Virus record (IMG/VR): IMGVR_UViG_3300010163_001518
Coordinates: 1 to 64,000 of that record
Strand: one strand, 5' to 3'
Source: a virus
Taxonomy: Duplodnaviria; Caudoviricetes
DNA: 64,000 nucleotides
Positions within the stretch are counted from its first letter, which is position 1. Each line of letters opens with the position of its first letter. The notes beneath the pieces are model-generated. The model ran no database searches. It was given only the letters and a program-made list of their open reading frames with translations, and had not been told where the DNA came from. Shown piece by piece: positions 1 to 64,000 of this stretch. Position numbers and translations under genes: made by a program.

Positions 1-974
1 GAGTTGGTGCGGGTGAACGTCCACGTCCGGGTCGCCGTTCCGCCCTGCCCGTCCGTGACGACGACCTTGACCGTGTGCTTGCCGAGGCTCAATTCATCGA
101 CCGGGACGAGGATGCTATTTTTCGATTTTCGCGTCGGGGCGAACGACTTCGTCGTTCGCCCATCGAGCGACTCCGTCGCCGTCAAGACGTCGCCGGAGTC
201 GGAGTCGTCCACGGTGTACTCTATTGTAAAATTGCTGTTCTTATCGCCCAAATCGCGATCTGTGTCAGAGATCAGAGGGTCAGTGTTCAGGACTTCAAGG
301 ACGGGGCGGAAACCGACAAGGACGTTCCGAGAGGACGCCGAAGAGTTGAGCCAGTAGCGGGCCGAACCGTACCCACGGTACGCCCGGAGCGCCGCGTTCG
401 CGGCGTAGGTCTCCTGACACCAGGAATAGACATAGAGCCAGTTCCAGAACTGATTATGAGCGGATGTCACGTCGGTCGCGTTTTGGCTCGTGTCGAGGTC
501 GGAGGATAGCGGGGCCGGGAGCCCGGTGATGACCTCCTCACGGGTGATGAACCTGTCCCACTCGTTATTGGTGGGCGTTCCGCCCGCGTAGGCGTCCGAG
601 GTGTTGCGGTAGTTGCTGCCGCCCGTGAGGAGGCGACATTTGTATTTTGCCCCGTCGATGGTGACGGTCTTCCCCGTGACGTAGCCCTGCCCGTTGAGGT
701 CGTCCCACGAGACAGAGACGAGGATGACCCGGTCGCAAATGAGGAGGATTTTGTCGCCGTCCTTGATCTTGTGCCATTGGAGCTTGTTCGCGGCGGCGGC
801 GGGCGTGTCGCCGATGGTGTAGTTCGCCATGCTGCCGGACATCTGCGGGATGTCGCCGTTGCCCGACGCGCCCGTGGGCGTCGAGTCAGGCCGCCACGGC
901 CTGACGGGCCGCTTGAGGATTGTGCCGTTGTTGTAAAACCCGCCGAGCTGCACGGTTCCGAGATATTGCGCCAT
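1..974 (-). CDS. DGR target protein (5' part; runs off window): C-type-lectin-like variable domain followed by an Ig-like domain; probable receptor-binding protein
   Basis: Translated by hand, absent from ORF track. ATG at 974 after GGAG; MAQYLGTVQLGGFYNNG...SWCQETYAANAALRAYRGYGSARYWLNSSASSRNVLVGFRPVLEVLNTDP...LGKHTVKVVVTDGQGGTATRTWTFTRTN, open to position 1. Confidence 0.9.
   Translation of the reverse strand, partial: MAQYLGTVQLGGFYNNGTILKRPVRPWRPDSTPTGASGNGDIPQMSGSMANYTIGDTPAAAANKLQWHKIKDGDKILLICDRVILVSVSWDDLNGQGYVTGKTVTIDGAKYKCRLLTGGSNYRNTSDAYAGGTPTNNEWDRFITREEVITGLPAPLSSDLDTSQNATDVTSAHNQFWNWLYVYSWCQETYAANAALRAYRGYGSARYWLNSSASSRNVLVGFRPVLEVLNTDPLISDTDRDLGDKNSNFTIEYTVDDSDSGDVLTATESLDGRTTKSFAPTRKSKNSILVPVDELSLGKHTVKVVVTDGQGGTATRTWTFTRTN
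302..395 (-). repeat. DGR variable repeat (VR), ending in GC-rich IMH-like GTCGGTTTCCGCCCCG
   Basis: 94-nt ungapped match to 2365-2458 with 14 mismatches, all at TR adenines. Confidence 0.97.
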
Positions 975-2154
975 AAGGGAGCACTCCTTCCACATTGATG
1001 AAGCGGTAGGGCGCGAATATCTTCTTCGCGAGATTGTAGGCGCTCGCCCAGCGGGCAAAGCCGAGCCAGGAGTTGACCTCCTGCACGATCGCCGCCCGCG
1101 TCTTCTTGCCTTCTTTCAGCTTCGCGATCATGGCCTTGATCTTCCGCTTTTCCTTCCGCTTGGACTCGGTTCGGAGCTCGAGATGGGTCGCCTTGATCTT
1201 GTAGCCGTAGGCGTTCACGCCCTGCCGCACATAGAATATTTTGGTCTTGCTGTTGAGGTCGAGATGCAGCCGTTCCTTGATGAACTGCCTGATCTTAGCA
1301 AGCCACTCCCTCGCGGTCTCTTTGTTCGGCGCGATTATGACGACGTCGTCGGCGTAGCGCGTGTAGAGCTTCGCTCCGAGGAAGCGGATGCAGTATTGAT
1401 CGAGCTCGTTGAGGGTGATGTTTGCGAAGTCCTGGGAGCTGACGTTCCCGAGTGGGACGCCCGTCTCTCCCTCCGGGCTCGAGTCGATCACTTTGCAAAG
1501 AAGCCGATAGAAGCGGAGGAGGTCTTCGTAGAGCTCCGGGTGCTTCTTCTTTAGCTTCTTGAACCGCTTCGCGATGAGCTTCTTGAGAAGTTGGCGGTCG
1601 ATTGAGTAGAAGAACTTCTTGACGTCGATCTTTATGACGGCGGCATCGTCGCCCCACTTCATGCGGGCGACTCTCATGTCATGCTGCACGTTGAACGCGG
1701 CCCGGATGGGCCCCTTCCCGTAAAGACAGGCGAAGGAGCGGTCGACGAAGACGGGGCGGAAAATATCCTGTAGGGCCTCGTGGATGTCGACTTGTACGAT
1801 CTTGTCCCGGAGCTGCGGGATGTGGAGGCTCCGCTCCTTCGGCTCCGTGATCGTCTTGTGACGATACGGGCCGGGCTTGTATTCCTTCGTCTTCGAGTCG
1901 GTGCTCGGCCTGGGCCCTATCCGTTTGAGCTCCCGCCATAGTTCGACATTGTTGACTTCGGAGAGGAGGTCGTAGTTGACCGCCTCCCGCGTGTATTTCC
2001 TTTGACCCCGGAGCGCGGTCTTGTAGCCGAGCTCGACCATGTCCCACCCGATGATCTGCTCGTAGGGGCGGAGGGGCTTGATTGGCGGGGTCTCGGGGTG
2101 CTTGACCTTTTTCGAGGTCTTCACTAAAATGGGGTACTTCGTCATGCGTGGCAT
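886..2154 (-). CDS. DGR reverse transcriptase
   Basis: 422 aa; GVPLGNVSSQDFAN and RYADD motifs, IKIDVKKFFYSID; adjacent to TR and avd. Confidence 0.96.
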   Translation of the reverse strand: MPRMTKYPILVKTSKKVKHPETPPIKPLRPYEQIIGWDMVELGYKTALRGQRKYTREAVNYDLLSEVNNVELWRELKRIGPRPSTDSKTKEYKPGPYRHKTITEPKERSLHIPQLRDKIVQVDIHEALQDIFRPVFVDRSFACLYGKGPIRAAFNVQHDMRVARMKWGDDAAVIKIDVKKFFYSIDRQLLKKLIAKRFKKLKKKHPELYEDLLRFYRLLCKVIDSSPEGETGVPLGNVSSQDFANITLNELDQYCIRFLGAKLYTRYADDVVIIAPNKETAREWLAKIRQFIKERLHLDLNSKTKIFYVRQGVNAYGYKIKATHLELRTESKRKEKRKIKAMIAKLKEGKKTRAAIVQEVNSWLGFARWASAYNLAKKIFAPYRFINVEGVLPYGAISRNRAARRVLQQRHNPQAARQAVAA

Positions 2155-2498
2155 CCTTTCCAGTTAGAACGGCTTGGCACTACAGACGCGGACTTCTGTC
2201 CACATTGTAGACGTCGGCTCCGCCTCCCCATACGAAGGGGCGGGCAGGGCTTAGTCACTGTTTTTACGCCGTCATAGACAAGGCGAAGGATTACCTCTCC
2301 CTTGAAGTATAACAAGGACGCGCACTTGAAGCCGTAGCCGCAAATGACGCAAAAACCTACAAGGCGGGGCGGAAACCGACATTGACGTTCCGATTGGACG
2401 CCGAATTGTTGTTCCAGTTGCGGGCCGAATTGTACCCACGGTTCGCCCGGTTCGCCGCTCATCCAGAGATAACCCTACATAGGCGGATACTTTTTTAT
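2155..2498 (-). ncRNA. DGR RNA region (leader, TR, structured spacer) between avd and RT
   Basis: Non-coding interval containing TR; hairpins at 2180-2210 and 2220-2243. Confidence 0.7.
2365..2458 (-). repeat. DGR template repeat (TR)
   Basis: In the VR frame reads AANRANRGYNSARNWNNNSASNRNVNVGFRP with 10 AAY codons; 21 adenines. Confidence 0.97.
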
Positions 2499-2868
2499 TC
2501 AATTCCTCGGGGGCGGTGGATTGATGAAATACTTCTGCAAGCCTCCGATAATGCGCCCCAGTTCGTTGAGCTTCCCTTGCATCTCGAGGAGCTTCTTTTG
2601 CGTGATGTACTTCTGCGTCCGGGGCGACTCCAAAGAGCACGAGGAGGAGGGTCTTCTCGGCGTCCGCCTCGTCGAGCCATTCAAGCCGTCTTTTGACGAC
2701 CTTGAGATTGTTCACCATGACGGTGGCCCGGATGAGCTTATAGCACGATTGCTTGATCTCCTGCGACAGGGAAAACTTTTCGGCCTGGGGGAAGTTCTTT
2801 AGCAAGGGGTAGACGTCCTTCTCGAGGAAGATTTCAGCCTTCTTTTGAAGGATTGACGGCTCTGCCAT
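2499..2868 (-). pseudogene. avd: Accessory variability determinant Avd, with a +1 frameshift in the GGGG run at 2621-2624
   Basis: MAEPSILQKK...LKNFPQAEKFSLSQEIK...LLVLFGVA in one frame, RTQKYITQKK...ELGRIIGGLQK in another; removing one base gives a 122-aa ORF. Confidence 0.85.
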
Positions 2869-3151
2869 CGTATAAGCACCTCGCATTTCTTATGCGAGCG
2901 ATCTCCGTGATGTCCCCGAAGAACTCGAAGCCGTAGTCGGTGAGGCTTGCCTTTGCGGGCTCTCCCGTTGTGGTGCTGTGCCCTTCAATGGTGAGGTCGG
3001 CCTCTCCTTCGAGAGTGAGACCGCTCTCGGTTTGTAGGGCGAGCTTGTTGTCGGGCCGGGCCCGGCATCCTGCACACGCGGGACGAAGCTCACCGAAAAA
3101 GTTCCCGAGTATGCAGCTTGCTTCTTTTCGGGTGCAAGCGACCCTATACAT
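2834..3151 (-). CDS. Hypothetical protein (Cys-rich N-terminus) overlapping avd start
   Basis: MYRVACTRKEASCILG...; start overlaps the upstream stop region. Confidence 0.65.
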   Translation of the reverse strand: MYRVACTRKEASCILGNFFGELRPACAGCRARPDNKLALQTESGLTLEGEADLTIEGHSTTTGEPAKASLTDYGFEFFGDITEIARIRNARCLYDGRAVNPSKEG

Positions 3152-3455
3152 AGATTTTCCGCGCCACGGGGTCATAGACGCCGGAGATGATCGTTACCGA
3201 GTCCACGGAGTCAAAGTTTTTGAGAAAGACGTTGTTTACCATGTTGTTGAGCGTGGCGTCTTTCAAGACCTTGATCTCCTGCTGGGCGTCGGCGATCAAT
3301 CCCTCATGGAGAATGACGGCTTCGCGGTTCATGTAGATGCCGTCGTCCATGTGGTTCATGTTCGTCTGACTCACGGGCGTCCCTTCCTGGATGACCTCCC
3401 CCGTCGCGACATCCTCGACGTGGTCGACCCATCCGATTTTTTCGTAGGATTTCAT
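3144..3455 (-). CDS. Phage tail-associated hypothetical protein
   Basis: 103-aa ORF coupled to neighbours in the baseplate/tail cluster. Confidence 0.7.
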   Translation of the reverse strand: MKSYEKIGWVDHVEDVATGEVIQEGTPVSQTNMNHMDDGIYMNREAVILHEGLIADAQQEIKVLKDATLNNMVNNVFLKNFDSVDSVTIISGVYDPVARKIYV

Positions 3456-3775
3456 TTGACCTGTACCTCCATTTCTTTTTCAAGTATTTTGTATTTGAAG
3501 GCTACATATAGCCCCTTGCTCGGTGGCTTCTCGAAGACTCGGTCGGTCGCCGCGACGACGTCCCCGTCCGTGTCTACGAGCTGAACGTCTCCCACGGTGC
3601 CCGTGACCGTGTCGTCGAAGTAAATGTAGATTTTTACCCCGTCCGCCTCGACGAGACGCCGGAACGGCTCGACCGTCTTCGGCTCGCCGTTGAGTGTATA
3701 GGCCGCATGGTCGATAGAGTCGGCGAAGCGCCGCCCGATCTTCTCAATGCCGACCGCTGTGATTGTCTTGCTCAT
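3452..3775 (-). CDS. Phage tail/baseplate protein
   Basis: MSKTITAVGIEKIG...; overlapping start/stop; beta-rich. Confidence 0.65.
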   Translation of the reverse strand: MSKTITAVGIEKIGRRFADSIDHAAYTLNGEPKTVEPFRRLVEADGVKIYIYFDDTVTGTVGDVQLVDTDGDVVAATDRVFEKPPSKGLYVAFKYKILEKEMEVQVK

Positions 3776-4638
3776 GAGTCTCTTTCGCCTCCTGCCGTGT
3801 AGGTAGTCTCGGAGCAGCGGAGCCCCGGGGAACAGATAGGATGTTTTCGCCCGCCGACGTCTGCGATGGAGCCCGCCTCCACCTCGGAGGAGAAGCTCGC
3901 ATACATAGCGTAGGCGTAGGGCTGGTAGCACTTCTCGGAGGCCGCGATCGTGCCGATCTGCGGGAACTCCACCTCACCCGCGTCGTCGCCGCCCTGGGCC
4001 TCGACCTCACTCTTGAGGAGGTGCCCGATGCTTGCGATATGGGGCCAGACGCCGCAAACAATCTCATTACATCGCGGATAGTGGGAATAGCCGGATATGA
4101 GAGCGGAGTCGATCTCGATGATGTTCCCGGCCTCCGCGCCATAGGCGGGCTTGCTGCTGCCCTCCTTGACCTTGCAGACCTCGGCGTCGATCACGTTCAG
4201 ATCGTTGACGCCGCTCTGTTTCGAGCCCTTGAGGAAGACGATAAACTCGGCCCACCTCTCGGGGTCTTGGAAAGCGAAGGGCTCGATCGTGCTCTCCTCA
4301 TAGCCCAGGGCGGCGAGAGCATAGAGGACGCCCTCCTTGAGCCCGCCCTTCTCGGCGATGATGCCCTTCATGACGAGCCGTGTCCGATAGGCTTCGACGC
4401 TCTCCCCGGCGAGCCGGGGCATATTGCGATCTTGCCCGTGGACGGGGAGCATGGCGGGCGACGCCGTGGCGATGTTGGTCTCGTCCCTCACTCGAAGGGC
4501 GTCCTCCTTCAGCCCGTCAAAGACCCGCCCGATGACCTTGAAGAAGATGTAGAGCTGATTGACCGCCCGCTTGCCCTTTTTCAGCGGGGCGAAAAGGAGG
4601 TCGAACATATACTCGCCGAAGCGGTCGTACTGCTTCAC
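3772..4638 (-). CDS. Baseplate wedge/tail protein (P2 gpI-like position)
   Basis: Follows baseplate J; LPVHGQDRNMPRLAGESVEAYRTRL motif. Confidence 0.75.
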   Translation of the reverse strand: MKQYDRFGEYMFDLLFAPLKKGKRAVNQLYIFFKVIGRVFDGLKEDALRVRDETNIATASPAMLPVHGQDRNMPRLAGESVEAYRTRLVMKGIIAEKGGLKEGVLYALAALGYEESTIEPFAFQDPERWAEFIVFLKGSKQSGVNDLNVIDAEVCKVKEGSSKPAYGAEAGNIIEIDSALISGYSHYPRCNEIVCGVWPHIASIGHLLKSEVEAQGGDDAGEVEFPQIGTIAASEKCYQPYAYAMYASFSSEVEAGSIADVGGRKHPICSPGLRCSETTYTAGGERDS

Positions 4639-4645
4639 AAGCTGC

Positions 4646-5779
4646 TCACTCCCTTCTCACTGTCACGGTGACGGAGCCCAGGGTGATGACCTTGTCCTTG
4701 TCGAGCTTGACGTCCCGGGCCGGGGTGGCGATCTCGACGTTCGTCGAGGCCGTGTAGCCCTCACGAATGGCGTGATTGATGTCGGAGAGCGTGAGCTCGT
4801 AGAACTTGCGGCCCTTGCGGACGGCGAGGAGCTCGGTGAGGATAGAGGCGACCTTGCCCTCGACTTCCTTGTCATCGGAGACGTCGGTCGTTGTGACCGT
4901 GACCTCGATGTCTTGAGGAACGACGACGGAGGACTTCACCAGGATATTATCATACGGCCCGGCGATCTTGTCAACCGCGACCCGGACGGCGTCAAGGAGG
5001 CCCTCGGTGGCCTCGCCCGCCGTGCCTGTCACGATCACGTCGACCGTCCCTTGCCCCCGGGGGTGCTGACAGTCCGCTTGAGCGAACAGAACGCCGGGGA
5101 CGCCCTCCGCTGCGTTGATGAATGTGTCCTCGATGGGCCGGGCCGCGAGCTCCGACCACGAGCGGAGCGCCCGGGTCTTGAGGCCGTCGTCGTCCTCTGT
5201 GTCGCTGCCCTCCCGTGTTATCCAGTCCGGCCCGTTGGTGATCTCGTCCACGCCGTTGAGGAAGGTGAGGCTCCGGGTGATCTGCCCCTCGGGGACGTTG
5301 TACCGGGAGCCCTCCATCTCGGCCTCGACGAGGACGTCGACCGCCCGGGCCCCCTGTTGGAGAACCGCCGCTTCGAGAACGAAGAAGCGGAGCTCCTCGC
5401 CGTTGATGTCCTTCTTCGTCTTGAAGACGTGGCCCTTCTCGATCTTGACCGCGTCGGCCTCGGTGTCTATCCTGGACACGGTGACGAGGCCCCGGGCCTT
5501 CTGCGCCTTCTTGCGCTTTTTGGAGTAGTCCGCCGCCTTGAGGTCGAGCCACACGCCCGAGGCGTGAGTGATGAAGGCGTTGTTCAAAAAGCCCCGGAGG
5601 AATATCTTGAACTCCCTCTCAATGCGGAGGACGATCATGAGCAGCGTGTAGAAGACGCCGCCCGAGTGGAAGTTCGTGACGACGAAGCCTTCCTCCTTTA
5701 GTTCGGTGACGAGCTCGTCCCGGCGCTCCTCGATCTCCGGGAGTGGGAGAACTGCGTCGAGTGTGTTTTTGTCGATCAT
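4646..5779 (-). CDS. Baseplate J/gp47 family protein
   Basis: 377 aa; GSDTEDDDGLKTR, RGQGTVDVIV motifs. Confidence 0.9.
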   Translation of the reverse strand: MIDKNTLDAVLPLPEIEERRDELVTELKEEGFVVTNFHSGGVFYTLLMIVLRIEREFKIFLRGFLNNAFITHASGVWLDLKAADYSKKRKKAQKARGLVTVSRIDTEADAVKIEKGHVFKTKKDINGEELRFFVLEAAVLQQGARAVDVLVEAEMEGSRYNVPEGQITRSLTFLNGVDEITNGPDWITREGSDTEDDDGLKTRALRSWSELAARPIEDTFINAAEGVPGVLFAQADCQHPRGQGTVDVIVTGTAGEATEGLLDAVRVAVDKIAGPYDNILVKSSVVVPQDIEVTVTTTDVSDDKEVEGKVASILTELLAVRKGRKFYELTLSDINHAIREGYTASTNVEIATPARDVKLDKDKVITLGSVTVTVRRE

Positions 5780-6186
5780 GCTGCTTTCACCTCCACACTG
5801 ACCGCGCTAATGATAACCGTGAGCGCCCGGGCTTCCTCCTCCTCGTCGAAGCGGAAGGAGCAGCGAAGCACGAAGGCGTCGTCCTCGAAGTTGACCCCGA
5901 TCTGGATGCTCTCGGGGAGGATGACCTCGCGCTTTTGCAATCCGACCCGGGCCCGCTGCGCGATCTCAAGGCGGGTGAGCTCGTCGTCCTCGGACTGGAT
6001 GAAGTCGTAGAGCCCCCACCCGAAGGACAGGTCATAGAAAAGATCGCCCGGCTGCGTGAGCGCCTCGAGGATGATGTTCTGATAGAGGCACTCGAGGCCG
6101 GAGCATAGCGGGGCGTCGCCGTCTGCCGCCTGTGTGAGCTGCCACTCGTCCGAGAGGCGGATGTCTGTGTCATAGAGCCCCGTCAT
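5776..6186 (-). CDS. Baseplate wedge protein (gp25/gp46-like)
   Basis: 136 aa acidic protein directly upstream of J. Confidence 0.75.
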   Translation of the reverse strand: MTGLYDTDIRLSDEWQLTQAADGDAPLCSGLECLYQNIILEALTQPGDLFYDLSFGWGLYDFIQSEDDELTRLEIAQRARVGLQKREVILPESIQIGVNFEDDAFVLRCSFRFDEEEEARALTVIISAVSVEVKAA

Positions 6187-6542
6187 AGCTTCACCTCCCT
6201 AATGATCGCCGGGGTGTCCCCGTAGGCCATAGCGACGGAGACGAAGGCCCCGGTCTTGAGTTGTATCCGGGAGCGGATGTCGGGGAAGGTGGGGAAGGTG
6301 GTGTCGGGATTTCCCCATCGGTCGACGACTTGAAGGGTGTACTCATACCAGTGGGCGGTGATGTGGCCCCGGTAGCTCGTGCCCGTCTCGTCGTTGTGGA
6401 TGACGAGGTCGTCATAGGAGAACGTCTCGCCGAGCTGTGTCGCCTTCGTGACGACCGCGTAGAGCGCGGCGGGCGTCTTGAGGTGTGCGTAGTCCTGGGC
6501 GATGACCTTGTTGACGACCGCCTTCACCATTTCCTCGAGCAT
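6183..6542 (-). CDS. Baseplate spike-position protein
   Basis: MLEEMVKAVVNKVIAQDYAHL...; RBS AAGGGGG; synteny. Confidence 0.6.
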   Translation of the reverse strand: MLEEMVKAVVNKVIAQDYAHLKTPAALYAVVTKATQLGETFSYDDLVIHNDETGTSYRGHITAHWYEYTLQVVDRWGNPDTTFPTFPDIRSRIQLKTGAFVSVAMAYGDTPAIIREVKL

Positions 6543-6558
6543 GGTCTCGCCCCCTTTC

Positions 6559-7314
6559 TTAGAAATAAATCCTTGTGCGGATGAAGCCGTCGTCGTTGGT
6601 GGACGAGACGACCTTCGTGACCTCCTGCTCCCCGCTGATCTTCGGGTGTATGACGTTGATCTTGTGGGAGTGCCGGACGAACGGGGCGGAGACTGTCTCA
6701 AGTTCCCATGTGCCCCCGAGCCGGGCGAGGTTGATGATGTTGACGCCATACTCGAACGTATAGACTTTTTGCTGTTCGGGCTTCTCCCCCCAGTAGAAGA
6801 CGCCGCCCGAGAAGAAAAACCGCTTCTTGAGGTTCCATGCCGCATTGACGGCGTTGATCGCCTGGACGCCGGACATCTGCCGGATGGGGAGCTTCTTCCG
6901 TGTGGGGAAGCCTTGCGCGTTGAGCTTCTTCTTCGAGACCCCGGCCTGTGCGAGGACGTAGGAAATGACCTCTTGCGGGGTCGTGTCGAGGAAGGTGTTG
7001 TTGATCTGCGTGTCCTCGAGGAGCAGCATCTCGTCCTTGAGCGTGATCTCGTCCGCCCCGCCTCCGTAGTTATAGGGCCGGGCCACGAAGCCGGAGAAGA
7101 CCTCCTCCATGACGCCGTTGTAGCCGAGCTCGATCGAGGCGGCGTCCTTCCGGGCGAGGCTGATCTCCGGCTGGAATTGCTCGGTGAACTGTATCTTCGC
7201 CCAGTCAAAATATGAGGACTTCGCGGAGAATATCTCGAACCTGATGCCCGCGTCCATCGTATAGGGCCCGGCTCGGGCGGAGATTTGCGGATAGAATAAC
7301 TCGAGCGTTTCCAA
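6559..7314 (-). CDS. Baseplate hub protein (Mu gp44/late control D-like)
   Basis: 251 aa; synteny; ITLKDEMLLL and FFFSGGVFYWG segments. Confidence 0.7.
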   Translation of the reverse strand: METLELFYPQISARAGPYTMDAGIRFEIFSAKSSYFDWAKIQFTEQFQPEISLARKDAASIELGYNGVMEEVFSGFVARPYNYGGGADEITLKDEMLLLEDTQINNTFLDTTPQEVISYVLAQAGVSKKKLNAQGFPTRKKLPIRQMSGVQAINAVNAAWNLKKRFFFSGGVFYWGEKPEQQKVYTFEYGVNIINLARLGGTWELETVSAPFVRHSHKINVIHPKISGEQEVTKVVSSTNDDGFIRTRIYF

Positions 7315-7332
7315 AGCTCGACCGCCTCCTTC

Positions 7333-7938
7333 TTAGAATGGCATCGCGGCGACCTTCTGCAAGCCGGAGCTTGCGGCCCCGGTGACTCCGTCGCTCGCGG
7401 GCGACTTGCCCCGGCTCGTCTCAAGGTAGCTCGAGTAGTCGGCGGAGAGACCGCTCGAGGTCGCGCTCCCCGAGGAGCCGCCCGAAGAACTGCCGGAGGA
7501 GCTCCCCGAGGAGCTGTTCGCCTTCGTCGCCTTGATGGTCTGCGGGACGTACTCCCAAAACTCGAGGGAGACGGCGATCTGCTCCTTCTTCGCTTCGGCC
7601 TTGTGGGAGAAGCCTTTGAAAAGCACCTTGTCGATGCCGTGCTTCGCTGTGTCTTCACTGACAATGGGGATGGGCTGCGGGACGGTCTGCCCGGGCTTTC
7701 GGAAGATAGCCCGGACGATCTCAAGCGCCTCGTATTTTGTCCTCGAGGGGGTGTCGTCGAGAATGAGCTCGACGGTGATCTTCGCGTCCTCATAGCCGAC
7801 CGCTTGCTTCGGCTTCGCGGCGCTGCCCTCGACTTCCTGCTCGTCGATCTGTGCGGACTCCTTGACCTCGATGCTCTTGACAAGGCCAGGGAGGACGACG
7901 CCGTTCACTTTGACGAGTTGGTCTTCGACATAGATCAT
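7333..7938 (-). CDS. Tail tube initiator/baseplate protein
   Basis: Directly after TMP; Ser/Gly linker. Confidence 0.6.
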   Translation of the reverse strand: MIYVEDQLVKVNGVVLPGLVKSIEVKESAQIDEQEVEGSAAKPKQAVGYEDAKITVELILDDTPSRTKYEALEIVRAIFRKPGQTVPQPIPIVSEDTAKHGIDKVLFKGFSHKAEAKKEQIAVSLEFWEYVPQTIKATKANSSSGSSSGSSSGGSSGSATSSGLSADYSSYLETSRGKSPASDGVTGAASSGLQKVAAMPF

Positions 7939-7956
7939 AGCGTGTCCTCCCTTTCC

Positions 7957-10434
7957 TTATGTCATGGCGGGGACGGCATCCGGGTCGTCTGCCGTTTCCT
8001 CGCCGCCGTTGGCGTTGGCGAAGTCCTCGACCTCCTTGAGCAGCTCGAGGAGCTGTTGCAGGTCTTTGATCTTCTTGAGGTCGACAGGAATGAGCAGCTT
8101 TTGAATGACGATCTGCTTCGCGTCGTTGCCTTCGCCGGAGCTGCTGCCCTTGTTCTCCTTGCCTTCCCCTTCGTTGGAGAGGGAGACCTTCTTCACGGGC
8201 TCCCGCTCAATGGTCGGCTTCGGCCTCTCGGTCGTCGCCGCCTGTGCTGCGTTGTCCTGGATAGGCTCGATCGCCGGGTTTAGCGTGGCTTTCTCGAGCT
8301 CGTTGTTTGCTGTGCCGAGGCCCTTCTCTATGGCCTGGGCCGGGCTGTTCACGGCCTTTTCAATCCCGGAGGCGTAGGTCGTCATCGTCCTCTGTCCCGA
8401 GAGGGTCAAGGTCGAGAGTGGCCCCTCCTTCGCGTCGGAGAAGGGGAGCATATTTCGGATGCGCTGCAAGCCCCCCTTGACCGCGTCGACCGCGCCCGTA
8501 AACGCCGACTTGATACCGTTCGCAAATGTTGAGATGACTTTCTTCCCGGACTCGAAGAACCAGGAGACGGCCCCGGTGACGGTGTTCTTGACCGTGTTGA
8601 TGCCGTTCGAGAAGGCCGTTCTCACGGCCTCGAACCGCTCACGGACGCCGGAGGCGATGTTCGTGACGCCGGAGACGAATTTGTCCTTGATCGCTGTGAG
8701 CTTCCCGCCTGTCAAATTGTCGAGGAAGGTATAGCCCGCCGTGTAGATGCCCTTCACGCCCTCGATCGCGGCGGCGGCTGCGCCCCGGATGCCCCCGCCG
8801 TGGGACTCGTAGGCGGTACGCATATTGTCGAGCTTTTCCGCGACGGTGTCACGGGCCGCGCCCATGACGGAGCCGATCACGTTGCCGATGCCGGAGAAGA
8901 CGGCCTTCGCCGTCTCAAGGGCTGCGCCGAGCTTCTCCTTGAAGAAGCCGAGGATATTGTTGACGAGATTTCGGAACCATTCACACTTGTTATAGAGCAG
9001 CACGATCGCCGCTATGAGGGCCGCGATGCCGATGACGACCCATGTGACCGGGTTCGCCAGCAGCGCCGCCGTGAAGCTCCAAACGCTCGATATGAGCGGC
9101 GCGAGTGCTGCCTTTGCTATCCCGAAGCCCGCCTTGAGCAGCTTGAAGGCCGAGACGGCCTTCGTGATTGCGAGGCCCGCGCCGCCGACCACGACGGCGA
9201 TCGTGCCCGCCACGGTGAGGAAGCCTCCGATCGCGAGGACGATGAGCATAATGACCTTGACAAGCTCTTGATTTTCCTCTATCCACGACGCGACTTTTGT
9301 GAGCACGACCTCGCCCTTGCTCATGAGGTCGTTGATCGTGGGGAGCAGCGCGTTCCCGATAGACTCCTTGACGTTCTGGATGCGCTGCGTGAGGCGCTCG
9401 AACCGCTCCGGCTCGGTCTCATTGATTGCGTTCGCCATCTCGGTGGCGACGCCCGTCCCGGAGCCGAGGGCGTCATACATATCGAGGATATTGTTCTGTA
9501 GGTCTCCCGTCTTGCTGTAGAGGAGGTCGATGAGGGCCACGGCCTCGGTGTCCCCAAAGGCTTTTTGCAGCTCCATCTTTTCGGCGGCGTCCATGGTGTC
9601 GCCGAACTTCCCCCGGAGTAAGTCCAGGATTTCGGGCATAGACAGGAGTTGATTGTTCGCGTCCGTGAAGGACAGGCCCAGGGCCTCGCCGCCCTTCGTC
9701 GCCGACCGTAGGAACGCCTTGTACTTCGTGCCCGCCTCGCTGCCGCTCATGGTAGCCTGTAGCATACCGAGGATGGAGAGCTGCTCCTCGAGGGGGACGT
9801 TCGACGTCGTCGCCGACGCGCCGAGGGTCTGGATGGCGCTCGCCATTTGCGAGCCGTCCGTCTTGAACTGCTGCACCGACCGGGCGATGCCCGCCGAGAA
9901 CATCTCGCCGAACTCAATGTCGGTGAGGTCGTCATAGTAGCCCTTGTAGATACCGTAGCCTGTAGCAAAGAGGGAGGTCATCTCCCCGATCGTGGACTTT
10001 GTCGCCTTCGCTGTGAGGCCCGCGAGCTCCGTGTACTCGGCGACGCCTTCGTCGGATAGGGAGGCGATGCCGCTCTTGATGTCGTAGGCTGCGCTTATGA
10101 AGTCGGCCTTCGTCGTTCCGGCCCATTGGTCGGAGAAGCTCCGGGCCGCGTCTTCGACCGCCTCAAGGTCTTTGACGCCCTGGGAGGCGAGCTCGCCGAT
10201 CGCCCGGCGCGTCTCGAAGGTGGCCTCAACAGGGGCGAGGACGGCCCCGGTGATCTGTGCGCCCGCTTCCTGCATGACCGCCCCCGACTTTGCAATATTG
10301 CCGAAGCTCGCGCCGAGGGCGTCCATCTTGGACACGTCGGCCCCCACCCGGGAGGCGACGCTCGCCATGGGCCCGGAGAGGTTGTCGACCATGTTCATGA
10401 CGAGGGATAGTTTGAAAACAGACTCTAAACTCAT
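7957..10434 (-). CDS. Tail tape measure protein
   Basis: 825 aa Ala/Gly-rich with central hydrophobic segment and W/F periodicity. Confidence 0.93.
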   Translation of the reverse strand: MSLESVFKLSLVMNMVDNLSGPMASVASRVGADVSKMDALGASFGNIAKSGAVMQEAGAQITGAVLAPVEATFETRRAIGELASQGVKDLEAVEDAARSFSDQWAGTTKADFISAAYDIKSGIASLSDEGVAEYTELAGLTAKATKSTIGEMTSLFATGYGIYKGYYDDLTDIEFGEMFSAGIARSVQQFKTDGSQMASAIQTLGASATTSNVPLEEQLSILGMLQATMSGSEAGTKYKAFLRSATKGGEALGLSFTDANNQLLSMPEILDLLRGKFGDTMDAAEKMELQKAFGDTEAVALIDLLYSKTGDLQNNILDMYDALGSGTGVATEMANAINETEPERFERLTQRIQNVKESIGNALLPTINDLMSKGEVVLTKVASWIEENQELVKVIMLIVLAIGGFLTVAGTIAVVVGGAGLAITKAVSAFKLLKAGFGIAKAALAPLISSVWSFTAALLANPVTWVVIGIAALIAAIVLLYNKCEWFRNLVNNILGFFKEKLGAALETAKAVFSGIGNVIGSVMGAARDTVAEKLDNMRTAYESHGGGIRGAAAAAIEGVKGIYTAGYTFLDNLTGGKLTAIKDKFVSGVTNIASGVRERFEAVRTAFSNGINTVKNTVTGAVSWFFESGKKVISTFANGIKSAFTGAVDAVKGGLQRIRNMLPFSDAKEGPLSTLTLSGQRTMTTYASGIEKAVNSPAQAIEKGLGTANNELEKATLNPAIEPIQDNAAQAATTERPKPTIEREPVKKVSLSNEGEGKENKGSSSGEGNDAKQIVIQKLLIPVDLKKIKDLQQLLELLKEVEDFANANGGEETADDPDAVPAMT

Positions 10435-10495
10435 TGTGACCGCTCACCTCCTTCGTGTTGTTTGGAGGCTGTCTATAGCGACCGCGCCGCCCGGG

Positions 10496-10729
10496 TCAAT
10501 CCGAGGAGAAAACCTCGGAGATCGCCCGGGCGACGATGTCCTGCTCAAGCTGCTGAATGAACCGTGCCTTCGCGAGGAAGTCCAGCAGCACGTCGAGGTC
10601 GTCGATCGCTTCGGGGTCAAATTGCTCTAAAAGAGGCGGGGGGACATAGCGGTATATCTCAAGAAGGGCGCTTTCTGCAAAGCTCTCCCTTATCCCCGCG
10701 ACCTTCTCTCTTAGAGCTTCTTCAAATTT
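10496..10729 (-). CDS. Tail assembly chaperone -1 frameshift extension (GT-like)
   Basis: Start-less ORF entered at slippery A AAT TTG (10723-10729). Confidence 0.7.
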   Translation of the reverse strand, partial: KFEEALREKVAGIRESFAESALLEIYRYVPPPLLEQFDPEAIDDLDVLLDFLAKARFIQQLEQDIVARAISEVFSSD

Positions 10730-11079
10730 ACATCATTCCCGAGGCCCAGCAGCTCGCCGAGCTTGTTCCCGATCGTGATGGAGATGCCGGGATATTCCTC
10801 CATGTCGGAAACGAGCCGATCGCGGTCTTCGTCAACGACGGAGTCGAGGATGAAGGTCTTGCTCGCCTTGGAAATGCCGATCTTGGACATCGTCTTCACG
10901 AAGCGGTCATACACGGGGATGCTGGGCCGCTTGAAGAAGTAGCTGATCTCCTGCTCGTTCTCGTCGTCGACGGGAACGGTGACGCCGACCTTGTAGACCT
11001 TGCCGTATTTCTGCTTCATGGCCTCGGCGGCGTTGTCGGTGCCGGGGGCGGCGGTCTCGTTCTTCTTCATGCCTTCCAT
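10711..11079 (-). CDS. Tail assembly chaperone (G-like)
   Basis: 122 aa between tube and TMP. Confidence 0.8.
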   Translation of the reverse strand: MEGMKKNETAAPGTDNAAEAMKQKYGKVYKVGVTVPVDDENEQEISYFFKRPSIPVYDRFVKTMSKIGISKASKTFILDSVVDEDRDRLVSDMEEYPGISITIGNKLGELLGLGNDVNLKKL

Positions 11080-11128
11080 GTGTTAATACCTCCGTTTTTT
11101 CTCAAATTTCTTGAGTCGGCGCGGCCCG

Positions 11129-11563
11129 TCAAACGGGCTCGACGCCGTCCTCCACGATGCCGCCGACGATCATGAGGTCGATGTCGACGGAGAGGGTCTT
11201 GTCGCCCTGCGCGGCCTTATGGCTGCGCTTGACAAAGACGACTCGCTTGAGCTCGTCGATGCGGGTGCGCCCGCCGGGGTTGGCGTAGGAGACGACCACG
11301 GAGGGGAACTCCACGCCGTAGAAGGGCTTTCCCGTGGCCTTGCAGTAGTCCAGGACGTCGTCGAAGTCGTCCCGGTGCATGGACATCTTGCCGGACGCCT
11401 TGTAGTTGCCCTTGCCGTAGCCCCGGGGCCTGCTGCCCTTGCCGTAGGACTCCTCCATCTCCTGCTCGTCGTCGTAGCTGATCTCCTGGACGATGAGGTT
11501 CAGGCCGGGGACTTTGACGTCTACATCGCCCCACCCGTAGCTGATACCGTTTACTTTAATCAT
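11129..11563 (-). CDS. Tail tube protein
   Basis: 144 aa following sheath; YGKGSRPRGYGKGNY motif. Confidence 0.85.
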   Translation of the reverse strand: MIKVNGISYGWGDVDVKVPGLNLIVQEISYDDEQEMEESYGKGSRPRGYGKGNYKASGKMSMHRDDFDDVLDYCKATGKPFYGVEFPSVVVSYANPGGRTRIDELKRVVFVKRSHKAAQGDKTLSVDIDLMIVGGIVEDGVEPV

Positions 11564-11582
11564 GCGGCTCTACCTCCTTCCC

Positions 11583-13067
11583 TTACACGCTGGGCCGACG
11601 CCGGGCGAGGTCAATGTAGACCTCGCGGATGTAGCCCCGGGACAGATAGCGGATTTTCGTCCGCATGGTCTCGTCCTCGATGAAGGTCTCCTCATGCCCG
11701 TCCATGAGAATGATCTCGGCGGCGCTGATTTCCTTCGCGTCGATCATACGCTGCAAGGGCTCAAAGAGGAATTTGCATCGGGTCTCGAGCTCGCCTTGAA
11801 TGTCCTCGAGGTCGATGTCGTCGTTCATGAGGTCGAGGCCCTTCTTCCGGGTCTCCCGAATGATCTTGTTGAGAACGCGGACGTCTTCCGCATAGCGGTA
11901 GTCGCTGCCGTCCGGGGAGAGCATCTTCGTGTGGTAGACGAAGTAGTCGTCCTTCCCGTCGTACTCCCGGAAGGTGAGGAAGCCCGCAAGGTCGAGCAGC
12001 TCGATGATGGCGTTGTCCAGCTCCACGGGGAGCAGCTCCTCGAGCTTCGTCTTGCGGATGCCGAAGCCCGCCTCCTCCCGGGTCTTGCCGATGGAGGTCT
12101 GGACGCTGGACTTCGCATAGAGGCCGGAGACGAGGCCCGCAAGGTTGACGATCTTCGCCGAGCCGTCCAGCTTGACGAGACGGCCCCACGCGGCGACGAC
12201 CTGGATGTTGTAGTTCCTCACCTTCTTCGCCTTCGCCTCCATCTCAAGGGCCCAGTCGGTGAGATCGCCCTCCTCGCCGCCGCCTCCGAGCACGGGGCCA
12301 GCGCCGCCGCCCTCGCTGGGCGTGGGGAACGCGGCCTCCATGACGAAAAACATCGGCTTGTGGTAGGTCTCGAATAGCTGCGTCTGCGCCTCTCCGACCG
12401 CTTGCCAAAGGGCGAGATCGCTCTCGCCGACGATGTGGACGAACTCATACTCCTCGGCGAAGTTTTGGAGCTTCGCGATGGCGTTGAGGACGTCCCCGTT
12501 CGTCATGGTGGGGGCGGTAGTGGTGAAGGTGTAGGAGTCGTTCACAATGAACGAGCTCGGCTTCTGGTCATCCTCCGTCGCCTCGGTGAACTTGAGCTTG
12601 AGCCCCGTCCCCTCGATCTCATACTCGCCCGTCATAGGGACGGTGATCTCGTCGGTGAAGTTGCTCCCGCCGTCAATAGACAGCACAAAGGCGGCGGTAT
12701 TCAGCCCGCCCTGGGCGGTGATCTTGACGACGACCGAGAAGGCGTTCGTCGGGGAGCCGTCGACCGCCACGCTTCCGCTGCCGTCGCCCTTCTTAGAAAC
12801 GCTTCCCATCTCGCCCGCCGTGGTGGCGGAGACCGGGAGGCAGTAGATGCGGTTCGCGCCGAACTGGACGGAGTCCATGACGGCGTCGGCGAGGGGAGAC
12901 AGGCCGAGGCGGCTCTTGATCTGTGCCGCGTCCATGGCCCCAGTCACGACGATGGGGGTGTCGGAGACCACGGGGGAGACGCCGATCTTGAGGTGACGCC
13001 CGTCGCCCGTGGCGGTGGCGAAGCCGAGGTTCTTGTCTGTGATATGGTGCTTGACGTCTCGAAGCAT
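11583..13067 (-). CDS. Tail sheath protein (DUF2586-like)
   Basis: Start MLRDVKHHITD; C-terminal sheath-like YAEDVRVLNKIIR. Confidence 0.85.
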   Translation of the reverse strand: MLRDVKHHITDKNLGFATATGDGRHLKIGVSPVVSDTPIVVTGAMDAAQIKSRLGLSPLADAVMDSVQFGANRIYCLPVSATTAGEMGSVSKKGDGSGSVAVDGSPTNAFSVVVKITAQGGLNTAAFVLSIDGGSNFTDEITVPMTGEYEIEGTGLKLKFTEATEDDQKPSSFIVNDSYTFTTTAPTMTNGDVLNAIAKLQNFAEEYEFVHIVGESDLALWQAVGEAQTQLFETYHKPMFFVMEAAFPTPSEGGGAGPVLGGGGEEGDLTDWALEMEAKAKKVRNYNIQVVAAWGRLVKLDGSAKIVNLAGLVSGLYAKSSVQTSIGKTREEAGFGIRKTKLEELLPVELDNAIIELLDLAGFLTFREYDGKDDYFVYHTKMLSPDGSDYRYAEDVRVLNKIIRETRKKGLDLMNDDIDLEDIQGELETRCKFLFEPLQRMIDAKEISAAEIILMDGHEETFIEDETMRTKIRYLSRGYIREVYIDLARRRPSV

Positions 13068-13309
13068 TACTTCCTCGCCTCCTTCTTGTGTGCGGCCCCG
13101 CTCATGGGGGCCGAGGTGAACTTCTGAACCGCCCCGAGGAACTCGGCCTCGGTGACGGTCTTCCCGGGCTTCCAGCCCTGCGCGGCGCACACGCCCGCAA
13201 AGACGGCCCGGGAGATCTTCTTCTCGCTGCGGAGCTGCTCGATCGTGAAGATCTTCGCGGCCTCCGCCTGGGCCGGGGCCGAAGCCTCGGCGGTTTTCTT
13301 AGTAGCCAT
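13067..13309 (-). CDS. Small virion-associated hypothetical protein
   Basis: 80 aa, coupled to sheath start. Confidence 0.65.
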   Translation of the reverse strand: MATKKTAEASAPAQAEAAKIFTIEQLRSEKKISRAVFAGVCAAQGWKPGKTVTEAEFLGAVQKFTSAPMSGAAHKKEARK

Positions 13310-13822
13310 TTACAGACTCCTTTCCGTTGTTCTTTCGATGGCTTCGATCTCGACGTGAGTCAGCGGGCCGAAGTCGGTGTCCCTGTATAGCCCGCCCTGG
13401 AAGGTGATCGCCACTTGAACGGCGACTTGAGCCTTGAGGATGGAGTCGTCTTTGTTGACCCAGTCCGCCCCCTCGACCTCGATCGGGACAAAGTCTCCAT
13501 TGACGTAGATGCCCCGATCGAGGCTTGCGAGGAACTTCTCGAACATGGTCTCGACCGTGTCGTCGTTATAGTCGCCGATCGTCACGGTGAAGGTGAGGTT
13601 CCGGTTGAAGACCTTCCGCCTCTTTTTCCGCGCTCCCTGTTGGTCTTTATAGTAGGTTTTGGAGCCGTTTCGGGAGATGGCCTCCTCGTCGAATATGACC
13701 GCGCCGACGTGGCTCTCTTGGCTTTTCTCGAGGCCCTTGATGGTGGTGTAGGGCTTGGATTTGAGCCCCGCCTCCTTGAGCTTCGCGAGCAAGTACGCCT
13801 TGCTCTCCGCGTATAGTGACAT
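13310..13822 (-). CDS. Tail terminator-position protein
   Basis: 170 aa; synteny between neck and sheath. Confidence 0.65.
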   Translation of the reverse strand: MSLYAESKAYLLAKLKEAGLKSKPYTTIKGLEKSQESHVGAVIFDEEAISRNGSKTYYKDQQGARKKRRKVFNRNLTFTVTIGDYNDDTVETMFEKFLASLDRGIYVNGDFVPIEVEGADWVNKDDSILKAQVAVQVAITFQGGLYRDTDFGPLTHVEIEAIERTTERSL

Positions 13823-14319
13823 TAGTCCTCACCTCCGACGAACTCCTCGACGGTGTCCTTGATCTCGTCCATGTCCTCGCTTGAGAGGCCGAGGAAGGGG
13901 CGGGCGGGGATTTTGACCTTGACCTGTTTCTTTGTAATCCATTTCCCGCCCACTTGGAAGCGGAGCCCCCTCGAGGTCTTTGCCCGGATAGTCCGCCCCG
14001 GCTCGCCGAATTGGTGGGTCGCTCCATGTTTGACATTAGTGCCGACCGCGAAGCCCGTCTCGTCCGCTCGGGACTTGATCGAGTTTCGGAGCTGCGACGT
14101 GTCGATCAGGGTCTTCCCGCCTACCGTCGCGGCCCGGATGGAGGTCTTCCACTTCTTGCCGTTCGGGCCTCTGCTCTGCCGGAAACGCTCGAGAGTAGAC
14201 TCCCGGACGCCCTCGGCGAGGGCCGCGTTGAGGCCCTTTCGGTCGATCTCCGAGTAGCTCCTCATTTTGCGGAGCAGCGCGGAGACGTCGCCTTCGAGCC
14301 GTATGCTTGTACCGGGCAT
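13822..14319 (-). CDS. Virion morphogenesis/tail completion protein (Mu gpG-like)
   Basis: GKTLIDTSQLRNSI, GATHQFG, IPARPFLGLS motifs. Confidence 0.88.
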   Translation of the reverse strand: MPGTSIRLEGDVSALLRKMRSYSEIDRKGLNAALAEGVRESTLERFRQSRGPNGKKWKTSIRAATVGGKTLIDTSQLRNSIKSRADETGFAVGTNVKHGATHQFGEPGRTIRAKTSRGLRFQVGGKWITKKQVKVKIPARPFLGLSSEDMDEIKDTVEEFVGGED

Positions 14320-14323
14320 AGCC

Positions 14324-14785
14324 TCACATCCCCTTCATTTTGTCCCGGCTGAAAAGCCGGGGGTTCGACTTTGCGGCGAAGCCTGTCGCGGCGGCGGAGG
14401 CGGGGTCGTCGCCATCCGTGCCGGAGCCGACGTTCACCTTGCCCTCCGCGACGAGGGTGAGGAACTTGACCGCCGCGTTGTAGCGGTTGAGGTAGTTCTT
14501 CTCGGCCTCGCCCTCGTCGATGCCGATGCGGGAGTAGAGGTTGTAGATCGCGATGTCCTTCGAGAACTTATTGAGCACTCTCGGGACGGGGTCAAAGGGG
14601 ACTCTGTAGCGTTTGGCGAGGTAGCCGTCGATCTCGGCGTCCGCGTCTGCGATCGCCATGTCGATGATCGGCCCGATCTTCGCCTCGCGCTCCGCCTCGT
14701 CCTCCTCGAAGGTGTCCCCGATAATTACGTTGAGGGCGTCGTCCTTGAGCATTTCGCGGACTTCGGCCCTTATGCTGTAGCTCAT
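14324..14785 (-). CDS. Head-tail connector (DUF1320/Mu gp36-like)
   Basis: ADAEIDGYLAKRY, RYNAAVKFL motifs. Confidence 0.88.
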   Translation of the reverse strand: MSYSIRAEVREMLKDDALNVIIGDTFEEDEAEREAKIGPIIDMAIADADAEIDGYLAKRYRVPFDPVPRVLNKFSKDIAIYNLYSRIGIDEGEAEKNYLNRYNAAVKFLTLVAEGKVNVGSGTDGDDPASAAATGFAAKSNPRLFSRDKMKGM

Positions 14786-14813
14786 GGCGCTCCCTCCTTA
14801 TCAGGGTCGGGGT

Positions 14814-15704
14814 TTACGCCTGGGCGCTGCCGTCGCTGCCGTAGGCCATCTGCCAGAAGCCGAAGCCCGCGTTCCCCCGGGAGTCCGCGCCGTAGAGGAA
14901 CTGCTTCTTCATGAAGACGTTGTCGTCGGTCTCGGCGGTCTTGCTCACGAACTTCGCCTTCTTGCGCTCCTGGTAGATGAGGGGCTTGACGGGGCGGGAG
15001 GTGCAAAGCAGATACCACGCCGTATCATGCCCGGCAAGCTGCGGGACGACGAGGGGCTTCGCGGTGCCCTGCATCGTGTTCCGGGTGCCGTTGATAAAGT
15101 CGGCGACGAGGATGTCCCGGGCCCGCGCCTCGAGGGCAGGAGGGACGACGAGGGTGTCGGGGATGAGGTTCAGCGCCCGGCCCTTCGCATTGGTGAGGCT
15201 CATGATCGCGGTACGGGCTGCGATGTACGCCTCAAGGGAGAGCTGCGCGGTGCCCATGTTGGAGACCGTCTTCTTGCCGATCTCGTGCTTGTCGGAGAAG
15301 AAGGGCTTCCCGTCGTAGCACTTCGCGGAGAAGCCGGAGGCCAGCAGCGCGAAGATGAGCTCGTCGGGGTGCTGGGCGGCGGACTGGGCCAGCATCTCGA
15401 CCGAGGGATTGTAGAGGCCGATCTTGTCGTCCTCGATCGCGTTGCGGTCAATGCCGATGGTGAGCTCGAAGTCCTTGTTCCTGATCGCATAGCCGGAGGC
15501 TGCGAGGTTCTGGACTTCGCGGTCGCCGATCCACTCCCGCATACCGGGGATATCCCCGAGCCATGCGTAGGTCTCGACGTCGGTCGTGGACGGAGTGACG
15601 GTGGCGATCGTCTTGTAGAGGGGCTCGACGGTGGCGAGGGCCTTGTTGAAAAGGGTGTTGAAGCCCACATAGATGCCCCTCAAGTTTTGGGGATTGACAA
15701 TCAT
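14814..15704 (-). CDS. Major capsid protein (Mu gpT-like)
   Basis: WLGDIPGMREWIGDR, DFELTIGIDRNAIEDD motifs. Confidence 0.93.
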   Translation of the reverse strand: MIVNPQNLRGIYVGFNTLFNKALATVEPLYKTIATVTPSTTDVETYAWLGDIPGMREWIGDREVQNLAASGYAIRNKDFELTIGIDRNAIEDDKIGLYNPSVEMLAQSAAQHPDELIFALLASGFSAKCYDGKPFFSDKHEIGKKTVSNMGTAQLSLEAYIAARTAIMSLTNAKGRALNLIPDTLVVPPALEARARDILVADFINGTRNTMQGTAKPLVVPQLAGHDTAWYLLCTSRPVKPLIYQERKKAKFVSKTAETDDNVFMKKQFLYGADSRGNAGFGFWQMAYGSDGSAQA

Positions 15705-15725
15705 GATCTATTCCTCCTTCTTGTG

Positions 15726-16166
15726 TTAGGCCGAAGCGGCGGGCCCGGTGTAGCCGAAGCCCATCTCAACGGCGACGCCTTCATCGTCCACACGGACGAC
15801 GAGGCCAGCGATGGAAGCGCCTGTCGCGGCCTTGGTGACGGTCTGGTCGTCCTCGATGTAGCACGGGCCCAGCACGTCGGCGGCTGCGAGCTTGTTCGCG
15901 GCGGTGGCGGTGTTCTCAAAGACGAAAACGCCCCGCTTCACCCGGACGACGGCCTCGCCGTCCGCGCCGCTGTTCTCGATGGTCTCCTCGGCCCGGCCCG
16001 CCGCCTTGAGCCCCGCCGCCTTCTTGCCGGGGACGGCGAAGCCGTTCGCGTCGATCGCGACGATGGAGCCCTGGAAGATGGTCGTCGAGCCCTTCACGGG
16101 GAGCACGATCGAAGTCGCGCCGCTCATGATCTCATTGGTGTCTCTCGGTGCCTTCAATGCTGCCAT
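15726..16166 (-). CDS. Head decoration/capsid cement protein
   Basis: 146 aa Ala/Gly-rich between protease and capsid. Confidence 0.7.
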   Translation of the reverse strand: MAALKAPRDTNEIMSGATSIVLPVKGSTTIFQGSIVAIDANGFAVPGKKAAGLKAAGRAEETIENSGADGEAVVRVKRGVFVFENTATAANKLAAADVLGPCYIEDDQTVTKAATGASIAGLVVRVDDEGVAVEMGFGYTGPAASA

Positions 16167-16170
16167 GGTC

Positions 16171-17205
16171 TTAGTCCTCCTTCATTCCGTACTTCATGAC
16201 GTCCTCGGCGCTGATGCCGAGCTGCTTGCAGACGAACATCGTCGCCTCGTCGGGCTTGTTGCCCTTGAGGGCCACGTCGCCGGAGCCGACCACGTCGCCC
16301 ATGGGTACGACCTGGGGGGCCTTCTCGACGAAGTCCTTGAAGTCGCCCGGGCTCTTGAGGGCGTAGCCCTTCGCCCATTCCCGCTGTGCCGGGGTGATCT
16401 TGCCCGCCTTGAGGGCCATCTCGACGGCCTCCTCGGCGTCCCGGTCGGCGAGCTTCTCCTTGAGGGCCTTGACCTCCTCGGCGAGCCCGTCGCCGCCCTT
16501 GAGGGCCATGATCGCCGCCGCGACGTCGGCGGTGGGGGCTCCGGCCTTGAGGCCCAGCAGCTCACAAACCTCCTTGTTTGCGACGACCTTGTCGCTCTCG
16601 GGCGGCTGCTGCTTCGCGGCCTCGGCGTTCTCCTTGAGGCTCTTGTTCTCCTCAAGGCAAGCCTTGAGGGCCTCGGAGACCTGCTCCTCGGTGGCGTCTT
16701 CGCCCAGGCCGAGCAGCTTCGCGATCTCTTTCAGAAAATCCATGTTGTCTTGTCCTCCTTCAAAATTGAGTGAGTTGACGATCGGGTCGATGTGCTCGAT
16801 CGCCGGGGTGTTGGTGAGGGCGATCGAGTGGAGCCCCATCGCCTTGTTGTCCGACTTTCGGACGGTGATGACCGGGGAATGATAGCGGTACTCACGGTTC
16901 TCGAGGTACTCCTTCGCCCGGGGCGTCCACTCGACCCGCGCCTTGATCTGCCCGTCGTCAAGGAAAAGCTCCTTGACCCATCCAGCGGCGGGGGCCTGTT
17001 CCCCGGTGAGGGTCTGGTGCTCGTAGTCGACGACGAGGTCGACGCCCCGCTGGGCGATCTGCGCCTTCATGGCGGCGAAGCTCTCCTCGTCAACATCGAA
17101 CTCCCCCTTCGCGCTCTTGACGTGGCCCATGGGGAGGACGGTGATGACCTCCGGGGCCCCGCTGATCTCCACCTCGCCGCCCTTGAGGGTGAGAAAGTCC
17201 TTCAT
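16171..17205 (-). CDS. Prohead protease/scaffold (Mu gpI-like)
   Basis: VVDYEHQT, PAAGWV, YRYHSPV, ALTNTPA motifs. Confidence 0.92.
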   Translation of the reverse strand: MKDFLTLKGGEVEISGAPEVITVLPMGHVKSAKGEFDVDEESFAAMKAQIAQRGVDLVVDYEHQTLTGEQAPAAGWVKELFLDDGQIKARVEWTPRAKEYLENREYRYHSPVITVRKSDNKAMGLHSIALTNTPAIEHIDPIVNSLNFEGGQDNMDFLKEIAKLLGLGEDATEEQVSEALKACLEENKSLKENAEAAKQQPPESDKVVANKEVCELLGLKAGAPTADVAAAIMALKGGDGLAEEVKALKEKLADRDAEEAVEMALKAGKITPAQREWAKGYALKSPGDFKDFVEKAPQVVPMGDVVGSGDVALKGNKPDEATMFVCKQLGISAEDVMKYGMKED

Positions 17206-17340
17206 TTGCTCTTGTCCTCCTTCGCTTCCTTCTTGTTGTGGCCTGTAACGCCGTTAAACGGCGTTATAACGGCCCGTTCCCGGCTACCCTGTGAAATTAC
17301 CCTCCCGACGTTCTCGGCTCGTCTGCGGCCTTTTACGGGC

Positions 17341-18048
17341 TCATGGTGAGGGGTTCTCCTTTTCTCGGTTTTTGTATGCCTTTATAAGCGGCTCGGGGTA
17401 GCCTGTGAGGTCGGGGGAGAACTTCACCTTCGCCGGGTTGGTGCCGAAGTGAGGGTCGGGCGCGATCGCTGGAAACTTGTCCTCGACCGTGAGCCCCCGG
17501 GCCTCGACTTGCCGCTTCGAGAGGGTTCGCACGGTGCAGCGGCATCTAAAGCCGTTCGGGGGGAACCAGGTATTCCAGATCGGATGATCTGCCGGATAGA
17601 CCCTCCCGTCCATCGCGAGATGGCTCGGGCGCGTGTGGGAGTCGTTGACGGCGTCGTACTGCCAGTAGGGGCGGAGCTTCATGACGCTCGGGTCTGTCAT
17701 CTGCTCATAGTGCCCCACGTTGTAGGCCGTCTGTATGTTGGTACGGAAGATGAGGTCGGCTTGCAGCGGGTCGAGCCCCTCATATCCCTCGCTCTTGAGG
17801 AAGGCGTTTATATGGGAGCGGAACTCCGAGAAGGTATTCCCGTCTTCCAGGGCGGCGAGTATCTCGTCATAGAACCGCTTGAGGATTTGCGCCTTCGTGT
17901 ACCCGCTGACGGTGAAGGCGAGCCCCCGGTATTGCTCGGCGATGCTGTAGAAGACGTCCGCCGTGACCGGGACGCGGCCCTTGAAGTAGTCGACGGCCTC
18001 CTCGAAGGTCATGTCCTTCCGGGAGAATACGCTCTCAATGCCGTCCAT
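17341..18048 (-). CDS. Head morphogenesis protein (Mu gpF/SPP1 gp7-like)
   Basis: IFRTNIQTAY, TRPSH, PPNGFRCRC motifs. Confidence 0.92.
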   Translation of the reverse strand: MDGIESVFSRKDMTFEEAVDYFKGRVPVTADVFYSIAEQYRGLAFTVSGYTKAQILKRFYDEILAALEDGNTFSEFRSHINAFLKSEGYEGLDPLQADLIFRTNIQTAYNVGHYEQMTDPSVMKLRPYWQYDAVNDSHTRPSHLAMDGRVYPADHPIWNTWFPPNGFRCRCTVRTLSKRQVEARGLTVEDKFPAIAPDPHFGTNPAKVKFSPDLTGYPEPLIKAYKNREKENPSP

Positions 18049-19633
18049 GCTCGACCGCCCTCCCCTCGAGGTTGGCGTAGGTCATGACCTTTTGAAGCAG
18101 CTCCTCGACGTCGGTGACGTCCATCTCCTCGAAGACCTCCGCGACGGTGTCGGCGTCCTCCATCATCTCGCGGAGCTCCTCGAGGCTCCCGGCTTTCTCA
18201 ATTAACTTGAGAACGGGGCCGAAGGCTTTTTTGAAGGTGCCCGCGCTTCTCTTGATGGCGGCGTCTGCAAGAAGATCGACGCGCTCTTGCGTTCCGTGCC
18301 CCGGTTCGGCCCCGGCCTTGAGGCTGATCGCGCCCATGGGCGGCGTCTGCTTGAAGGGGAGGCTCCCGAGCCCTGCGCTCGGTTGGGGCGGTTGGGCGAT
18401 CTCCTCGTCGCCTTCCGGCTTCGGGATAGAGAACTTCTTGTAGATGTACGAGGTCGGGACTTTGAGCCCCACCTTCTCGATGAGGGTGCCGATGATGTTC
18501 GCCGTCTGCTCGAGGTCTTCCGACTCCTCCGCGTCGAAGCGGATATAGGGGATGCGCTTGTCTTCCCCAAAGTTGAACAGGACGAGGGGGCGAATGAGGT
18601 CGCGCCGGAGTGTGGCGGCGAGAGCCTTGCAGTCGGCGACGGTGAGGTCGTGGCGGACGTCGTTGTGCGTCTTGCTCTGTGCGTAGCTGCCGCCGCCCGA
18701 GTCCGAGGTGAGGGTCTGCCCGAGGATGGCCTTGCTGATCTGCTCGTCGCAGTAGCGGGCGAGGCGCTCATAGAGGTCGGTCGAGCTCGCCTTCTCGGTG
18801 TTCACGAAGTCGATCGTTGTGCCGTCCGGGAATATGCCCGCCGCGTCCGCGCCGATCTGCGCGAGGGCTTGCATGAGGGCCCGCTTGTCGTCCTCACTCG
18901 CGCCCGGCTGGTACTTGCCGAGGCGGAGCGGCATCCCGTAGACCTCGCAGAACGCGACCCAGTCCTTGAGGGTGTAATTCTTGAATAGGTACATCCAGGC
19001 GACCACGCGGAGGACTCCGGCCCGGGACGGGTGCCCGCTGCGGGCCTTGTAGCGGTGGAGGATGAACTTGTTCTTCGGGAGCTCTATCCCCTCGGGAGCT
19101 TCGTCCGTCCTGACCTTGAACTTGTCCTCGGTGTCCCAAAAGAACCGCTTTTGATGCCGGAAGCGGATGTCCCCGACGACGACGTGCCCCTCGTCATAGG
19201 CCCACATGATTTCACTGACCGAGAAGCCCTTGCCGACTGCGTCCAGGAGGTCGAGCATGATCTCCTCGAGCCCCTCGATGCCGTTGATCTGCGCCTCGAC
19301 GAACTCCGCGATCTCCTTGTCCCTCTCGTCGTCGGAGTCGAAGGGGATGATCTCGAAGTCCAGGCCCGTGACCGCGTTCTTCCGGGTCTGTAGCTGACTG
19401 AACAGGTGGGGGTCTTTCTCCTCCATCTCCTCAAAGAGCTCCGCTTGCCGGAGGATGTCGCCCGCGTCGGCCTCTTTGAATATCTCGGCGAGCCGGACAG
19501 GGGTGAGCCCGTTCGAGGGGTACTCACTGTATTTGTCCGTTACCTGGGCGACGGCGATCTCCCGGGTGTCCGGGCGATGCAGCGGGGGCGCTTGCTGCCG
19601 GTGTTGCCGTCGCTTGCTGTTCTTGCTTGCCAT
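18035..19633 (-). CDS. Portal protein (DUF935/Mu gp29)
   Basis: 532 aa; FCEVYGMPLRLGKY, ISKAILGQTLTS motifs. Confidence 0.93.
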   Translation of the reverse strand: MASKNSKRRQHRQQAPPLHRPDTREIAVAQVTDKYSEYPSNGLTPVRLAEIFKEADAGDILRQAELFEEMEEKDPHLFSQLQTRKNAVTGLDFEIIPFDSDDERDKEIAEFVEAQINGIEGLEEIMLDLLDAVGKGFSVSEIMWAYDEGHVVVGDIRFRHQKRFFWDTEDKFKVRTDEAPEGIELPKNKFILHRYKARSGHPSRAGVLRVVAWMYLFKNYTLKDWVAFCEVYGMPLRLGKYQPGASEDDKRALMQALAQIGADAAGIFPDGTTIDFVNTEKASSTDLYERLARYCDEQISKAILGQTLTSDSGGGSYAQSKTHNDVRHDLTVADCKALAATLRRDLIRPLVLFNFGEDKRIPYIRFDAEESEDLEQTANIIGTLIEKVGLKVPTSYIYKKFSIPKPEGDEEIAQPPQPSAGLGSLPFKQTPPMGAISLKAGAEPGHGTQERVDLLADAAIKRSAGTFKKAFGPVLKLIEKAGSLEELREMMEDADTVAEVFEEMDVTDVEELLQKVMTYANLEGRAVEHGRH

Positions 19634-19645
19634 GGCCTCACCTCC

Positions 19646-21421
19646 TTAGTAGGCCCCGCGCCGGAAGCGGACGGCGCGGCCTAATACTGATTTGTAGTCG
19701 ACCTTCCGCCCGACTTTCACAGAGAGGGCCAGCGCGACCGCCATCTGCAAGGCGTCCGGCGCGTCGTCGTTCTTCCCCATGGGGTACTTGAGCATTTGGT
19801 CGATGAGGGTCTTGTGCTTCTTGCTGAATTTGATGTAGCCGTTCTTCACGAAGGGCTGCAAGCTCTGGATGCGGGCGTCTTTGTTTTGGGTGCTGTTGAT
19901 CTCCTCAATGGGGAGATACTCGCCACACTCCGCCGCCCGCTGCCGCATGATCTCGGCAAAGTAGTATTGAAACTGAACCGCCTCGACGCCGAACTTGTAG
20001 AAGGGCTTCTTGTATTCCCTCCGAAGTCTCCGGGAGTCGTCCAGGGCGTCGTCGATGATCTTGTCCGGCTTCCGTTTGGCGATGTCCGCGATCACGACGT
20101 AGAGGTAGCCCGTGGAGGTGTCCTTCGCGAGGCCGATGATCGCCGAGGTGTCGCTCTTGCGGTTCTTCCCCAGCGAGGGGTCGTTCGCCCCGATGAAGAC
20201 GAACTTCGACTCGGAGAAGTCCGGGACGGTCTTCCCGTCGTCGTCGTAGTAGTCGAACCACTCCTCGGCGAAGGCGCAGTTCTCGGGGTCGATGGGTTCG
20301 TTCTGGATTTCAGAGGAGAAGGACGCCTCGCCCTCGGATATTCTCATAACCATGAGGGCATAGTAGGGGAGCTTCTCCTCCCACAAGACCGCCGTCCCTT
20401 CGAGCATGGTCTCCTTGTTTGCCTTGAAGAAGTCCTCGGCGTCCTGTTGGTGGGCCGGGTTCTCGAGGTCGGTGTAGATACGCTCCCATGCCTCCCATAG
20501 TTCCGTATGGGTGGCGAAGGAGATGACGCCCTTGTACCGGGCCGTCACATACTCGGGGTTCTTCGCCACGTTGGCGAGGAGCGCGTCGTAGTGGAGCAGC
20601 GTCCCGATGTAGACGATGTCCGTGTAGGTGTCGCCCGCCTTTGAGACTGCCTTGTAAAACCAGTCCCGGAGCTTCTTCCGCTGCTCGGGTGTGTTGACGT
20701 TCTCGTCGTTCTCAAGGTCGTCGCATAGGATGAGATCGGGACGCCATTGTTTGTGGCGTCGGCCTCTGATCTTCTTCCCCGCGCCCAGCGCCTCGATCTT
20801 GACGCCGTTCGAGAGGAGGATGACCGACGCCTTCCAGACCCGGCCCTTGAGCTCGCCGAAGTCCTCCCGGAGCGCCGCGTTCTCCTCGAGCTCCGTCTTG
20901 AGGTCATTGAGGAAGCCCTCGGCCTGCTCGGAACTATCCGAGAGGATGATCTCGTAGTGCTTGTAGCCATAGACGGAGGAGTGCAGCGAGTCCTTGAAGG
21001 TGAAGGTCGTCGACTTCGCGTGTCCACGAGGGGCCTCGACCGCCCTCCGGCATCCGTTCGCCCGGCTGATCTCCTTCGCGTTGACGAGGGGGTTCATCCC
21101 CTTCATGACGCCCTCGCGGAAGATGCGGTCGAGCTCCTCGTGAAATGGGGGCGAGGGCCGGACGAAGTAGTGGGCGAGGTAGGCCCGCCCAAAGTAGCCG
21201 AGGTCGATCGCCCCGAGCTGCTTCCGTAGCCCCTGCGGGCCCGTGAGCGGGGCCCCGGCCCGGAAGTCCTTGAGGAGCTGCGCCCGGAGCTCGGGGAAGT
21301 TATCTCCGCGCTGAACGTATTCCTCGAATAGCTGCCGCTGGTATTCACTGTTTGCGACCGCTTCGCGGTCTTCCGGCTCCTCGAGCCGTTCGAGGTATTC
21401 CTCGAGGTCAATTTTCGGCAT
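19646..21421 (-). CDS. Terminase large subunit
   Basis: Start MPKIDLEE; APRGHAKST Walker A, LILCDDLEN Walker B, NDDAPDAL nuclease motif. Confidence 0.94.
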   Translation of the reverse strand: MPKIDLEEYLERLEEPEDREAVANSEYQRQLFEEYVQRGDNFPELRAQLLKDFRAGAPLTGPQGLRKQLGAIDLGYFGRAYLAHYFVRPSPPFHEELDRIFREGVMKGMNPLVNAKEISRANGCRRAVEAPRGHAKSTTFTFKDSLHSSVYGYKHYEIILSDSSEQAEGFLNDLKTELEENAALREDFGELKGRVWKASVILLSNGVKIEALGAGKKIRGRRHKQWRPDLILCDDLENDENVNTPEQRKKLRDWFYKAVSKAGDTYTDIVYIGTLLHYDALLANVAKNPEYVTARYKGVISFATHTELWEAWERIYTDLENPAHQQDAEDFFKANKETMLEGTAVLWEEKLPYYALMVMRISEGEASFSSEIQNEPIDPENCAFAEEWFDYYDDDGKTVPDFSESKFVFIGANDPSLGKNRKSDTSAIIGLAKDTSTGYLYVVIADIAKRKPDKIIDDALDDSRRLRREYKKPFYKFGVEAVQFQYYFAEIMRQRAAECGEYLPIEEINSTQNKDARIQSLQPFVKNGYIKFSKKHKTLIDQMLKYPMGKNDDAPDALQMAVALALSVKVGRKVDYKSVLGRAVRFRRGAY

Positions 21422-21980
21422 CTGTGAGCACCTTCTCCCTCGCCCTCGAGAGGACGTCGTGCAGCTCGCCCGCGAGCTCGGGGTGCTGTTTGATCGCCGC
21501 CATGAGCTCGGCCTCAAGTTGGTCGAAGGCGAGCTCGGCCTTCTTCTTCATTTCCTGCCGGACGCGCTTCTCATAGGTGGCGTTCCGGGACAGGGATGCA
21601 ATAAGCCGCCCGGCCTTGTCGAGCGGCATCTCGGCGAAGTCGTCCTCCGCTGTGCTGACCCGCTGCATGAGGCCGTCCATGAGCACCATCGACGCCGCCT
21701 TCGTGTAGTCGAGGTCGGGGTGAGCTTCGACCGCCTGGGCGATCGCTTGGGTGCGCTGTAGGGTCTCGGCGACGCGCTGCGCCGCCTTCGTGCTGCGGAT
21801 GGCGTAGCGCCCGATCGCCGACTTGCTGATCTCGTAGCCCTCCGACTTGAGCCACTCGGAGAGCTCCTCGTAGGTGTTGACCGTGTCCGCGAGTCGAAGG
21901 TCGAGCTCCGTCTTCACGTCGTCCGGGAGCCTGTCGACCGTCGAACTCACCCGCGTCCTCCGGCGCTCCCCCTTAGACAT
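21408..21980 (-). CDS. Terminase small subunit (DUF3486/Mu gp27-like)
   Basis: SSTVDRLPDDVK, ISKSAIGRY motifs. Confidence 0.85.
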   Translation of the reverse strand: MSKGERRRTRVSSTVDRLPDDVKTELDLRLADTVNTYEELSEWLKSEGYEISKSAIGRYAIRSTKAAQRVAETLQRTQAIAQAVEAHPDLDYTKAASMVLMDGLMQRVSTAEDDFAEMPLDKAGRLIASLSRNATYEKRVRQEMKKKAELAFDQLEAELMAAIKQHPELAGELHDVLSRAREKVLTDAEN

Positions 21981-22296
21981 CCACGCCCGGGTCGTCCGTC
22001 GTGCCTTCGACGAGATCGACCCCCGCCTTCGTGAGCTGAATGACGGCGTCCTTGCGGTAGGCGGTGTAGGCCGTGACCCGCTTGTCGGTGAACTCGATGT
22101 AGCCCCCGTCCGCGAGGTAGGAGAGCTGCTTCGAGATGTCGGGCACGGTGATGAGGTTGTCCGCGAGGAGGGCGTTCGTGATATGCCGGACGAGGAGCGA
22201 GTTGTTGCTCCCCTTCGCCAGGGCCCGGACGATGTAGCCCCGGATGGCCTTGTTCTGCTTGATCTCCTGCTCGGTGAGATCGTCGAAGATCGCCAT
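21973..22296 (-). CDS. Mu gp26-like winged-helix hypothetical protein
   Basis: IQLTKAGVDLVEG motif; synteny. Confidence 0.7.
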   Translation of the reverse strand: MAIFDDLTEQEIKQNKAIRGYIVRALAKGSNNSLLVRHITNALLADNLITVPDISKQLSYLADGGYIEFTDKRVTAYTAYRKDAVIQLTKAGVDLVEGTTDDPGVDV

Positions 22297-22300
22297 TGTC

Positions 22301-22597
22301 TTATTCCTCCTTCCTCTCGCCCCTGTAGAGGAGCTTGTCGAGCTTGTGGTCGATGTTGTTGCTCACCCGGATGAAGTCCTCCCGGGTGACGTAGATGAGC
22401 GGGAGGTCTGCCTTGAGGTCATTGAGATCGCGGGCGACCTTCGCGATCTCGTCGGCGTTTTCCTTGTCTCGAGCTTCGAGCTTCGTCATCGCCGTCTTGA
22501 TCTCTCCGATCGCGTTCTTCACGCCCCATGAGGCGACCCCGATGATCGCCGTGATGATCGTCTGGAAGACGAACATCGCAATAGTCGCGCCGTCCAT
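22301..22597 (-). CDS. Membrane/coiled-coil lysis-associated protein
   Basis: N-terminal TM segment then coiled coil; YVTREDF motif. Confidence 0.65.
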   Translation of the reverse strand: MDGATIAMFVFQTIITAIIGVASWGVKNAIGEIKTAMTKLEARDKENADEIAKVARDLNDLKADLPLIYVTREDFIRVSNNIDHKLDKLLYRGERKEE

Positions 22598-22609
22598 GGT
22601 GGCCCCCCT

Positions 22610-23122
22610 TTACTGCTCGGCGGCGGGCGCGGGCGTCTGTGTCCCCTCAATGCCCTCGAGCAGTTCCCCGGAGATGGTGAGATAGGGGTCGGCCCGCTTG
22701 ACCTTGAGGACGGCGTCCTCGATGCACTTCGTCAAGTAGGCGTCGAAGCTGCCGAGGTTCTCGGTGATGACCCGCTGGGCCTCCGGCGTGATCGCGGCCT
22801 TGACGTCATTGAAGACCTGACGACCGAGGGCAAGCAGCTCGTCGCGGTCTTTGACGCCCTGCTTCACGCCGTCCCTGATGGCCTGGGCCGTGGTCTGCTC
22901 CATGGCATTGACCGAGACCGTGGCGAGGTTGACGACGTCGTCGAGGGCGTCCTCGAGCACCTTCCGGGCCGACTCGTCCTCGATCTGCTTCGTCTGCGCC
23001 TTGACCCGGGCCCCGGCGAGCCGGATATAGTACACGGCGTAGGCGGCGGCGAGTCCGATCGCGGCGAGGACGATGTTCGCGAGCGCGGTGCTCGCGGCGC
23101 TGGTGATGATCTCCATGTTCAT
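22610..23122 (-). CDS. Holin-like protein
   Basis: N-terminal TM helix then long amphipathic helices; first late gene. Confidence 0.6.
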   Translation of the reverse strand: MNMEIITSAASTALANIVLAAIGLAAAYAVYYIRLAGARVKAQTKQIEDESARKVLEDALDDVVNLATVSVNAMEQTTAQAIRDGVKQGVKDRDELLALGRQVFNDVKAAITPEAQRVITENLGSFDAYLTKCIEDAVLKVKRADPYLTISGELLEGIEGTQTPAPAAEQ

Positions 23123-23150
23123 TTTCTACTGCCTCCTTACGGCAAAAAAT

Positions 23151-23178
23151 AAGAGTATGAGCTATAGCTCATACTCTT
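23151..23178. promoter_or_regulatory. Perfect 28-bp palindrome at the Mor/late operon junction
   Basis: AAGAGTATGAGCTATAGCTCATACTCTT; on minus strand preceded by TAAAAT and followed by ATTTTTT. Confidence 0.6.
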
Positions 23179-23220
23179 GATTTTAGAGGCTGTTTTGTGA
23201 ATGTTACATACGAAGCAGTT

Positions 23221-23562
23221 CTAAGAGTCGCCATCTCCGGCCTCGCCCGTCATGCCGTCCAGCAGCTCAAAAAGCTCGAGCTGCCCCTCTATCTTGCCGG
23301 GGCCGCATAGCTGCCTCACCCATCGCTCTGTAACGCCGTACTTCTTCGCGAGCTCCGGGTGATTGTAGCCGTTGAACTCGGCCTTGATGTGGGCGTCGCG
23401 GACGGGCCGGGTGAGGCTCTCGGGCTTCGGGATGTAGATAGTCGCCCCGCCGACTACTTCGGCGAGCCTGTAGAAGTTCTCCGGCCCGATCGCTTCGGCG
23501 ATCTGCTTGTAGGGCCCCTCCGGGAGCATCTCGATTGTGAGCTCCTTGACGAGTCCGTCCAT
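23221..23562 (-). CDS. Mor/C family transcription activator
   Basis: GGATIYIPK, IKAEFNGYN, LAKKYGVTERWVR motifs. Confidence 0.9.
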   Translation of the reverse strand: MDGLVKELTIEMLPEGPYKQIAEAIGPENFYRLAEVVGGATIYIPKPESLTRPVRDAHIKAEFNGYNHPELAKKYGVTERWVRQLCGPGKIEGQLELFELLDGMTGEAGDGDS

Positions 23563-23584
23563 GCTGCGCCCTCCTTCCGCCGTG

Positions 23585-24940
23585 TTATATCCTGCCGAGG
23601 ATGCCCAAAATCTCCCCTGCCGTCATGGTCTTGTCGAACCGGGTCTTCCAGTATTCCGGGGAGTTGATGATGCCGCGCTCGACGAGGGCCTCGAAGCCCT
23701 CTTTCTGCCATGCCGGGGTGTTCTCGGGGTAGCCGTCGCTCTCGGGCTCGGGCTCCTCCGCCTCCGTGGCCTTGATCTGTTCCAGCAGCGCGACGATCTT
23801 CCCGCCGTAGCCCTTCCCCGGGACGGCCCAGCCGCGCCCCTGCGGGTTGTCCGACGCGCCCAGCCACTCGACGAACTCGGAGCAGCCCCGGAGCACGAGG
23901 GAGAAGCGCGGGTCGATGCACTCATTGACGAGGGCGTCCGTCGTGGCGTATGCCTTGAGGTGCTGGATTTGCGCCCGGACGCCGGAGCGCGGGTCGGGGA
24001 AGCTCGCCGCCTGTCCGGCGCTGTTTCCGTTGAGGGCCCCGAGCCCTCCGTAGTTGTTCTGCGCCGGGAGGACGATGCCCCCGAACTTGAAGAAGCCTGT
24101 CTCGTGGAGGGATTGAGCGAAGGCCACGTCGCCCCGGACGCCCTCGGCCTCGCCTTCTGTGATGAACAGGCGGGCCAGCTCCTCGACGGTGCAGCTCGGG
24201 AGCCTGGGCTCCGGGTTCTTGCTCAAGCAGAACGCCGCCATCTGCCCGGCTGTCGCCTCGGCCTTCCCCATGATCGGCGTCTTGCCCTCGGTGCTGGGCG
24301 CGGGGGCGGTGCTTCCGCTGATCTCGGCGAGCTTCGCGGCGACCTTCGCCTTGAACTGCTCCCAGTGGGGGAGGATGTAGAGAGGGCAGTTCTTCCGGGC
24401 TCCCTGGACGATCTTGTCGGGGTGTCCCATCCAGTGATTGTGTGTGTAGAGCTGCTCGATCGTGAGGCCGTACTTCTTCAAAAGGATGGCGGCGAGGAGG
24501 GCCCCGTTCTCCTCGGCCCCGAGGTCTTCCTTGCTCCCGGAGCCGTCCATGATGATCTCAATGGAGATCGTCGTCCCGTTGCCTGGGCCGTTGCTGCCGT
24601 CCCCGGCGTGCCATCCGACCTCTGTGTCCTCGAGGTTCTGCCATGCGTTGATGTCGTCGACGTAGTAGTGGACGCGGGCGTCGTTCATGTTGGCGTTGGG
24701 CCACGTCGCCCGGGTGTACTGCTCGGCGTCCTCCTCGACATTCTCGAGGTCGGTCGTGTTGTGGATGGTAATGCCCGCGACCTTGCCCGTGCCCCCAGAG
24801 AGGCGCTTGTCGGCCTTGTACTTGTTCCCCTTCTTGTACTTCCCCGAGTCCTTGGGCCATACGGCCCCCCACGGGATGATCTTCTGATTGATGACGAGGC
24901 CGTATTCCGTCCTCGTCGCGTCGGGTGTCAGTTTTGCCAT
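23585..24940 (-). CDS. Endolysin: N-acetylmuramoyl-L-alanine amidase plus glucosaminidase-like domain
   Basis: ITIHNT, VHYYVD, GWHAGDG, CP motifs; AFAQSLHETG and NNYGGLG in second domain. Confidence 0.88.
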   Translation of the reverse strand: MAKLTPDATRTEYGLVINQKIIPWGAVWPKDSGKYKKGNKYKADKRLSGGTGKVAGITIHNTTDLENVEEDAEQYTRATWPNANMNDARVHYYVDDINAWQNLEDTEVGWHAGDGSNGPGNGTTISIEIIMDGSGSKEDLGAEENGALLAAILLKKYGLTIEQLYTHNHWMGHPDKIVQGARKNCPLYILPHWEQFKAKVAAKLAEISGSTAPAPSTEGKTPIMGKAEATAGQMAAFCLSKNPEPRLPSCTVEELARLFITEGEAEGVRGDVAFAQSLHETGFFKFGGIVLPAQNNYGGLGALNGNSAGQAASFPDPRSGVRAQIQHLKAYATTDALVNECIDPRFSLVLRGCSEFVEWLGASDNPQGRGWAVPGKGYGGKIVALLEQIKATEAEEPEPESDGYPENTPAWQKEGFEALVERGIINSPEYWKTRFDKTMTAGEILGILGRI

Positions 24941-24953
24941 GGTGTTTTACCTC

Positions 24954-25337
24954 CTATAGCTTCGTGATGGGGAGAATGACCTCGTCAATGAGCTCCCCGT
25001 AGGTGTACTGAACGCGGCCTTCTTCCTCAAGTTTTTTGAGAAAAGCGTTGTACTCGACCGCGAGCTTGAGCAGCTTGAAAACGCCGACCTCCTCCGACGA
25101 GACTTTCTCCATCTCCGGGCCCACCATGAAACCGATCGCCTTAATGAGTGAGACCTCGGCGAGGATGGGTTCGGACTTATAGAGGGTCTCAAACTCCGCC
25201 CAGGTCTCCCGGGCGAACTTCTTCCGATTGAGTCGGGGCTTGTTGGGAGGGATGAGCCCCTCCGCCTGGAACATCTTCTTGAGGGCCGCTCTCTCGGCCT
25301 TCTCGCGCCGCGTGAGGCGCTTCTTTTGCTGTACCAT
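24954..25337 (-). CDS. Hypothetical protein
   Basis: 127-aa ORF with phage codon usage. Confidence 0.65.
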   Translation of the reverse strand: MVQQKKRLTRREKAERAALKKMFQAEGLIPPNKPRLNRKKFARETWAEFETLYKSEPILAEVSLIKAIGFMVGPEMEKVSSEEVGVFKLLKLAVEYNAFLKKLEEEGRVQYTYGELIDEVILPITKL

Positions 25338-25341
25338 GCAC

Positions 25342-25530
25342 TTATACCCTCCTCCGCCCGGACGGGCCTTGTGGGGCTCCGTAGCCCTCGACGTGGAGCT
25401 GCTCCGGGGCGTCCTCGGCGACGGAGATCACGCGGACGTCGCCCAGCGTCTCGAGGCGCATCGCGATGTCCTCCTTGACACCGATCGCGTGACCGGGCGG
25501 GGCGTTCACCTGGACGATGATCGTGAGCAC
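25342..25530 (-). CDS. Small hypothetical protein, homologue of 60241-60411
   Basis: GTG start after GGAGG; MLTIIVQVNAPPGHAIGVKEDIAMRLE... Confidence 0.75.
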   Translation of the reverse strand: MLTIIVQVNAPPGHAIGVKEDIAMRLETLGDVRVISVAEDAPEQLHVEGYGAPQGPSGRRRV

Positions 25531-25531
25531 G

Positions 25532-25906
25532 TCACTCGCCTCCCTCCGGCTCGGGGTAGCCGTTCGGGCCGAGGAGCTCATAGCCCAGTTTGCCCCGGTA
25601 GACGTTCGCGGCCCTGATCGCCTGGGCAAAGGCCGCGTCGCTTGCCACGCTCGAGGCGATGTTTGCCCGGGCCTTCTCGGAGCCGTCGAACGCCGTCGCC
25701 CCCGGGATAGCTGCCACGGCGACCGGGTTGATCTCCGAGAGGCGGCGGGCGATGTTGCTCGGGAGGTTGCCATAATAGACCCGGAGGAAGACGAGCCCCG
25801 TCGTCACACACACGTCGAGCCCGCCCCGGATGGTGCGCTGCATCCGAACGATGCCTTCCAGCGCGGCGAGGACGGCGTCGTTGCCGCCTTGTGCTCCCGT
25901 GTTCAC
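25532..25906 (-). CDS. Hypothetical protein
   Basis: 124-aa ORF coupled to GemA stop. Confidence 0.65.
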   Translation of the reverse strand: MNTGAQGGNDAVLAALEGIVRMQRTIRGGLDVCVTTGLVFLRVYYGNLPSNIARRLSEINPVAVAAIPGATAFDGSEKARANIASSVASDAAFAQAIRAANVYRGKLGYELLGPNGYPEPEGGE

Positions 25907-26352
25907 TCTCGCCCCTCCTTCTGCTTCTGCCGGGCGAGGATGGCCTTGAGCCCCTCGATGACCTTCTCACACTGGGCCACGGTGAGCCATTCCAGGCGGT
26001 CGACGCCCGTCATGCGCTTCACGAAGCCCTGGATGCGCTGCGGGTTGTCATTCCACCCGAGGGCCTCGGTGAGGGCGTATATCTTCCGCCGCTGCTGGAC
26101 GGTTCGGGCGTCGCCGCCCGTGTCGGTGCGCTTCGTGCGGACGTTGCCCGAGGCGCTGTCCTTCATGTTCTGCAAGACCCGGGCGACGGCGTTGATCTCG
26201 CCCTGCGAGAGCTTCTTGATGGACTCCTTGCCCGTCTCCCGGTAGACGACCGCGTGGAGGTCTTCTTCGGTGAGGGCGAGCTCGGGCGACTTCGCGATCG
26301 CCCAAAGGGTACGGATGGAGGCGGGCTTGCGGCCCGTCCGTGCTGCTGTCAT
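25903..26352 (-). CDS. GemA/gp16 family regulatory protein (DUF1018)
   Basis: TGKESIKKL, FVKRMTGVDRLEWLT, VIEGLKA motifs. Confidence 0.85.
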   Translation of the reverse strand: MTAARTGRKPASIRTLWAIAKSPELALTEEDLHAVVYRETGKESIKKLSQGEINAVARVLQNMKDSASGNVRTKRTDTGGDARTVQQRRKIYALTEALGWNDNPQRIQGFVKRMTGVDRLEWLTVAQCEKVIEGLKAILARQKQKEGRE

Positions 26353-26354
26353 AA

Positions 26355-26924
26355 TTACACCTCATTTCCCCATACATCCCACCCGGGGGAATAGCGGCGG
26401 GCAAAGAGCTCGAGGCGGGGAACGTCCCCGAACAGGGCCTCGATGCGCCGCCGAACCTCCTCCGGCTTCTCGCTGTGCCGCGTCCTCACGGCCTCGACGA
26501 GCTGCTGGACGTTGTTCTGTTGCTTGTGCTTTACCATGTGCCCCCGCGTCCCCATGAGGCAAAGCTCGCAGTTCTTGAGCGTCCAGGGGGCGAGGTTCGT
26601 GACATTCTTCCCGGTGACGGTCTTCTTGCTCCATACGAAGGCGACCGTTACATATCGGAAGCCCCACGCCTTGAAAAGCTCGAGGGCGTCCGGGAGGTGG
26701 GCGTCGGTGGCCCACATAAAGAGGGCCGCGTCTTCGTCGGCGAGGCGTCCGACGTCCAGCGCCTTGAGGTCGGCGGTCGTCATCGTGGGATAGACCGCCT
26801 CGAGGGGGACGAAGCCCGAGCCCCCGTTCCGGGGCTCGAAGGCTTCCTTGCTGCTGAACTTCCACGGCGGGTCGACGTAAATGACCCGGTACTTGCGGTT
26901 TGTCTCGAAGATGTCGACCCGCAT
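26355..26924 (-). CDS. MT-A70 family adenine DNA methyltransferase
   Basis: YRVIYVDPPW, LFMWAT, HSEKP, RLELFAR, GWDVWGNE motifs. Confidence 0.92.
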   Translation of the reverse strand: MRVDIFETNRKYRVIYVDPPWKFSSKEAFEPRNGGSGFVPLEAVYPTMTTADLKALDVGRLADEDAALFMWATDAHLPDALELFKAWGFRYVTVAFVWSKKTVTGKNVTNLAPWTLKNCELCLMGTRGHMVKHKQQNNVQQLVEAVRTRHSEKPEEVRRRIEALFGDVPRLELFARRYSPGWDVWGNEV

Positions 26925-26942
26925 GAAGTCCGGCTCCCTCCT

Positions 26943-27464
26943 TTACTCGCCGTTCTTGATCTGCTCGAGCCGGGCGAGGTTGAGGTCGTAGCCGAAGACG
27001 TCCTTCTGCTTCCAGGTAGCCCCCACGGCGTTGACGGTGTCCTCGCCGTACTTCTTGAGGGCCTCCTTGCTGACCTCCTCCTTGACGACGATGCAGTCGG
27101 TCATCTGCCGGGCCTTGAGCTTGCGGATGATCTCCTCGAGCTTCTCCTTCGCCCGGGGGAGGGAGATCGACGTCGAGAGGCGGAAGCCCACCTCTCCGAA
27201 GGTGAGGGCCCTCGACTTCGTCTTCCCCATCTCGTCGCGGTGCTCGGTGACGAACTCCTTGATCTCGCGCTCGAGGGCGGTGATGCGGTCATTATAGGGC
27301 TTGCTCTGCTGCTCGGCTACGAGCTGCGCTCCGACGACTTGCTTCTGCATCTCGCTCTGGATGTCGCCGAGGGCGATCGTCGCCTCTGCGATCTGCCGGA
27401 GGGCGTCGTTCACGTCCTCCCAGGAGTGGAGGCTCGGGGCCTCGATAACGCGCTTTCTTGCCAT
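26943..27464 (-). CDS. gam: Host-nuclease inhibitor Gam
   Basis: Start MARKRV; KSRALTFGEVGFR, VKEEVSKEALK motifs. Confidence 0.88.
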   Translation of the reverse strand: MARKRVIEAPSLHSWEDVNDALRQIAEATIALGDIQSEMQKQVVGAQLVAEQQSKPYNDRITALEREIKEFVTEHRDEMGKTKSRALTFGEVGFRLSTSISLPRAKEKLEEIIRKLKARQMTDCIVVKEEVSKEALKKYGEDTVNAVGATWKQKDVFGYDLNLARLEQIKNGE

Positions 27465-27699
27465 GGTGTGACTCCTTCCTTGTCGTTTGGTGAGTATCTG
27501 CCTCCTCCTCTGTGACCTCTCCGTCGTAGAGGAGGTAGGTGTCCGAGTAGAGCATATAGAGGCCCAGCGGGCCCACGAGGAGGGCGGCGGTCGCGTCGTT
27601 GTCTTCCGGCTCCGGCCCTCCATAGGAGGCCAGCAGCAGCATGAGCCACGCGATCGCGATGAGGGCGACGCCCATGAGCCGCTGTTTTCTCATTTTCAT
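27292..27699 (-). CDS. Small membrane protein; 3' end uncertain, overlaps gam
   Basis: Two hydrophobic segments in first 50 aa. Confidence 0.5.
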   Translation of the reverse strand: MKMRKQRLMGVALIAIAWLMLLLASYGGPEPEDNDATAALLVGPLGLYMLYSDTYLLYDGEVTEEEADTHQTTRKESHHGKKARYRGPEPPLLGGRERRPPADRRGDDRPRRHPERDAEASRRSAARSRAAEQAL

Positions 27700-27718
27700 T
27701 GTCTCAACCTCCCGCCCG

Positions 27719-28699
27719 TTAGAGCATCATGAGGCTCGAGGCTTGCTCGATCGTCTTGAGGGTGACGAGGTTCTCGCCCCTCTCCTCGAGGATGCGCTTG
27801 ACGTTGGAGAGGGTACGGTCGAGGAGGCGGAAGCATCCAGTCTGCATATTACAGGCCCGGGCCTTGAGCTCGACCATGGCGTCGGGAGCGACCTCGAACT
27901 CGGAGACGTACTTCTCCACCTCCGAGGGTTCGAGCCCCTTGAGGGAGATGTAGAAGTCGACCCGGTTCGCCATGCGGGCGAGGTAGGTCTTGATCGCGGC
28001 CTCGAGCTTCGGCTCCCCGGCGATCACGACCCCGACGTCGCTCTGGTCGAAGATCGCCCGGAGTATCTCCATCTTCTTCTGCGTGTACTTCGAGACGAGC
28101 TTGTCGGCCTCGTCGATAATGAGGAGGTAGCCCTTGTTCGTGTTGAAGAAGTCCCGGATGCCGTTGACCCTGCGCCAGATCGTCCCGTAGCCGCTCGGGA
28201 TGCCGAGGGACTTCTCGATCGCCTCCACAAGATCGCGGCTGCTCATGGTGTCGTCACACTCGATATAGGCGACCCGGGGGAGCTTCGCGTAGTGCCGGAG
28301 GCTGTAGGTCTTCCCGTAGCCGCTCCGGGCGACCACGATGCCGAGGCCGATGTACTCTTGACAGGATTGACACACGCCCAGGACGTTGACCGCGTCCCGC
28401 GTCTCGAGGAAGGAGGGCTTCCGCCCGGTCTTCCCGGGCCGCTCCGGGACGTCCACGGTCTCGCCCGTGCGCCGGGCCAGCCAGTCGGCGAGGAGGGCCT
28501 CGATGGTGGTGATGTCCCCCTCATACTTCCCCGCAAGATAGCGGGAGATCGTCGGGCGGGAGTAGCCGGGGATTTCGTTCGCGAGGGTGGCGATGCTCGT
28601 CCGCGTGGCGGCGAGGTATTCGTTGATCTGCTGGGCGAGAGGCTTGCCCTGGGTATAGGTGGCGGTCTGCTCCGCCGCTGCTGCTGTTCTGACTTCCAT
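27719..28699 (-). CDS. Transposition ATPase (MuB-like, AAA)
   Basis: ARSGYGKT Walker A, LLIIDEAD Walker B; N-terminal HTH. Confidence 0.93.
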   Translation of the reverse strand: MEVRTAAAAEQTATYTQGKPLAQQINEYLAATRTSIATLANEIPGYSRPTISRYLAGKYEGDITTIEALLADWLARRTGETVDVPERPGKTGRKPSFLETRDAVNVLGVCQSCQEYIGLGIVVARSGYGKTYSLRHYAKLPRVAYIECDDTMSSRDLVEAIEKSLGIPSGYGTIWRRVNGIRDFFNTNKGYLLIIDEADKLVSKYTQKKMEILRAIFDQSDVGVVIAGEPKLEAAIKTYLARMANRVDFYISLKGLEPSEVEKYVSEFEVAPDAMVELKARACNMQTGCFRLLDRTLSNVKRILEERGENLVTLKTIEQASSLMML

Positions 28700-28709
28700 G
28701 ATGTTCCTC

Positions 28710-30776
28710 CTATTCGTTCATGGCCCTCAAACGGGCGAGGGCGTCGTCTGCCTTCTTGCCGAGGAACTCGTCCCCGGACGCCTTCTTCTTGTGGGCCCGG
28801 CTTGTGGCCTCGGCCCTGTATTCCTTATCCAGCGGGAGCGAGATGCACTTCGAGGGCCGCTCGGCCTTGATCGTCAAGTCGATCATGCCGACCGCCTCGG
28901 AGGGCCGTCCGCCCTCCTCCCCCCGGAGCTCATAGGGCCGCGTCATGCTGTCCAGTATCTCGCGCATTTCGCGCTCCTGCCGCTTCTGATCGCGGAGGTG
29001 CTTCTCAAGTGCCGCTTGCGAACAGTGGGGCCCGAAGGCCAGCAGCTCGGGGGAGACGGCCTCGCATATCTTCCGGCCCTCCTCGTCGAAGACGTAGAGC
29101 TTCGTCACGTCGTCGATGTCCCACTTCACGCCGACCGTCTTCCCGACGTAGTGCGAGAGCTCGTAGTCGGTGTAGACGGTGCCGAACTTGTTGATGCCGT
29201 AGTTGTAGACCCGGGCCGTCGCTGCCTTCATGAGCAGCATCGCGGCGTATTCCCTGGGCGGTGCGGCCTTCTCGTAGCGTTCGCCGTTCTCAAAGAGCTC
29301 GATCGGCGTGACCCACTTCTCGCCCGCATCCTTGAGGCCCCGGTGTTCCCGGGTGTGGTACTTTTCGTTCTTCCACTTCGTCCAAACCTCGAAGAACTCC
29401 TCCATCGTGAGCAGCTCCCCGCGCTCGAGCATGGCGTCGACGTCCTTCTGCCGCTTCGCGTAGGTCTTGGAGCCCGTGAGGGTTCCGACGTAGGACTCGA
29501 ACCACTTCGAGAACTTGGAGCAGACCGTCCCGAAGAACCGCTCGATCGGTTTGTCCCACGGCTGATAGGGGAGCGACCGTCCGACCTCCTCGATGCCGAT
29601 TGACTGATAGAAGCCCACGGTCTCGGCATCGAAGCTGAACTCGATGTTCCGCTTCTTCCGGCTCTGTCCCGTCATGGTCTGCGCCGTGTAGTCCTTGCCG
29701 TTGTCGACGTGGAGGATGTGGGGGACGCCGCCCGGGTGGGTGTAGATCATCTTGACGAGGCTCTCCTTCAAGGTCTGACTGTTGGCGTCTATACAAGCGA
29801 CGTCGCCCACGATCGCCCGGCTCCTCATATCCAGCCACGCGACGAGCTTCGGGCGGACGGCCTTGATCTTGCCGTTCGGGGCCGTCCACTGTACCCAAAA
29901 ATCGAAAGTGTGCTCGTCGCCGACGACGTACTCCATGACCTTGAGGCTCGTCGCATCCCGGCGTCCCTTGAGCATCATCTTGTTCTTCCACTCCCTCGAG
30001 CCGTTGGCGGCGAGGTAGCGGGCCGAGGCCGCGCCCCGGCTGTCCATGAGATACTTGACATACCGGGCGACGGTCTTGATGCTCGGGAACTCCGCCCAGC
30101 CCCGGCCCTCTGCGATCTCCCCGAACTTCTCGTAGAGCATCTCGATCGTCCCGAGGTTGGCGGCGAAGCGGCGGTCGAACCATATATTCTCGATGACCGC
30201 CCGCTGCTCCGGCGTGAGGCTTGGGAAGGTGTCCTTCTCCCGGGGCTTCCTGCATAGGGACAGGGCCCGGAAGTAGTCCCGGTTCTGCCCGTCCTCCTTT
30301 TCCAGCTTGAGCGCCCAGGCGTTCGCCTTGAGGACGTTGTCGACGTAGCGGTAGAGGGTCGGGAGGCTCACGCCCAGACCCAGCGCGTAGCGTTCGGCGT
30401 AGGCCGTGCGGTCGGGGCCGTCGTAGTCGATGAAGTCCTGGACGCGGGCCGCGAGCTCGACGGCCTCGTAGTATGCCTTCTTGTTCTGCTCGATGTAGTG
30501 ATTGAGGTCGGCCCCGACATACCAGGGGGCCACGTCGGCTCTCTTGTCTATGATGACATCCCTCCCGTCTACCTTCTGCGCGGCCTTCCACGCCTTGCGC
30601 CCCTTCGGGGAGAGGGAGGAGACGGAGATCATAACCTGATCTTTGCCGCCGCCCTCTCGGGGCTGTGTTTTGGTCTTGTATTGCTGCGGGTTGCGTTTCA
30701 CGCGCTTTTGAAAAGTGTCGTATGCGACCCCCTCAAAGGTTGCGGCCTCCTCGAGACCGATGAACACGTCCGGCAC
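28710..30776 (-). CDS. DDE transposase (MuA-like)
   Basis: 688 aa; VVGDEH, LHVDNGKDY, KPIERFF catalytic motifs. Confidence 0.95.
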   Translation of the reverse strand: MPDVFIGLEEAATFEGVAYDTFQKRVKRNPQQYKTKTQPREGGGKDQVMISVSSLSPKGRKAWKAAQKVDGRDVIIDKRADVAPWYVGADLNHYIEQNKKAYYEAVELAARVQDFIDYDGPDRTAYAERYALGLGVSLPTLYRYVDNVLKANAWALKLEKEDGQNRDYFRALSLCRKPREKDTFPSLTPEQRAVIENIWFDRRFAANLGTIEMLYEKFGEIAEGRGWAEFPSIKTVARYVKYLMDSRGAASARYLAANGSREWKNKMMLKGRRDATSLKVMEYVVGDEHTFDFWVQWTAPNGKIKAVRPKLVAWLDMRSRAIVGDVACIDANSQTLKESLVKMIYTHPGGVPHILHVDNGKDYTAQTMTGQSRKKRNIEFSFDAETVGFYQSIGIEEVGRSLPYQPWDKPIERFFGTVCSKFSKWFESYVGTLTGSKTYAKRQKDVDAMLERGELLTMEEFFEVWTKWKNEKYHTREHRGLKDAGEKWVTPIELFENGERYEKAAPPREYAAMLLMKAATARVYNYGINKFGTVYTDYELSHYVGKTVGVKWDIDDVTKLYVFDEEGRKICEAVSPELLAFGPHCSQAALEKHLRDQKRQEREMREILDSMTRPYELRGEEGGRPSEAVGMIDLTIKAERPSKCISLPLDKEYRAEATSRAHKKKASGDEFLGKKADDALARLRAMNE

Positions 30777-30797
30777 CTCGCTCCCTCCTTTCTGCCG

Positions 30798-31022
30798 TTA
30801 TGCTGCGATGGCCTTCTCGACCTTCCTCGGGTCGAGGGCGAGGGCTGCGACGATCGCCGGGAGGTACTTCTCGCCGGAGCGAACGCCGTAGAGGATATAG
30901 CTCAAATACTGCGGCGACGTCCCGATCGTGTCGGCGAGCTGCGTCTTCGTCATGTCCTGATCGGTGAGCGCCTTGACGACGAGCTTCCCGAACGGGGTGA
31001 GCTTTCCGCTCTTGCGGTTCAT
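30798..31022 (-). CDS. Ner/Cro-like HTH regulator
   Basis: MTKTQLADTIGTSPQYLSYIL HTH, directly before transposase. Confidence 0.8.
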   Translation of the reverse strand: MNRKSGKLTPFGKLVVKALTDQDMTKTQLADTIGTSPQYLSYILYGVRSGEKYLPAIVAALALDPRKVEKAIAA

Positions 31023-31057
31023 CGCTGTCCCTCCTTCCTGTGATCTGTTTCTTAGAG

Positions 31058-31474
31058 CTACTTCCGGGCCACGGCTCGGGCGAGGGCGACGCCCACGCCC
31101 ACGAGCGCCGTCGCCTGGACGACGGGGTCGGGGAAGTTCAGCAGCACGGCGGCGGCGGCGAAGCCCAGCGCCGCCACGGCGGCGAGCCCGAAGACGATTG
31201 CCCCGTCCAGCAGCACGTCGGCGAACTTGACCGCCCGGCCCTTGAGCTTGAGCACGGCCTCGGCCCGTTTCCGGCGCTCCTCATTCTCAAGTAAATTGAG
31301 AACGAAGTCCGCCGCCGCGAGGTCGGCCTCCACCTTCTCAAACTGCGCCTCCCGTCCCGGGCGGGCCCGCATGGGAGCCCGGGGGTCGCCGACCGCCCGC
31401 TTCTGCCGGAGCAACTCGAGCCGGAGCGACTCGGCCCAGGCCCGGGCCTCCTTCGTGGTGACGGCCTTGTTCAT
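31058..31474 (-). CDS. Hypothetical membrane protein
   Basis: Two C-terminal TM segments. Confidence 0.65.
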   Translation of the reverse strand: MNKAVTTKEARAWAESLRLELLRQKRAVGDPRAPMRARPGREAQFEKVEADLAAADFVLNLLENEERRKRAEAVLKLKGRAVKFADVLLDGAIVFGLAAVAALGFAAAAVLLNFPDPVVQATALVGVGVALARAVARK

Positions 31475-33015
31475 GTCTGCCCTCCTTTCTGCGCTTGTGA
31501 GAGCCTTTTCTTTGTTACGGCTATAGGGAACTCCTCGATCTCACTCGCCCATAGACAGGTTTCGGGGCCGTTGAGCCGCTCCCATATCAGAGGAAAGCCC
31601 CCTATCCCGTCGAACAGGCTCGCCAGCGTCGGCGGGCGTCTATAGTAAGCAGAGAGCCGTCTTAATATCCACGTCCACGGCGGGAGCGCGATGGAGTTGC
31701 CCAGGGCCTTGTATCGGGTGGTGTCGGAGCATTCCCGGGGCTTGCCCTTGCTGTCCACCCATGGGCCGATGTCTGTCCACCCATCCGGGAAGCCTTGGAG
31801 GCGCTCGCACTCTAAAGGTGTCAGCCGGCGGATGACATCGCTTGTCTCGGGATCGACGATGATGTTCGCCTTTGTTGAGTCTCCTCCGCACGGAGTCCGC
31901 AACGTCGCACCGATGTCGCTCTCGTTCCACCATCCTGCGCCTGTGTTTTGAAAGGCCATGACAACGGGCTGCTCGTGATTGCAGTTGAGCGTCGGGGCAA
32001 GCCCCCGCATGATTTCTGTGTTCGCTTGCCCGGTCGCCATGATGAGCGGCGTATAGTCTGACACGCGGCCCGCGTGATCTCCGACAAGAGTACAAACGGT
32101 CTTTCCGTCGCCGTTTCCCCGGGCGTCATAGACGGCGGGAGTCTGCGCCGTGCAAAGCGTCGGGGACTTCTCGACGGTGTAATCAATTCCCGCTCCGGCT
32201 CCGGCCTGCCATTTGAACGTGGCACACACGACGGGTTGATGCCCGTGCTCTTGGGCCCGAAGCGTCCCCGCAAGCTCTACACACACATCCATAAACCGCC
32301 CGCCTTGATCGTTCACGCAAAAGAGAGTTTGGTCGTTGCTGCATTGGAGCGTCCCAGAGAGCTCCTCTTGAATTAGAGCCCCTTTTCCTCCTCCCGAACA
32401 TCCACCGCGGACTCTAACCGTGAGCGCTCGAGAAGGGCTCGCTCGAGCTCGGGTGGCATCGGCTTTCCCCTCCTCCGAGATCGCCGGAGTATCCCCTTGC
32501 AAGCTCTCGCGCTCAAAGAGTATTTCGGGTGCGGTGAGTCCTCCAAAATCCACGACAAGCGCGATTCGACGGCGACGTTGGGGGACTCCCCAAAACTGTG
32601 CATCAAGAACTCTGTAGGCAAGAGACCACCCGTCTCCATAGTAGGCGTCTGCCAGGGGCCAGCGACCCCGGGGAGGTAGTGGAACGTCGGGCGCGTCCGG
32701 TTCTGCGATACGGATTGTCTCCTCGAGGACGGCCTTAAAGTCCTCTCCTTTGTTGCTTGTGAAGGCTCCGGGCACGTTCTCCCACACCATGAACCGGGGG
32801 CGGATTTCTTGCCCCGTTCTGCCTCGTTTGATGTCTGCATCTCTAAGCTCCTTTACCAGTCTGATCTGCTCCATAAACAGGCCAGAACGGGCCCCGGAGA
32901 GCCCTTCCCGCTTTCCCGCGATGGACAGGTCTTGGCAGGGGCTCCCGCCGATGACCGCATCCACGGGCGGGGCGGTATAGCCAGATATGGAGGTAATGTC
33001 TCCCAGGTGTTTCAT
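31471..33015 (-). CDS. DNA cytosine-5 methyltransferase, circularly permuted (motifs III-X first, then I-II)
   Basis: AAGGAGG RBS before MKHLGDI; GGSPCQD, WENVPG, QRRRR, RRLTPLECERLQGFPD, YKALGNS, then SLFDGIGGF and WASEIE at the C-terminus. Confidence 0.9.
   Translation of the reverse strand: MKHLGDITSISGYTAPPVDAVIGGSPCQDLSIAGKREGLSGARSGLFMEQIRLVKELRDADIKRGRTGQEIRPRFMVWENVPGAFTSNKGEDFKAVLEETIRIAEPDAPDVPLPPRGRWPLADAYYGDGWSLAYRVLDAQFWGVPQRRRRIALVVDFGGLTAPEILFERESLQGDTPAISEEGKADATRARASPSRALTVRVRGGCSGGGKGALIQEELSGTLQCSNDQTLFCVNDQGGRFMDVCVELAGTLRAQEHGHQPVVCATFKWQAGAGAGIDYTVEKSPTLCTAQTPAVYDARGNGDGKTVCTLVGDHAGRVSDYTPLIMATGQANTEIMRGLAPTLNCNHEQPVVMAFQNTGAGWWNESDIGATLRTPCGGDSTKANIIVDPETSDVIRRLTPLECERLQGFPDGWTDIGPWVDSKGKPRECSDTTRYKALGNSIALPPWTWILRRLSAYYRRPPTLASLFDGIGGFPLIWERLNGPETCLWASEIEEFPIAVTKKRLSQAQKGGQT
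32373..32840 (-). CDS. Nested alternative-frame ORF within the C5 MTase (M.EcoHK31I beta-like)
   Basis: 155 aa; AAAGGAG 7 nt before ATG; ESRLSWILEDSPHPKYSLSARACKGILRRSRRRGKPMPPELERAL. Confidence 0.7.
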   Translation of the reverse strand: MQTSNEAERGKKSAPGSWCGRTCPEPSQATKERTLRPSSRRQSVSQNRTRPTFHYLPGVAGPWQTPTMETGGLLPTEFLMHSFGESPNVAVESRLSWILEDSPHPKYSLSARACKGILRRSRRRGKPMPPELERALLERSRLESAVDVREEEKGL

Positions 33016-33363
33016 GTCTTCCTCCTTTTCGTGATCGCCTGGGTCGATAGCATCGGCGAGTCGGCTGAACTGCTCCTCATACTGCCAACGAAGGGCGGAG
33101 GCCAGGCTCTCCTGCGTCATCCCCTCCACGGGGCCGAGGTTGGTGTAGTAGCCATTCACGAAGATGGCCCCCGGGTCTGTGGCGAGGATGGTCTTGATTT
33201 CCCGAACGTCGGCGGGGTCAAAGATGAACTCGTTGTTTTTGTCGATGTCGGGCCAGAAACAAGCGGCCTCCCATCCGCGCCCCTCCTTGTAGAGGGCAAT
33301 CCAGGCGATGCCGTCCCGAGCTTCCTCGAGAACTTCCCGGGCTGTAGTTCTAAGACTTGCCAT
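33016..33363 (-). CDS. Hypothetical phage protein, in frame with the MTase and lacking a stop
   Basis: MASLRTTAREVLEEARDG...; reads directly into MKHLGD. Confidence 0.6.
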
Positions 33364-33392
33364 TTGCTGCTGCTCCTTCCTGTTGTGTGGTG

Positions 33393-33557
33393 TCAACCGA
33401 CCGAGGCCGGGACGACTCCGATCTTGTCGGTGTGTTTGTGGAGGATGACGAGCTCGCCGTTCTGCTTCTGCTTGATGACGAGCCAGTTCTCCGGGGCAAG
33501 GCCCGCCTTGCCGAGCCTGATCTTCTGCTTCCGCGTGGGCTTCTTGCCGTTTCTCAT
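33393..33557 (-). CDS. Small basic phage protein (first early gene)
   Basis: MRNGKKPTRKQKIRL...ENWLV; RBS AAAAGGAGG. Confidence 0.75.
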   Translation of the reverse strand: MRNGKKPTRKQKIRLGKAGLAPENWLVIKQKQNGELVILHKHTDKIGVVPASVG

Positions 33558-33639
33558 GCTGTGCCTCCTTTTCTGCTTCCCTTTTTGGGTGGGGTGTGGT
33601 ATGCTGTGCTTGCTTAAAATTTTAATCTCACCATAGCCT

Positions 33640-33690
33640 ATTATATTTAACAAGTGAGGAATTGTCAATAGGTTTTTCCTCGATTGTTAA
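33640..33690 (-). promoter_or_regulatory. Early lytic promoter with overlapping inverted operator repeats
   Basis: TTGACA (33663-33668), 17 bp, TATAAT (33640-33645); 15-bp inverted repeats 33647-33661 and 33676-33690, 13/15 match. Confidence 0.85.
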
Positions 33691-33716
33691 ATTAAATTTC
33701 ACAAAGGAGGATTTCT

Positions 33717-34220
33717 ATGGAAATTGTATTCTCGGATGTTGGATGCAGGATTGCGGGACGCATCAAAGACCTCGGCCTCAAGCAGTTGGACATCTGCAAT
33801 AAAACAGGGCTTTCGACCACGGCCTTGAGCCAATATTGCACGGGGAAAAGAGTCCCTGACACGGTATCGCTCTACAAAATCGCGACCGCCCTCGGCGTGT
33901 CGATGGAGTGGGTTTTAACGGGTGAGGATTTAACGGTCGAGGACGTGCGTGACGCCGCGCTCGATCTCGCCCAAATCAAAAAAGAACAGGGGCTCACCTG
34001 TGACGGGAGCCCCCTCGACAACATCGAAGCCGATCTTGTCGCCATGTTCCGGCTTCTGCCCCCGTCCCATAGGGAGGAGGTGTTTGACCTCGTCTACTTC
34101 AAGTACAAGCGCCACATAGAAGGGGAAAAAGAGTCTATCTACTGGACGTATTCCGACGAGAGCAGCGACGAAGGAAGCGGCCCCGCCGAAGGCCATAAGA
34201 CCCACGATGAGACCGCTTGA
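33717..34220 (+). CDS. Prophage repressor (XRE HTH)
   Basis: Divergent from early operon; LKQLDICNKTGLSTTALSQYCTGKRVP HTH; RBS AAAGGAGG. Confidence 0.9.
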   Translation: MEIVFSDVGCRIAGRIKDLGLKQLDICNKTGLSTTALSQYCTGKRVPDTVSLYKIATALGVSMEWVLTGEDLTVEDVRDAALDLAQIKKEQGLTCDGSPLDNIEADLVAMFRLLPPSHREEVFDLVYFKYKRHIEGEKESIYWTYSDESSDEGSGPAEGHKTHDETA

Positions 34221-34259
34221 TTTTTTGCGCCTGTATGATTAAAAGATAAATCATTTCAT

Positions 34260-34363
34260 TGTCCGATTGCTTGAAGCCCCTCGGCGAGCGTTGAGAGCCC
34301 CGAAACCGTTGAAAACAGGGCAATCGGACAATCGGACACGGAAACGATGAAAATGTCCGATTG
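34260..34363. repeat. Four copies of TGTCCGATTG in mixed orientation
   Basis: 34260-34269 (+), 34321-34330 (-), 34329-34338 (-), 34354-34363 (+). Confidence 0.8.
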
Positions 34364-34794
34364 CTCCGGGCCGATTTTCGGGCGCTCGGGGCCCGGCGTC
34401 GTGCCCGTATGCACGGCTCGAGTAACGGCTTGTAACGGCCCCGCCCGGCGCGATCGCGGTGATGGAGGCCCTCAAAACGGCCTCTTTTGGAGTGCCGCCG
34501 TTAATTCCTGCACGTTTTAACGCCCCGTTCGCACACCTCGCCCCCTTGCCTTTTTTGGGGGCGTCTGCTATAATTCGACCATGGGCCGCGAAGCCCGTCC
34601 TCTTGCGTCTGCTGCTGCTGCTGACTTCCGGGACGGGTGGAGCGGCCCTCTTGCCGTTTAGGGCCCTGTTTTCAAGGCTTTCGCGGCTCCGTGGCCTCGC
34701 ACACGTCCAGCGCCGCCGACGCCGTCCTGGGCCTGTCCTGGGCTCCCGAGGGCATGAAAAAAGGACGCCGACCGCGTCGACGCCCCGTCTCAAG

Positions 34795-34934
34795 TTATTT
34801 GACAGAACGGGCCCCGCTCGCGGGCCTGTCCCGGTTGAAAATGTCCTGTTTCCCGTTGAAATAGCGGGTTTTCTCACCCGTTCCCGCCGTGTCTCGGTTT
34901 ATCCCGTGTTTCTCAAATATCCTGTCCCCGTACA
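34795..34934 (-). other. Candidate Mu left end with transposase-binding-like repeats
   Basis: Minus strand starts TGTACGGGGACAGG; GGGACAGG/GAAACAGG and TGAGAAA recur; a second TGT at 34804 is an alternative end. Confidence 0.55.
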
Positions 34935-35616
34935 ATTTCTCTTTTTTGAATCGGTCCAGCAGCGCCTCCTCGACGCGGTCGCCGTACTTCAGCCCCAGCA
35001 GGAATACCACCGCGCCCAGCACGCCGATGGCCGCCATGGCCCCCAGCGGCAGCTGGATGGCCGAACTGCCCACAGCACATGCCACCAGCAAGCCCCAGGG
35101 GCGGGTCAGGGCCGTGATGATCAGGAAGCGGCCGAATTTGATGTCCGTCAGCCCGGCCAGAATACAGATCAGGTCGTCCGGGAAAAAGGGGAACAGGAAC
35201 ACCAGGATCAGCAGTGTGTCCCGCTTCCGCCGAATCAGCTCCAAATACCGCTCCGACACCCGCCTGCCCACCATCCGGTCGGCAAATTCCTGGCCCAGCA
35301 CCCGGGCCAGAAGGAACACCACCGCCGACCCCAGCAGCACCGCCCCTGCCGTCAGAAGAAACGCGGGCCACAGCCCGAACGCCACCGCTCCCGCCGCCGC
35401 CGTGATATTGCTGGGGATGGGGGCCACGATCACCGAGGCCAGCTGAACGATAAAGTAGATCAGGTGCGAGTAGGGGCTGAAGCGCTCAATGTAATCCCGC
35501 ACCCCGTCCAGTGATGCGGCAGCTGCAAAAAAACCCGTCTGATACAGAAAAATCAGGCCGCCCCCGATCAGCGCCACCGCGGCCACCAGCGTTCCAACCC
35601 ATTTTTTCTGTCTCAT
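34795..35616 (-). CDS. TVP38/TMEM64 (VTT/DedA) family membrane protein; last ~46 codons probably prophage-derived
   Basis: VIVAPIPSN, LFPFFPDDLICILAGLT motifs; host CTG-rich codon usage. Confidence 0.9.
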   Translation of the reverse strand: MRQKKWVGTLVAAVALIGGGLIFLYQTGFFAAAASLDGVRDYIERFSPYSHLIYFIVQLASVIVAPIPSNITAAAGAVAFGLWPAFLLTAGAVLLGSAVVFLLARVLGQEFADRMVGRRVSERYLELIRRKRDTLLILVFLFPFFPDDLICILAGLTDIKFGRFLIITALTRPWGLLVACAVGSSAIQLPLGAMAAIGVLGAVVFLLGLKYGDRVEEALLDRFKKEKLYGDRIFEKHGINRDTAGTGEKTRYFNGKQDIFNRDRPASGARSVK

Positions 35617-35845
35617 TCCAGTCTCAGCGCCCTTTACATTTTCTTTTCATTAGGCTACCACATTCCCCCTGCGTTTACCATAAAGAAACCATTAAATTTT
35701 TCTTCCTTTTTACAAAAAACCAGCGCGCCCGCTGATCAAACGGGCGCGCTCAACGCACTTGCGTGCGGCATGTTCAGAAAATATATGATATGAAAATAAA
35801 AAACCCACACCAAATGGTGTGGTTCTTTCCAGCATTTTTCCTCAG

Positions 35846-35932
35846 TTACCGCTCACTGAAGATGACTGTCTCTTCCACGCCATAGATCATATCATCAATA
35901 TCCTGCCCATTTACCACAAAAGACCATTTCAT
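35846..35932 (-). CDS. 28-aa small ORF with own promoter, RBS and terminator
   Basis: MKWSFVVNGQDIDDMIYGVEETVIFSER; GGAAAGGAGG RBS; TTGCAA-17-TAAACT; hairpin ~35803-35825. Confidence 0.6.
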   Translation of the reverse strand: MKWSFVVNGQDIDDMIYGVEETVIFSER

Positions 35933-36183
35933 GGCTGCATTCCTCCTTTCCTTTTAGCTGTTATCAGTTTACCATAATGTTCATGTGTTTGCAAGCATTT
36001 AATTGTTAACAAACCATTAAGTTTTCAGATTTTCTTGTTAATTCGTTCTATTTTTAGTTATTTTTACTAAATATAGTCTTTTTCTACTATTCTATCCCTA
36101 TATTTCGTGTGAACTCCCCCTCCCTCACTCCAAAAATCGGAGCAGGCGTCCAGACAAACGCCTGCTCCGGATTCTGTCCTGTT

Positions 36184-36657
36184 TCAGTTCAGCAGCCACA
36201 CGCCCAGATTCAGGTATGCGGCGAATGTGACCCAAGCAAGGTAGGGCACTTGCAGCCAGGCCGCCAAAGGGCTGACCTTGCGGAATGACAAGAGCATCCA
36301 CAAAATCAGGCACCACAAAATGACCAGCCAGACCAGCGCAAATCCAAAGGCCTGGAGGTTAAAAAAGATTAGGCTCCAGCAAAAGTTGAACCCCAGCTGG
36401 ACACCAAAGAGGATCAGACTGGCAGAGCGGGCCCCGGAAGCCGGCGACAGGGAAACAAGGGCGGTGCCGATCCCCATCAGCGCGAACAGAATGACCCAGA
36501 CGATGGGGAATACAATGCCGGGCGGCGACAGCGGCGGCTGTATAATGACCGTTTGATAGTACTCCATCCCGTCCCGAGTCAGCCACCCCGAGAGTCCCCC
36601 CACCGCCTCTGTAAGGACGATCCAAAACGCATATGATTTCCACGTGCGGCTTTTCAT
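36184..36657 (-). CDS. tspO: Tryptophan-rich sensory protein TspO/MBR
   Basis: QPPLSPPGIVFPIVW, LGFNFCWSLIFF, LQVPYLAWVTFAAYLN motifs. Confidence 0.95.
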   Translation of the reverse strand: MKSRTWKSYAFWIVLTEAVGGLSGWLTRDGMEYYQTVIIQPPLSPPGIVFPIVWVILFALMGIGTALVSLSPASGARSASLILFGVQLGFNFCWSLIFFNLQAFGFALVWLVILWCLILWMLLSFRKVSPLAAWLQVPYLAWVTFAAYLNLGVWLLN

Positions 36658-36960
36658 ACGATATCACCCGGGGATAGTATATGGAGGCAGCTGAAAATAA
36701 TTCCCCGAGCCCCAGTGCAAATGCGGCCGGAAACGCTCACTTCCGCAGCCGCTGGCCGGCCCCGCCAAGCTTTAAGTATGGAGAACAGATTTTGTTCGCA
36801 TTTTCTTTCCGTTGATAACAAAAAATGCTCCCAATTTAAAGCATATTTTTCCTAATTGAACGTAAGTTTCAAGCCCGAAAACGTGAGATTTAAGCGACAA
36901 GCCATAGCCGCCCATCAGAAGCAGACAAGTGGCAGACTGCGCCCGTTGCACACATAAAGC

Positions 36961-37002
36961 AAAACCCGGGAGCCAATACAATTACATTGGCTCCCGGGTT
37001 TT
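36961..37002. terminator. Bidirectional intrinsic terminator downstream of the tRNA 3' end
   Basis: 17-bp perfect stem AAAACCCGGGAGCCAAT / ATTGGCTCCCGGGTTTT. Confidence 0.85.
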
Positions 37003-37006
37003 TCAT

Positions 37007-37029
37007 TGGTGCGGATGACGGGACTTGAA
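37007..37029 (-). tRNA. Orphan tRNA 3' end (probably tRNA-Leu); prophage att core
   Basis: Minus strand TTCAAGTCCCGTCATCCGCACCA = T-loop, acceptor strand, discriminator A, CCA; no 5' half upstream. Confidence 0.8.
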
Positions 37030-37287
37030 AAAAAAATGACGCCCTTCATTTTCTCCCCATATGCAATCCAGCAAAGCACTGAAAATAAAGGTTTTTAATT
37101 TATCTTTATGGGTGCAAGCAGAAATATTTGCGCTCACTGGCCATATAGCGGATAATCAGCGGGTAAAACCAACTTCACAAAGCCTCTATTTCAACGCCGC
37201 CCGAGGCCCTGATAATATCGCTGTTAGCTTCCCGTAAAAGTACATCTCATGGAAGAGAAGTGTTCCTTCTGGACGCTTCAAAAAGCC

Positions 37288-38100
37288 TTACAGCAAGCCC
37301 ATCTTGTCCAGCAGCGTAATGATCCGGCAGAATGTCTCATCCACCCGGATGGTATTGTCGGCGATGGTAGCCACGCTGCCGTCCTTGCCGCCGTCATAGC
37401 CCTTTAGAACGCCGCGCTCCATCAACTTTTTGACGCTGGGCTGGTACCAGCCCGGAACATCGTCCAGCGTCGGATACCACGCAGCTTCCTTCTGGCGCTC
37501 CAGCGCCTCTGCGATCATGGTCTGTACTTCCGCTTTGGTCATATCCTGTTCCTTTCTGTCCGCCGGTACGTGGCAGACAAAGTAGTATTTTACCTGCTGC
37601 TGCAGCAAGCTGATCTTGTTCCGCGCCCGCTCAGCTTTGGCGCTGGCCGGGTCGTTGATCAGGGCGTATTCCCCCTCTGTCCCGTACCAGAGGATGAAAT
37701 GCCCGCCTCTGGTCCAGTTCCCCGGCCCCATGCAGGCAATGACTGCATCTCCGTTCTGGACCGCGGCCAGAGCGGCGCTGTGGTACTTTTGGGCCTCAGC
37801 CGCCCTCATACCGCGCAAATCGACCCAGTTGAGCTGCTCCCAGTCCAGACCATAGGCCCGTCCCTGGGGACCGAAATAGGAGTAATACGTGCCGCTGTGG
37901 GGCGCTTTGTAGCCATTGCGCAGCGCCCACGCGCAGGTATCCGCCGGCGTGATCGACGGGGCGGCCAGCGTCGCGATGAGCATCGCCGCGCAGGTGGGAC
38001 CGCAGCCGCTTTCCCGTATGTCGGTCTTCTCGCCCCTGGCGGAGTAGTCATTGCCGCCCCAGCGCGGATCATACTGCTTATAATCGACCGGTTTATTCAT
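37288..38100 (-). CDS. Endolysin, C39-like cysteine peptidase with C-terminal wall-binding segment
   Basis: YKQYDPRWG, SGCGPTC, GHFILW motifs. Confidence 0.85.
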   Translation of the reverse strand: MNKPVDYKQYDPRWGGNDYSARGEKTDIRESGCGPTCAAMLIATLAAPSITPADTCAWALRNGYKAPHSGTYYSYFGPQGRAYGLDWEQLNWVDLRGMRAAEAQKYHSAALAAVQNGDAVIACMGPGNWTRGGHFILWYGTEGEYALINDPASAKAERARNKISLLQQQVKYYFVCHVPADRKEQDMTKAEVQTMIAEALERQKEAAWYPTLDDVPGWYQPSVKKLMERGVLKGYDGGKDGSVATIADNTIRVDETFCRIITLLDKMGLL

Positions 38101-38143
38101 CGCCGCCCATTAGCTCCTGGACCTTCTGGCTCTGGGTGCCAAA
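38017..38143. repeat. 127-bp direct repeat, copy A (holin end/endolysin start)
   Basis: 115/127 identical to 38807-38933. Confidence 0.92.
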
Positions 38144-38155
38144 GATGTAGTCCAT
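38093..38155 (-). CDS. 20-aa mini-ORF (copy of holin C-terminus) coupled to the endolysin start
   Basis: AGAAAGGAG RBS; MDYIFGTQSQKVQELMGGDE; stop overlaps endolysin ATG. Confidence 0.6.
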   Translation of the reverse strand: MDYIFGTQSQKVQELMGGDE

Positions 38156-38197
38156 AGTTGACTCCTTTCTTAATTGGCCGATCATCTCAAAAAAGCC

Positions 38198-38234
38198 TTG
38201 ACTTTCCATCATATGTACGCTATCATGTACATAT
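38198..38234 (+). promoter_or_regulatory. TA promoter and operator
   Basis: TTGACT-17-TATCAT; inverted repeat ATATGTAC-N8-GTACATAT over the -10. Confidence 0.75.
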
Positions 38235-38256
38235 AATAAGCCATGAGGTGATCGTG

Positions 38257-38508
38257 ATGACAAATACAAATATTACAGCTTTTCGAAAAAACGTGTTCGG
38301 CTATGTGGATCAGGCGGTAACCTTTGGCGATGTAGTCAATATCTCCACAAAAAACGGCAATGCCGTTATCCTCAGCGAGGCCGATTACAACAGTCTCTTA
38401 GAGACGCTGCATCTCGCTTCTATCCCTGGCATGGTGGACAGCATCAAGGCTGCCGACCAGGAGCCTCTGTCTGATTGCATCCCATACGACCCCAATGAGG
38501 TGTGGTGA
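38257..38508 (+). CDS. yefM: Phd/YefM family antitoxin
   Basis: MTNTNITAFRKN, NAVILSEADYNSLLETLHL motifs. Confidence 0.92.
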   Translation: MTNTNITAFRKNVFGYVDQAVTFGDVVNISTKNGNAVILSEADYNSLLETLHLASIPGMVDSIKAADQEPLSDCIPYDPNEVW

Positions 38509-38768
38509 TGTATCAGATTTTCTTCACGAAACAAGCTGCAAAAGACCGGCGGTTCATTGCCCAGGCGGGGCTGGAGCAACGAGCCAAGTCGTTGCTGGCT
38601 GTTTTGGCAGAGGACCCTTTCCGTAACCCGCCTCCTTGGGAGAAACTGGTGGGGGATCTGTCTGGATATTACTCTCGACGCATCAATATCCAGCACCGGC
38701 TGGTCTATTCCGTGGACCAGAACGCAAAGGTTGTCAAGATCCTCCGTATGTGGACCCACTACGAATAA
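38508..38768 (+). CDS. yoeB: Txe/YoeB family toxin
   Basis: EKLVGDLSGYYSRRINIQHRLVY, MWTHYE motifs; TGATG coupling. Confidence 0.94.
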   Translation: MYQIFFTKQAAKDRRFIAQAGLEQRAKSLLAVLAEDPFRNPPPWEKLVGDLSGYYSRRINIQHRLVYSVDQNAKVVKILRMWTHYE

Positions 38769-38890
38769 GCCGCCGCAGCAGAGACCGGGGAGCCCCCCGC
38801 CGACGCTATGTCGGTTCTCTCGCCCCTGGCGGAATAGTCATTACCGCCCCAGCGCGGGGCATCCTGCTTATAATCGCCTGGTTTATTCAT
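38759..38890 (-). pseudogene. Degenerate endolysin 5' fragment (43 codons)
   Basis: MNKPGDYKQDAPRWGGNDYSARGERTDIASAGGSPVS; catalytic GCGPTC replaced. Confidence 0.75.
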
Positions 38891-38933
38891 CGCCGCCCAT
38901 CAGCTCCTGGACCTTCTGGCTCTGAGTCCCAAA
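38807..38933. repeat. 127-bp direct repeat, copy B
   Basis: Matches 38017-38143 at offset 790. Confidence 0.92.
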
Positions 38934-39086
38934 ATAGAACGCGATGATAACCGCATAAATGGTCATAAAGTCCTGGCTGATCTGCCCGGTGACCGACATA
39001 TAAGCAAATACACAGGTGAGCGCCAGCGTCACAAGGCTCTTGACCGACAGCAGCGCTGCGATCCGCTTCATAATCTTCTCGTGCAT
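38883..39086 (-). CDS. Holin
   Basis: 67 aa, two TM segments; KSLVTL, IIAFYFGTQ motifs. Confidence 0.85.
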   Translation of the reverse strand: MHEKIMKRIAALLSVKSLVTLALTCVFAYMSVTGQISQDFMTIYAVIIAFYFGTQSQKVQELMGGDE

Positions 39087-39200
39087 GTTATCCCTTTCCG
39101 GGCGCAAAAGCGCCCTGCCGTTTTGTGCTTGACAATTCACGGCAGGGTGCTTTTGCGCCGCTTCTTGTCAATTTCGCCGCCCTTTCACCGGGCGGCTTTT

Positions 39201-39590
39201 TTACTGCCCCTGGCTCTGTCCCCAGAGCCCTCCGTTGTTGTGCTCAAAAATGTTTTCCAGCACCTTCAGCCCACTGGTGCCAAGAAGGGTGGTAATGGCC
39301 TGTTGGCTCAGCTCCACCACCGGGAAAGGCTGTCCCAACCGCACGGTGGAATAGATGGCGATGGCATAAGAGATGGACACCCATCCAATGGCCGCAATCT
39401 GGGTGGTGAGGAAGAGGATGCGGGTAACGGACCGCACCTTCCGCCTTGCCGATTCCTCATTGTCCGGCGTTCTGGGCTTCCTTTTCCTCCCGGCCCCGGG
39501 GCTTTCCCGGATGGTTGCAGCCAGCATTACCATCCCAACAAGGATGGATACCGGAACGATCAGCAGCAGCCATTCTGCCCGCAGCATCAT
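39201..39590 (-). CDS. Hypothetical membrane protein
   Basis: Hydrophobic segments; lysis module. Confidence 0.6.
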   Translation of the reverse strand: MMLRAEWLLLIVPVSILVGMVMLAATIRESPGAGRKRKPRTPDNEESARRKVRSVTRILFLTTQIAAIGWVSISYAIAIYSTVRLGQPFPVVELSQQAITTLLGTSGLKVLENIFEHNNGGLWGQSQGQ

Positions 39591-39880
39591 AGCCCCACCC
39601 GCGCCAGAAGAAACGCAATTACCGCCGCCGCCACCGCCCAGATGACCTTGTCCACCAATCCCTCCCACCGCTTCCGCGGCTTGTCTGTTAAGGATTTCAT
39701 ATCCTCTTTGATTTCCCCAACGTCTCGCTGGATATGCTCCTGCTCTTTCGCCAGAACTGCCACCGAGGACACCAGCTCGTCCAAATTATCCTGCCGCTTC
39801 TCAACTTCTTCCAGCCGGTGCGTATTGGACTTTGCCCGGCCTTCCACGGCGGTCAGCCGTTTCTCGTGATCCAGATCCAT
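39587..39880 (-). CDS. XhlA-like lysis-associated protein
   Basis: RLTAVEGRAKSNTHRL coiled coil plus C-terminal TM. Confidence 0.75.
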   Translation of the reverse strand: MDLDHEKRLTAVEGRAKSNTHRLEEVEKRQDNLDELVSSVAVLAKEQEHIQRDVGEIKEDMKSLTDKPRKRWEGLVDKVIWAVAAAVIAFLLARVGL

Positions 39881-39894
39881 CGGCCACCCCTCCC

Positions 39895-40095
39895 TTAATC
39901 TCCGGGATTCACTCCATCAAAAGGCTCTCCCATGTACTGTCCATACTGTTCCGCAGTGATGACTCCATCAGACATGTCCGCCCTCGCCAAGATACGCACG
40001 TCTTCTTTCACGTTTTCTGGGACAGCCGCAAACGTACGGACCCCTCGTTTCATGCTGCGCCAGTAACTATGAGCAATTGCTTTCACCACCATCAT
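39895..40095 (-). CDS. Small XkdX-position protein
   Basis: 66 aa; ITAEQYGQYMGE. Confidence 0.65.
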   Translation of the reverse strand: MMVVKAIAHSYWRSMKRGVRTFAAVPENVKEDVRILARADMSDGVITAEQYGQYMGEPFDGVNPGD

Positions 40096-40469
40096 CCTCC
40101 CATCATTTCGTAAAGTTCCATCAGCGCCTCATCCTGCTGTGCGTTGATCGCTTCCTGCTCTGCATGCGCCTCATACAGGGCAATGGCGGCCTCGTCCGCT
40201 TGTGCCAGCGAATCTTCCAAGCCTGACACCCGTTCCTCAATCGTGGGCATTGCCGGGGGCTCCGGCAGCTTGGGCCGCTCAGTAGGCGTAATCCCCACCA
40301 GCACGCCGTCCTGGATATCCAGCACGCAGTAGCCCACGCAATCCCATGCCGCGTCTGCCAGCTCCGGGGGCACTGCAATCCACCCTTCCAGCCAGCACTC
40401 TTTTCTATGGCTCTGGCTCTGAAGGCCATGCCCACCGTCTTCTCCTGCAGCGATCTCGATAATCGTCAT
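40092..40469 (-). CDS. Tail fibre assembly/XkdW-position protein
   Basis: MTIIEIAAG...PTIEERVSGLE...QDEALMELYEM. Confidence 0.65.
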   Translation of the reverse strand: MTIIEIAAGEDGGHGLQSQSHRKECWLEGWIAVPPELADAAWDCVGYCVLDIQDGVLVGITPTERPKLPEPPAMPTIEERVSGLEDSLAQADEAAIALYEAHAEQEAINAQQDEALMELYEMMGG

Positions 40470-40491
40470 ACACGTTCCTCCTTCCCATGTT

Positions 40492-40508
40492 GTGTCCGAT
40501 TCGGACAC
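40492..40508. repeat. 17-bp palindrome copy 1, GTGTCCGATTCGGACAC
   Basis: Perfect 8-bp arms; intergenic. Confidence 0.9.
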
Positions 40509-40512
40509 GTTT

Positions 40513-41784
40513 CTATTGTCCGTACCCGGATGCTAACAATTGGATCAGCACGGCTGGAGGGCGGTGGAACGTCTTTGCCAGCTGAAGCAGTACATGATAT
40601 CTCCATTCAGCAGGCCGCAGTTCCAGAGAAAACCCGCCCATCGGGATACTTTCATCTGTGAAAATATCCCATGTCCGGATCAACGCCCTGTCTGCAGTCC
40701 GGACAATCGTCGAGACCTCTCTCTTCTGGCGCATCGCGATCTGCGTCTCCGTCAGCCCCAGCGCCAATTGATACAGGACCCGTTTCTGTGGCAAACTCAG
40801 GCTCAGGCTCGTCTCGATCCAATTCCTAAAGTCAATCATCCCGTCGCTCAGAACAAACCGCCTTGCTGCAAGACGTTCAAATAAGACACGCTGCAGACTG
40901 TCCTTCGCCCTGCGCACAGCGTGAGATACCGAACTGGGGCATATCCCCAATTCTTGGGCAATCTCCGCCTGGGAACGCCCTGCAAAACTCAGGGACAAGC
41001 ATTGTCGCTGGGCCCTGGGCAACCCCTTTATCGCGTTTTTCAAGCAGACGCTCAGCCGGGCTTTTTCGCCTGAATTTCCCTGCTGCATCTGCTCGATCTC
41101 GTCCCAGGTCATGCCATCCACCTGATCCCATGTGACCCCTTCCAGCGTATAAAGATCTGTCCGCCCCCGGCCCGGACGGCTCATCCGGTGCGCCTTCGGC
41201 CGCTCAACAGATCCAACCGAAGCGGCCGCTTCCACTTTCACGGCCACCCTTAACTCCCGTTGGCGTTCCGTCAACAGTTCAATATGGTAATCCAGCGCAT
41301 CTTGTTCTTCCGGGGAGCGCACAGCGGACTGTCTGAGCTCCTGGAGCTCAAGTTCCACAGCGGCAAGTTCTTGCTGGCTGACAGTTGCCTGGGGCTCGAT
41401 TTTTTCCACTGCTTGGTCTGGCTGTTCGTTATAGCAGGGCAGCGCCTCCCTTAGCCGCGCTTCCATTTCCGCCACCCGCTCCTGCAAAAGCTGGATGCAG
41501 GCGGCATTGTAGCGTGCTGCATACCCCTTTGCCCCATCAGGGTCGATTTGCCGTGCAGTCTCAACGCAGCCCCGCGCCATCTGCTTGAGCAGGGCGGCGT
41601 CAGACATCGTCTGATAAAAACTTGCGGTGCTCTCCCCCTCTGTAAGCGCCCGCAGCCGCGCGGATGCGCGCCGTCTCAGGGTGCGGGCTGTAAAGCGGTA
41701 CTCATCCGCCCAGGCCCGCCGCGGGTCAACAGGTATATCTGGGATCTTTGCGATAGCCTCGGGCGTAATAGTTTCGGCAAACAT
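40513..41784 (-). CDS. Protein with two sigma70 region-4-like HTH domains
   Basis: LPRAQRQCLSLSFAGRSQAEIAQELGICPSSVS and LSLPQKRVLYQLALGLTETQIA. Confidence 0.75.
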   Translation of the reverse strand: MFAETITPEAIAKIPDIPVDPRRAWADEYRFTARTLRRRASARLRALTEGESTASFYQTMSDAALLKQMARGCVETARQIDPDGAKGYAARYNAACIQLLQERVAEMEARLREALPCYNEQPDQAVEKIEPQATVSQQELAAVELELQELRQSAVRSPEEQDALDYHIELLTERQRELRVAVKVEAAASVGSVERPKAHRMSRPGRGRTDLYTLEGVTWDQVDGMTWDEIEQMQQGNSGEKARLSVCLKNAIKGLPRAQRQCLSLSFAGRSQAEIAQELGICPSSVSHAVRRAKDSLQRVLFERLAARRFVLSDGMIDFRNWIETSLSLSLPQKRVLYQLALGLTETQIAMRQKREVSTIVRTADRALIRTWDIFTDESIPMGGFSLELRPAEWRYHVLLQLAKTFHRPPAVLIQLLASGYGQ

Positions 41785-41962
41785 CCCCTACCCCCCTCGT
41801 ATCATCCAGCATTTTATTCACAATGGCGATCTCAGCGGACAGCGCCAACCGGCGCCCTGCGCCGTTACATGCGTCCATCTCCCGCTGCAGCCGCCGGCGG
41901 TACAGCTTCAGCCGGACCGCCGCATCCGTATAGCTTGACGCAAGCTCGCTCAACTTCGCCAT
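41726..41962 (-). CDS. Small basic hypothetical protein paired with the sigma-like gene
   Basis: 78 aa; coupled to upstream stop. Confidence 0.65.
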   Translation of the reverse strand: MAKLSELASSYTDAAVRLKLYRRRLQREMDACNGAGRRLALSAEIAIVNKMLDDTRGVGDVCRNYYARGYRKDPRYTC

Positions 41963-41964
41963 TT

Positions 41965-42552
41965 TTATACTCCCTCTCCATGGACATAAAACGTCCCTTC
42001 AAAGTCGGCCCACCGAGGGAAGGTCTCTTCCATCTGCTGCCACGTAAGCCGCTCTGCTTCCAGGTCGCCCCAGCAGATCGGGCTTAAAACACACATCAGG
42101 TGGGCAGGCTTCAATTCCTCTATCGCTGCCAGCAGCTCCTCCGCGGGAATTTTGGCGAAACGGCTGCTTTTGTCCGAAAAATAGATGTGGAACGTGTAGT
42201 GCGCAGCGTCCTCCTGTACGGTAACGCTCCAACCGGTAATGGCCACCGCCACCTGGCGGATGGCCTCCACCGTCGCCGTTCCAGCCGCCAGCATGCGCGA
42301 CACTACGGCGCTCCGCCGCTGTGCAAAGTCCAGCCTGCTGTCCGATTGGATGCCCACCAGGCGCTCCCATTCCGACAATCCCCATGTGGCCGTGCGGATG
42401 TTGAACTGCCGCGCTGTCTCGTCCAGCGCCTCAGCCGCCCTAAGCGACGCGTTGGTCAGCGCGTCGATCAAAGCTGCGCTCTCCGGGCTGTTCCTATGAT
42501 AGTCCGGGACCTGCTCATAGGCTGGAAGGGCTGCCTCAAGCATGTTATCCAC
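41965..42552 (-). CDS. Baseplate wedge protein (XkdU/DUF2313-like)
   Basis: TATWGLSEWER, IEELKPAHL motifs. Confidence 0.88.
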   Translation of the reverse strand: MDNMLEAALPAYEQVPDYHRNSPESAALIDALTNASLRAAEALDETARQFNIRTATWGLSEWERLVGIQSDSRLDFAQRRSAVVSRMLAAGTATVEAIRQVAVAITGWSVTVQEDAAHYTFHIYFSDKSSRFAKIPAEELLAAIEELKPAHLMCVLSPICWGDLEAERLTWQQMEETFPRWADFEGTFYVHGEGV

Positions 42553-43624
42553 CTCCTGCCGACACGGTGACCTTCCCGACTACCGGCACCTGATTCGTGC
42601 TCAGCGCCAAGTTGCTCTGTCCGCCATTGACCAAAAAGCTCTTATAGTCCAGCACATGCTCACATACAAGCAGCAATGACAGCAGCCTGCTGTATCGGAT
42701 GGTCTCGCCTGACGCAAACGGGATCGAAGACAGCAGCTCCGACACCGCCGCAGTCAATTCCTGCTCAATCGCCGTCAGGCTGCCCCCGTCGGTCAGAACC
42801 GTCGCCGTGATATGAATCGTCAGGATCTCTGCGCTCACCACGGTCACTGCCGCACCAACGGGCCGCAGTGCTTCAATATGGGCGGCGCACTCCGCCGTTA
42901 CAGCACTGTCTACCGGCTGTTTGGAGGGAGATCCGACGACCACCTTAACGGTCCCCGGGCCATTCCACAGCGGCACGCATGCGGCATAGCCAATGCCGGG
43001 CGTCTCCTTGGCCCAGCGTACATAGTCAGCTGCGTTTCCCGAACTGGACGGGATGCTAAACCGCTCCTTCAGCCGGCGGTAAAAATCCACGTCGCTTTCG
43101 TCGTCGGTCCCTCCGGTGGCCCCTTCCGGATTCGTAACATTGGAAACGCCGGTAATGTTGATGCTCATACTGGTCACCGTGTTCGGCCCTACGTTGTAGT
43201 CCGCGCCAATCTCGCTGGCTTCCGCTGCCACAACGGCCGCCCCTCCGGCGATGGTCACAGCTGCGGTGGTGGTAAACCTCAGCCCGCTGCCAGGCACATA
43301 CAGCGCGGTCCCCTCCGGGATACCCACCCCATCCATACCGGAAAATTTGACCTGTACCGTCGCCTTCGTCCCCTTTGTGCGGGACATGCCCACATCCGAG
43401 GCCTTTGCGTCAATATAGTGCCCGGAAGTCTCATCCGGGACCGCCGCCAGCAGCAGCTCCGGGATCTTTTGATACAGCTTCCAGTTCTGATAAGCCGCCT
43501 GGCTGATCAGAATATCGGAATAACTGCCCTCCCTGACGTCAATGGCCGCGCCGCTCTCCTTCAGTTCAGACAACATCTCCCTTTTGATGGACTCCGGCGT
43601 CACCTCATCATAGATCGTCTGCAT
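42545..43624 (-). CDS. Baseplate J protein (XkdT-like)
   Basis: GGTDDESD, GNAADYVRWA, PLWNGPGTVKV motifs. Confidence 0.93.
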   Translation of the reverse strand: MQTIYDEVTPESIKREMLSELKESGAAIDVREGSYSDILISQAAYQNWKLYQKIPELLLAAVPDETSGHYIDAKASDVGMSRTKGTKATVQVKFSGMDGVGIPEGTALYVPGSGLRFTTTAAVTIAGGAAVVAAEASEIGADYNVGPNTVTSMSINITGVSNVTNPEGATGGTDDESDVDFYRRLKERFSIPSSSGNAADYVRWAKETPGIGYAACVPLWNGPGTVKVVVGSPSKQPVDSAVTAECAAHIEALRPVGAAVTVVSAEILTIHITATVLTDGGSLTAIEQELTAAVSELLSSIPFASGETIRYSRLLSLLLVCEHVLDYKSFLVNGGQSNLALSTNQVPVVGKVTVSAGGG

Positions 43625-44039
43625 GCAATGTCACCTCCCCATAGATCGTCTGGATCCGGACAGTTAGGTGCAGCTCCGCCCCCACCAGCTGAATCTCTGC
43701 CTGGGCCACCTCGGTGATATACGGGTTGACCTTCAGCGTCTCCCTGATATACCGCAGGGCCTCTTCCCGCCGTATCGCCTCAAGATACGGCTTTCCGGTC
43801 AGCTCCCGCAGGGCCTGGCCCAGCCCCCGGGTAAACACGGCGTGTGCGCCCCGCTCCGTGTGCAGCGCGTTCCACGCCCAGGCCTTTACCGCCTCTGCGC
43901 CGGTGGCAACCACCGGACGGCCATCCCGCCACACCGGCCGGTTCTCTTCATAGTTCCAGGCAATCTCCCGGTACAGCGGAAGGCCGCCGGATGCTGCCGC
44001 TCCGCCTTCCGGCGGCGTAATCAGTGGAAAAAGGCTCAT
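43608..44039 (-). CDS. Baseplate protein XkdS/DUF2634-like
   Basis: EAVKAWAWNALHTER, IRETLKVNPYI motifs. Confidence 0.85.
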   Translation of the reverse strand: MSLFPLITPPEGGAAASGGLPLYREIAWNYEENRPVWRDGRPVVATGAEAVKAWAWNALHTERGAHAVFTRGLGQALRELTGKPYLEAIRREEALRYIRETLKVNPYITEVAQAEIQLVGAELHLTVRIQTIYGEVTLHADDL

Positions 44040-44407
44040 ACCGTCACCACCTTGTCCACCACATAGTACACTTGCTGGTCATCCGATGGGATCAAAAGCA
44101 CCTCGTCCCCCTTTGCCAGGGCGGCCTCTGGAATACTCAGGTTAAATTCGCTGCTCACGGGATAGGGCACCTTGTCCACCACTGTGACCAATCCTGTTTG
44201 GATGCAGAATTCGCGCTCCGGCAGCAGAAGGTGCCTGCACACTCTCAAGTCGTCCCCGCTCAGCTCCAGCCCTCCTGCCCGGATCGTCAGGCCCGGGAAT
44301 GGGCTCAGCACCGTCCCAATGCATACGCCGGGGCGCGCACGCGCGCTGGCGTCCTGCCTCAGTTCGCTCAGAAGCCCAAGATATGGGTCTCTCCCTTCCA
44401 TCGTCAC
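44036..44407 (-). CDS. XkdR/DUF2577-like protein
   Basis: GTVLSPFP, LAKGDEVLL motifs. Confidence 0.8.
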   Translation of the reverse strand: MTMEGRDPYLGLLSELRQDASARARPGVCIGTVLSPFPGLTIRAGGLELSGDDLRVCRHLLLPEREFCIQTGLVTVVDKVPYPVSSEFNLSIPEAALAKGDEVLLIPSDDQQVYYVVDKVVTV

Positions 44408-45372
44408 ACCTCGCTTCCTGCGCTGCTGCGCGCCGTCACGTTCCGGCAGTTCAGCGCCAGCTCGCAGATGTAAGTTCCCCGCCGCCAGATATGCCGGTCA
44501 GAGTCGATCCAGAACAGCCCCTCAAGCCCAGACGCCGCGTCTCGCGCCATCACAGTCTCCCCGGTGACCAGGCTGGCGTCGCCGCGAACACGCACGGTCA
44601 CTGTGCTGTCCAGGGCGCCGTCCTCCAGCAGGTATCTGGCCTGAGCGTCCACATCCACGCTGTCGCGCTGCACCAGGTGCCGCTCCATCTGCCCATACAG
44701 CTTCACTGCCTGGGCCTCCTGAAGGGTGCGCAGCAGCTGCCCGTCCTTGCTGTAGATCCCCACGGAATTCGTCATGTTGACGATGCTCTTTGTGGTGCTG
44801 GCGCTGTATAGATTGCTGTCCGAACGCAATACCAGGCTGCTCCTGCTCTGCTCCCGGACCTTCACCAGCAGCCCGTCCGGCGTCATCCGCAGGGAATAGC
44901 GTCTCCCCGTCCGCGCTTCAGCCAGCGACCACACTGTGGCAAAGATCATCGCAATGGCCACGCCGGAAAACTTTCGCCGCAGCTGTACCCCGGTGGAAGG
45001 CAGCGCCGCCACCGGAATGCCAAAGTCCGCGCACAGCCTTCTGGTAAACCCCTCCGGAGTCTCCCCGTCGCACCGCACGGTTCCGTCGTTGTTTTTCAGC
45101 CACATCCCCTTGTCGTAGGCATACCATGTCAGCAGAGAGCTTCCCGTCTGCGCCCGCTGCCACACTGCCCAGCCCTCAAACAGCCGCTGTCCCCCGTGGG
45201 ACAAACGCAGAAAATCCCCGATCTCCACCTCCGGGCCGGCCTCATGCCGCAGCGTGGTCACATCCAGCCGCCTGGCGATGGTCCCCTTGTCTCCGGACCA
45301 GGTCGCCTGCTCCACCCGTTGTGTCATGGAAAAGCTCCGCCCACCGGCGGATTTGGTCAAGATCAGTTCCAT
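44404..45372 (-). CDS. Baseplate hub (XkdQ-like)
   Basis: TWSGDKGTIARRL, FWIDSDRHIW motifs. Confidence 0.85.
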   Translation of the reverse strand: MELILTKSAGGRSFSMTQRVEQATWSGDKGTIARRLDVTTLRHEAGPEVEIGDFLRLSHGGQRLFEGWAVWQRAQTGSSLLTWYAYDKGMWLKNNDGTVRCDGETPEGFTRRLCADFGIPVAALPSTGVQLRRKFSGVAIAMIFATVWSLAEARTGRRYSLRMTPDGLLVKVREQSRSSLVLRSDSNLYSASTTKSIVNMTNSVGIYSKDGQLLRTLQEAQAVKLYGQMERHLVQRDSVDVDAQARYLLEDGALDSTVTVRVRGDASLVTGETVMARDAASGLEGLFWIDSDRHIWRRGTYICELALNCRNVTARSSAGSEV

Positions 45373-45373
45373 T

Positions 45374-46036
45374 TCAGCCTCCCAGCAGCACGGACTCCGC
45401 CGGCACAGTGATCGTGCGTCCCGGATAGATCAAATGCGGATTGGCAATGCCGTTGTACTTTGCCAGCGCGTTGTAATAGGTCGCACTGCTCTTGCCATAG
45501 TACCGGCGGCAGATAGCAGACAGGGTATCCCCCCGGACAATGGTGTACTGCTGCTGAGCCGTCTGGTCCTCCCGCTCCCGGCCGGAACTGTCCCCTGCGC
45601 CGTCGCCCGCGGAAAACACCTCCGGGGCCTCCGGATCGACAAACTCCTCCATGGAAATGACGGCATAGATATCTCCGCTGCCATCCCGCATGCCATATCG
45701 GAATTCGCTGATCAGCACCCTGGCATTCACCCCTCCTCCGGCGACAATATAGCGCACAGGGGTCTTCTCCTTGGCCCATTTCTCAAACAGGGCCACATAG
45801 CTCATGGGATTCGAGGACGCCCCCGGCTGCATGAAGGGATAGTTATGGGCCGGGAACATGCACTCCAGCTTCCCGCTGTGCCGCCGCACGGGCCCGGGGA
45901 GCACAACTTCACCCAGCTCTGTCAGCGTCAGCCGCTCCACGCTTTTCCCCACCGACCACTCGTACTTTTCCGGGGTAACCGGAAGAACGGTCGTCGTACT
46001 GTTTGGGCCCAAAAAGCAAAAGCTCATCCCCGCCAT
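45374..46036 (-). CDS. LysM-domain tail protein (XkdP-like)
   Basis: YTIVRGDTLSAICRRYYG...IANPHLIYPG. Confidence 0.9.
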   Translation of the reverse strand: MAGMSFCFLGPNSTTTVLPVTPEKYEWSVGKSVERLTLTELGEVVLPGPVRRHSGKLECMFPAHNYPFMQPGASSNPMSYVALFEKWAKEKTPVRYIVAGGGVNARVLISEFRYGMRDGSGDIYAVISMEEFVDPEAPEVFSAGDGAGDSSGREREDQTAQQQYTIVRGDTLSAICRRYYGKSSATYYNALAKYNGIANPHLIYPGRTITVPAESVLLGG

Positions 46037-46039
46037 TGG

Positions 46040-48070
46040 CTATCCCCCCATTCTCGCCAATTGGATCCGTGCCAGCAGCTCTGCCGCCACCCGGTCCACA
46101 TCGGCCTCTTCCCGCACTGCCAGCTCCTGCACCGTGATCTGGATGGGCGCCGCCGCGCTCTGGCCTCTGGCCTCTCCGGCAGTCAGTACCCGCTCCCCCT
46201 CGTGCAGCAGCGCCGGGAAATTATCATAGGGGACCCGCCCCAGCCCGGTGGCATATCCCCGCACCCGGTATGGCGAATTTGCCCCGGAAAACGCCCGGTC
46301 TACCGCCCCGGGATCCCATGCGCCGCCCAGCTGGCCCTTGGTCTTCGCCTGCTGAAGCTCAAAGGCGTTGCTCCATCCGCTCAGCGCCGCCGTATTATCC
46401 CGCAGCGCCTCAATCTGTTCTTTGCTCACGTCCTGAAGGGTCTTCACCATTTCGCTGGAGTCATAGGCGGCGGTGGCCATCGCCTCCGCCTGCTCCCGCA
46501 GCGACTCCATCTCCATGGCCGCCGCCCGGTCCCCCGTCTGGGCGTACCGCTCCGCGTTCTCCCGATAGGCCTCCCCCATGCTCGTCAGCTTCTCCGCCTC
46601 GTCCTCGCCGTACAGCGTGGTCCGCTCGCCCAGCAGCACTGCGCCCAGGGCTTCCCGGGTGTATTGCTCGGACAGGTTCTCCAGATAGGCCTTGTTTTCG
46701 CCGGCGATCTGGTTGACCTGCTTGACAGCCTCGCCCAGGGCCCCTTCATAGGCCTCCTGCTCGGCCTCTACCCCGCTCTTCCTCGTCTCGTTATACCCGA
46801 TGCCGTAGGATTCGTTTACATTGGCCATTACGTCGCCCAGGTTGTCTGCCATGGCGTCATAGGTCCCCATCAGCTCCTCCGACAGCCCGCCAAAGGTCTT
46901 CTCGATATAGTCCAAAATGGCCTGTGCCGCCGTCTCTCCGGAGATCTTCCCCTTGGTCACCATCTTTGCGATGGAGCTCTTGTTCGCTCCAGTGCTGTCG
47001 GCCAGCGCCTGGTACACGTCCACGCCGCGCTCGCTGAAGTAATTCAGATACTCCTGGGTGGTCTTTCCCGTGGTGCGCATGCGGCTCAGGCCGTTGATCA
47101 TCATGTTCACGTCCCCGCTGCTCAGGTTCAGCCCGGCCGTGGCGTCAGACAGCTTCTGCAGCACGCCGAACGTCTCGTCCGCGTCGTACGTGTTCAGCAG
47201 TTTCTTGCTGTATCCTGTGATCTCGTCAAAGGTATAGTTTGTATGGGCGGCCATGGCCTTTACCTGCTCCAGATAGTCCCTAGCGGCCTCCTCGCCGCCC
47301 AGCCGGTGGGCAAAGGCCTTCTGGGCCTGCTCCCGGCCGCCCGCAATGGACGAGCCGGCTGCGATCCCCTCTGCCGTGCGCTCCTTTCCTGTGTCGTACA
47401 GCCCGCCGTAGTATCCCTGGAACGCCTCGTCCCTGGCCTCATAGTTCTGCACCGCGCCGCTGACAAGCCCGGTGACGCCGCCCAGCGCCGCCCCTACGGC
47501 CGTACCGACGCCCGGCGCGATCATATTTCCCAGCATGGCGCCGCTGGCGACAGACGAGACCACCGAGGACAGGATGCCGCCCCCAACGTCTCCCCACACG
47601 CTGCCTGCAATGGTGCCGATCCCCTGCTGGAGCATCGGCCCGAACAGGGTTCCCGCCGACGCCGCGGCTACCGCCTCGATCATCGTCTTCATGCCGCTGG
47701 CCGCCCGGCTCTGGGCCGCCGTCTCTTCAAACGCCCGGCCCGTCCGCTGCATCTGCCGCTCCACGTTCCGGGCCTCCTTGTCCACCAGGGCCAGGTTCCG
47801 CCGGGCCGTCTCAAAGGTCAGCCGCTTCTCCTGCAGCGCCAGCCGGTCCGCCTCCGCCCCGGTCCGGGCGAATTGCTTCTCCGCCGCCCGCAGATCATTC
47901 TGGGCGCTTTTCGTGTCCACCTTCAGGGTGGACCGGGTCTTGTTCAATGCGTTCAGCTTGGCCTGCATCCCGTCCAGGTCTTTGGAAAACGCCTTCGACG
48001 CGTCCCGCATGGTCTTCATTGCATCAGAAAACCGGTCTGTGGCCTTGACCACAATGGATGCCTCTGGCAC
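46040..48070 (-). CDS. Tail tape measure protein
   Basis: 676 aa; AAHTNYTFDEI segment; VPYDNFPALLHEGERVLT. Confidence 0.9.
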   Translation of the reverse strand: MPEASIVVKATDRFSDAMKTMRDASKAFSKDLDGMQAKLNALNKTRSTLKVDTKSAQNDLRAAEKQFARTGAEADRLALQEKRLTFETARRNLALVDKEARNVERQMQRTGRAFEETAAQSRAASGMKTMIEAVAAASAGTLFGPMLQQGIGTIAGSVWGDVGGGILSSVVSSVASGAMLGNMIAPGVGTAVGAALGGVTGLVSGAVQNYEARDEAFQGYYGGLYDTGKERTAEGIAAGSSIAGGREQAQKAFAHRLGGEEAARDYLEQVKAMAAHTNYTFDEITGYSKKLLNTYDADETFGVLQKLSDATAGLNLSSGDVNMMINGLSRMRTTGKTTQEYLNYFSERGVDVYQALADSTGANKSSIAKMVTKGKISGETAAQAILDYIEKTFGGLSEELMGTYDAMADNLGDVMANVNESYGIGYNETRKSGVEAEQEAYEGALGEAVKQVNQIAGENKAYLENLSEQYTREALGAVLLGERTTLYGEDEAEKLTSMGEAYRENAERYAQTGDRAAAMEMESLREQAEAMATAAYDSSEMVKTLQDVSKEQIEALRDNTAALSGWSNAFELQQAKTKGQLGGAWDPGAVDRAFSGANSPYRVRGYATGLGRVPYDNFPALLHEGERVLTAGEARGQSAAAPIQITVQELAVREEADVDRVAAELLARIQLARMGG

Positions 48071-48085
48071 AATCCCACCTCCTTG

Positions 48086-48114
48086 TTGACAGTCCCTTGG
48101 GATTGGGTTATAAT
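48086..48114 (+). promoter_or_regulatory. Consensus sigmaA promoter of moron
   Basis: TTGACA-17 bp-TATAAT, perfect. Confidence 0.88.
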
Positions 48115-48131
48115 GAATTGAGGTGATTCAC

Positions 48132-48239
48132 ATGGATGAACATAACAGAGGAAGCAGCCTCAAGCCCCTGTTTATCACATGGGGCGTTATCCTCCTCGTC
48201 TTCTGGGGATTCGTCGCCCTCGGCGTCGCCTTTGGCTGA
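48132..48239 (+). CDS. 35-aa single-TM peptide (moron), antisense to tail operon
   Basis: MDEHNRGSSLKPLFITWGVILLVFWGFVALGVAFG; GAGGTGA RBS; absent from ORF track. Confidence 0.75.
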   Translation: MDEHNRGSSLKPLFITWGVILLVFWGFVALGVAFG

Positions 48240-48259
48240 TTACGCCCATATCTTCTTTG

Positions 48260-48290
48260 ACCGCCGCCCCTTCCGGGGCGGCGGTTTTTT
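48260..48290 (+). terminator. Intrinsic terminator of moron
   Basis: ACCGCCGCCCC-TTCC-GGGGCGGCGGT followed by T run. Confidence 0.88.
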
Positions 48291-48450
48291 ATCTTTCTGT
48301 CTGTGTCGCCTCATGGGAGGCCAGCGCCCACACCAGGTCCCTTTCCCCCTGTCTCATCCTCCAGTACGCCTCCGGCGTCCAGTGGTGTACGTGGAACAGG
48401 TAGTATACCAGCCCCAGTTCCGGGTCGCTGCCCTCCCTCAGCCGTTTTTT
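48289..48450 (-). CDS. Tail chaperone -1 frameshift extension
   Basis: Slippery A AAA AAC at 48444-48450; KKRLREGSDPELGLVYYLFHVHHWTPEAYW. Confidence 0.75.
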   Translation of the reverse strand, partial: KKRLREGSDPELGLVYYLFHVHHWTPEAYWRMRQGERDLVWALASHEATQTER

Positions 48451-48851
48451 ACCGTTTCAATGGTGCTCATGCGGTATCCGCACAGCCGCTCCACTTCCCG
48501 GGACAGGTCGGCGATCTCGCCCGGCAGCAGCATGGCCTTCAGCATCTCGCCCGGCGTCACGCCGCCGTACAGCTCCATCAGCCTGGGGTCCTTCAGGTCG
48601 GGCTCCTGGCATCCGGCCAGCAGGATGGCCACCTCCTGGTCCTCCTGCAGCCGGCCCAGCTCCTGCACCTTTCCATAGGGCAGTCCCCTCAGGGTGAACG
48701 CCACCTCCCTCCCCAGGGCCTTGCTCAGCCGCTTCAGCTTCACCTTCCGGGTGGGCGCGGCCTTTGTCGCGGCGGCCGCCTCCGGGCTCAGCAGCAGCTC
48801 CAGGACAGAGGGCTCCTGTCCCTCTTCCCGCCGTCTCATCTCTTCTTCCAT
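48438..48851 (-). CDS. Tail assembly chaperone (XkdN-like)
   Basis: EPDLKDPRL, MLLPGEIADL motifs. Confidence 0.85.
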   Translation of the reverse strand: MEEEMRRREEGQEPSVLELLLSPEAAAATKAAPTRKVKLKRLSKALGREVAFTLRGLPYGKVQELGRLQEDQEVAILLAGCQEPDLKDPRLMELYGGVTPGEMLKAMLLPGEIADLSREVERLCGYRMSTIETVKNG

Positions 48852-48866
48852 GTCCGCGCTCCCCCC

Positions 48867-49283
48867 TTACAGATCCTGAAGGTCAGAAAAGGTAAACGGG
48901 ATCTCCACAGACCCCAGCTTTGCCGCTTCCCAGTCCGCCGCCTTTACCTCGTCAAAGCTGACGCCGGACACGGCAAAGCGCTGCACGTTGGGGTTGTCCG
49001 GGTCGTCCAGCTTGCTGATGATCGTATGGCGGAGGTCTTGGCCCTTCGCCAGGGCGGCAAGCTCCCGCTTCATCAGCTCGTCAGACACGCTGTAGATGCG
49101 CACCGTGCCCGTCCCGCTCATAGACGTCATCTTGTGGTCTGTCATCATCTGGCCGCACAGGGCCACTTCCGTCTTGTTCTTCTTCACCACGGCTGTACAG
49201 CCGTAACAGGCAGCCACCACCTCGCCGTCCAGCCACAGGCTGCCATGGGTGCCGCTGCGCACCAATTTTGCCTCCATTTTCAT
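48867..49283 (-). CDS. Tail tube protein (XkdM-like)
   Basis: Start MKMEAKLVRSGTHG; ISKLDDPD, EIPFTF motifs. Confidence 0.9.
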   Translation of the reverse strand: MKMEAKLVRSGTHGSLWLDGEVVAACYGCTAVVKKNKTEVALCGQMMTDHKMTSMSGTGTVRIYSVSDELMKRELAALAKGQDLRHTIISKLDDPDNPNVQRFAVSGVSFDEVKAADWEAAKLGSVEIPFTFSDLQDL

Positions 49284-49297
49284 TCCCGTTCCCCCTC

Positions 49298-50359
49298 TCA
49301 GAACATCAGCACGATGTTGAAATCTTCCATTGCGTCCAGCAGCCGGCCCCGGAGTCGGATGAACACATAGCTTCCGGTGTTGGCCTGCTTCAGGTCGTCG
49401 TCGCTCATGCCGGACACGTCGGCGCCCTGCTCCTGCAGCCACTTCCGCTGTGCCGTCACGTCGACCTCCGCGTTCGAGCTGCCTTTCTCCAGCACGCCCT
49501 CGTCCTCCAAAGTGCCCAGGAAGGCCCGCACGGCGGTCAGCAGCAGACACTTGTTGTCATAGCTGTTGTAGTACTTCCCGATGTACTCGTCTTCCACGGT
49601 GGTCACCGCATAGTACCGAATCAGATCCACCGTCTCCACCAGCTTGATCTTCTTCAGGATCTCGCTCTCCTCCGGGCCGATGGTCACCTTGCTGGTAACC
49701 GCCCGGCCCAGCTTGCATTTTCTGCCGTCGTTAAACAGCACAAGCTTGCCCGCGTCCACCGCCGCGTCCAGCTCCGCCTTGCCCGGCGTGGTCACGTCGG
49801 TCACCTCGGGCATGGCGGCAAAGGTGGCGCTGCACCCGACCGGGGTACCCGCCAGCATTCCGGCTACCCGGCTTGCATACTGCGCCCCGGTAAAGGTCGC
49901 GCCGCCTGCCTGGATGCCGCTGGCCGAAAAATTGACCACGCCCTCGTTATCCGCCGCCTGGTCGGGCAGCACAGCCTTGCCGATATACCGCAGCTTCCGC
50001 TTTTCGACAATGGCGTCGGCCAGCGCCTTGCCCTCAGCCGCCTCCATCACAGGCGGCCCCGCCAGGTAGTCATAGTCGTACACTGTCAGCAGCGCCAGCC
50101 CGTCCACAGCCGCGCCGGCGGCCGGGATCACGGCGGCCACCACTTTGCTGGGCCGGTTGATATAGCCGGTCAGCGCCCTTTGGATATACGCCTTGTTATC
50201 CGCGCCCAGTTCCCCGGGGATGTCCTCCGCCTCCGTCACCACGTGCACGCCGTTGGCCTTGGCGTCCTTTACGATCAGCGCCACCACGCCCTGTTTGGTG
50301 CGCTGTGCGGCCTCTTTGCCGGCCGCTTCAAAACGGATCTTCAGATCAGGCAGTCCCAT
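49298..50359 (-). CDS. Tail sheath protein (XkdK-like)
   Basis: KLGRAVTS, KKIKLVETVDLI, DAMEDF motifs. Confidence 0.9.
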   Translation of the reverse strand: MGLPDLKIRFEAAGKEAAQRTKQGVVALIVKDAKANGVHVVTEAEDIPGELGADNKAYIQRALTGYINRPSKVVAAVIPAAGAAVDGLALLTVYDYDYLAGPPVMEAAEGKALADAIVEKRKLRYIGKAVLPDQAADNEGVVNFSASGIQAGGATFTGAQYASRVAGMLAGTPVGCSATFAAMPEVTDVTTPGKAELDAAVDAGKLVLFNDGRKCKLGRAVTSKVTIGPEESEILKKIKLVETVDLIRYYAVTTVEDEYIGKYYNSYDNKCLLLTAVRAFLGTLEDEGVLEKGSSNAEVDVTAQRKWLQEQGADVSGMSDDDLKQANTGSYVFIRLRGRLLDAMEDFNIVLMF

Positions 50360-50867
50360 CTTCGCTTCTCCTTTCTGTTCCGGACAGTTCCAGGCCTGGA
50401 AGGCCTTTCCCCGCCCCGCTTCCCATTAAAAAATGTTCCAGGCAAAGGGTCTTCGCCCGCTCTGCCTGGTCTTCCTCTGTCCCGTGGTTCTCGTCAAAAT
50501 ATTCGCACTGAAGGATCACCGCCGCCTCGTCCGGGGCCCGGCCGTCCAGCTTGGCCGCCAGCGTCAGCCTCCGCTCGCCCACCGCCAGCGGCCGCTGCAT
50601 CAGCTCCAGCACCCGCGCCTCATCCTCCATCAGCCGCGAGGCGTGGACCTCATAGTGCTCGTCTGTCTCGTCAAACAGCGTCAGCGCCATCGTCAGCTGG
50701 TGCCGCACCAAAAACGGGCTCACTACTGTCTGCGCCGGTTTGATGGAGTGCAGCCAGAAGGACGGCCGGGAAAACTCCGCCGGGCATACGTCCACATATA
50801 CCGCCCGATCCGGCCATTCCGCCACCAGAAGGTCGTTCACCCCGTTCACAATGTCTACAAACGTCAT
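50346..50867 (-). CDS. Tail terminator protein
   Basis: Synteny; FSRPSFW motif. Confidence 0.7.
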   Translation of the reverse strand: MTFVDIVNGVNDLLVAEWPDRAVYVDVCPAEFSRPSFWLHSIKPAQTVVSPFLVRHQLTMALTLFDETDEHYEVHASRLMEDEARVLELMQRPLAVGERRLTLAAKLDGRAPDEAAVILQCEYFDENHGTEEDQAERAKTLCLEHFLMGSGAGKGLPGLELSGTERRSEDGTA

Positions 50868-51322
50868 ACCGCTCTCCCGTCCAGCGCGCTCGCCAGCCGC
50901 TCTCCCAGCGCCTTTGCCTCCTGTTCAGCCAGCCGGTTCAGCTCAGCCCCCGTATCCCGGTACATGTACTTGCCGCGGACTGCCGCCGTCCGTACCCGGC
51001 TCCGGTATCGCTTGGCCTGTCCGGAGGGCCGCCGGATCCCGTGGCCCGACTCAATGGCATTGGTCACATGGCCCATGGAGTACCGGCTTTTCCCTCCGGC
51101 GGCCAGGTATTTGCCTGCTGCGGCCCGGACTGCGGCATATCCTCCGCCGGAGCCCTCATACACGCCCTGCCATCCGGCCACCCGGCCTGTGCCGCCGATC
51201 CGGACCGCCAGGACGGCCTTCGCCTGTTCGGCTATATTCCGCAGCGCATCCCGTCTCAGCTCCGGCATCGCTTCCAGCGCCCGGCTGATCCCATCCAGCG
51301 CGCTCAAATTGATCTCCTGCAT
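50864..51322 (-). CDS. HK97 gp10-like neck protein
   Basis: HVTNAIESGHGIR, VRGKYMY motifs. Confidence 0.75.
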   Translation of the reverse strand: MQEINLSALDGISRALEAMPELRRDALRNIAEQAKAVLAVRIGGTGRVAGWQGVYEGSGGGYAAVRAAAGKYLAAGGKSRYSMGHVTNAIESGHGIRRPSGQAKRYRSRVRTAAVRGKYMYRDTGAELNRLAEQEAKALGERLASALDGRAV

Positions 51323-51334
51323 AGTACCTGCTCC

Positions 51335-51431
51335 TCCGGCCCTCTGCCGGACCCGCGGCGTGTTGTCCCGCCGCGGCCCGGAAATAGGAGGAAATCCAAA
51401 TGCCCGGGCAAACGCCCGGCAGAGGGCCGGA
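51335..51431. other. Multi-stem structured intergenic element
   Basis: 16-bp perfect inverted repeat enclosing an 8-bp hairpin and further short stems. Confidence 0.7.
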
Positions 51432-51443
51432 ACCTGTCGCTTG

Positions 51444-52061
51444 TTAAGCGTCTTCTTTTCTCACGATCTCATATTCGTTTTTATAGGGGTCCAGGCCGTG
51501 AACCGCCTGCACTTCGTAGGGGCCGCCCCGCTGCCCGCCCAGCGTCACAAGGTCCCCCGCCTTCAGCAGGGGCACCGCCTTGGGCGCCACCAGCACCAGG
51601 GCGGCGCAGCTTACGCCGTGGCTCTCGTCCCGGTCATATGCCGCATACGTTTCGGTGACGCAGCCGGGAAAGCGCACTTCCTGCCTGGCCCCAATGGTAG
51701 GCCGGTTCCTGTCGTCCCGGCCCACCTCTCCCTCTGTCCTGGCCAGACATTCCGTCACTGGAACCAGCGCGGCCTGCCCTGTGATGCGGCCATGATCCCC
51801 CACCACCAGGCTGGTCAAAAACAGGTGTTCCCCCCGCCACTCCACCGCGTCATACAGGCTGATGGGCTGGGTCCGCATAACGATCTCCGCGTTCCTGGCC
51901 CCGATCCCTATGGAGGAAAACAGGTTTCGCCGTCCGTCCGGCGTCACCTTCATCCAGGCGGTGCGCTTCGTCGTCCACTCATACAGCCCCTTGACCCGCT
52001 CCGTCAGCTCAAGCACCCTGCAGCGGTCCTTCAAGTCCCCTGCGCCCGTCCAGCTACCCAT
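51444..52061 (-). CDS. Head-tail adaptor/closure protein
   Basis: AGDLKDR motif; synteny. Confidence 0.7.
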   Translation of the reverse strand: MGSWTGAGDLKDRCRVLELTERVKGLYEWTTKRTAWMKVTPDGRRNLFSSIGIGARNAEIVMRTQPISLYDAVEWRGEHLFLTSLVVGDHGRITGQAALVPVTECLARTEGEVGRDDRNRPTIGARQEVRFPGCVTETYAAYDRDESHGVSCAALVLVAPKAVPLLKAGDLVTLGGQRGGPYEVQAVHGLDPYKNEYEIVRKEDA

Positions 52062-52377
52062 TCCCCGCTCCTTTCCCGGCGGTGTCCGAATCGGACACCG
52101 CCGGTTCCGACAGCTTCAGCTGGTGGATCAGCCGCCGGGCCGCAGGGTTTTCGCTGATCACGGTCCCTGGAGTCGTCATATCCCGCCGGTCATATGCGTC
52201 CAGCGTCAGATAGCACACTGCCAGCGCGTACTGCGCCTGCCGGCCGGGATCCTGCTCCGGCTCCCGCACTCCGGCATTTTCCAGATACTGCTGCGCCGCC
52301 TGGACCAGGGCAGCGATCAATTCGTCCTCCTCCTCGCCCTCCACCCGCAAATAGCGCTTTACCGCCGCCAGTTCCAT
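52054..52377 (-). CDS. Head-tail connector (gp6-like)
   Basis: VKRYLRVEGEEEDELIAALVQAAQQYL. Confidence 0.9.
   Translation of the reverse strand: MELAAVKRYLRVEGEEEDELIAALVQAAQQYLENAGVREPEQDPGRQAQYALAVCYLTLDAYDRRDMTTPGTVISENPAARRLIHQLKLSEPAVSDSDTAGKGAGNG
52082..52098. repeat. 17-bp palindrome copy 2, GTGTCCGAATCGGACAC
   Basis: Arms extend to 10 bp (52080-52100). Confidence 0.9.
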
Positions 52378-52406
52378 GGCGCTCAGCCTCCTTTACCGCT
52401 CTATGC

Positions 52407-53651
52407 TCAGCCGCCGCTCTTGGGCAGGGTCGCCACCACAATGCCGTGGTGGACGATCAGGTTTCCGCCCACCATGGCGTCGCCCAGAATGGTATACATC
52501 CGCTCCACGCCCTTGATGGACTCATCCACCCGGATGGAATAGCCGCCGAACAGGCCCAGCTCATAGTTCATGGGGTCGCCGTACAGCATGGTCTGGATAT
52601 CCGCCCCTCCGGGGGCGGCGGTGGACAGGCTGGTCAGGTCGGATACGATGGTATAGGGGATGGCGTTGCCGCCGTCCTCGATTACGCCTACATTGGGGTT
52701 TCCGCCGTCGGGCCGGATCCGGTATACCCGTTCCTTGTCCCCGTTGCGCACCGTTCCGATGGCCTTCAGGTCGGCCTTGGTCAGGTACAGCCGGGCGTTC
52801 TGGCCAATGGCCTCGTCGCTGCCATAGGCAAAAAACAGCTCGTCCAGCAGGTTCTCGTCAATCCCCGCCACCTTCGCCTGTGCAAAAATGTCCGCCCCCG
52901 CCTGGTTTTTGGCGTTCTTCATGCCAAACATATCCGGGGACGCCTGGCCGTCGCCGTTGACGATCAGTCCGGCCAGCTTCCGGCGCATGGCCCGCATGGC
53001 CATGCCATGGATCTTGGCGTAATAGTTGGCGGGCGAGAGCCGGCTGATATTCCGGTCCACATAGTTGGTCACATTCAGCTCATAGGGGCTGATCTTGGCC
53101 ACGCCGAACGTGGGGTCAACGGAGTCGGTCCGGGCCTTGCCTGCGTTGGCACGCACGCTGCCGCCCTTGGCGTCGCTCTCCGTGATCACATAGGGCTCCA
53201 GGAACGAACCCATGCCGGTCAGGTCCTGGACATAGACCTGGTCCACAATAGAGCTGACCACGTTGCCCAGGGGGTCCCGGATCCGGCTTCCCGCGCCGGT
53301 GGGCTGCGCCAGCGCCCCCTCTGCCAGCGTCACGGCCTTGCGGGCCTCCGCCAGCCCTTTGCATACCTCCTGGGGAGAAAAAGACACGGTCTCGCCCTTC
53401 TGCAGCATCTCGCCCCGCGTCTCCGCCTTGTCCTTCTCTTCGGCGGGGTCGGCGGGCTGCTCCATAAATTTCCGGTCCAGCTCCTTCACCAGGGCCTGGG
53501 CGCGCTCGATCGCACGGTTCAGATTGTCCACCTGCTCCATGCTGGACTTGTACGCACTCTCATCTCCCTCGCCATAGGCTTTGTTTGCCGCCTCCAGAGC
53601 GGCGGTGCGCAGCTGCATCTTGTCGATCAAGTCTCGTCTGGGGTCATTCAT
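52407..53651 (-). CDS. Major capsid protein (HK97 fold)
   Basis: N-terminal coiled-coil delta domain; LYGDPMNYELG segment. Confidence 0.9.
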   Translation of the reverse strand: MNDPRRDLIDKMQLRTAALEAANKAYGEGDESAYKSSMEQVDNLNRAIERAQALVKELDRKFMEQPADPAEEKDKAETRGEMLQKGETVSFSPQEVCKGLAEARKAVTLAEGALAQPTGAGSRIRDPLGNVVSSIVDQVYVQDLTGMGSFLEPYVITESDAKGGSVRANAGKARTDSVDPTFGVAKISPYELNVTNYVDRNISRLSPANYYAKIHGMAMRAMRRKLAGLIVNGDGQASPDMFGMKNAKNQAGADIFAQAKVAGIDENLLDELFFAYGSDEAIGQNARLYLTKADLKAIGTVRNGDKERVYRIRPDGGNPNVGVIEDGGNAIPYTIVSDLTSLSTAAPGGADIQTMLYGDPMNYELGLFGGYSIRVDESIKGVERMYTILGDAMVGGNLIVHHGIVVATLPKSGG

Positions 53652-54351
53652 CGTCTGCTACCTCCATAAAATGAAATTTTTCGGCTTCCAGGGCCAGCGC
53701 CGCCTTCGCCCGCCAGCCCATATCCTCGGGCGCCCTGCCCGGTGGACGCTTTCCTTCAGAGGCCTCCGCCCCGCCGTAACGCTTGGCCTTCACCACCCCG
53801 GCCTCTCTCTGGGCCGGCACAGCGCACAGGCTCACCTCAAAGGCGTCTTTCCCTCCGTCCAGATCCATGTGGCAGACCTGCCCGTCGTACTCCTGTCCGG
53901 GGAAATGCCTGCACAGCGTCGCCGCCTGGTCTGCGCCGCAGATGGAGCAGAGCACCCGCTCCACTGCGCAGCCCACGCTGCACTCCCTCAGGATCCCGCT
54001 CTCAATGGCTGTGATCGTATCTGCGGTCTGCGCAGTCCGGGGCATGTAGCACCGCAGCACCAGCTGTTTGACCCCCTCCCGCATCTCCACCTCGGCGGCG
54101 TACACCCGGGCGGTCTGCGTCTCTGTGCTCCATTTGTGGTCCCGCAGCACCGGCCGGCCCACAAACGCCTTTGCCAGCTCCTCCAGCGTCCGCTCTGTAA
54201 ACCGCTCATAGTCCCGGTCCACCTGATCGTCGCAGGCTGCAAGCCGGAACAAAAACACCTCGTCCGCCGCCAGCTCCCGCAGCGTCTGCCGGTTGACCAG
54301 CGCAAGCTCTTTGTCGTTGACCGCCGTCTTCTCCAGCCGCGCGGCCTTCAA
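53644..54351 (-). CDS. Prohead protease
   Basis: RDHKW, ECSVG, CSICG, EVSLCAVPAQ motifs. Confidence 0.8.
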   Translation of the reverse strand: MKAARLEKTAVNDKELALVNRQTLRELAADEVFLFRLAACDDQVDRDYERFTERTLEELAKAFVGRPVLRDHKWSTETQTARVYAAEVEMREGVKQLVLRCYMPRTAQTADTITAIESGILRECSVGCAVERVLCSICGADQAATLCRHFPGQEYDGQVCHMDLDGGKDAFEVSLCAVPAQREAGVVKAKRYGGAEASEGKRPPGRAPEDMGWRAKAALALEAEKFHFMEVADDE

Positions 54352-54359
54352 GATCCCGT

Positions 54360-55658
54360 CTATGGCTCATCCCTCCCTCTGAAGTACTCCGCCCGCAGGC
54401 GGCTCAGCTCTGCCCACATCTCAAGGGGCACATAATTCAGATTGGCCCGCCTCTGGTTCCCGCCCGGGACGCCAGGCATGTCCTCCAGCGCCAAAATGTC
54501 GTTGGGGCTGAACGCGCTCAGCTCCGCCATGACCCGGTACCAGGCTCCCCGGCTGGCCGTGTCGCCCTTCAGCTCTGCCAGCAGGTTAATCCGGATCTCC
54601 AGCCCCTTCTTCAGCTCCGAGTCCGTCAGCAGCTTCCACGTCTGCTCCTCCTCATACTGGGTCACCGTGGGGTGCAGCGTGCCCACAACATACTCAATGG
54701 CGTTCTGCTCGTTGGAGCCATAGGCCTGCTTCCCCTCCTGCAGCTTGTACAAAGGCACGCCGAACAGCCGGGCGATATCCCGGACAGATACCTCCTTGTT
54801 CTCCACAAACTGGGCCTCCTGGTTGTTGGCTGCAATGGGCTTATAGTCCAGCCCCAGATCCAGTATGGCGATCCTGTGGCTGTTGCTGGGCCCCGCGTGG
54901 ACCTTCTCCCAGTCGGCACGCAGCCGGTCCTTCAGGGTCACCGGGCTTCCGTCCTTCCGGACGACCGGATCCCCGTCTTGATCCCTCAGCAGTCCGGACA
55001 GGTCAGATTCTGTGCGCAGTACGCCTGCCGGCTGGCCGCCGCTCTGATAGAACGCCAGCTCATACTCCTGGGCGGCCCGCGCCGACGCGATGACCTCGCC
55101 GCCCCGCTGCAGCACTGAAATGCCCAGCAATCCGTCGCGTGTGGCCCCCTTGTAATGGCACATGTCCTGGTTGGGCAGCACCATGGGCTCGCCGGTCACG
55201 GGGTGGCTCACTGTGTACCAGACCCGTCCCGCGAGATCCCGCCAGGGGGTCACCAGCCGCCAGGGCACCGGAATCAGCTCAGTGACCCTGCCGGAGGCGG
55301 GGTCGCGGATGATCCAGTCATACCCGTTTCCGCCCTCCAGCCGGCTGGTCTCCAGCACCTTCTTCCGGACCGATGGGGTCATGGCCTCGTTTGGCCTGAC
55401 GTTGAGGACCTGAAGCAGCGGGTGGTCCGCCAGCCGTTCACGGGTGCGCCCGTCCATGATAAAATTCGGCAGCTTGCTCATGCTGTCGCTCAGGATCTCC
55501 ATACACCGGTCTACCGCGCTCAGTTTCCGGGCCGTCTCCGCCGACGTGCCCGCTCCTGCCGCCGGGTACCCGGCGCTTGTCAGCGTCGCAACGGATACGC
55601 TTTTCACATGGGGGGACGGCCGTCCCACCGCCGCCCGCAATCCCTTGCCCAGGCTCAT
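54360..55658 (-). CDS. Portal protein (HK97 family)
   Basis: LNVRPNEAMT, IARLFGVP, SPNDILALED motifs. Confidence 0.93.
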   Translation of the reverse strand: MSLGKGLRAAVGRPSPHVKSVSVATLTSAGYPAAGAGTSAETARKLSAVDRCMEILSDSMSKLPNFIMDGRTRERLADHPLLQVLNVRPNEAMTPSVRKKVLETSRLEGGNGYDWIIRDPASGRVTELIPVPWRLVTPWRDLAGRVWYTVSHPVTGEPMVLPNQDMCHYKGATRDGLLGISVLQRGGEVIASARAAQEYELAFYQSGGQPAGVLRTESDLSGLLRDQDGDPVVRKDGSPVTLKDRLRADWEKVHAGPSNSHRIAILDLGLDYKPIAANNQEAQFVENKEVSVRDIARLFGVPLYKLQEGKQAYGSNEQNAIEYVVGTLHPTVTQYEEEQTWKLLTDSELKKGLEIRINLLAELKGDTASRGAWYRVMAELSAFSPNDILALEDMPGVPGGNQRRANLNYVPLEMWAELSRLRAEYFRGRDEP

Positions 55659-55834
55659 TTGTCGTCACCGCCGCCCAGGCTGCTCAGCACCGCCCCGGCC
55701 ACGGCCAGTACCCCGCCGGCGATCAGTCCGGCCGGGATGTACACCATCCCGGCGCCCACTGCAATGGCAGCCGCGCCCGCCAGCAGCACCAGGTCGGTGG
55801 CGTACTTGGCCAGCGCCTGTCTCAAACGTTTCAT
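55655..55834 (-). CDS. Small membrane protein between terminase and portal
   Basis: 59 aa, two hydrophobic segments. Confidence 0.7.
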   Translation of the reverse strand: MKRLRQALAKYATDLVLLAGAAAIAVGAGMVYIPAGLIAGGVLAVAGAVLSSLGGGDDK

Positions 55835-55872
55835 ACCATACTCCTTTCTGTGCCCGCCCCGACCGTCGGCCC

Positions 55873-57669
55873 CTACAGGCTGAATTCCCTGCGCTCCAGC
55901 GCAGCGGCCAGATCCGGCTTCTGGGCCCGTTTCACCATGGCCGTGGCCATCGCGATGATCCAGGCAACTGCGATATCAATCCGCCCAGTGCTCCGGTTTT
56001 TCATCGGCTTCATGTTCTCGTTGCCGTCTATGGCACACCGCACGTTGCCAAAACACCACCGGGCTGCCGTATTGTGCTCATGCAGCATTTCATGGCTTCG
56101 GATCAGCCGCTCCAGCTCTTTCATGGCCGGGGACATAGACGGCATGGTCTGCGGGATCTCCGCCACCGCCACGCCCAGGGCCATCAGCCGCTGGGTCAGC
56201 GTCCGGCTGATGTAGGGGTCCACTCCCAGCAGTTCCATCTGATAGGTGCGGTGGGCCTGATACACGGCCTCCACCACCTGGGTAAAATCGATCATGTCGC
56301 CTTCGCACAGCTCCAAAAAGCCCGCCCGGGACCAGTCTTGATATGGAACATGGTCTCGCTCCGCCGCCTTCAGCGCCGTGTCCTTGGGGCGCCAGGCCTG
56401 GAACAGTGTTACCCATGTATCCAGGCCCGGCTGCGGCGGGAACAGCAGCACAAAGGCGGTCAGATCCGTGGTGGTGGACAGGTCCAGCCCGCCGTAGCAC
56501 ACCTTTCCGCGCAAAAGCGTCCGGGTCGCCGCTCTTCGGGCCGGCCCCCGCAGCGGCTCAAGCACCGGCGGGTTCCACTGCGTCTTGTCGTACAGCGTCA
56601 GGGGGATCCACCCCACCGCTTTGACGGCGATCCACTGGTTCAGCCGCAGCCAGCGGAACAATCGCTCTGCCGCCTCGCTCTTCCTGGCGACCTGGGCCTC
56701 CAGCCGCAGCGTCCGCAGCGTCAGGTGCCTGCCCAGGGACGGGTTCAGCTGATACCACAGCGCCTCGTCCCAGATATCCACCGCCGCCAGGTCGTCCGGA
56801 TCGTCGCCGAACTGGGCGGTCAGGCCGTACAGAATCGGCAGCCAGGTGGAAATATCCCGGTTCAGCAGCTCCTGCTGCGCCTGTTCCAGCTCGTCGTCCG
56901 CCTTCTTCCGCAGGGACAGCACCTGTCTGGGGTCGCCCCCCTCCGCCAGGATGCGCCGCAGCTGCCGGGCGTCCCGGATCTCCACCGCCTGCTTGTGGAT
57001 CTCCCAGCCAATGCTCTTTCGGTCCGGGTCGTCGCCCGCTGTGGTCAGCACGATCCATACCGGCTGGTCGTGCGCCGATCCGGCCGCGCCTGTCATAACG
57101 TCCCACATCTCCCGGTTGGGCTGCGCGTGCAGCTCGTCAAAGATCACGCAGGATGGCTTATAGCCGTGTTTGGAAAAGGACTCCGAGGACATCACCGCCA
57201 TCACGCCCACGGTCAGCCACCGCACCGTTCCGTTCTCCGCCCGGATCTGCTGGCGGTACTCAATCCGTTTTTGGGACCGGATGATCTTCAATTCCCCCCG
57301 GGCCACCATCTTTGCCGTCCATGGGGCCGATTCCAGCATGAATACAGCGGCCCGGAATACGATGCCGGCGTTCTCCTTGTCCGCCGCGCACACATAGACC
57401 TCAGCGTTCAATTCTCCGTCCCCAAACAGGTGGTACAGGGCCAGCGCGGCGGCCAGCTCGCTCTTCCCGTTCTTTTTGGGGATCTCCAGATAGAGATACT
57501 GATACTGTCTCAGCAGCCGTCCTGTCTCGTCATCCAGCTCCATGGTGGAGTAGAATTCCATCAGGGCGTCCCGCTGCCAGTCATACAGGCAGAAGGGTCT
57601 TCCTGTACCGGTGGTAGGCAGCCGCTCAACAAAGCTGCATACAAACCGCCCATCTTCCTGACAGTACAC
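55873..57669 (-). CDS. Terminase large subunit
   Basis: EIPKKNGKSE, VIFDELH, GLDLSTTTD, RIDIAVA motifs. Confidence 0.95.
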   Translation of the reverse strand: MYCQEDGRFVCSFVERLPTTGTGRPFCLYDWQRDALMEFYSTMELDDETGRLLRQYQYLYLEIPKKNGKSELAAALALYHLFGDGELNAEVYVCAADKENAGIVFRAAVFMLESAPWTAKMVARGELKIIRSQKRIEYRQQIRAENGTVRWLTVGVMAVMSSESFSKHGYKPSCVIFDELHAQPNREMWDVMTGAAGSAHDQPVWIVLTTAGDDPDRKSIGWEIHKQAVEIRDARQLRRILAEGGDPRQVLSLRKKADDELEQAQQELLNRDISTWLPILYGLTAQFGDDPDDLAAVDIWDEALWYQLNPSLGRHLTLRTLRLEAQVARKSEAAERLFRWLRLNQWIAVKAVGWIPLTLYDKTQWNPPVLEPLRGPARRAATRTLLRGKVCYGGLDLSTTTDLTAFVLLFPPQPGLDTWVTLFQAWRPKDTALKAAERDHVPYQDWSRAGFLELCEGDMIDFTQVVEAVYQAHRTYQMELLGVDPYISRTLTQRLMALGVAVAEIPQTMPSMSPAMKELERLIRSHEMLHEHNTAARWCFGNVRCAIDGNENMKPMKNRSTGRIDIAVAWIIAMATAMVKRAQKPDLAAALERREFSL

Positions 57670-57672
57670 CGC

Positions 57673-58179
57673 TTATCCCCCCATCGCTCTGGCCTGTCTC
57701 GCCCGGAGCGCTCTGGTAAATTCGTCGGTCTCGTCTGTCTCCGCCGCGGCTTCGACCACCGCCGGCGGGATCACCAGCCGGCACCGCGACGATACCGACA
57801 GTCCCATCACCTCAGCGCACTGTCTGCACTGCCGGAAATAAGCCGCCTGAATCCCCGTCCACTCCTTCGCCAGTTTCTCATCCTTGTCCCGAATGGCCGC
57901 CGACGCCAGCTTGTCTGCGCGCATCCAGCGCTCCCGGGAGACCAGGAACTGGGCCAGCACGTCCCGGTCCAGCTCGGCATACAATCCCGACAGCCGCAGG
58001 ATCTCGCCGATCTCCCGAAATTCCACCCAAAACTTCTTGGCCAGCCATTTGGGCGGCTCTGCCTGGTCGGGGGGAGAGATATGGACCTCCCGGTCGCGCC
58101 GCTCGTCTTCCTCCGCCCGGGTCAGGTGCTTCCGGCCTTTCGCCGCCACCAGCTCTGTGGGCTGCCGCGCCCCCGCCAT
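57673..58179 (-). CDS. Terminase small subunit (P27 family)
   Basis: PPKWL, MGLSVSSRCRL motifs. Confidence 0.88.
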   Translation of the reverse strand: MAGARQPTELVAAKGRKHLTRAEEDERRDREVHISPPDQAEPPKWLAKKFWVEFREIGEILRLSGLYAELDRDVLAQFLVSRERWMRADKLASAAIRDKDEKLAKEWTGIQAAYFRQCRQCAEVMGLSVSSRCRLVIPPAVVEAAAETDETDEFTRALRARQARAMGG

Positions 58180-58378
58180 TTTCCTCACCTCCGCCCCACG
58201 TTCCCCGTGGGGAAATTTTTTCTCGCCTATGAGGCCTTGCGGTCTTGCCTCACTCTGATCAAACTCTCACACCCCGGGGGGCGGTCAGTACGCCGTAGGC
58301 GTCCTGCATGTGCGCCCAGGCATGATGCCAGCCCGCACCTGCGCCCAAGCGTTCGGCAGGAATCCCACGCTGTCTCAA

Positions 58379-58750
58379 TCACAAACGACCCGTTTTTCGT
58401 CGTCTTTGCGCCAGCGACTGCACCGTCTTGCGGTTGTGGCACGACTCGCATAAGCTCTGCAGGTTTTCTCGATCCGTAAAACGGGACCAGTCCCCCTCGT
58501 GATCCACGATATGGTCAACCACCGTAGCCCTGGTACGCACGCCACGTTCGGCGCACGCCCTGCAAAACGGTTCCTTGAGCAGCTGCGTCGGGCGCAAATC
58601 CTTGAGCCACACCGGCGTCAAATACATCCAGTGCCATTCTGCTGATTGTTTCTTTTGCGGCCGCAGCGGCCTGTGCTCCGGGCAGTATCCCTCTTTGGTC
58701 AAACGGCCGCACCCCGGATGTCTACATGGTCTTAGCGGCTTATCTGCCAC
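58379..58750 (-). CDS. HNH endonuclease (packaging-associated)
   Basis: ATVVDHIVDH, NLQSLCESCHNRKT. Confidence 0.92.
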   Translation of the reverse strand: MADKPLRPCRHPGCGRLTKEGYCPEHRPLRPQKKQSAEWHWMYLTPVWLKDLRPTQLLKEPFCRACAERGVRTRATVVDHIVDHEGDWSRFTDRENLQSLCESCHNRKTVQSLAQRRRKTGRL

Positions 58751-58781
58751 AGGCTATCACCTCCGGGCAAAATAAAAACAA

Positions 58782-58827
58782 CGCCTGAGCCATGATACCC
58801 CCTCTCGGGGATTCATCGGCTCAGGCG
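58782..58827. other. Long stem-loop between Zn-ribbon gene and HNH
   Basis: CGCCTGAGCC...GGCTCAGGCG outer stem with inner ATGA/TCAT and CCCC/GGGG. Confidence 0.65.
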
Positions 58828-59024
58828 CTGGTCTCTTTGGACGCTGGCTCAGGCGCATCGATATTCACGATCGTTTCTTGCCCGCACCGTTTGCACTTTC
58901 TGGGCAAGTTTCGCGCACTGGATGTCGGCAAAACTTTCAGCAGTTTGCCTTTCCCGCACACAGGACAGATTACCCATCCGCCCTCTACAGTTAGTATTTT
59001 ACCACGTTCTGTCGAGCAGTTCAA
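58821..59024 (-). CDS. Small Zn-ribbon protein (cysteine-rich KTR/Com-like)
   Basis: CPVC and CKRC pairs. Confidence 0.75.
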   Translation of the reverse strand: MNCSTERGKILTVEGGWVICPVCGKGKLLKVLPTSSARNLPRKCKRCGQETIVNIDAPEPASKETSA

Positions 59025-59117
59025 TACTTTCTCCTCCGATTCTCTAAAACGTGTCTAATTTTCCACTAAGTTTCAAGATTGACGCGCGCGCGTGCGCGCG
59101 CCCAGGCGCGCGACATA

Positions 59118-59882
59118 TTAAAAAAGAAAACTGTCAGGCTTCTTTTTGATATAGCTTCCATAATTATACGCACCGAAATCATTCACACAGCAGCCCTTCC
59201 TGGACCACATCACACCATCCGGGATCTCAACACGTCCGCTTCCCTCTCGCCACCGCTCCAGCGGAGGCATCTGCCCGGTTAAGCTTCTGGAACAGCTCCA
59301 TGGGTGCCGGCCGATAGGGATCACATACCCATCCGTACGTTCTTTGTTGAAATACTCCGCCAAACGCCGGTATCCACCTGCAGACAGCAGTACCGGCTCA
59401 TCCCACGCTGCTCCACCAGTCCAAAGGCACCGCACAGCTGCTGGCGGAACCTGGCTGTCACGGAACACAGAGTGAATGTGGTATCGGTGATCTCCGTGTA
59501 ACCCTTCGATACAATAAATCCAGTCAAACGGCTCCGCCCTATTCCACCGGCGTACCCGGGCCATGAATGCCCGGAGCGCACCCCGGACCCCGGCAAAATC
59601 CCGGGGCAAATGCTCCTCGTCAAACGTCAGCGTATGATGCGAGCCCTCGTAGCCAAACAGAGCAAGACGCAGCTCTAGCCGGTCTGCCTGCGTCCGGCAC
59701 ACGGCCGAATGAGGTGACTTGATAATCTCGTTCTTCCGTCTGCGGTCTTCATCTGAATCGTCCTTCAACAGGCGCGGACGCAGGGACCGGCACTCTTTGA
59801 CCAGCGGCCCGGCACGTTGGCGCACACAATACCATTGCGCTTCCGTCATAGAGACCCCCAATGCCCTTTCAGGAGGGCACAA
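59118..59882 (-). CDS. HUH rolling-circle replication initiator-like protein
   Basis: HHTLTF (motif I), YHIH (II), YFNKE (III). Confidence 0.8.
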   Translation of the reverse strand: MCPPERALGVSMTEAQWYCVRQRAGPLVKECRSLRPRLLKDDSDEDRRRKNEIIKSPHSAVCRTQADRLELRLALFGYEGSHHTLTFDEEHLPRDFAGVRGALRAFMARVRRWNRAEPFDWIYCIEGLHGDHRYHIHSVFRDSQVPPAAVRCLWTGGAAWDEPVLLSAGGYRRLAEYFNKERTDGYVIPIGRHPWSCSRSLTGQMPPLERWREGSGRVEIPDGVMWSRKGCCVNDFGAYNYGSYIKKKPDSFLF

Positions 59883-60081
59883 GCTGTACGCGGAGCACTG
59901 CGCCAGCCTCGATTTCAGGGATCGCCGCCTGGATAAGTTCCCTTACCTGCGGCTGTGTCTCCACAAGAAATCCCATCAGATTATGCGGCATTTCACCGCT
60001 GCATACGCTGGCATAGATCACCGCCTCATTTCTCTGGATCCCGCTCGCCATCAACAGCTTAATCATACGCTTACGCTTCAT
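59869..60081 (-). CDS. Hypothetical protein
   Basis: MKRKRMIKLLMASG...; ATGA coupling. Confidence 0.6.
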   Translation of the reverse strand: MKRKRMIKLLMASGIQRNEAVIYASVCSGEMPHNLMGFLVETQPQVRELIQAAIPEIEAGAVLRVQLVPS

Positions 60082-60254
60082 CGACCTCTCCCCCCTTCCT
60101 GTGTCCGAATCGGACACATCTTTATTCCCGGATGTTCCAGCTGCATCAGCCGATACAGCGCCCGGTATACTTTTGGGGGAAGAACAGAAAGATCCACCCC
60201 CTCTATCCCCCATGTTCCATTTGCGCCGACCTGTGTATACTTATTGCTTTCCAT
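60078..60254 (-). CDS. Hypothetical protein
   Basis: MESNKYTQ...GIEGVDLSVLPPKVYRALYRLMQLEHP; GGAGG RBS. Confidence 0.6.
   Translation of the reverse strand: MESNKYTQVGANGTWGIEGVDLSVLPPKVYRALYRLMQLEHPGIKMCPIRTQEGGRGR
60101..60117. repeat. 17-bp palindrome copy 3, GTGTCCGAATCGGACAC
   Basis: Arms extend to 9 bp. Confidence 0.9.
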
Positions 60255-60411
60255 ATGTTCCTCCCCTCAGGAATTCCATTTGCTCCGGGACGATCTCCTT
60301 CACCTCGGTTACCATGGCGTCCCCGAACCGTTCCAGATACATCGCCAGGTCCTCCTTGATCCCGATGGCATGTCCCACCGGCGCATCCACCTGCACCGTG
60401 ACCCTCAGCAT
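60241..60411 (-). CDS. Small hypothetical protein, homologue of 25342-25530
   Basis: MLRVTVQVDAPVGHAIGIKEDLAMYLERFGD... Confidence 0.75.
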   Translation of the reverse strand: MLRVTVQVDAPVGHAIGIKEDLAMYLERFGDAMVTEVKEIVPEQMEFLRGGTYGKQ

Positions 60412-60689
60412 GTCCCCTCCATGATCTGCCGGTACCGCTGTTCCAGCTTCCCGTCTGCATAGTCTGCATCCGCCTCGTCCAGCAACGCGCCGTATTCCTC
60501 AATGGCCTGCTCCATCGCGTCCCGGAACTCAGTAATCCGCTTCGGGCCAAAGCCGAATGTCTCATTCAGAGCGACTGCGGACGCCTGATATACCGTGGTA
60601 AGACACCGGTGTACGATCTCCGCCCGCTCCGCCTGGCTCAGCCTGGCCTTCTGCGCCATCAGCCGGCTCGCATATGTATTCCTGCTCAT
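60405..60689 (-). CDS. Hypothetical protein
   Basis: ALNETFGFGPKRI motif. Confidence 0.65.
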   Translation of the reverse strand: MSRNTYASRLMAQKARLSQAERAEIVHRCLTTVYQASAVALNETFGFGPKRITEFRDAMEQAIEEYGALLDEADADYADGKLEQRYRQIMEGTC

Positions 60690-60741
60690 TGGGCTGCTCC
60701 TCCATCATGGAGCGCTAAGAAGTCCTCTATCGTGTACTTCT

Positions 60742-62046
60742 TCATTCCTTTTCTTCCCCTTCCCCGGGTGAGTCCGTCCGGCAAAACAGATAGTCCAGTG
60801 AGCACCCTAACAAATCTGCGATCCGTACCAGACGCAGGGCTGTACCCAGCATGAAGCCGTATCCATAGGGCAGCGGGGTATCTGTTGTAAACTTCGCCTC
60901 CAGGTGTTCCATATTGGCGACTTTCTCGTCATCGGTACAGGCCCAGTAGATATCCATGGCCTCATAGCATTCCTTAACAGTCTTGTCCGCCGCATTCCGC
61001 GCTTCTCCAAACCGCTGCCAAAACTTCTGAATCTGATTGATAACCGGGCGCTCTTTCTCTTCCTGGGCCAGTCTTTCCTGCTGGCGCTGGGCTTTGGCAT
61101 CAAGGCGGAGCTGTTTTACCTTCTCAGCCAGCATAGGGCAGGCGTGCTTACACTTGGCCAGTTCTTCACATTTGTCGCAGCATTTATCGCAGTAATCCGC
61201 ACGATAATTGAGATTCCGATATGCAGCTTGCTCGCGTTTGGCAGCGATATTAGCGCATGGGAGCCCTTTTTGATCCCCTATCTTACAAACCAATCGGTCA
61301 ATAGCTGCAAACGATTTCCCCAGGCGACAGGCTTCACCTTCATAAAACCAGTTGGTCCGCGCGCCTGCGGACTTGCGCGCCTGAAAAATGCTCCTTTGGT
61401 GTTCTGCCGGCATCTTGGCCAGCGTATAGGCGGTGGACTCAGCCAACTCGCCTTTTTCATAGCTCTTTTTCCAGATATTATCCAGGTTGTCCCGAATCAC
61501 TTTCAGGCGAGCCAGCTTGGTCTTGCTCACCTTGCAGGCCTCTGCCACGTGGTCCCGCATCCGTCCCGGGAAATCATACCCTTCCTCTTTCAGTTCATAG
61601 AGCAGAGCCTCCACCCGTTCTACCTGCTTGGAAGTCTCCGCTGAAGTCATTCGACGGGTATCACTGTTGGCGTAAATCAGGCGCAGCTCCTGCAAAGCGG
61701 CGGAGCTTTCTCCCCGTTCCCAAATACAGGGGACTTCCCTTAGGTCCGTTCTTCCGCACTCCACCAGCTTTCGGATTGCCGCACACCGCCGGTGCCCCGA
61801 TACGATGATGGCACGGCAAGAATCTTCTGGATCGGCCCTAATACAAATGGGCTGTTGCAGGCCAATCAGTTCAATGTTTTCCGCCAGTGCATCGATACCG
61901 CTGAGCTCATAAAAGTTATTTGGGTCGTCAACAAGGCGGTCAATATCAATATACTCGATCTGCCGCCGGCCATGGAGGCCGCCGGTGTCCAATTTGGACA
62001 CTTTCCCCTCTGCAATCAGTTCTCCCAAATTAAATTTACCGGCCAT
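60742..62046 (-). CDS. parB: ParB/Spo0J family protein
   Basis: IGLQQPI, VSGHRR motifs; follows ParA. Confidence 0.88.
   Translation of the reverse strand: MAGKFNLGELIAEGKVSKLDTGGLHGRRQIEYIDIDRLVDDPNNFYELSGIDALAENIELIGLQQPICIRADPEDSCRAIIVSGHRRCAAIRKLVECGRTDLREVPCIWERGESSAALQELRLIYANSDTRRMTSAETSKQVERVEALLYELKEEGYDFPGRMRDHVAEACKVSKTKLARLKVIRDNLDNIWKKSYEKGELAESTAYTLAKMPAEHQRSIFQARKSAGARTNWFYEGEACRLGKSFAAIDRLVCKIGDQKGLPCANIAAKREQAAYRNLNYRADYCDKCCDKCEELAKCKHACPMLAEKVKQLRLDAKAQRQQERLAQEEKERPVINQIQKFWQRFGEARNAADKTVKECYEAMDIYWACTDDEKVANMEHLEAKFTTDTPLPYGYGFMLGTALRLVRIADLLGCSLDYLFCRTDSPGEGEEKE
61985..62001. repeat. 17-bp palindrome copy 4, GTGTCCAATTTGGACAC, inside parB
   Basis: Perfect 8-bp arms with a compensatory change versus other copies. 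Confidence 0.88.
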
Positions 62047-62818
62047 CCAGCATCTCCTCCTTTTCCATCAGTTCCCGAACCCATGCCCGGAAATCCCTGG
62101 CAGCGGAACTGAACGGGCTCCACGACTGGACCGGCTCCTTTGCCCAGGTGGACTCGATCACCTTGTCTGTGCGGCGGATCATAGTCTGATAGACCGGAAC
62201 AAGGGGATCATCCCGCATGTAATTGGCGGCGTCGATCACCACATCGGCATTGTGCCACTGGTTGATCAGCACGCCGCCGACCTGGACAGCCGGGTTAAAT
62301 TCCTTCACGCTGTCAATCTGGCGCATCAGGTTTGCCATGCCCTCTGCCGAAAACGCATCAGCCAAGACGGGGATCACAATGCTGTCTGCGGCGTTGATGG
62401 CGGCGATGCAGGCCGTGGAGAAGTTCGGCGGGCAGTCTATGATCATCACGTCATAGGCGTCATCCATCTCCAGGGCCGACCGAAGGTCTTTCAGACTCCG
62501 GAAAGACCGGTGGCCGTCCGAGGTAATCAGGGCAAGATCTATCGCCCAAAGGCTGTCGCTGGCGGGAAGGACGTCCAGGCCTGTGACCGTCGTGTGCTCG
62601 ATTACTTCCGCATAGCAGCATGCTGTGCCGGACAGCAGTGCCCCCAGGCCGTCGTACTCTCTCCGGGGGAGCAGCAGCTGTGTGGCGTTCGCCTGGGCGT
62701 CGGCATCCACAAGCAGTACCCGCTTCCCGTGTTCTACCGCCAGGTTGTACGCCAGATTGATGGCCGTGGTGGTCTTGCCAACACCGCCCTTCATGTTGAA
62801 AATCGGGAATGTCCTCAT
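62036..62818 (-). CDS. parA: ParA/Soj family ATPase
   Basis: NMKGGVGKTTT, LLVDADAQAN, IIDCPP motifs. Confidence 0.93.
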   Translation of the reverse strand: MRTFPIFNMKGGVGKTTTAINLAYNLAVEHGKRVLLVDADAQANATQLLLPRREYDGLGALLSGTACCYAEVIEHTTVTGLDVLPASDSLWAIDLALITSDGHRSFRSLKDLRSALEMDDAYDVMIIDCPPNFSTACIAAINAADSIVIPVLADAFSAEGMANLMRQIDSVKEFNPAVQVGGVLINQWHNADVVIDAANYMRDDPLVPVYQTMIRRTDKVIESTWAKEPVQSWSPFSSAARDFRAWVRELMEKEEMLDGR

Positions 62819-62835
62819 TGTCAAATCCTCCTGCT

Positions 62836-63057
62836 TCAAAATTTGAACCCCTCGTGCAGCACATAGCCATTAAGCTCGTATCGCACGTTATACCACCGGT
62901 GCCTCCGGTTGATGTAATCAATTCGCCCTGTAACGGTGCGGGGGGGCTCACTCCTGCCCCGCGCCTGTTCCGGTTTTTTCTTACTGCTCCCGGCTTGCTC
63001 CCCCGTGAACGCCGCGGGGGCAAAGCGGACGAGCTGCCCATAACAGATACCAGCCAT
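62836..63057 (-). CDS. Hypothetical protein
   Basis: 73 aa; RBS AGAAGGGGG. Confidence 0.6.
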   Translation of the reverse strand: MAGICYGQLVRFAPAAFTGEQAGSSKKKPEQARGRSEPPRTVTGRIDYINRRHRWYNVRYELNGYVLHEGFKF

Positions 63058-63071
63058 TGTCTCACCCCCTT

Positions 63072-64000
63072 CTAAAACGGCAGCTCAGAGTCGGCCCGGC
63101 CCGGCCGGCCGGCTGCAGCTGCGGCATGGTTTGCCGCCTTGATCTTCTTCCCCTGATCCACCAGGCGGCGCTGGATGTCTCCGCCGCCCGGGGCCGGGGC
63201 GTCTACTGCGGACTCGTAAAAGCGCTGATGCGTCCCGTCAAATACGGCATAGATCATCCCCCGGGTGCCCTCTTTGTTTTTGGCCACCTTCAGGATCCGC
63301 CGGCTGTCTTGATCATCGGGGGCCTCCAGATAAAGCAGCAGGATGGCGTCCGCGTCCTGCTCGATCTGCCCGGACTCCCGCAGGTTCGACATCGAGGGGG
63401 AGACTTCGTCGCCTCCCTTGGTCCGCTCCGCACGGGACAGCTGAGACAGCGCGACCACCGTGATTCCGTTCCCCTGCGCCAGCTGGTGCAGGGAGATGCT
63501 GATCCGGGCCACCTCTTCCTGACGGTTGAAGTTCCTGGTCTGTGGCTCGATCAGCTGTAAGTAATCCACAAAAATAACCTGGTATCGGTGGGCGACAGCG
63601 TCTGCCTGGATGTCGGCCACCGTCCATTTTGCCGCCTCGATCAAGTGCAGCGGAGGCTGACTGGCCGCCTCGCTGCGCTGGGCCGCCCGTTTCCACTGCT
63701 CCTCCGAGATCTCGCCGCGCTTGATGTTCCCCATCGGGATCTCAAACAGATCTGCAAACAGCCGGTCCGCAAGCTTGTTCCGGTTGGTCTCCAGGCTGTA
63801 AAAGCCCACGCGGTAGGTCTGCGCCAAATGCCAAGCAAAATTGATGGCCAGCGCCGTCTTGCCGGCGGAACTGTACCCGCCCAGCACCAGCATGTCCCCC
63901 AGCTCGATGTACAGCATCTTGTCCAGCTTTGGCATGCCCCAGCTCAGATAGGTGTGCGGGCTGCTGTGGCGCTCGAAAAAGCTCATGACTGCCCCCTGCA
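63072..64000 (-). CDS. dnaB: Replicative DNA helicase (3' part; starts beyond window)
   Basis: GGYSSAGKT, IFVDYLQL, ALSQLSR, LRESGQIEQDAD motifs. Confidence 0.93.
   Translation of the reverse strand, partial: QGAVMSFFERHSSPHTYLSWGMPKLDKMLYIELGDMLVLGGYSSAGKTALAINFAWHLAQTYRVGFYSLETNRNKLADRLFADLFEIPMGNIKRGEISEEQWKRAAQRSEAASQPPLHLIEAAKWTVADIQADAVAHRYQVIFVDYLQLIEPQTRNFNRQEEVARISISLHQLAQGNGITVVALSQLSRAERTKGGDEVSPSMSNLRESGQIEQDADAILLLYLEAPDDQDSRRILKVAKNKEGTRGMIYAVFDGTHQRFYESAVDAPAPGGGDIQRRLVDQGKKIKAANHAAAAAGRPGRADSELPF

Follow-up and report, generated by a model that had tools for sequence, protein, structure and literature searches.

The closest described relative of the locus analysed here is found in Faecalibacterium phage FP_Mushu (Mushuvirus mushu; NC_047913). 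Phage Mushu is a Mu-like gut phage that carries a diversity-generating retroelement (DGR), as a preliminary description of the present DNA had rightly stated (PMC5883640). The phage and its DGR were described in 2018 (PMC5883640) and studied again in 2024 (PMC11792537). Variability of the variable repeat (VR) was observed in reads from Mushu virions (Cornuault et al. 2018; PMC5883640). In the 2024 study, no clear VR signal was obtained for Mushu in some samples, and the signal was weaker and shifted (PMC11792537). In the Mushu genome, the genes for Avd (gp50), the reverse transcriptase (gp51) and the target protein (gp52) are followed by two small genes and by the right end of the phage. Retroelements are also carried by other Mu-like phages of Firmicutes such as Bacillus phage BalMu-1 (Toussaint 2013, as cited in PMC5883640). 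The DGR of Bordetella phage BPP-1 is organized as mtd-avd-TR-brt, TR being the template repeat from which sequence is transferred to VR with changes at adenines. A structured RNA motif, RT-10, lies between TR and the reverse transcriptase gene of BPP-1, and the other RNA motifs of the RT series were guessed to serve other DGRs (Weinberg et al.; PMC5737381). DGR variable proteins are also known from bacteria, among them the lipoprotein TvpA of Treponema denticola (2y3c).

The stretch of DNA studied here, hereafter the window, corresponds to bases 1-64000 of the 72,670-base IMG/VR record IMGVR_UViG_3300010163_001518, base 1 of the window being base 1 of the contig. PHROG scans identified on its minus strand a MuA-like transposase, a MuB-like protein, a terminase, a portal, a protease, a sheath, a tape measure and baseplate proteins. 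The transposase and its ATPase are of the Mu type (phrog_310, 3.8e-98; phrog_296, 9.7e-62). When all 54 Mushu proteins were used as tblastn queries, 44 were matched in Mushu order from 34.3 kb down to base 3 of the window, including Gam, GemA, the portal, the MuF-like protein, the protease, the sheath and the baseplate. The synteny spans gp02 to gp52 and, Avd excepted, each of the 44 homologues is a single match in one frame. The Mu-like prophage setting proposed in the preliminary description is borne out by these MuA- and MuB-like proteins and by this synteny. Gene content and order thus identify a Mu-like prophage closely related to Faecalibacterium phage Mushu. Homologues of gp53 and gp54 and the right phage end are absent from the record in the same tblastn search, the right end being missing because it would lie beyond the contig start. 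Circular permutation of the contig was considered and rejected, as the missing C-terminal half of the target protein was matched nowhere else in the contig by tblastn.

A rough blastn sum over this truncated genome gives a nucleotide similarity to Mushu of roughly 65% (about 30.4 kb aligned and about 22.5 kb identical, of about 35-36 kb). By ICTV convention, a genus unites viruses with a genome-wide nucleotide similarity of 70% or more. Relatives in the genome collection were found in Oscillospiraceae and allied bacteria (Dysosmobacter, Gemmiger, Butyricicoccus, Acutalibacter). No near-identical prophage was found in this collection, where the best RT match is 87% identical. Look-ups of exact products retrieved no record for the RT, the J protein of the baseplate, the homologue of gp49 or the frameshifted Avd.

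The retroelement lies at the tail-gene end of the prophage, where avd, TR, the reverse transcriptase gene (RT) and the target gene follow one another on the minus strand in the order first described (Table 1). Within the first 6 kb, the repeat finder detected a single long direct repeat, namely the gapless 94-nt pair formed by TR and VR, which are 85% identical. On the coding (minus) strand, TR counts 21 adenines and 73 other bases. VR agrees with TR at each of the 73 non-A positions and differs from it at 14 of the 21 adenines (seven changed to T, five to C and two to G). The realignment was searched for mismatches at non-A positions and none was found, the A-only differences reported earlier being exact. 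The probability that 14 random mismatches would all land on the 21 A positions is 6.7e-12. TR shares the reading frame of the target ORF, its variable adenines occupying ten AAY codons and one TAC codon; the earlier estimate of protein diversity, 15^10 x 4, is arithmetically right (about 2.3e12). Both repeats finish in a conserved GTCGGTTTCCGCCCCG and diverge beyond it. A hairpin of the BPP-1 kind was not predicted 3' of VR (z 0.79, no better than shuffled sequence). It had been suggested that the rest of the genome be searched for further VRs. This search, conducted with the non-A positions of TR (whole TR and 40-nt pieces) on both strands of the whole 72,670-base contig, returned only TR and the known VR. 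The element is a genuine DGR of the Mushu type, an identification made with high confidence.

Table 1. Features of the DGR cassette (window positions; all on the minus strand)
Feature	Position	Strand	Evidence and remarks
DGR target gene, first 324 codons	3..974	-	ORF open at its 3' end, cut by the contig start; shares 89 nt with the 3' end of RT
First Ig-like domain (predicted), residues 229-324	3..290	-	Sub-threshold Big_9/Big_13; model; 31he sequence match
Variable C-type lectin (FGE-like) fold domain (predicted), residues 4-228	291..965	-	AlphaFold2 model and structural matches
Variable repeat (VR)	302..395	-	Target residues 194-224; C-terminal end of the lectin-fold domain, internal to the protein
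Reverse transcriptase gene, intact, 422 aa	886..2154	-	RVT_1, phrog_1423, Mushu RT
Structured RNA motif RT-9 (Rfam RF03080)	2250..2348	-	TR-RT spacer, starts 16 nt past TR
Template repeat (TR)	2365..2458	-	94 nt, 21 adenines; a homologous TR occupies this site in all relatives
avd 3' part (last helix), +1 frame	2502..2627	-	Pfam bAvd 78-106 in ORF 2499-2684; NCBIfam 77-104
avd 5' part, residues 1-84, original frame	2617..2868	-	Pfam bAvd 2-77, E 1.7e-17; NCBIfam DivGenRetAVD 4-74
Four-C run (GGGG on the plus strand) with one extra base, +1 shift	2628..2631	-	Single-base gap in six relatives

The RT product matches the profiles RVT_1 (E 3.8e-16) and phrog_1423 (E 1e-109), and the motifs LGNVSSQ and YADD can be read in its translation. 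In the spacer between TR and RT, the Rfam motif RT-9 is matched over its full model (1-92) with a score of 87.2 bits versus a gathering score of 46.1. Each of the nine relatives tested has RT-9 at the corresponding position (76-87 bits). Its occurrence in the Mushu-type clade fits the published guess that RT motifs besides RT-10 serve DGRs, and its position alone suggests that RT-9 may be the priming element for cDNA synthesis. An orphan Rfam motif is in this way placed between TR and RT across the whole clade, which is useful to annotators.

Comparison with related phages documents the transfer of sequence from TR to VR. A-biased mismatches were observed in every relative in which both repeats are present, and identical TRs are paired with different VRs among related phages. 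The TR of a sibling cassette, L050 (96.9% identical), differs from that of the window at five non-A positions, and the VR of L050 carries the same five. Since these five non-A changes of TR recur in its VR, sequence has flowed from TR to VR after the split between the window and L050. Among 120 close homologues of the target protein, the entropy amounts to 2.92 bits at the ten AAY sites versus 0.30 elsewhere, and all ten sites are among the 14 most variable of the 324 target positions. Many related contigs stop at VR or TR, as would be expected of heterogeneous populations.

The cassette had been called complete in the preliminary description, which has to be amended for the target gene as well as for avd. 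The first base of the contig falls within the target gene, of whose approximately 618 codons only 324 are present in the record. By tblastn, coverage of the target ends at residue 279 of the 574 residues of the Mushu protein; full-length relatives count 618-619 residues. The start of the gene also differs from the existing annotation of Mushu. An exhaustive HMMER search with target residues 45-229, i.e. the first 185 residues from the Mushu-type start at 842, retrieved 1288 cluster representatives, in most of which the domain starts near residue 45-55. The 44 residues 5' of the Mushu-type start are conserved in distant homologues (37-64% identity), with the pattern MA.Y.G..KLG.LY....RPTKPWR. 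Because this N-terminus is conserved, because the ATG at 974 is preceded by GGAAGGAG and because the same N-terminal extension is open in Mushu, the target was taken to start at 974, 44 codons upstream of the Mushu annotation. Mushu-type target genes thus probably start 44 codons earlier than indicated in RefSeq. The additional N-terminal residues would belong to the variable lectin fold, which matters for annotation.

The 324 available target residues were modelled with AlphaFold2 (pLDDT 96.7). With VIA-align, the predicted structure of residues 4-228 is best matched by TvpA of T. denticola (2y3c; Z 9.1 over 149 residues, with an rmsd of 3.5) and also matches the FGE-like protein PvdO 5hha (Z 8.7). 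The variable domain is predicted to adopt a TvpA-like C-type lectin fold, with Ig-like repeats after it. VR is located at the end of the lectin fold yet within the first third of the full protein. This domain was not recognised by Pfam and NCBIfam. In a Foldseek search of the PDB, matches to the Ig-like domain took up the whole output, and TvpA and PvdO surfaced only in the all-against-all VIA search. The model of residues 229-324 matches PKD and Ig domains (Z 8-10). The Big_9 and Big_13 matches of this region are below threshold, and at the sequence level the Ig repeats match a solved chain named 'Tail fiber protein' (31he, 3.8e-10). In full-length relatives, more Ig-like repeats are followed by a jelly roll that is conserved at the C-terminus. 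Structurally, this jelly roll is most similar to phage tail and baseplate proteins, with Z scores (at most 6.7) too weak for tail placement; its BFVD matches provided no useful names.

The target gene comes directly after the baseplate genes. Its Mushu homologue was annotated as a Hoc-like decoration protein and is thought to bind mucus (PMC5883640, PMC11792537). The same Hoc-like label is given by PHROG, possibly from the same source as PMC5883640. The target product is probably a virion-surface binding protein and we lean towards a tail-associated one, the evidence for a tail location being weak. Since this tail-associated binding role is only a leaning, the host-range diversification put forward in the preliminary description is one that we infer to be plausible. 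The further spread of the DGR by replicative transposition, proposed at the same time, is speculative, the 72.7-kb contig holding one VR only.

The second departure from a complete cassette concerns avd, which is split by a one-base insertion, with the Pfam profile positions 2-77 and 78-106 in different frames. The 5' part is 81% identical to residues 1-84 of Mushu Avd, and residues 82-116 of the latter are matched by tblastn in a different frame. The extra C is located in GTCGCCCCGGACG, where all six aligned relatives show a one-base gap. Programmed frameshifting was ruled out, as relatives encode Avd in one frame. In phage BPP-1, an intact avd is needed for DGR activity. If the extra C is real, the cassette of the window would be off and its VR would no longer change from the state last reached.

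An assembly or sequencing error, under which the cassette would be intact and active like that of its siblings, is possible though unlikely. The three siblings L049, L050 and L051 (99.1%, 96.9% and 97.4% identical, respectively) encode an intact 122-residue Avd. L049 reads CCC at the site, and its alignment with the window over 3068 bases contains no gap other than the one at the extra C. No frameshifted Avd product on record elsewhere and no second assembly with the same frameshift were found in exact-product look-ups. Because siblings 97-99% identical are intact and the product is not on record elsewhere, the extra C is either very recent or an error. Its position in a homopolymer is in keeping with an error, but the run consists of just four bases. 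Moreover, avd is the sole split gene among the 44 Mushu homologues detected by tblastn, and because none of the other 43, which cover about 34 kb, is split, the assembly does not appear to be indel-prone. The existence of independent avd defects in relatives also argues against an error: L035 has a 1-nt deletion, L012 is devoid of nearly all of avd, and avd, TR and the start of RT are deleted in L034 and L038. Approximately 38 other avd copies in the clade are intact.

In a more far-reaching reading, which we consider rather improbable, the extra C is a real and very recent loss of avd that, added to four other cassettes with independent avd defects in a set of about 43 Mushu-like relatives, would mean that lysogens recurrently lock their DGR, with VR fixed at a successful binding specificity. 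RT, TR and RT-9 would remain intact, and the cassette could be re-armed by reversion or recombination. The proportion of cassettes with a broken avd in the clade, around one in ten, bears on why DGR activity differs between Mushu samples.

It is very improbable that the C run is a slippage-prone contingency tract switching avd and the DGR on and off. The frameshift does sit in a C run, but this run is of three or four bases, and frequent slippage needs far longer ones. The homopolymer is not conserved either, the six aligned relatives reading CGCGG, CAAAG or CCAAG, and the other defective avd copies are broken elsewhere and by other means. Finally, a chance or recombinational duplication beside an unrelated RT, from a retron or a group II intron, finds some echo in NCBIfam, whose models for group II elements and retrons are matched by the RT, but is refuted by the A-specificity of the 14 mismatches, all 14 of them on TR adenines, and by the joint change of TR and VR in relatives, while these NCBIfam scores are far under their cut-offs (120 versus 300 and 69 versus 235, respectively), an Avd homologue lies upstream and VR falls within a TvpA-like lectin fold.

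The genuine Mushu-type DGR most likely works by the mechanism of Bordetella phage BPP-1, to which it is compared by analogy. The avd-TR-RT operon would be transcribed, and the RT together with an Avd pentamer would use the structured spacer RNA, here RT-9, to prime cDNA synthesis on TR. The adenines of TR would be miscopied in the cDNA, which would then replace VR and thereby re-draw ten NNY codons along with one TNC codon. The corresponding residues would be exposed on the ligand-binding face of the N-terminal domain of C-type lectin fold, in a protein of about 618 residues in which Ig-like repeats would follow and a jelly-roll domain would form the end. In the copy carried by the window, the extra C puts the last helix of Avd out of frame.

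Among the known systems, BalMu-1 is a distant relative that shares with the window the status of transposable phage and an RT near the right end (31% identity between the RTs). TvpA resembles the target protein by the position of its variable residues at the C-terminal end of the fold, with 17% sequence identity. In the window protein, however, the fold is at the N-terminus, with Ig-like repeats and a jelly-roll domain after it, whereas TvpA is a lipoprotein of a bacterium. The DGR of BPP-1 has in common with that of the window an Avd homologue, an RT (30% identical to Brt), a lectin-fold target, the adenine-specific transfer from TR to VR and a structured RNA between TR and RT, RT-10 in BPP-1 and RT-9 in the window (PMC5737381). 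Contrary to BPP-1, the target of the window is encoded downstream of RT and not upstream, VR has an internal position in the protein and is not followed by a predicted hairpin, and the phage is a Mu-like myovirus of Firmicutes. Compared to Mushu, TR differs at about 20 of its 94 positions, avd is frameshifted, and the target gene and right end are cut by the contig. The DGR of the window adds nothing new in kind to the Mushu-type DGR already published. Both are organized in the order avd, TR, RT-9 spacer, RT and target, and both follow the baseplate genes towards the right end of a genome of the Mu type. They also agree in the position of VR and in the 3' end of their repeats, with identities of 81% for Avd, 75% for the RT and 82% for the target.

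Loss or disruption of avd recurs among the Mushu-like relatives. The gene is deleted in three Mushu-like cassettes (see table), and in two of these, L012 and L034, the breakpoint is adjoined by a small unrelated gene (MKNDIADILFKY...). A second case of a frameshifted avd, besides that of the window, is found in L035, a phage that is a very near relative of Mushu, where the frame is lost because of a 1-nt deletion at codon 65. The same locus carries a match to a group II intron domain (RF00029), about 1 kb downstream of the target gene.

Features of the window and of loci or contigs (L-numbers) of Mushu-like relatives
Feature	Location	Strand	Remark
avd deletion	L012:4150-4670		
avd deletion	L034 near 4767-4940		TR and RT start also missing
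avd deletion	L038 near 5995		TR and RT start also missing
Frameshifted avd	L035:5293-5648		
RF00029 match	L035:10076-10160		
Contigs ending at VR or TR	L005, L017-L019, L022, L023, L025 (contig ends); L049 (end)		
Three small conserved genes, 102-104 aa	window 2840-3772	minus	homologues of Mushu gp47-gp49
gp52 N-terminal extension, 44 codons	L036:6244-6375 (Mushu NC_047913 record 34243-34374)		open frame upstream of RefSeq start

Many metagenomic contigs of the Mushu-like clade end within VR (target residues 155-190) or exactly at TR, the assembly break to be expected from a hypervariable repeat pair. The homologue search with the variable domain of the DGR target also returned some very long proteins (P0128, P0172 and P0180; 1800-2960 aa) containing 6-12 partial copies of the variable-domain family.

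The gp47-gp49 homologues separate avd from the baseplate genes. No Pfam family covers them, and their PHROG labels ('kinase') look unreliable; a role in tail-fibre assembly, or as adaptors for the DGR target, is possible. Further along the window, GC content and skew shift near 34-36 kb, and the region 35000-64000 is not Mushu-like.

The RefSeq start of gp52, the Mushu DGR target, is probably placed too far downstream, by 44 codons. An ATG preceded by GGAAGGAG begins the open upstream frame, and the residues it encodes, whose conservation extends to distant homologues, form three strands of the lectin fold.

Follow-up and report, generated by a model that had tools for sequence, protein, structure and literature searches.

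A conserved reading frame nested within a phage C5 DNA methyltransferase gene and its predicted role as a second chain of the enzyme

Introduction

Does an open reading frame (ORF) that lies out of frame within a phage cytosine methyltransferase gene encode a protein of its own, and if so, does this protein work together with the enzyme? Bacteria and phages rarely have long same-strand overlapping genes in which both frames are selected, and such genes are discarded by annotation pipelines. We address this question for a locus on a 64,000-nucleotide stretch of a virus of the Caudoviricetes (IMG/VR record IMGVR_UViG_3300010163_001518, positions 1 to 64,000), which is referred to as the window. 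An initial annotation, made from the letters of the window, had proposed that one dual-coding gene at this locus gives rise to a two-chain enzyme resembling M.EcoHK31I.

Results

Host methyltransferase gene and nested frame

The features of the locus are compiled in Table 1. The host protein matched the Pfam families PF00145 (E = 1.9e-33) and PF18828 (LPD15; E = 5.5e-26) as well as TIGR00675, and its alignment revealed the invariant residues of motifs IV (PCQ), VI (ENV), VIII (QxRxR), IX, X (GNS), and I (FxGxGG). The motifs are arranged in the order III, IV, VI, VIII, a long target-recognition region, IX, X, I, and II. Since motif I is found at the C-terminal end, the host enzyme is circularly permuted. 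Motif X (residues 566 to 568) and motif I (residues 594 to 601) are both encoded in the main frame, as is motif IX. The initial annotation had described a permuted main enzyme that retains motif IX in its own frame, and the alignment agrees with it on both points. The best structural match of the IX-X-I-II block of a relative was plant DRM, a permuted C5 methyltransferase (Z 4.3). The ORF lister placed the host start at TTG 33396; ATG 33363, which is preceded by GGAAGGAG, is more likely to be the start. The probable early promoter heads the operon with the methyltransferase gene and faces a divergent repressor gene.

Table 1. Features of the methyltransferase locus and of the nested ORF (window coordinates)
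Feature	Position	Strand	Details
LPD15 domain, then circularly permuted C5 DNA methyltransferase	31471..33396	-	641-codon ORF; Pfam, TIGR00675, alignment
Probable early promoter	33640..33668	-	TTGACA, 17 nt, TATAAT; 12/12 matches
Shine-Dalgarno motif AAAGGAG	32848..32854	-	7 nt (CTTAGAG) before nested ATG; encoded by methyltransferase K-E codons
Nested start ATG	32838..32840	-	last two bases of methyltransferase GAT (D) and first base of GCA (A)
Nested gene	32373..32840	-	155 codons plus stop, ATG start; ORF listing
Predicted disordered leader, nested residues 2-88	32577..32837	-	AlphaFold2 pLDDT 44-57, no secondary structure
Conserved basic helical hairpin (predicted), nested residues 93-140	32421..32564	-	AlphaFold2 pLDDT 81-96; conservation
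Motif VI, E206-N-V	32773..32781	-	methyltransferase; overlaps nested residues W-C-G-R-T
Motif VIII, Q273-R-R-R-R	32566..32580	-	methyltransferase; overlaps nested residues P-N-V-A-V-E
Motif IX (RRLTPLECERLQGFPD)	31783..31830	-	methyltransferase residues 523-538, main frame, outside nested ORF
Motif I (LFDGIGGF)	31594..31617	-	methyltransferase, C-terminal end

The nested ORF is located wholly inside the methyltransferase gene, on the same strand and in the +1 frame relative to that of the enzyme. It spans the segment from motif VI (W205-E-N-V) to motif VIII and continues for ~60 more codons. The ORF listing and the sequence thus bear out the earlier description of a 155-codon, same-strand, out-of-frame ORF across motifs VI to VIII that is headed by AAAGGAG, 7 nt, and ATG. 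Both in the window and in the nested-gene family characterized below, the nested start is found directly after the main-frame residues K-E-M-R and upstream of motif VI.

Selection on the nested frame

The default expectation for an ORF of this kind is a chance open frame in GC-rich DNA that is accompanied by an accidental ribosome binding site. The GC content of the window is ~60%, and it contains many long alternative-frame ORFs; when the window gene alone was shuffled synonymously, the frame was open in 6.6% of the trials, and AAGGAG could be merely a preferred K-E codon pair. This explanation is, however, refuted by comparative tests on 80 phage homologues from IMG/VR, with main proteins that are 43 to 59% identical. 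(i) The nested ORF was tblastn-significant in all 80 homologues, of which 79 were devoid of internal stops and 1 contained a single stop, whereas synonymous shuffling leads to an expectation of ~2.7 stops per locus (median P[open], 0.03). When the test was confined to the upstream 80 codons, shuffling gave an expectation of 1.36 stops per locus, and a single stop was seen in 63 loci. The other alternative frame contained 1 to 13 stops over the nested stretch, and the nested frame contained 12 to 28 stops elsewhere in the gene. A Streptococcus phage with 37% GC also argues against chance, since this frame has 35 stops gene-wide and none in the nested region of 126 codons. (ii) Over the 36 codons after QILE, the nested frame ranked first in identity (70%, ahead of the main frame with 46% and the third frame with 41%), whereas over motifs VI to VIII the main frame was the most conserved (68%, compared with 48% for the nested frame and 45% for the third frame). 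(iii) The most variable codon position changed from the main-frame wobble position over the leader of the nested product to the nested-frame wobble position in the last third of the ORF. (iv) An ATG or GTG was present at the nested start position in all of the 63 unique homologous loci included in the start and Shine-Dalgarno test, and a Shine-Dalgarno-like motif was found 4 to 17 nt upstream in all of them. The main-frame dipeptide at the nested start varies (HD, NG, RD, DA, SG, NA, ND, DE, DV, or HG); for comparison, only 38% of the H, D, and N codons end in T gene-wide. The Arg codon of the main-frame E-M-R beside the Shine-Dalgarno motif is AGR in 57 of 62 loci versus 30% gene-wide. (v) In 37 close pairs of fused genes, the hairpin region accumulated 136 synonymous versus 38 nonsynonymous changes when read in the nested frame and 10 synonymous versus 160 nonsynonymous changes when read in the methyltransferase frame.

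Taken together, these tests leave practically no probability for a chance frame. Dual-frame conservation in homologues, which the initial annotation had named as a check, is evident both from the near-complete openness of the frame and from the nested-frame wobble over the hairpin. By comparative sequence evidence, the nested ORF is a genuine, selected, and separately initiated overlapping coding frame, and the substitution counts indicate that it is the nested frame on which purifying selection acts over the hairpin region.

Predicted nested product

In the AlphaFold2 model, helices are predicted for residues 89 to 98, 111 to 124, and 130 to 153 of the nested product. The hairpin has the consensus LSQILE..P..KY.LSAKAC.GIL.RA.RRGK.LP..L..AL, and the invariant nested residues are Y107, L109, S110, C114, G116, R120, K126, L132, and L136. 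From approximately residue 113 on, it is encoded over the variable linker of the methyltransferase that follows motif VIII. The leader, as judged from the alignments, is in its sequence a passenger of methyltransferase motifs VI to VIII, in a frame that is still kept stop-free. A function confined to the hairpin leaves a start ~100 codons upstream of it unexplained.

Searches of Pfam, PHROGs, and NCBIfam with the nested protein and six distant versions of it identified no family, and there was no match of the nested product to PF00145 at E <= 1. Nothing usable was retrieved from the PDB sequences by either single-protein or profile searches, a Foldseek search with the AlphaFold2 model provided nothing at E <= 1e-3, and the ESM Atlas returned "hypothetical protein" clusters only. 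The best VIA-align score of the model (Z 5.5) was to generic helical hairpins, which is uninformative and not evidence for a new fold. Using hhalign, we observed no relation between the nested profile and the main-protein profile; with Escherichia coli Dcm, the nested profile picked the segment after motif VIII (residues 284 to 337), a weak and nonsignificant match (probability, 0.8%; E = 0.07). As there is neither an informative structural relative nor a family annotation, the role of the hairpin is deduced only from the fusions described below.

Distribution of the nested family

A profile of the nested ORF matched 4,913 protein clusters at E <= 1e-3 and 735 clusters at E <= 1e-30, and the nested-family profile matched the window ORF with an E value of 2.3e-64. 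The best 150 of the 4,913 matches begin near the start of the profile, the part that is dictated by motifs VI to VIII, and the nested sequence was seen only within these methyltransferase genes. In homologues from distant phages, the position and frame of the nested ORF match those in the window. It is open in the low-GC Streptococcus phage Javan422 (P = 0.0024) and in phage P1 dmt (P = 0.010), and also in Caulobacter phage DMCA, Mycobacterium phage Omega, Pseudomonas phage TC7, Enterobacter phage CobraSix, and Morganella phage vB_Mm5. The genes of Javan422, P1 dmt, and Caulobacter phage DMCA, along with 9 of the 80 genome loci, correspond to nonpermuted relatives that also possess the nested gene; permutation is independent of the nested gene. 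The host clade of the nested family includes permuted and nonpermuted as well as fused and split forms. According to these profile matches, the window ORF belongs to a nested-gene family that is very large and unnamed and is associated with a whole clade of phage and mobile-element C5 methyltransferases. In all 11 annotated phage records inspected, an annotation as a nested gene was absent. A full-text literature search, whose coverage excludes most subscription journals and leaves novelty unproven, retrieved papers on M.EcoHK31I but no account of the nested gene.

Split variants of the enzyme

In ~10% of the loci (8 of 80 species genomes), the nested frame is continuous with the coding sequence of the target-recognition region and of motifs IX, X, and I. 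These split variants have a beta chain that begins at the nested start and a catalytic alpha chain that ends behind motif VIII; at one locus, a complete alpha ORF of 184 amino acids is overlapped by a beta ORF of 512 amino acids. A single linker indel interconverts the fused and split layouts. Since the nested frame is joined to the target-recognition half of the enzyme in natural variants, we infer that the nested product works with the enzyme, and these fusions suggest that it is probably a partner chain of the methyltransferase. Splits at other positions are also common among family members, so that some of the alpha/beta layouts could represent genes in decay and not working two-chain enzymes. 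The AlphaFold2 model of a natural beta-type protein again contained a disordered stretch and a confident helical hairpin; since its quality in the target-recognition region was low (pTM 0.39), it gives no placement of the hairpin relative to the enzyme.

Discussion

The explanation that we favor, with moderate confidence, is that the locus contains a genuine overlapping gene and that its predicted product is an accessory second chain of the methyltransferase that differs from an EcoHK31I-type beta chain. Of the two-chain enzyme originally proposed, the separate frame is real, and its link to the enzyme is backed by the split variants, whereas the assignment to the EcoHK31I type was not sustained. 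The early mRNA of this Mu-like prophage would be translated twice over the same DNA. One translation would produce the LPD15-C5 methyltransferase; the other, initiated at the internal AAAGGAG-ATG in the +1 frame, would produce a small protein composed of a ~90-residue disordered leader and a ~45-residue conserved basic helical hairpin. This small protein may aid assembly or DNA binding beside the target-recognition region. A more far-reaching proposal, which we advance tentatively and with more doubt than conviction, is that the whole clade, including Clostridia prophages, Omega, and P1 dmt, consists of obligate two-chain enzymes: the nested hairpin would be supplied in trans and needed beside the target-recognition region, it would form the N terminus of beta in split genes, and 1-base linker indels would switch between the layouts.

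Other explanations of a translated or conserved nested frame were considered. Fused genes hold all ten enzyme motifs in one chain, and the hairpin is small, basic, helical, and devoid of a methyltransferase-like fold match; these properties, together with its encoding in an early operon and the lack of an hhalign relation to the main protein, would be compatible with a nested gene whose product is independent of methylation, such as a small basic early protein that acts in the regulation of expression, in nucleic acid binding, or against a host defense. We consider such a product unlikely, since the nested sequence is confined to these methyltransferase genes, as far as can be judged from best matches that include the part dictated by motifs VI to VIII, and since in-frame fusion to the target-recognition half of the enzyme has occurred repeatedly.

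It is also conceivable that the nested frame of fused genes is a relic that is needed only in the split state and kept open by layout switching via 1-nt linker indels. The existence of both layouts one indel apart and a nested stop position that differs between loci are in line with this idea, but the excess of synonymous over nonsynonymous changes (136:38) in the nested frame of the hairpin region was observed in close pairs of fused genes. Moreover, the frame is kept in 79 of 80 fused genes, and all 63 unique loci tested retain the start and the Shine-Dalgarno motif; this retention implies that selection acts in the fused state, which makes a relic quite improbable. Programmed ribosomal frameshifting, either by +1 from the methyltransferase frame behind motif VIII or by -1 from the nested frame back to that of the target-recognition region, could draw on the A_AAG_GGG heptamer of the window, which is preceded by GGAGGAGG and located 3 codons ahead of the nested stop, and a joined product of this kind is possible, as the beta-type fusions show. 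However, A_AAG_GGG occurs in the window only, and around the nested stop of the other 63 loci there is no conserved slippery heptamer. The Arg codons of QRRRR in the window (CGT CGC CGT CGA) are not a rare-codon cluster, and the ~100 open upstream codons, the start codon, and the Shine-Dalgarno motif are all conserved although frameshifting does not require them. We thus regard frameshifting as very improbable, and the accessory second chain remains the explanation that we prefer.

A nested gene of ~150 codons that recurs in thousands of protein clusters, including those of the model phages P1 and Omega, has a number of implications. Phage cytosine methyltransferases are important for restriction evasion and are used as tools; if the nested product is their partner chain, phage "orphan" cytosine methyltransferases have been expressed and assayed minus a component. 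Through P1 dmt in E. coli, the nested gene is directly accessible to genetics. In addition, as the enzymes of the nested family occur naturally in fused, permuted, and split forms, they can serve as a series for studying the evolution of overlapping genes and multichain enzymes.

Several known systems share individual features with this locus. In the Rz/Rz1 spanins of phage lambda, one gene lies within the other in the +1 frame and has its own start, and the two products are partners. The nested gene is likewise a phage gene embedded in the +1 frame with its own start, and a partner role is deduced here; however, Rz and Rz1 act in lysis and not in DNA modification, and the proteins are unrelated. 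M.AquI, with its alpha and beta chains, is a naturally split C5 methyltransferase. Like split C5 methyltransferases, the alpha/beta variants of the present family are divided after motif VIII, in a variable region that is tolerant of splitting, but the beta chain of the family starts ~100 codons upstream, inside the alpha coding sequence and in another frame. The window enzyme differs further in being fused, with the short nested product as the only separate part. Engineered C5 methyltransferase fragments that complement each other are also known (PMC3404938, PMC2836561). Circularly permuted C5 methyltransferases include plant DRM, M.BssHII, and engineered permutants (PMC5944983), and the host gene of the window resembles them in having motifs I and II after motif X.

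The closest parallel initially proposed was M.EcoHK31I of E. coli HK31, which recognizes YGGCCR. According to the description in PMC2836561, which cites Lee, Kam and Shaw 1995, a second ORF is located in another frame inside this C5 methyltransferase gene, and the two chains are described as cooperating; beta carries motif IX, and alpha is devoid of it (PMC2836561). As in that published description, the second ORF of the window lies wholly inside the methyltransferase gene, on the same strand and in another frame. When compared on the same basis, the window differs in that its main chain contains motif IX, and no methyltransferase motif is found in the nested product. The proposed likeness to the M.EcoHK31I beta chain is unsupported since the nested ORF lacks motif IX, and its profile finds nothing in the PDB sequences or Pfam. 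Methyltransferase motif VIII, read in the other frame, dictates most of the beta pattern that had been quoted in favor of this likeness (ESRLS.ILE). In contrast to M.EcoHK31I, the window enzyme belongs to a different, phage-type clade, is circularly permuted, and carries LPD15, and its nested ORF is positioned over motifs VI to VIII.

Gene context of the nested ORF

ORF listing and the sequence itself agree with the initial annotation that a same-strand ORF of 155 codons lies in another frame over motifs VI to VIII of the C5 methyltransferase gene, 7 nt downstream of a ribosome-binding motif (minus strand, AAAGGAG, CTTAGAG, ATG). In the enclosing 641-codon ORF, an LPD15 domain (PF18828) precedes the C5 DNA methyltransferase domain (PF00145, TIGR00675). 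Its motif order, namely, III, IV, VI, VIII, a long target-recognition region, IX, X, I, and II, is that of a circular permutation, and motif IX was located in this main chain, as had been claimed. Relative to the methyltransferase (main) frame, the nested frame is shifted by +1, and it extends from just 5' of motif VI to approximately 60 codons beyond motif VIII.

The window belongs to a 72.7-kb IMG/VR virus record that is rated complete, and the methyltransferase gene is part of a Mu-like element's early operon. The operon promoter, facing a divergent HTH repressor gene, looks like the early-promoter/repressor switch of a Mu-like prophage. The listed methyltransferase start (TTG 33396, minus strand) overlaps the preceding DUF6906 gene at its 3' end; ATG 33363 (minus strand), with GGAAGGAG approximately 9 nt upstream, is the more likely start and gives a protein of 630 residues.

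Features of the early operon region of the window
Feature	Position	Strand	Remarks
Nested ORF	32373-32840	minus	155 codons, ATG start; ORF lister
Methyltransferase host ORF	31471-33396	minus	641 codons; encloses nested ORF; ORF lister
HTH repressor gene	33717-34220	plus	divergent
Promoter	33668-33640	minus	TTGACA, 17 nt, TATAAT; 12/12 sigma-70 consensus match
DUF6906 gene			between promoter and methyltransferase in operon order
138-aa ORF, then HTH gene			after methyltransferase and nested gene in operon order
Mu-type transposase	28710-30776		after HTH gene; last in listed order

Conservation of the nested frame

The window alone offers little proof of a coding nested frame, since the region has approximately 60% GC and many long alternative-frame ORFs, and the frame stays open in 6.6% of synonymous-codon shuffling trials. 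This chance reading is decisively answered by comparison with 80 IMG/VR loci encoding methyltransferases 43 to 59% identical to the window enzyme. (i) The nested protein was significant by tblastn in all 80 loci, in the identical relative frame and with 141 to 221 open codons. (ii) In 67 distinct sequences, the expectation from shuffling was 2.7 stops per locus, and the median P(open) was 0.03. (iii) The other alternative frame contains 1 to 13 stops across the same stretch, and the nested frame contains 12 to 28 stops in the rest of the gene. The dual-frame conservation in homologues that the initial annotation had proposed as a check was thus observed, the nested frame being free of internal stops in 79 loci. 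The remaining locus, L020 (positions 1679 to 2146), has a stop within the disordered leader (KQS-stop-KRS), and its downstream hairpin, the conserved basic C-terminal module, is intact.

Identities in the main, nested, and third frames of 64 unique loci were 68, 48, and 45% between motifs VI and VIII; 89, 69, and 67% over motif VIII; and 46, 70, and 41% over the 36 codons past QILE, a nested-frame landmark. The methyltransferase frame thus drives conservation over the motifs, with the nested frame as a passenger, and the ranking is reversed past QILE. Consistently, codon variability peaks at the methyltransferase wobble over motifs VI and VIII and at the nested wobble from approximately codon 13 past QILE. 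ESRLS.ILE, part of the pattern quoted in the initial annotation, is largely dictated by main-frame motif VIII. Among 37 close nearest-neighbor pairs of fused genes, changed codons in this part were synonymous in 136 and nonsynonymous in 38 cases in the nested frame, versus 10 and 160 in the methyltransferase frame. At the protein level, the nested ORF is therefore under current purifying selection in its C-terminal third.

The upstream 80 nested codons show no added sequence constraint, yet they are stop free: 1.36 stops per locus were predicted by shuffling, and a single one was seen in 63 loci. In all 63, an ATG or GTG start occupies the same position, with a Shine-Dalgarno-like motif 4 to 17 nt upstream. 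The main-frame dipeptide over this start varies (HD, NG, RD, DA, SG, NA, ND, DE, DV, and HG), but its first codon always ends in T (38% for H/D/N codons gene-wide), and the neighboring main-frame E-M-R uses AGR for its Arg in 57 of 62 loci, versus 30% gene-wide. This evidence fits internal initiation of the nested ORF. Frameshifting into the nested frame does not fit the maintained start and Shine-Dalgarno-like motif and the stop-free leader, and no conserved slippery heptamer was found near the nested stop among the homologous loci examined. Under internal initiation, a separate product would be translated, with a putative capacity for binding and function.

Predicted product and distribution

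In the AlphaFold2 model of the nested protein (alignment A1, of nested proteins), residues 1 to 88 are without structure (pLDDT 44 to 57), and residues 89 to 98, 111 to 124, and 130 to 153 form confident helices (pLDDT 81 to 96); the same picture was predicted within a longer natural protein. Conserved residues concentrate in KY.LS.KAC.GIL.RA.RRGK.LP..L..AL, a segment modeled as a hairpin with a basic loop. Fold searches with this model returned only generic helical hairpins, no family match was found in Pfam, PHROG, or NCBIfam, and no sequence relatives were found in the PDB.

A profile of the 43 nested proteins in A1, searched among 1.84 billion representative proteins, matched 4,913 clusters at E values of ≤1e-3 and 735 at ≤1e-30. 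The ESM Atlas places the nested protein solely in "hypothetical protein" clusters, and in GenBank phages tblastn located it under genes whose annotation reads single methyltransferase or hypothetical protein. No description of the nested gene was found in the literature searched, of which full-text coverage was incomplete. Direct inspection of DNA from seven distant phages showed an open +1 frame with the C-terminal module in Streptococcus phage Javan422 (37% GC, nonpermuted enzyme, P(open) = 0.0024; 35 nested-frame stops elsewhere in the gene and 0 inside the nested region), P1 dmt (163 codons, P(open) = 0.010), Caulobacter phage DMCA, Mycobacterium phage Omega (gp127), Pseudomonas phage TC7, Enterobacter phage CobraSix, and the T4-like Morganella phage vB_Mm5. 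The nested gene is thus old, and it is independent of the permutation and of LPD15.

Fused and split layouts

Many profile matches are long proteins in which N-terminal nested sequence extends in frame through target-recognition modules to motifs IX, X, I, and II; 24 complete long forms were among the best 150 of the 4,913 matches. By a Rosetta-stone argument, these in-frame fusions suggest that the hairpin belongs with the methyltransferase, to which the short form may bind. At L084, the catalytic alpha chain is a complete ORF of 184 aa (motifs III to VIII, stop 20 residues past motif VIII), and a beta ORF of 512 aa, beginning at the nested start, overlaps it. The fused layout becomes this alpha/beta layout through an indel of a single base in the linker.

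A scan of species genomes, blind to layout because only the hairpin pattern was used, retrieved roughly 37 fused permuted genes, 9 fused nonpermuted genes, 8 alpha/beta genes, and 15 genes whose main ORF ends within the target-recognition region; for several members of the last group that were checked, a separate IX-X-I-II ORF follows. At least 98 open codons precede the hairpin module in 76 of the 80 scanned loci, and of the four exceptions, three are truncated at the end of a contig. Some split genes may be decaying.

Natural further splits occur at L170 (Mycobacterium phage Omega gp127/gp128), L112, L132, L139, L142, and L164, where a separate ORF of 160 to 220 aa, often in another frame, carries motifs IX and X (and also I and II if permuted); phage Omega thus has three ORFs, namely, alpha, the nested ORF, and one with the target-recognition region and motifs IX-X. 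The independent metagenome assemblies L082 and L083 contain an identical three-ORF version (alpha, 213 aa; nested frame reaching partway into the target-recognition region, 236 aa; remainder with IX, X, I, and II, 281 aa), and their agreement indicates real sequence rather than an assembly error. The 201-aa "DNA methyltransferase" annotated in Faecalibacterium phage FP_Toutatis (gp14; L172, 1144 to 1749) is a chimera that reflects a frameshift in the gene or an error in sequencing: motifs III, IV, and VI are in the methyltransferase frame, the nested frame is entered before motif VIII, which is therefore out of frame, and the hairpin is at the end. Within motif IX of the beta-type profile match P0196 (605 aa), approximately 190 inserted residues separate GFP from GWTDIG. 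They resemble an HTH-containing HNH homing endonuclease and may be an in-frame mobile insertion.

Comparison with known enzymes

Plant DRM methyltransferases are the classical natural permuted C5 enzymes, and a DRM was the best match (Z 4.3, 24 to 28% identity) of the IX-X-I-II block (residues 316 to 427) of model mc848c83accda, a permuted relative. Aligned to Escherichia coli Dcm with hhalign, the nested profile picked exactly residues 284 to 337, a weak, nonsignificant match (E = 0.07, probability <1%) to the segment after motif VIII in ordinary enzymes, of which the hairpin may be a counterpart. In the published description of M.EcoHK31I, beta is encoded wholly in another frame of alpha and bears motif IX, and alpha carries motifs I to VIII, X, and the target-recognition domain (PMC2836561). 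The proposed likeness to M.EcoHK31I does not extend to content, since in the window motif IX is in the main chain rather than in the second chain and the nested product is without any methyltransferase motif; it holds for the genetic layout common to both, a second ORF in another frame inside a methyltransferase gene.
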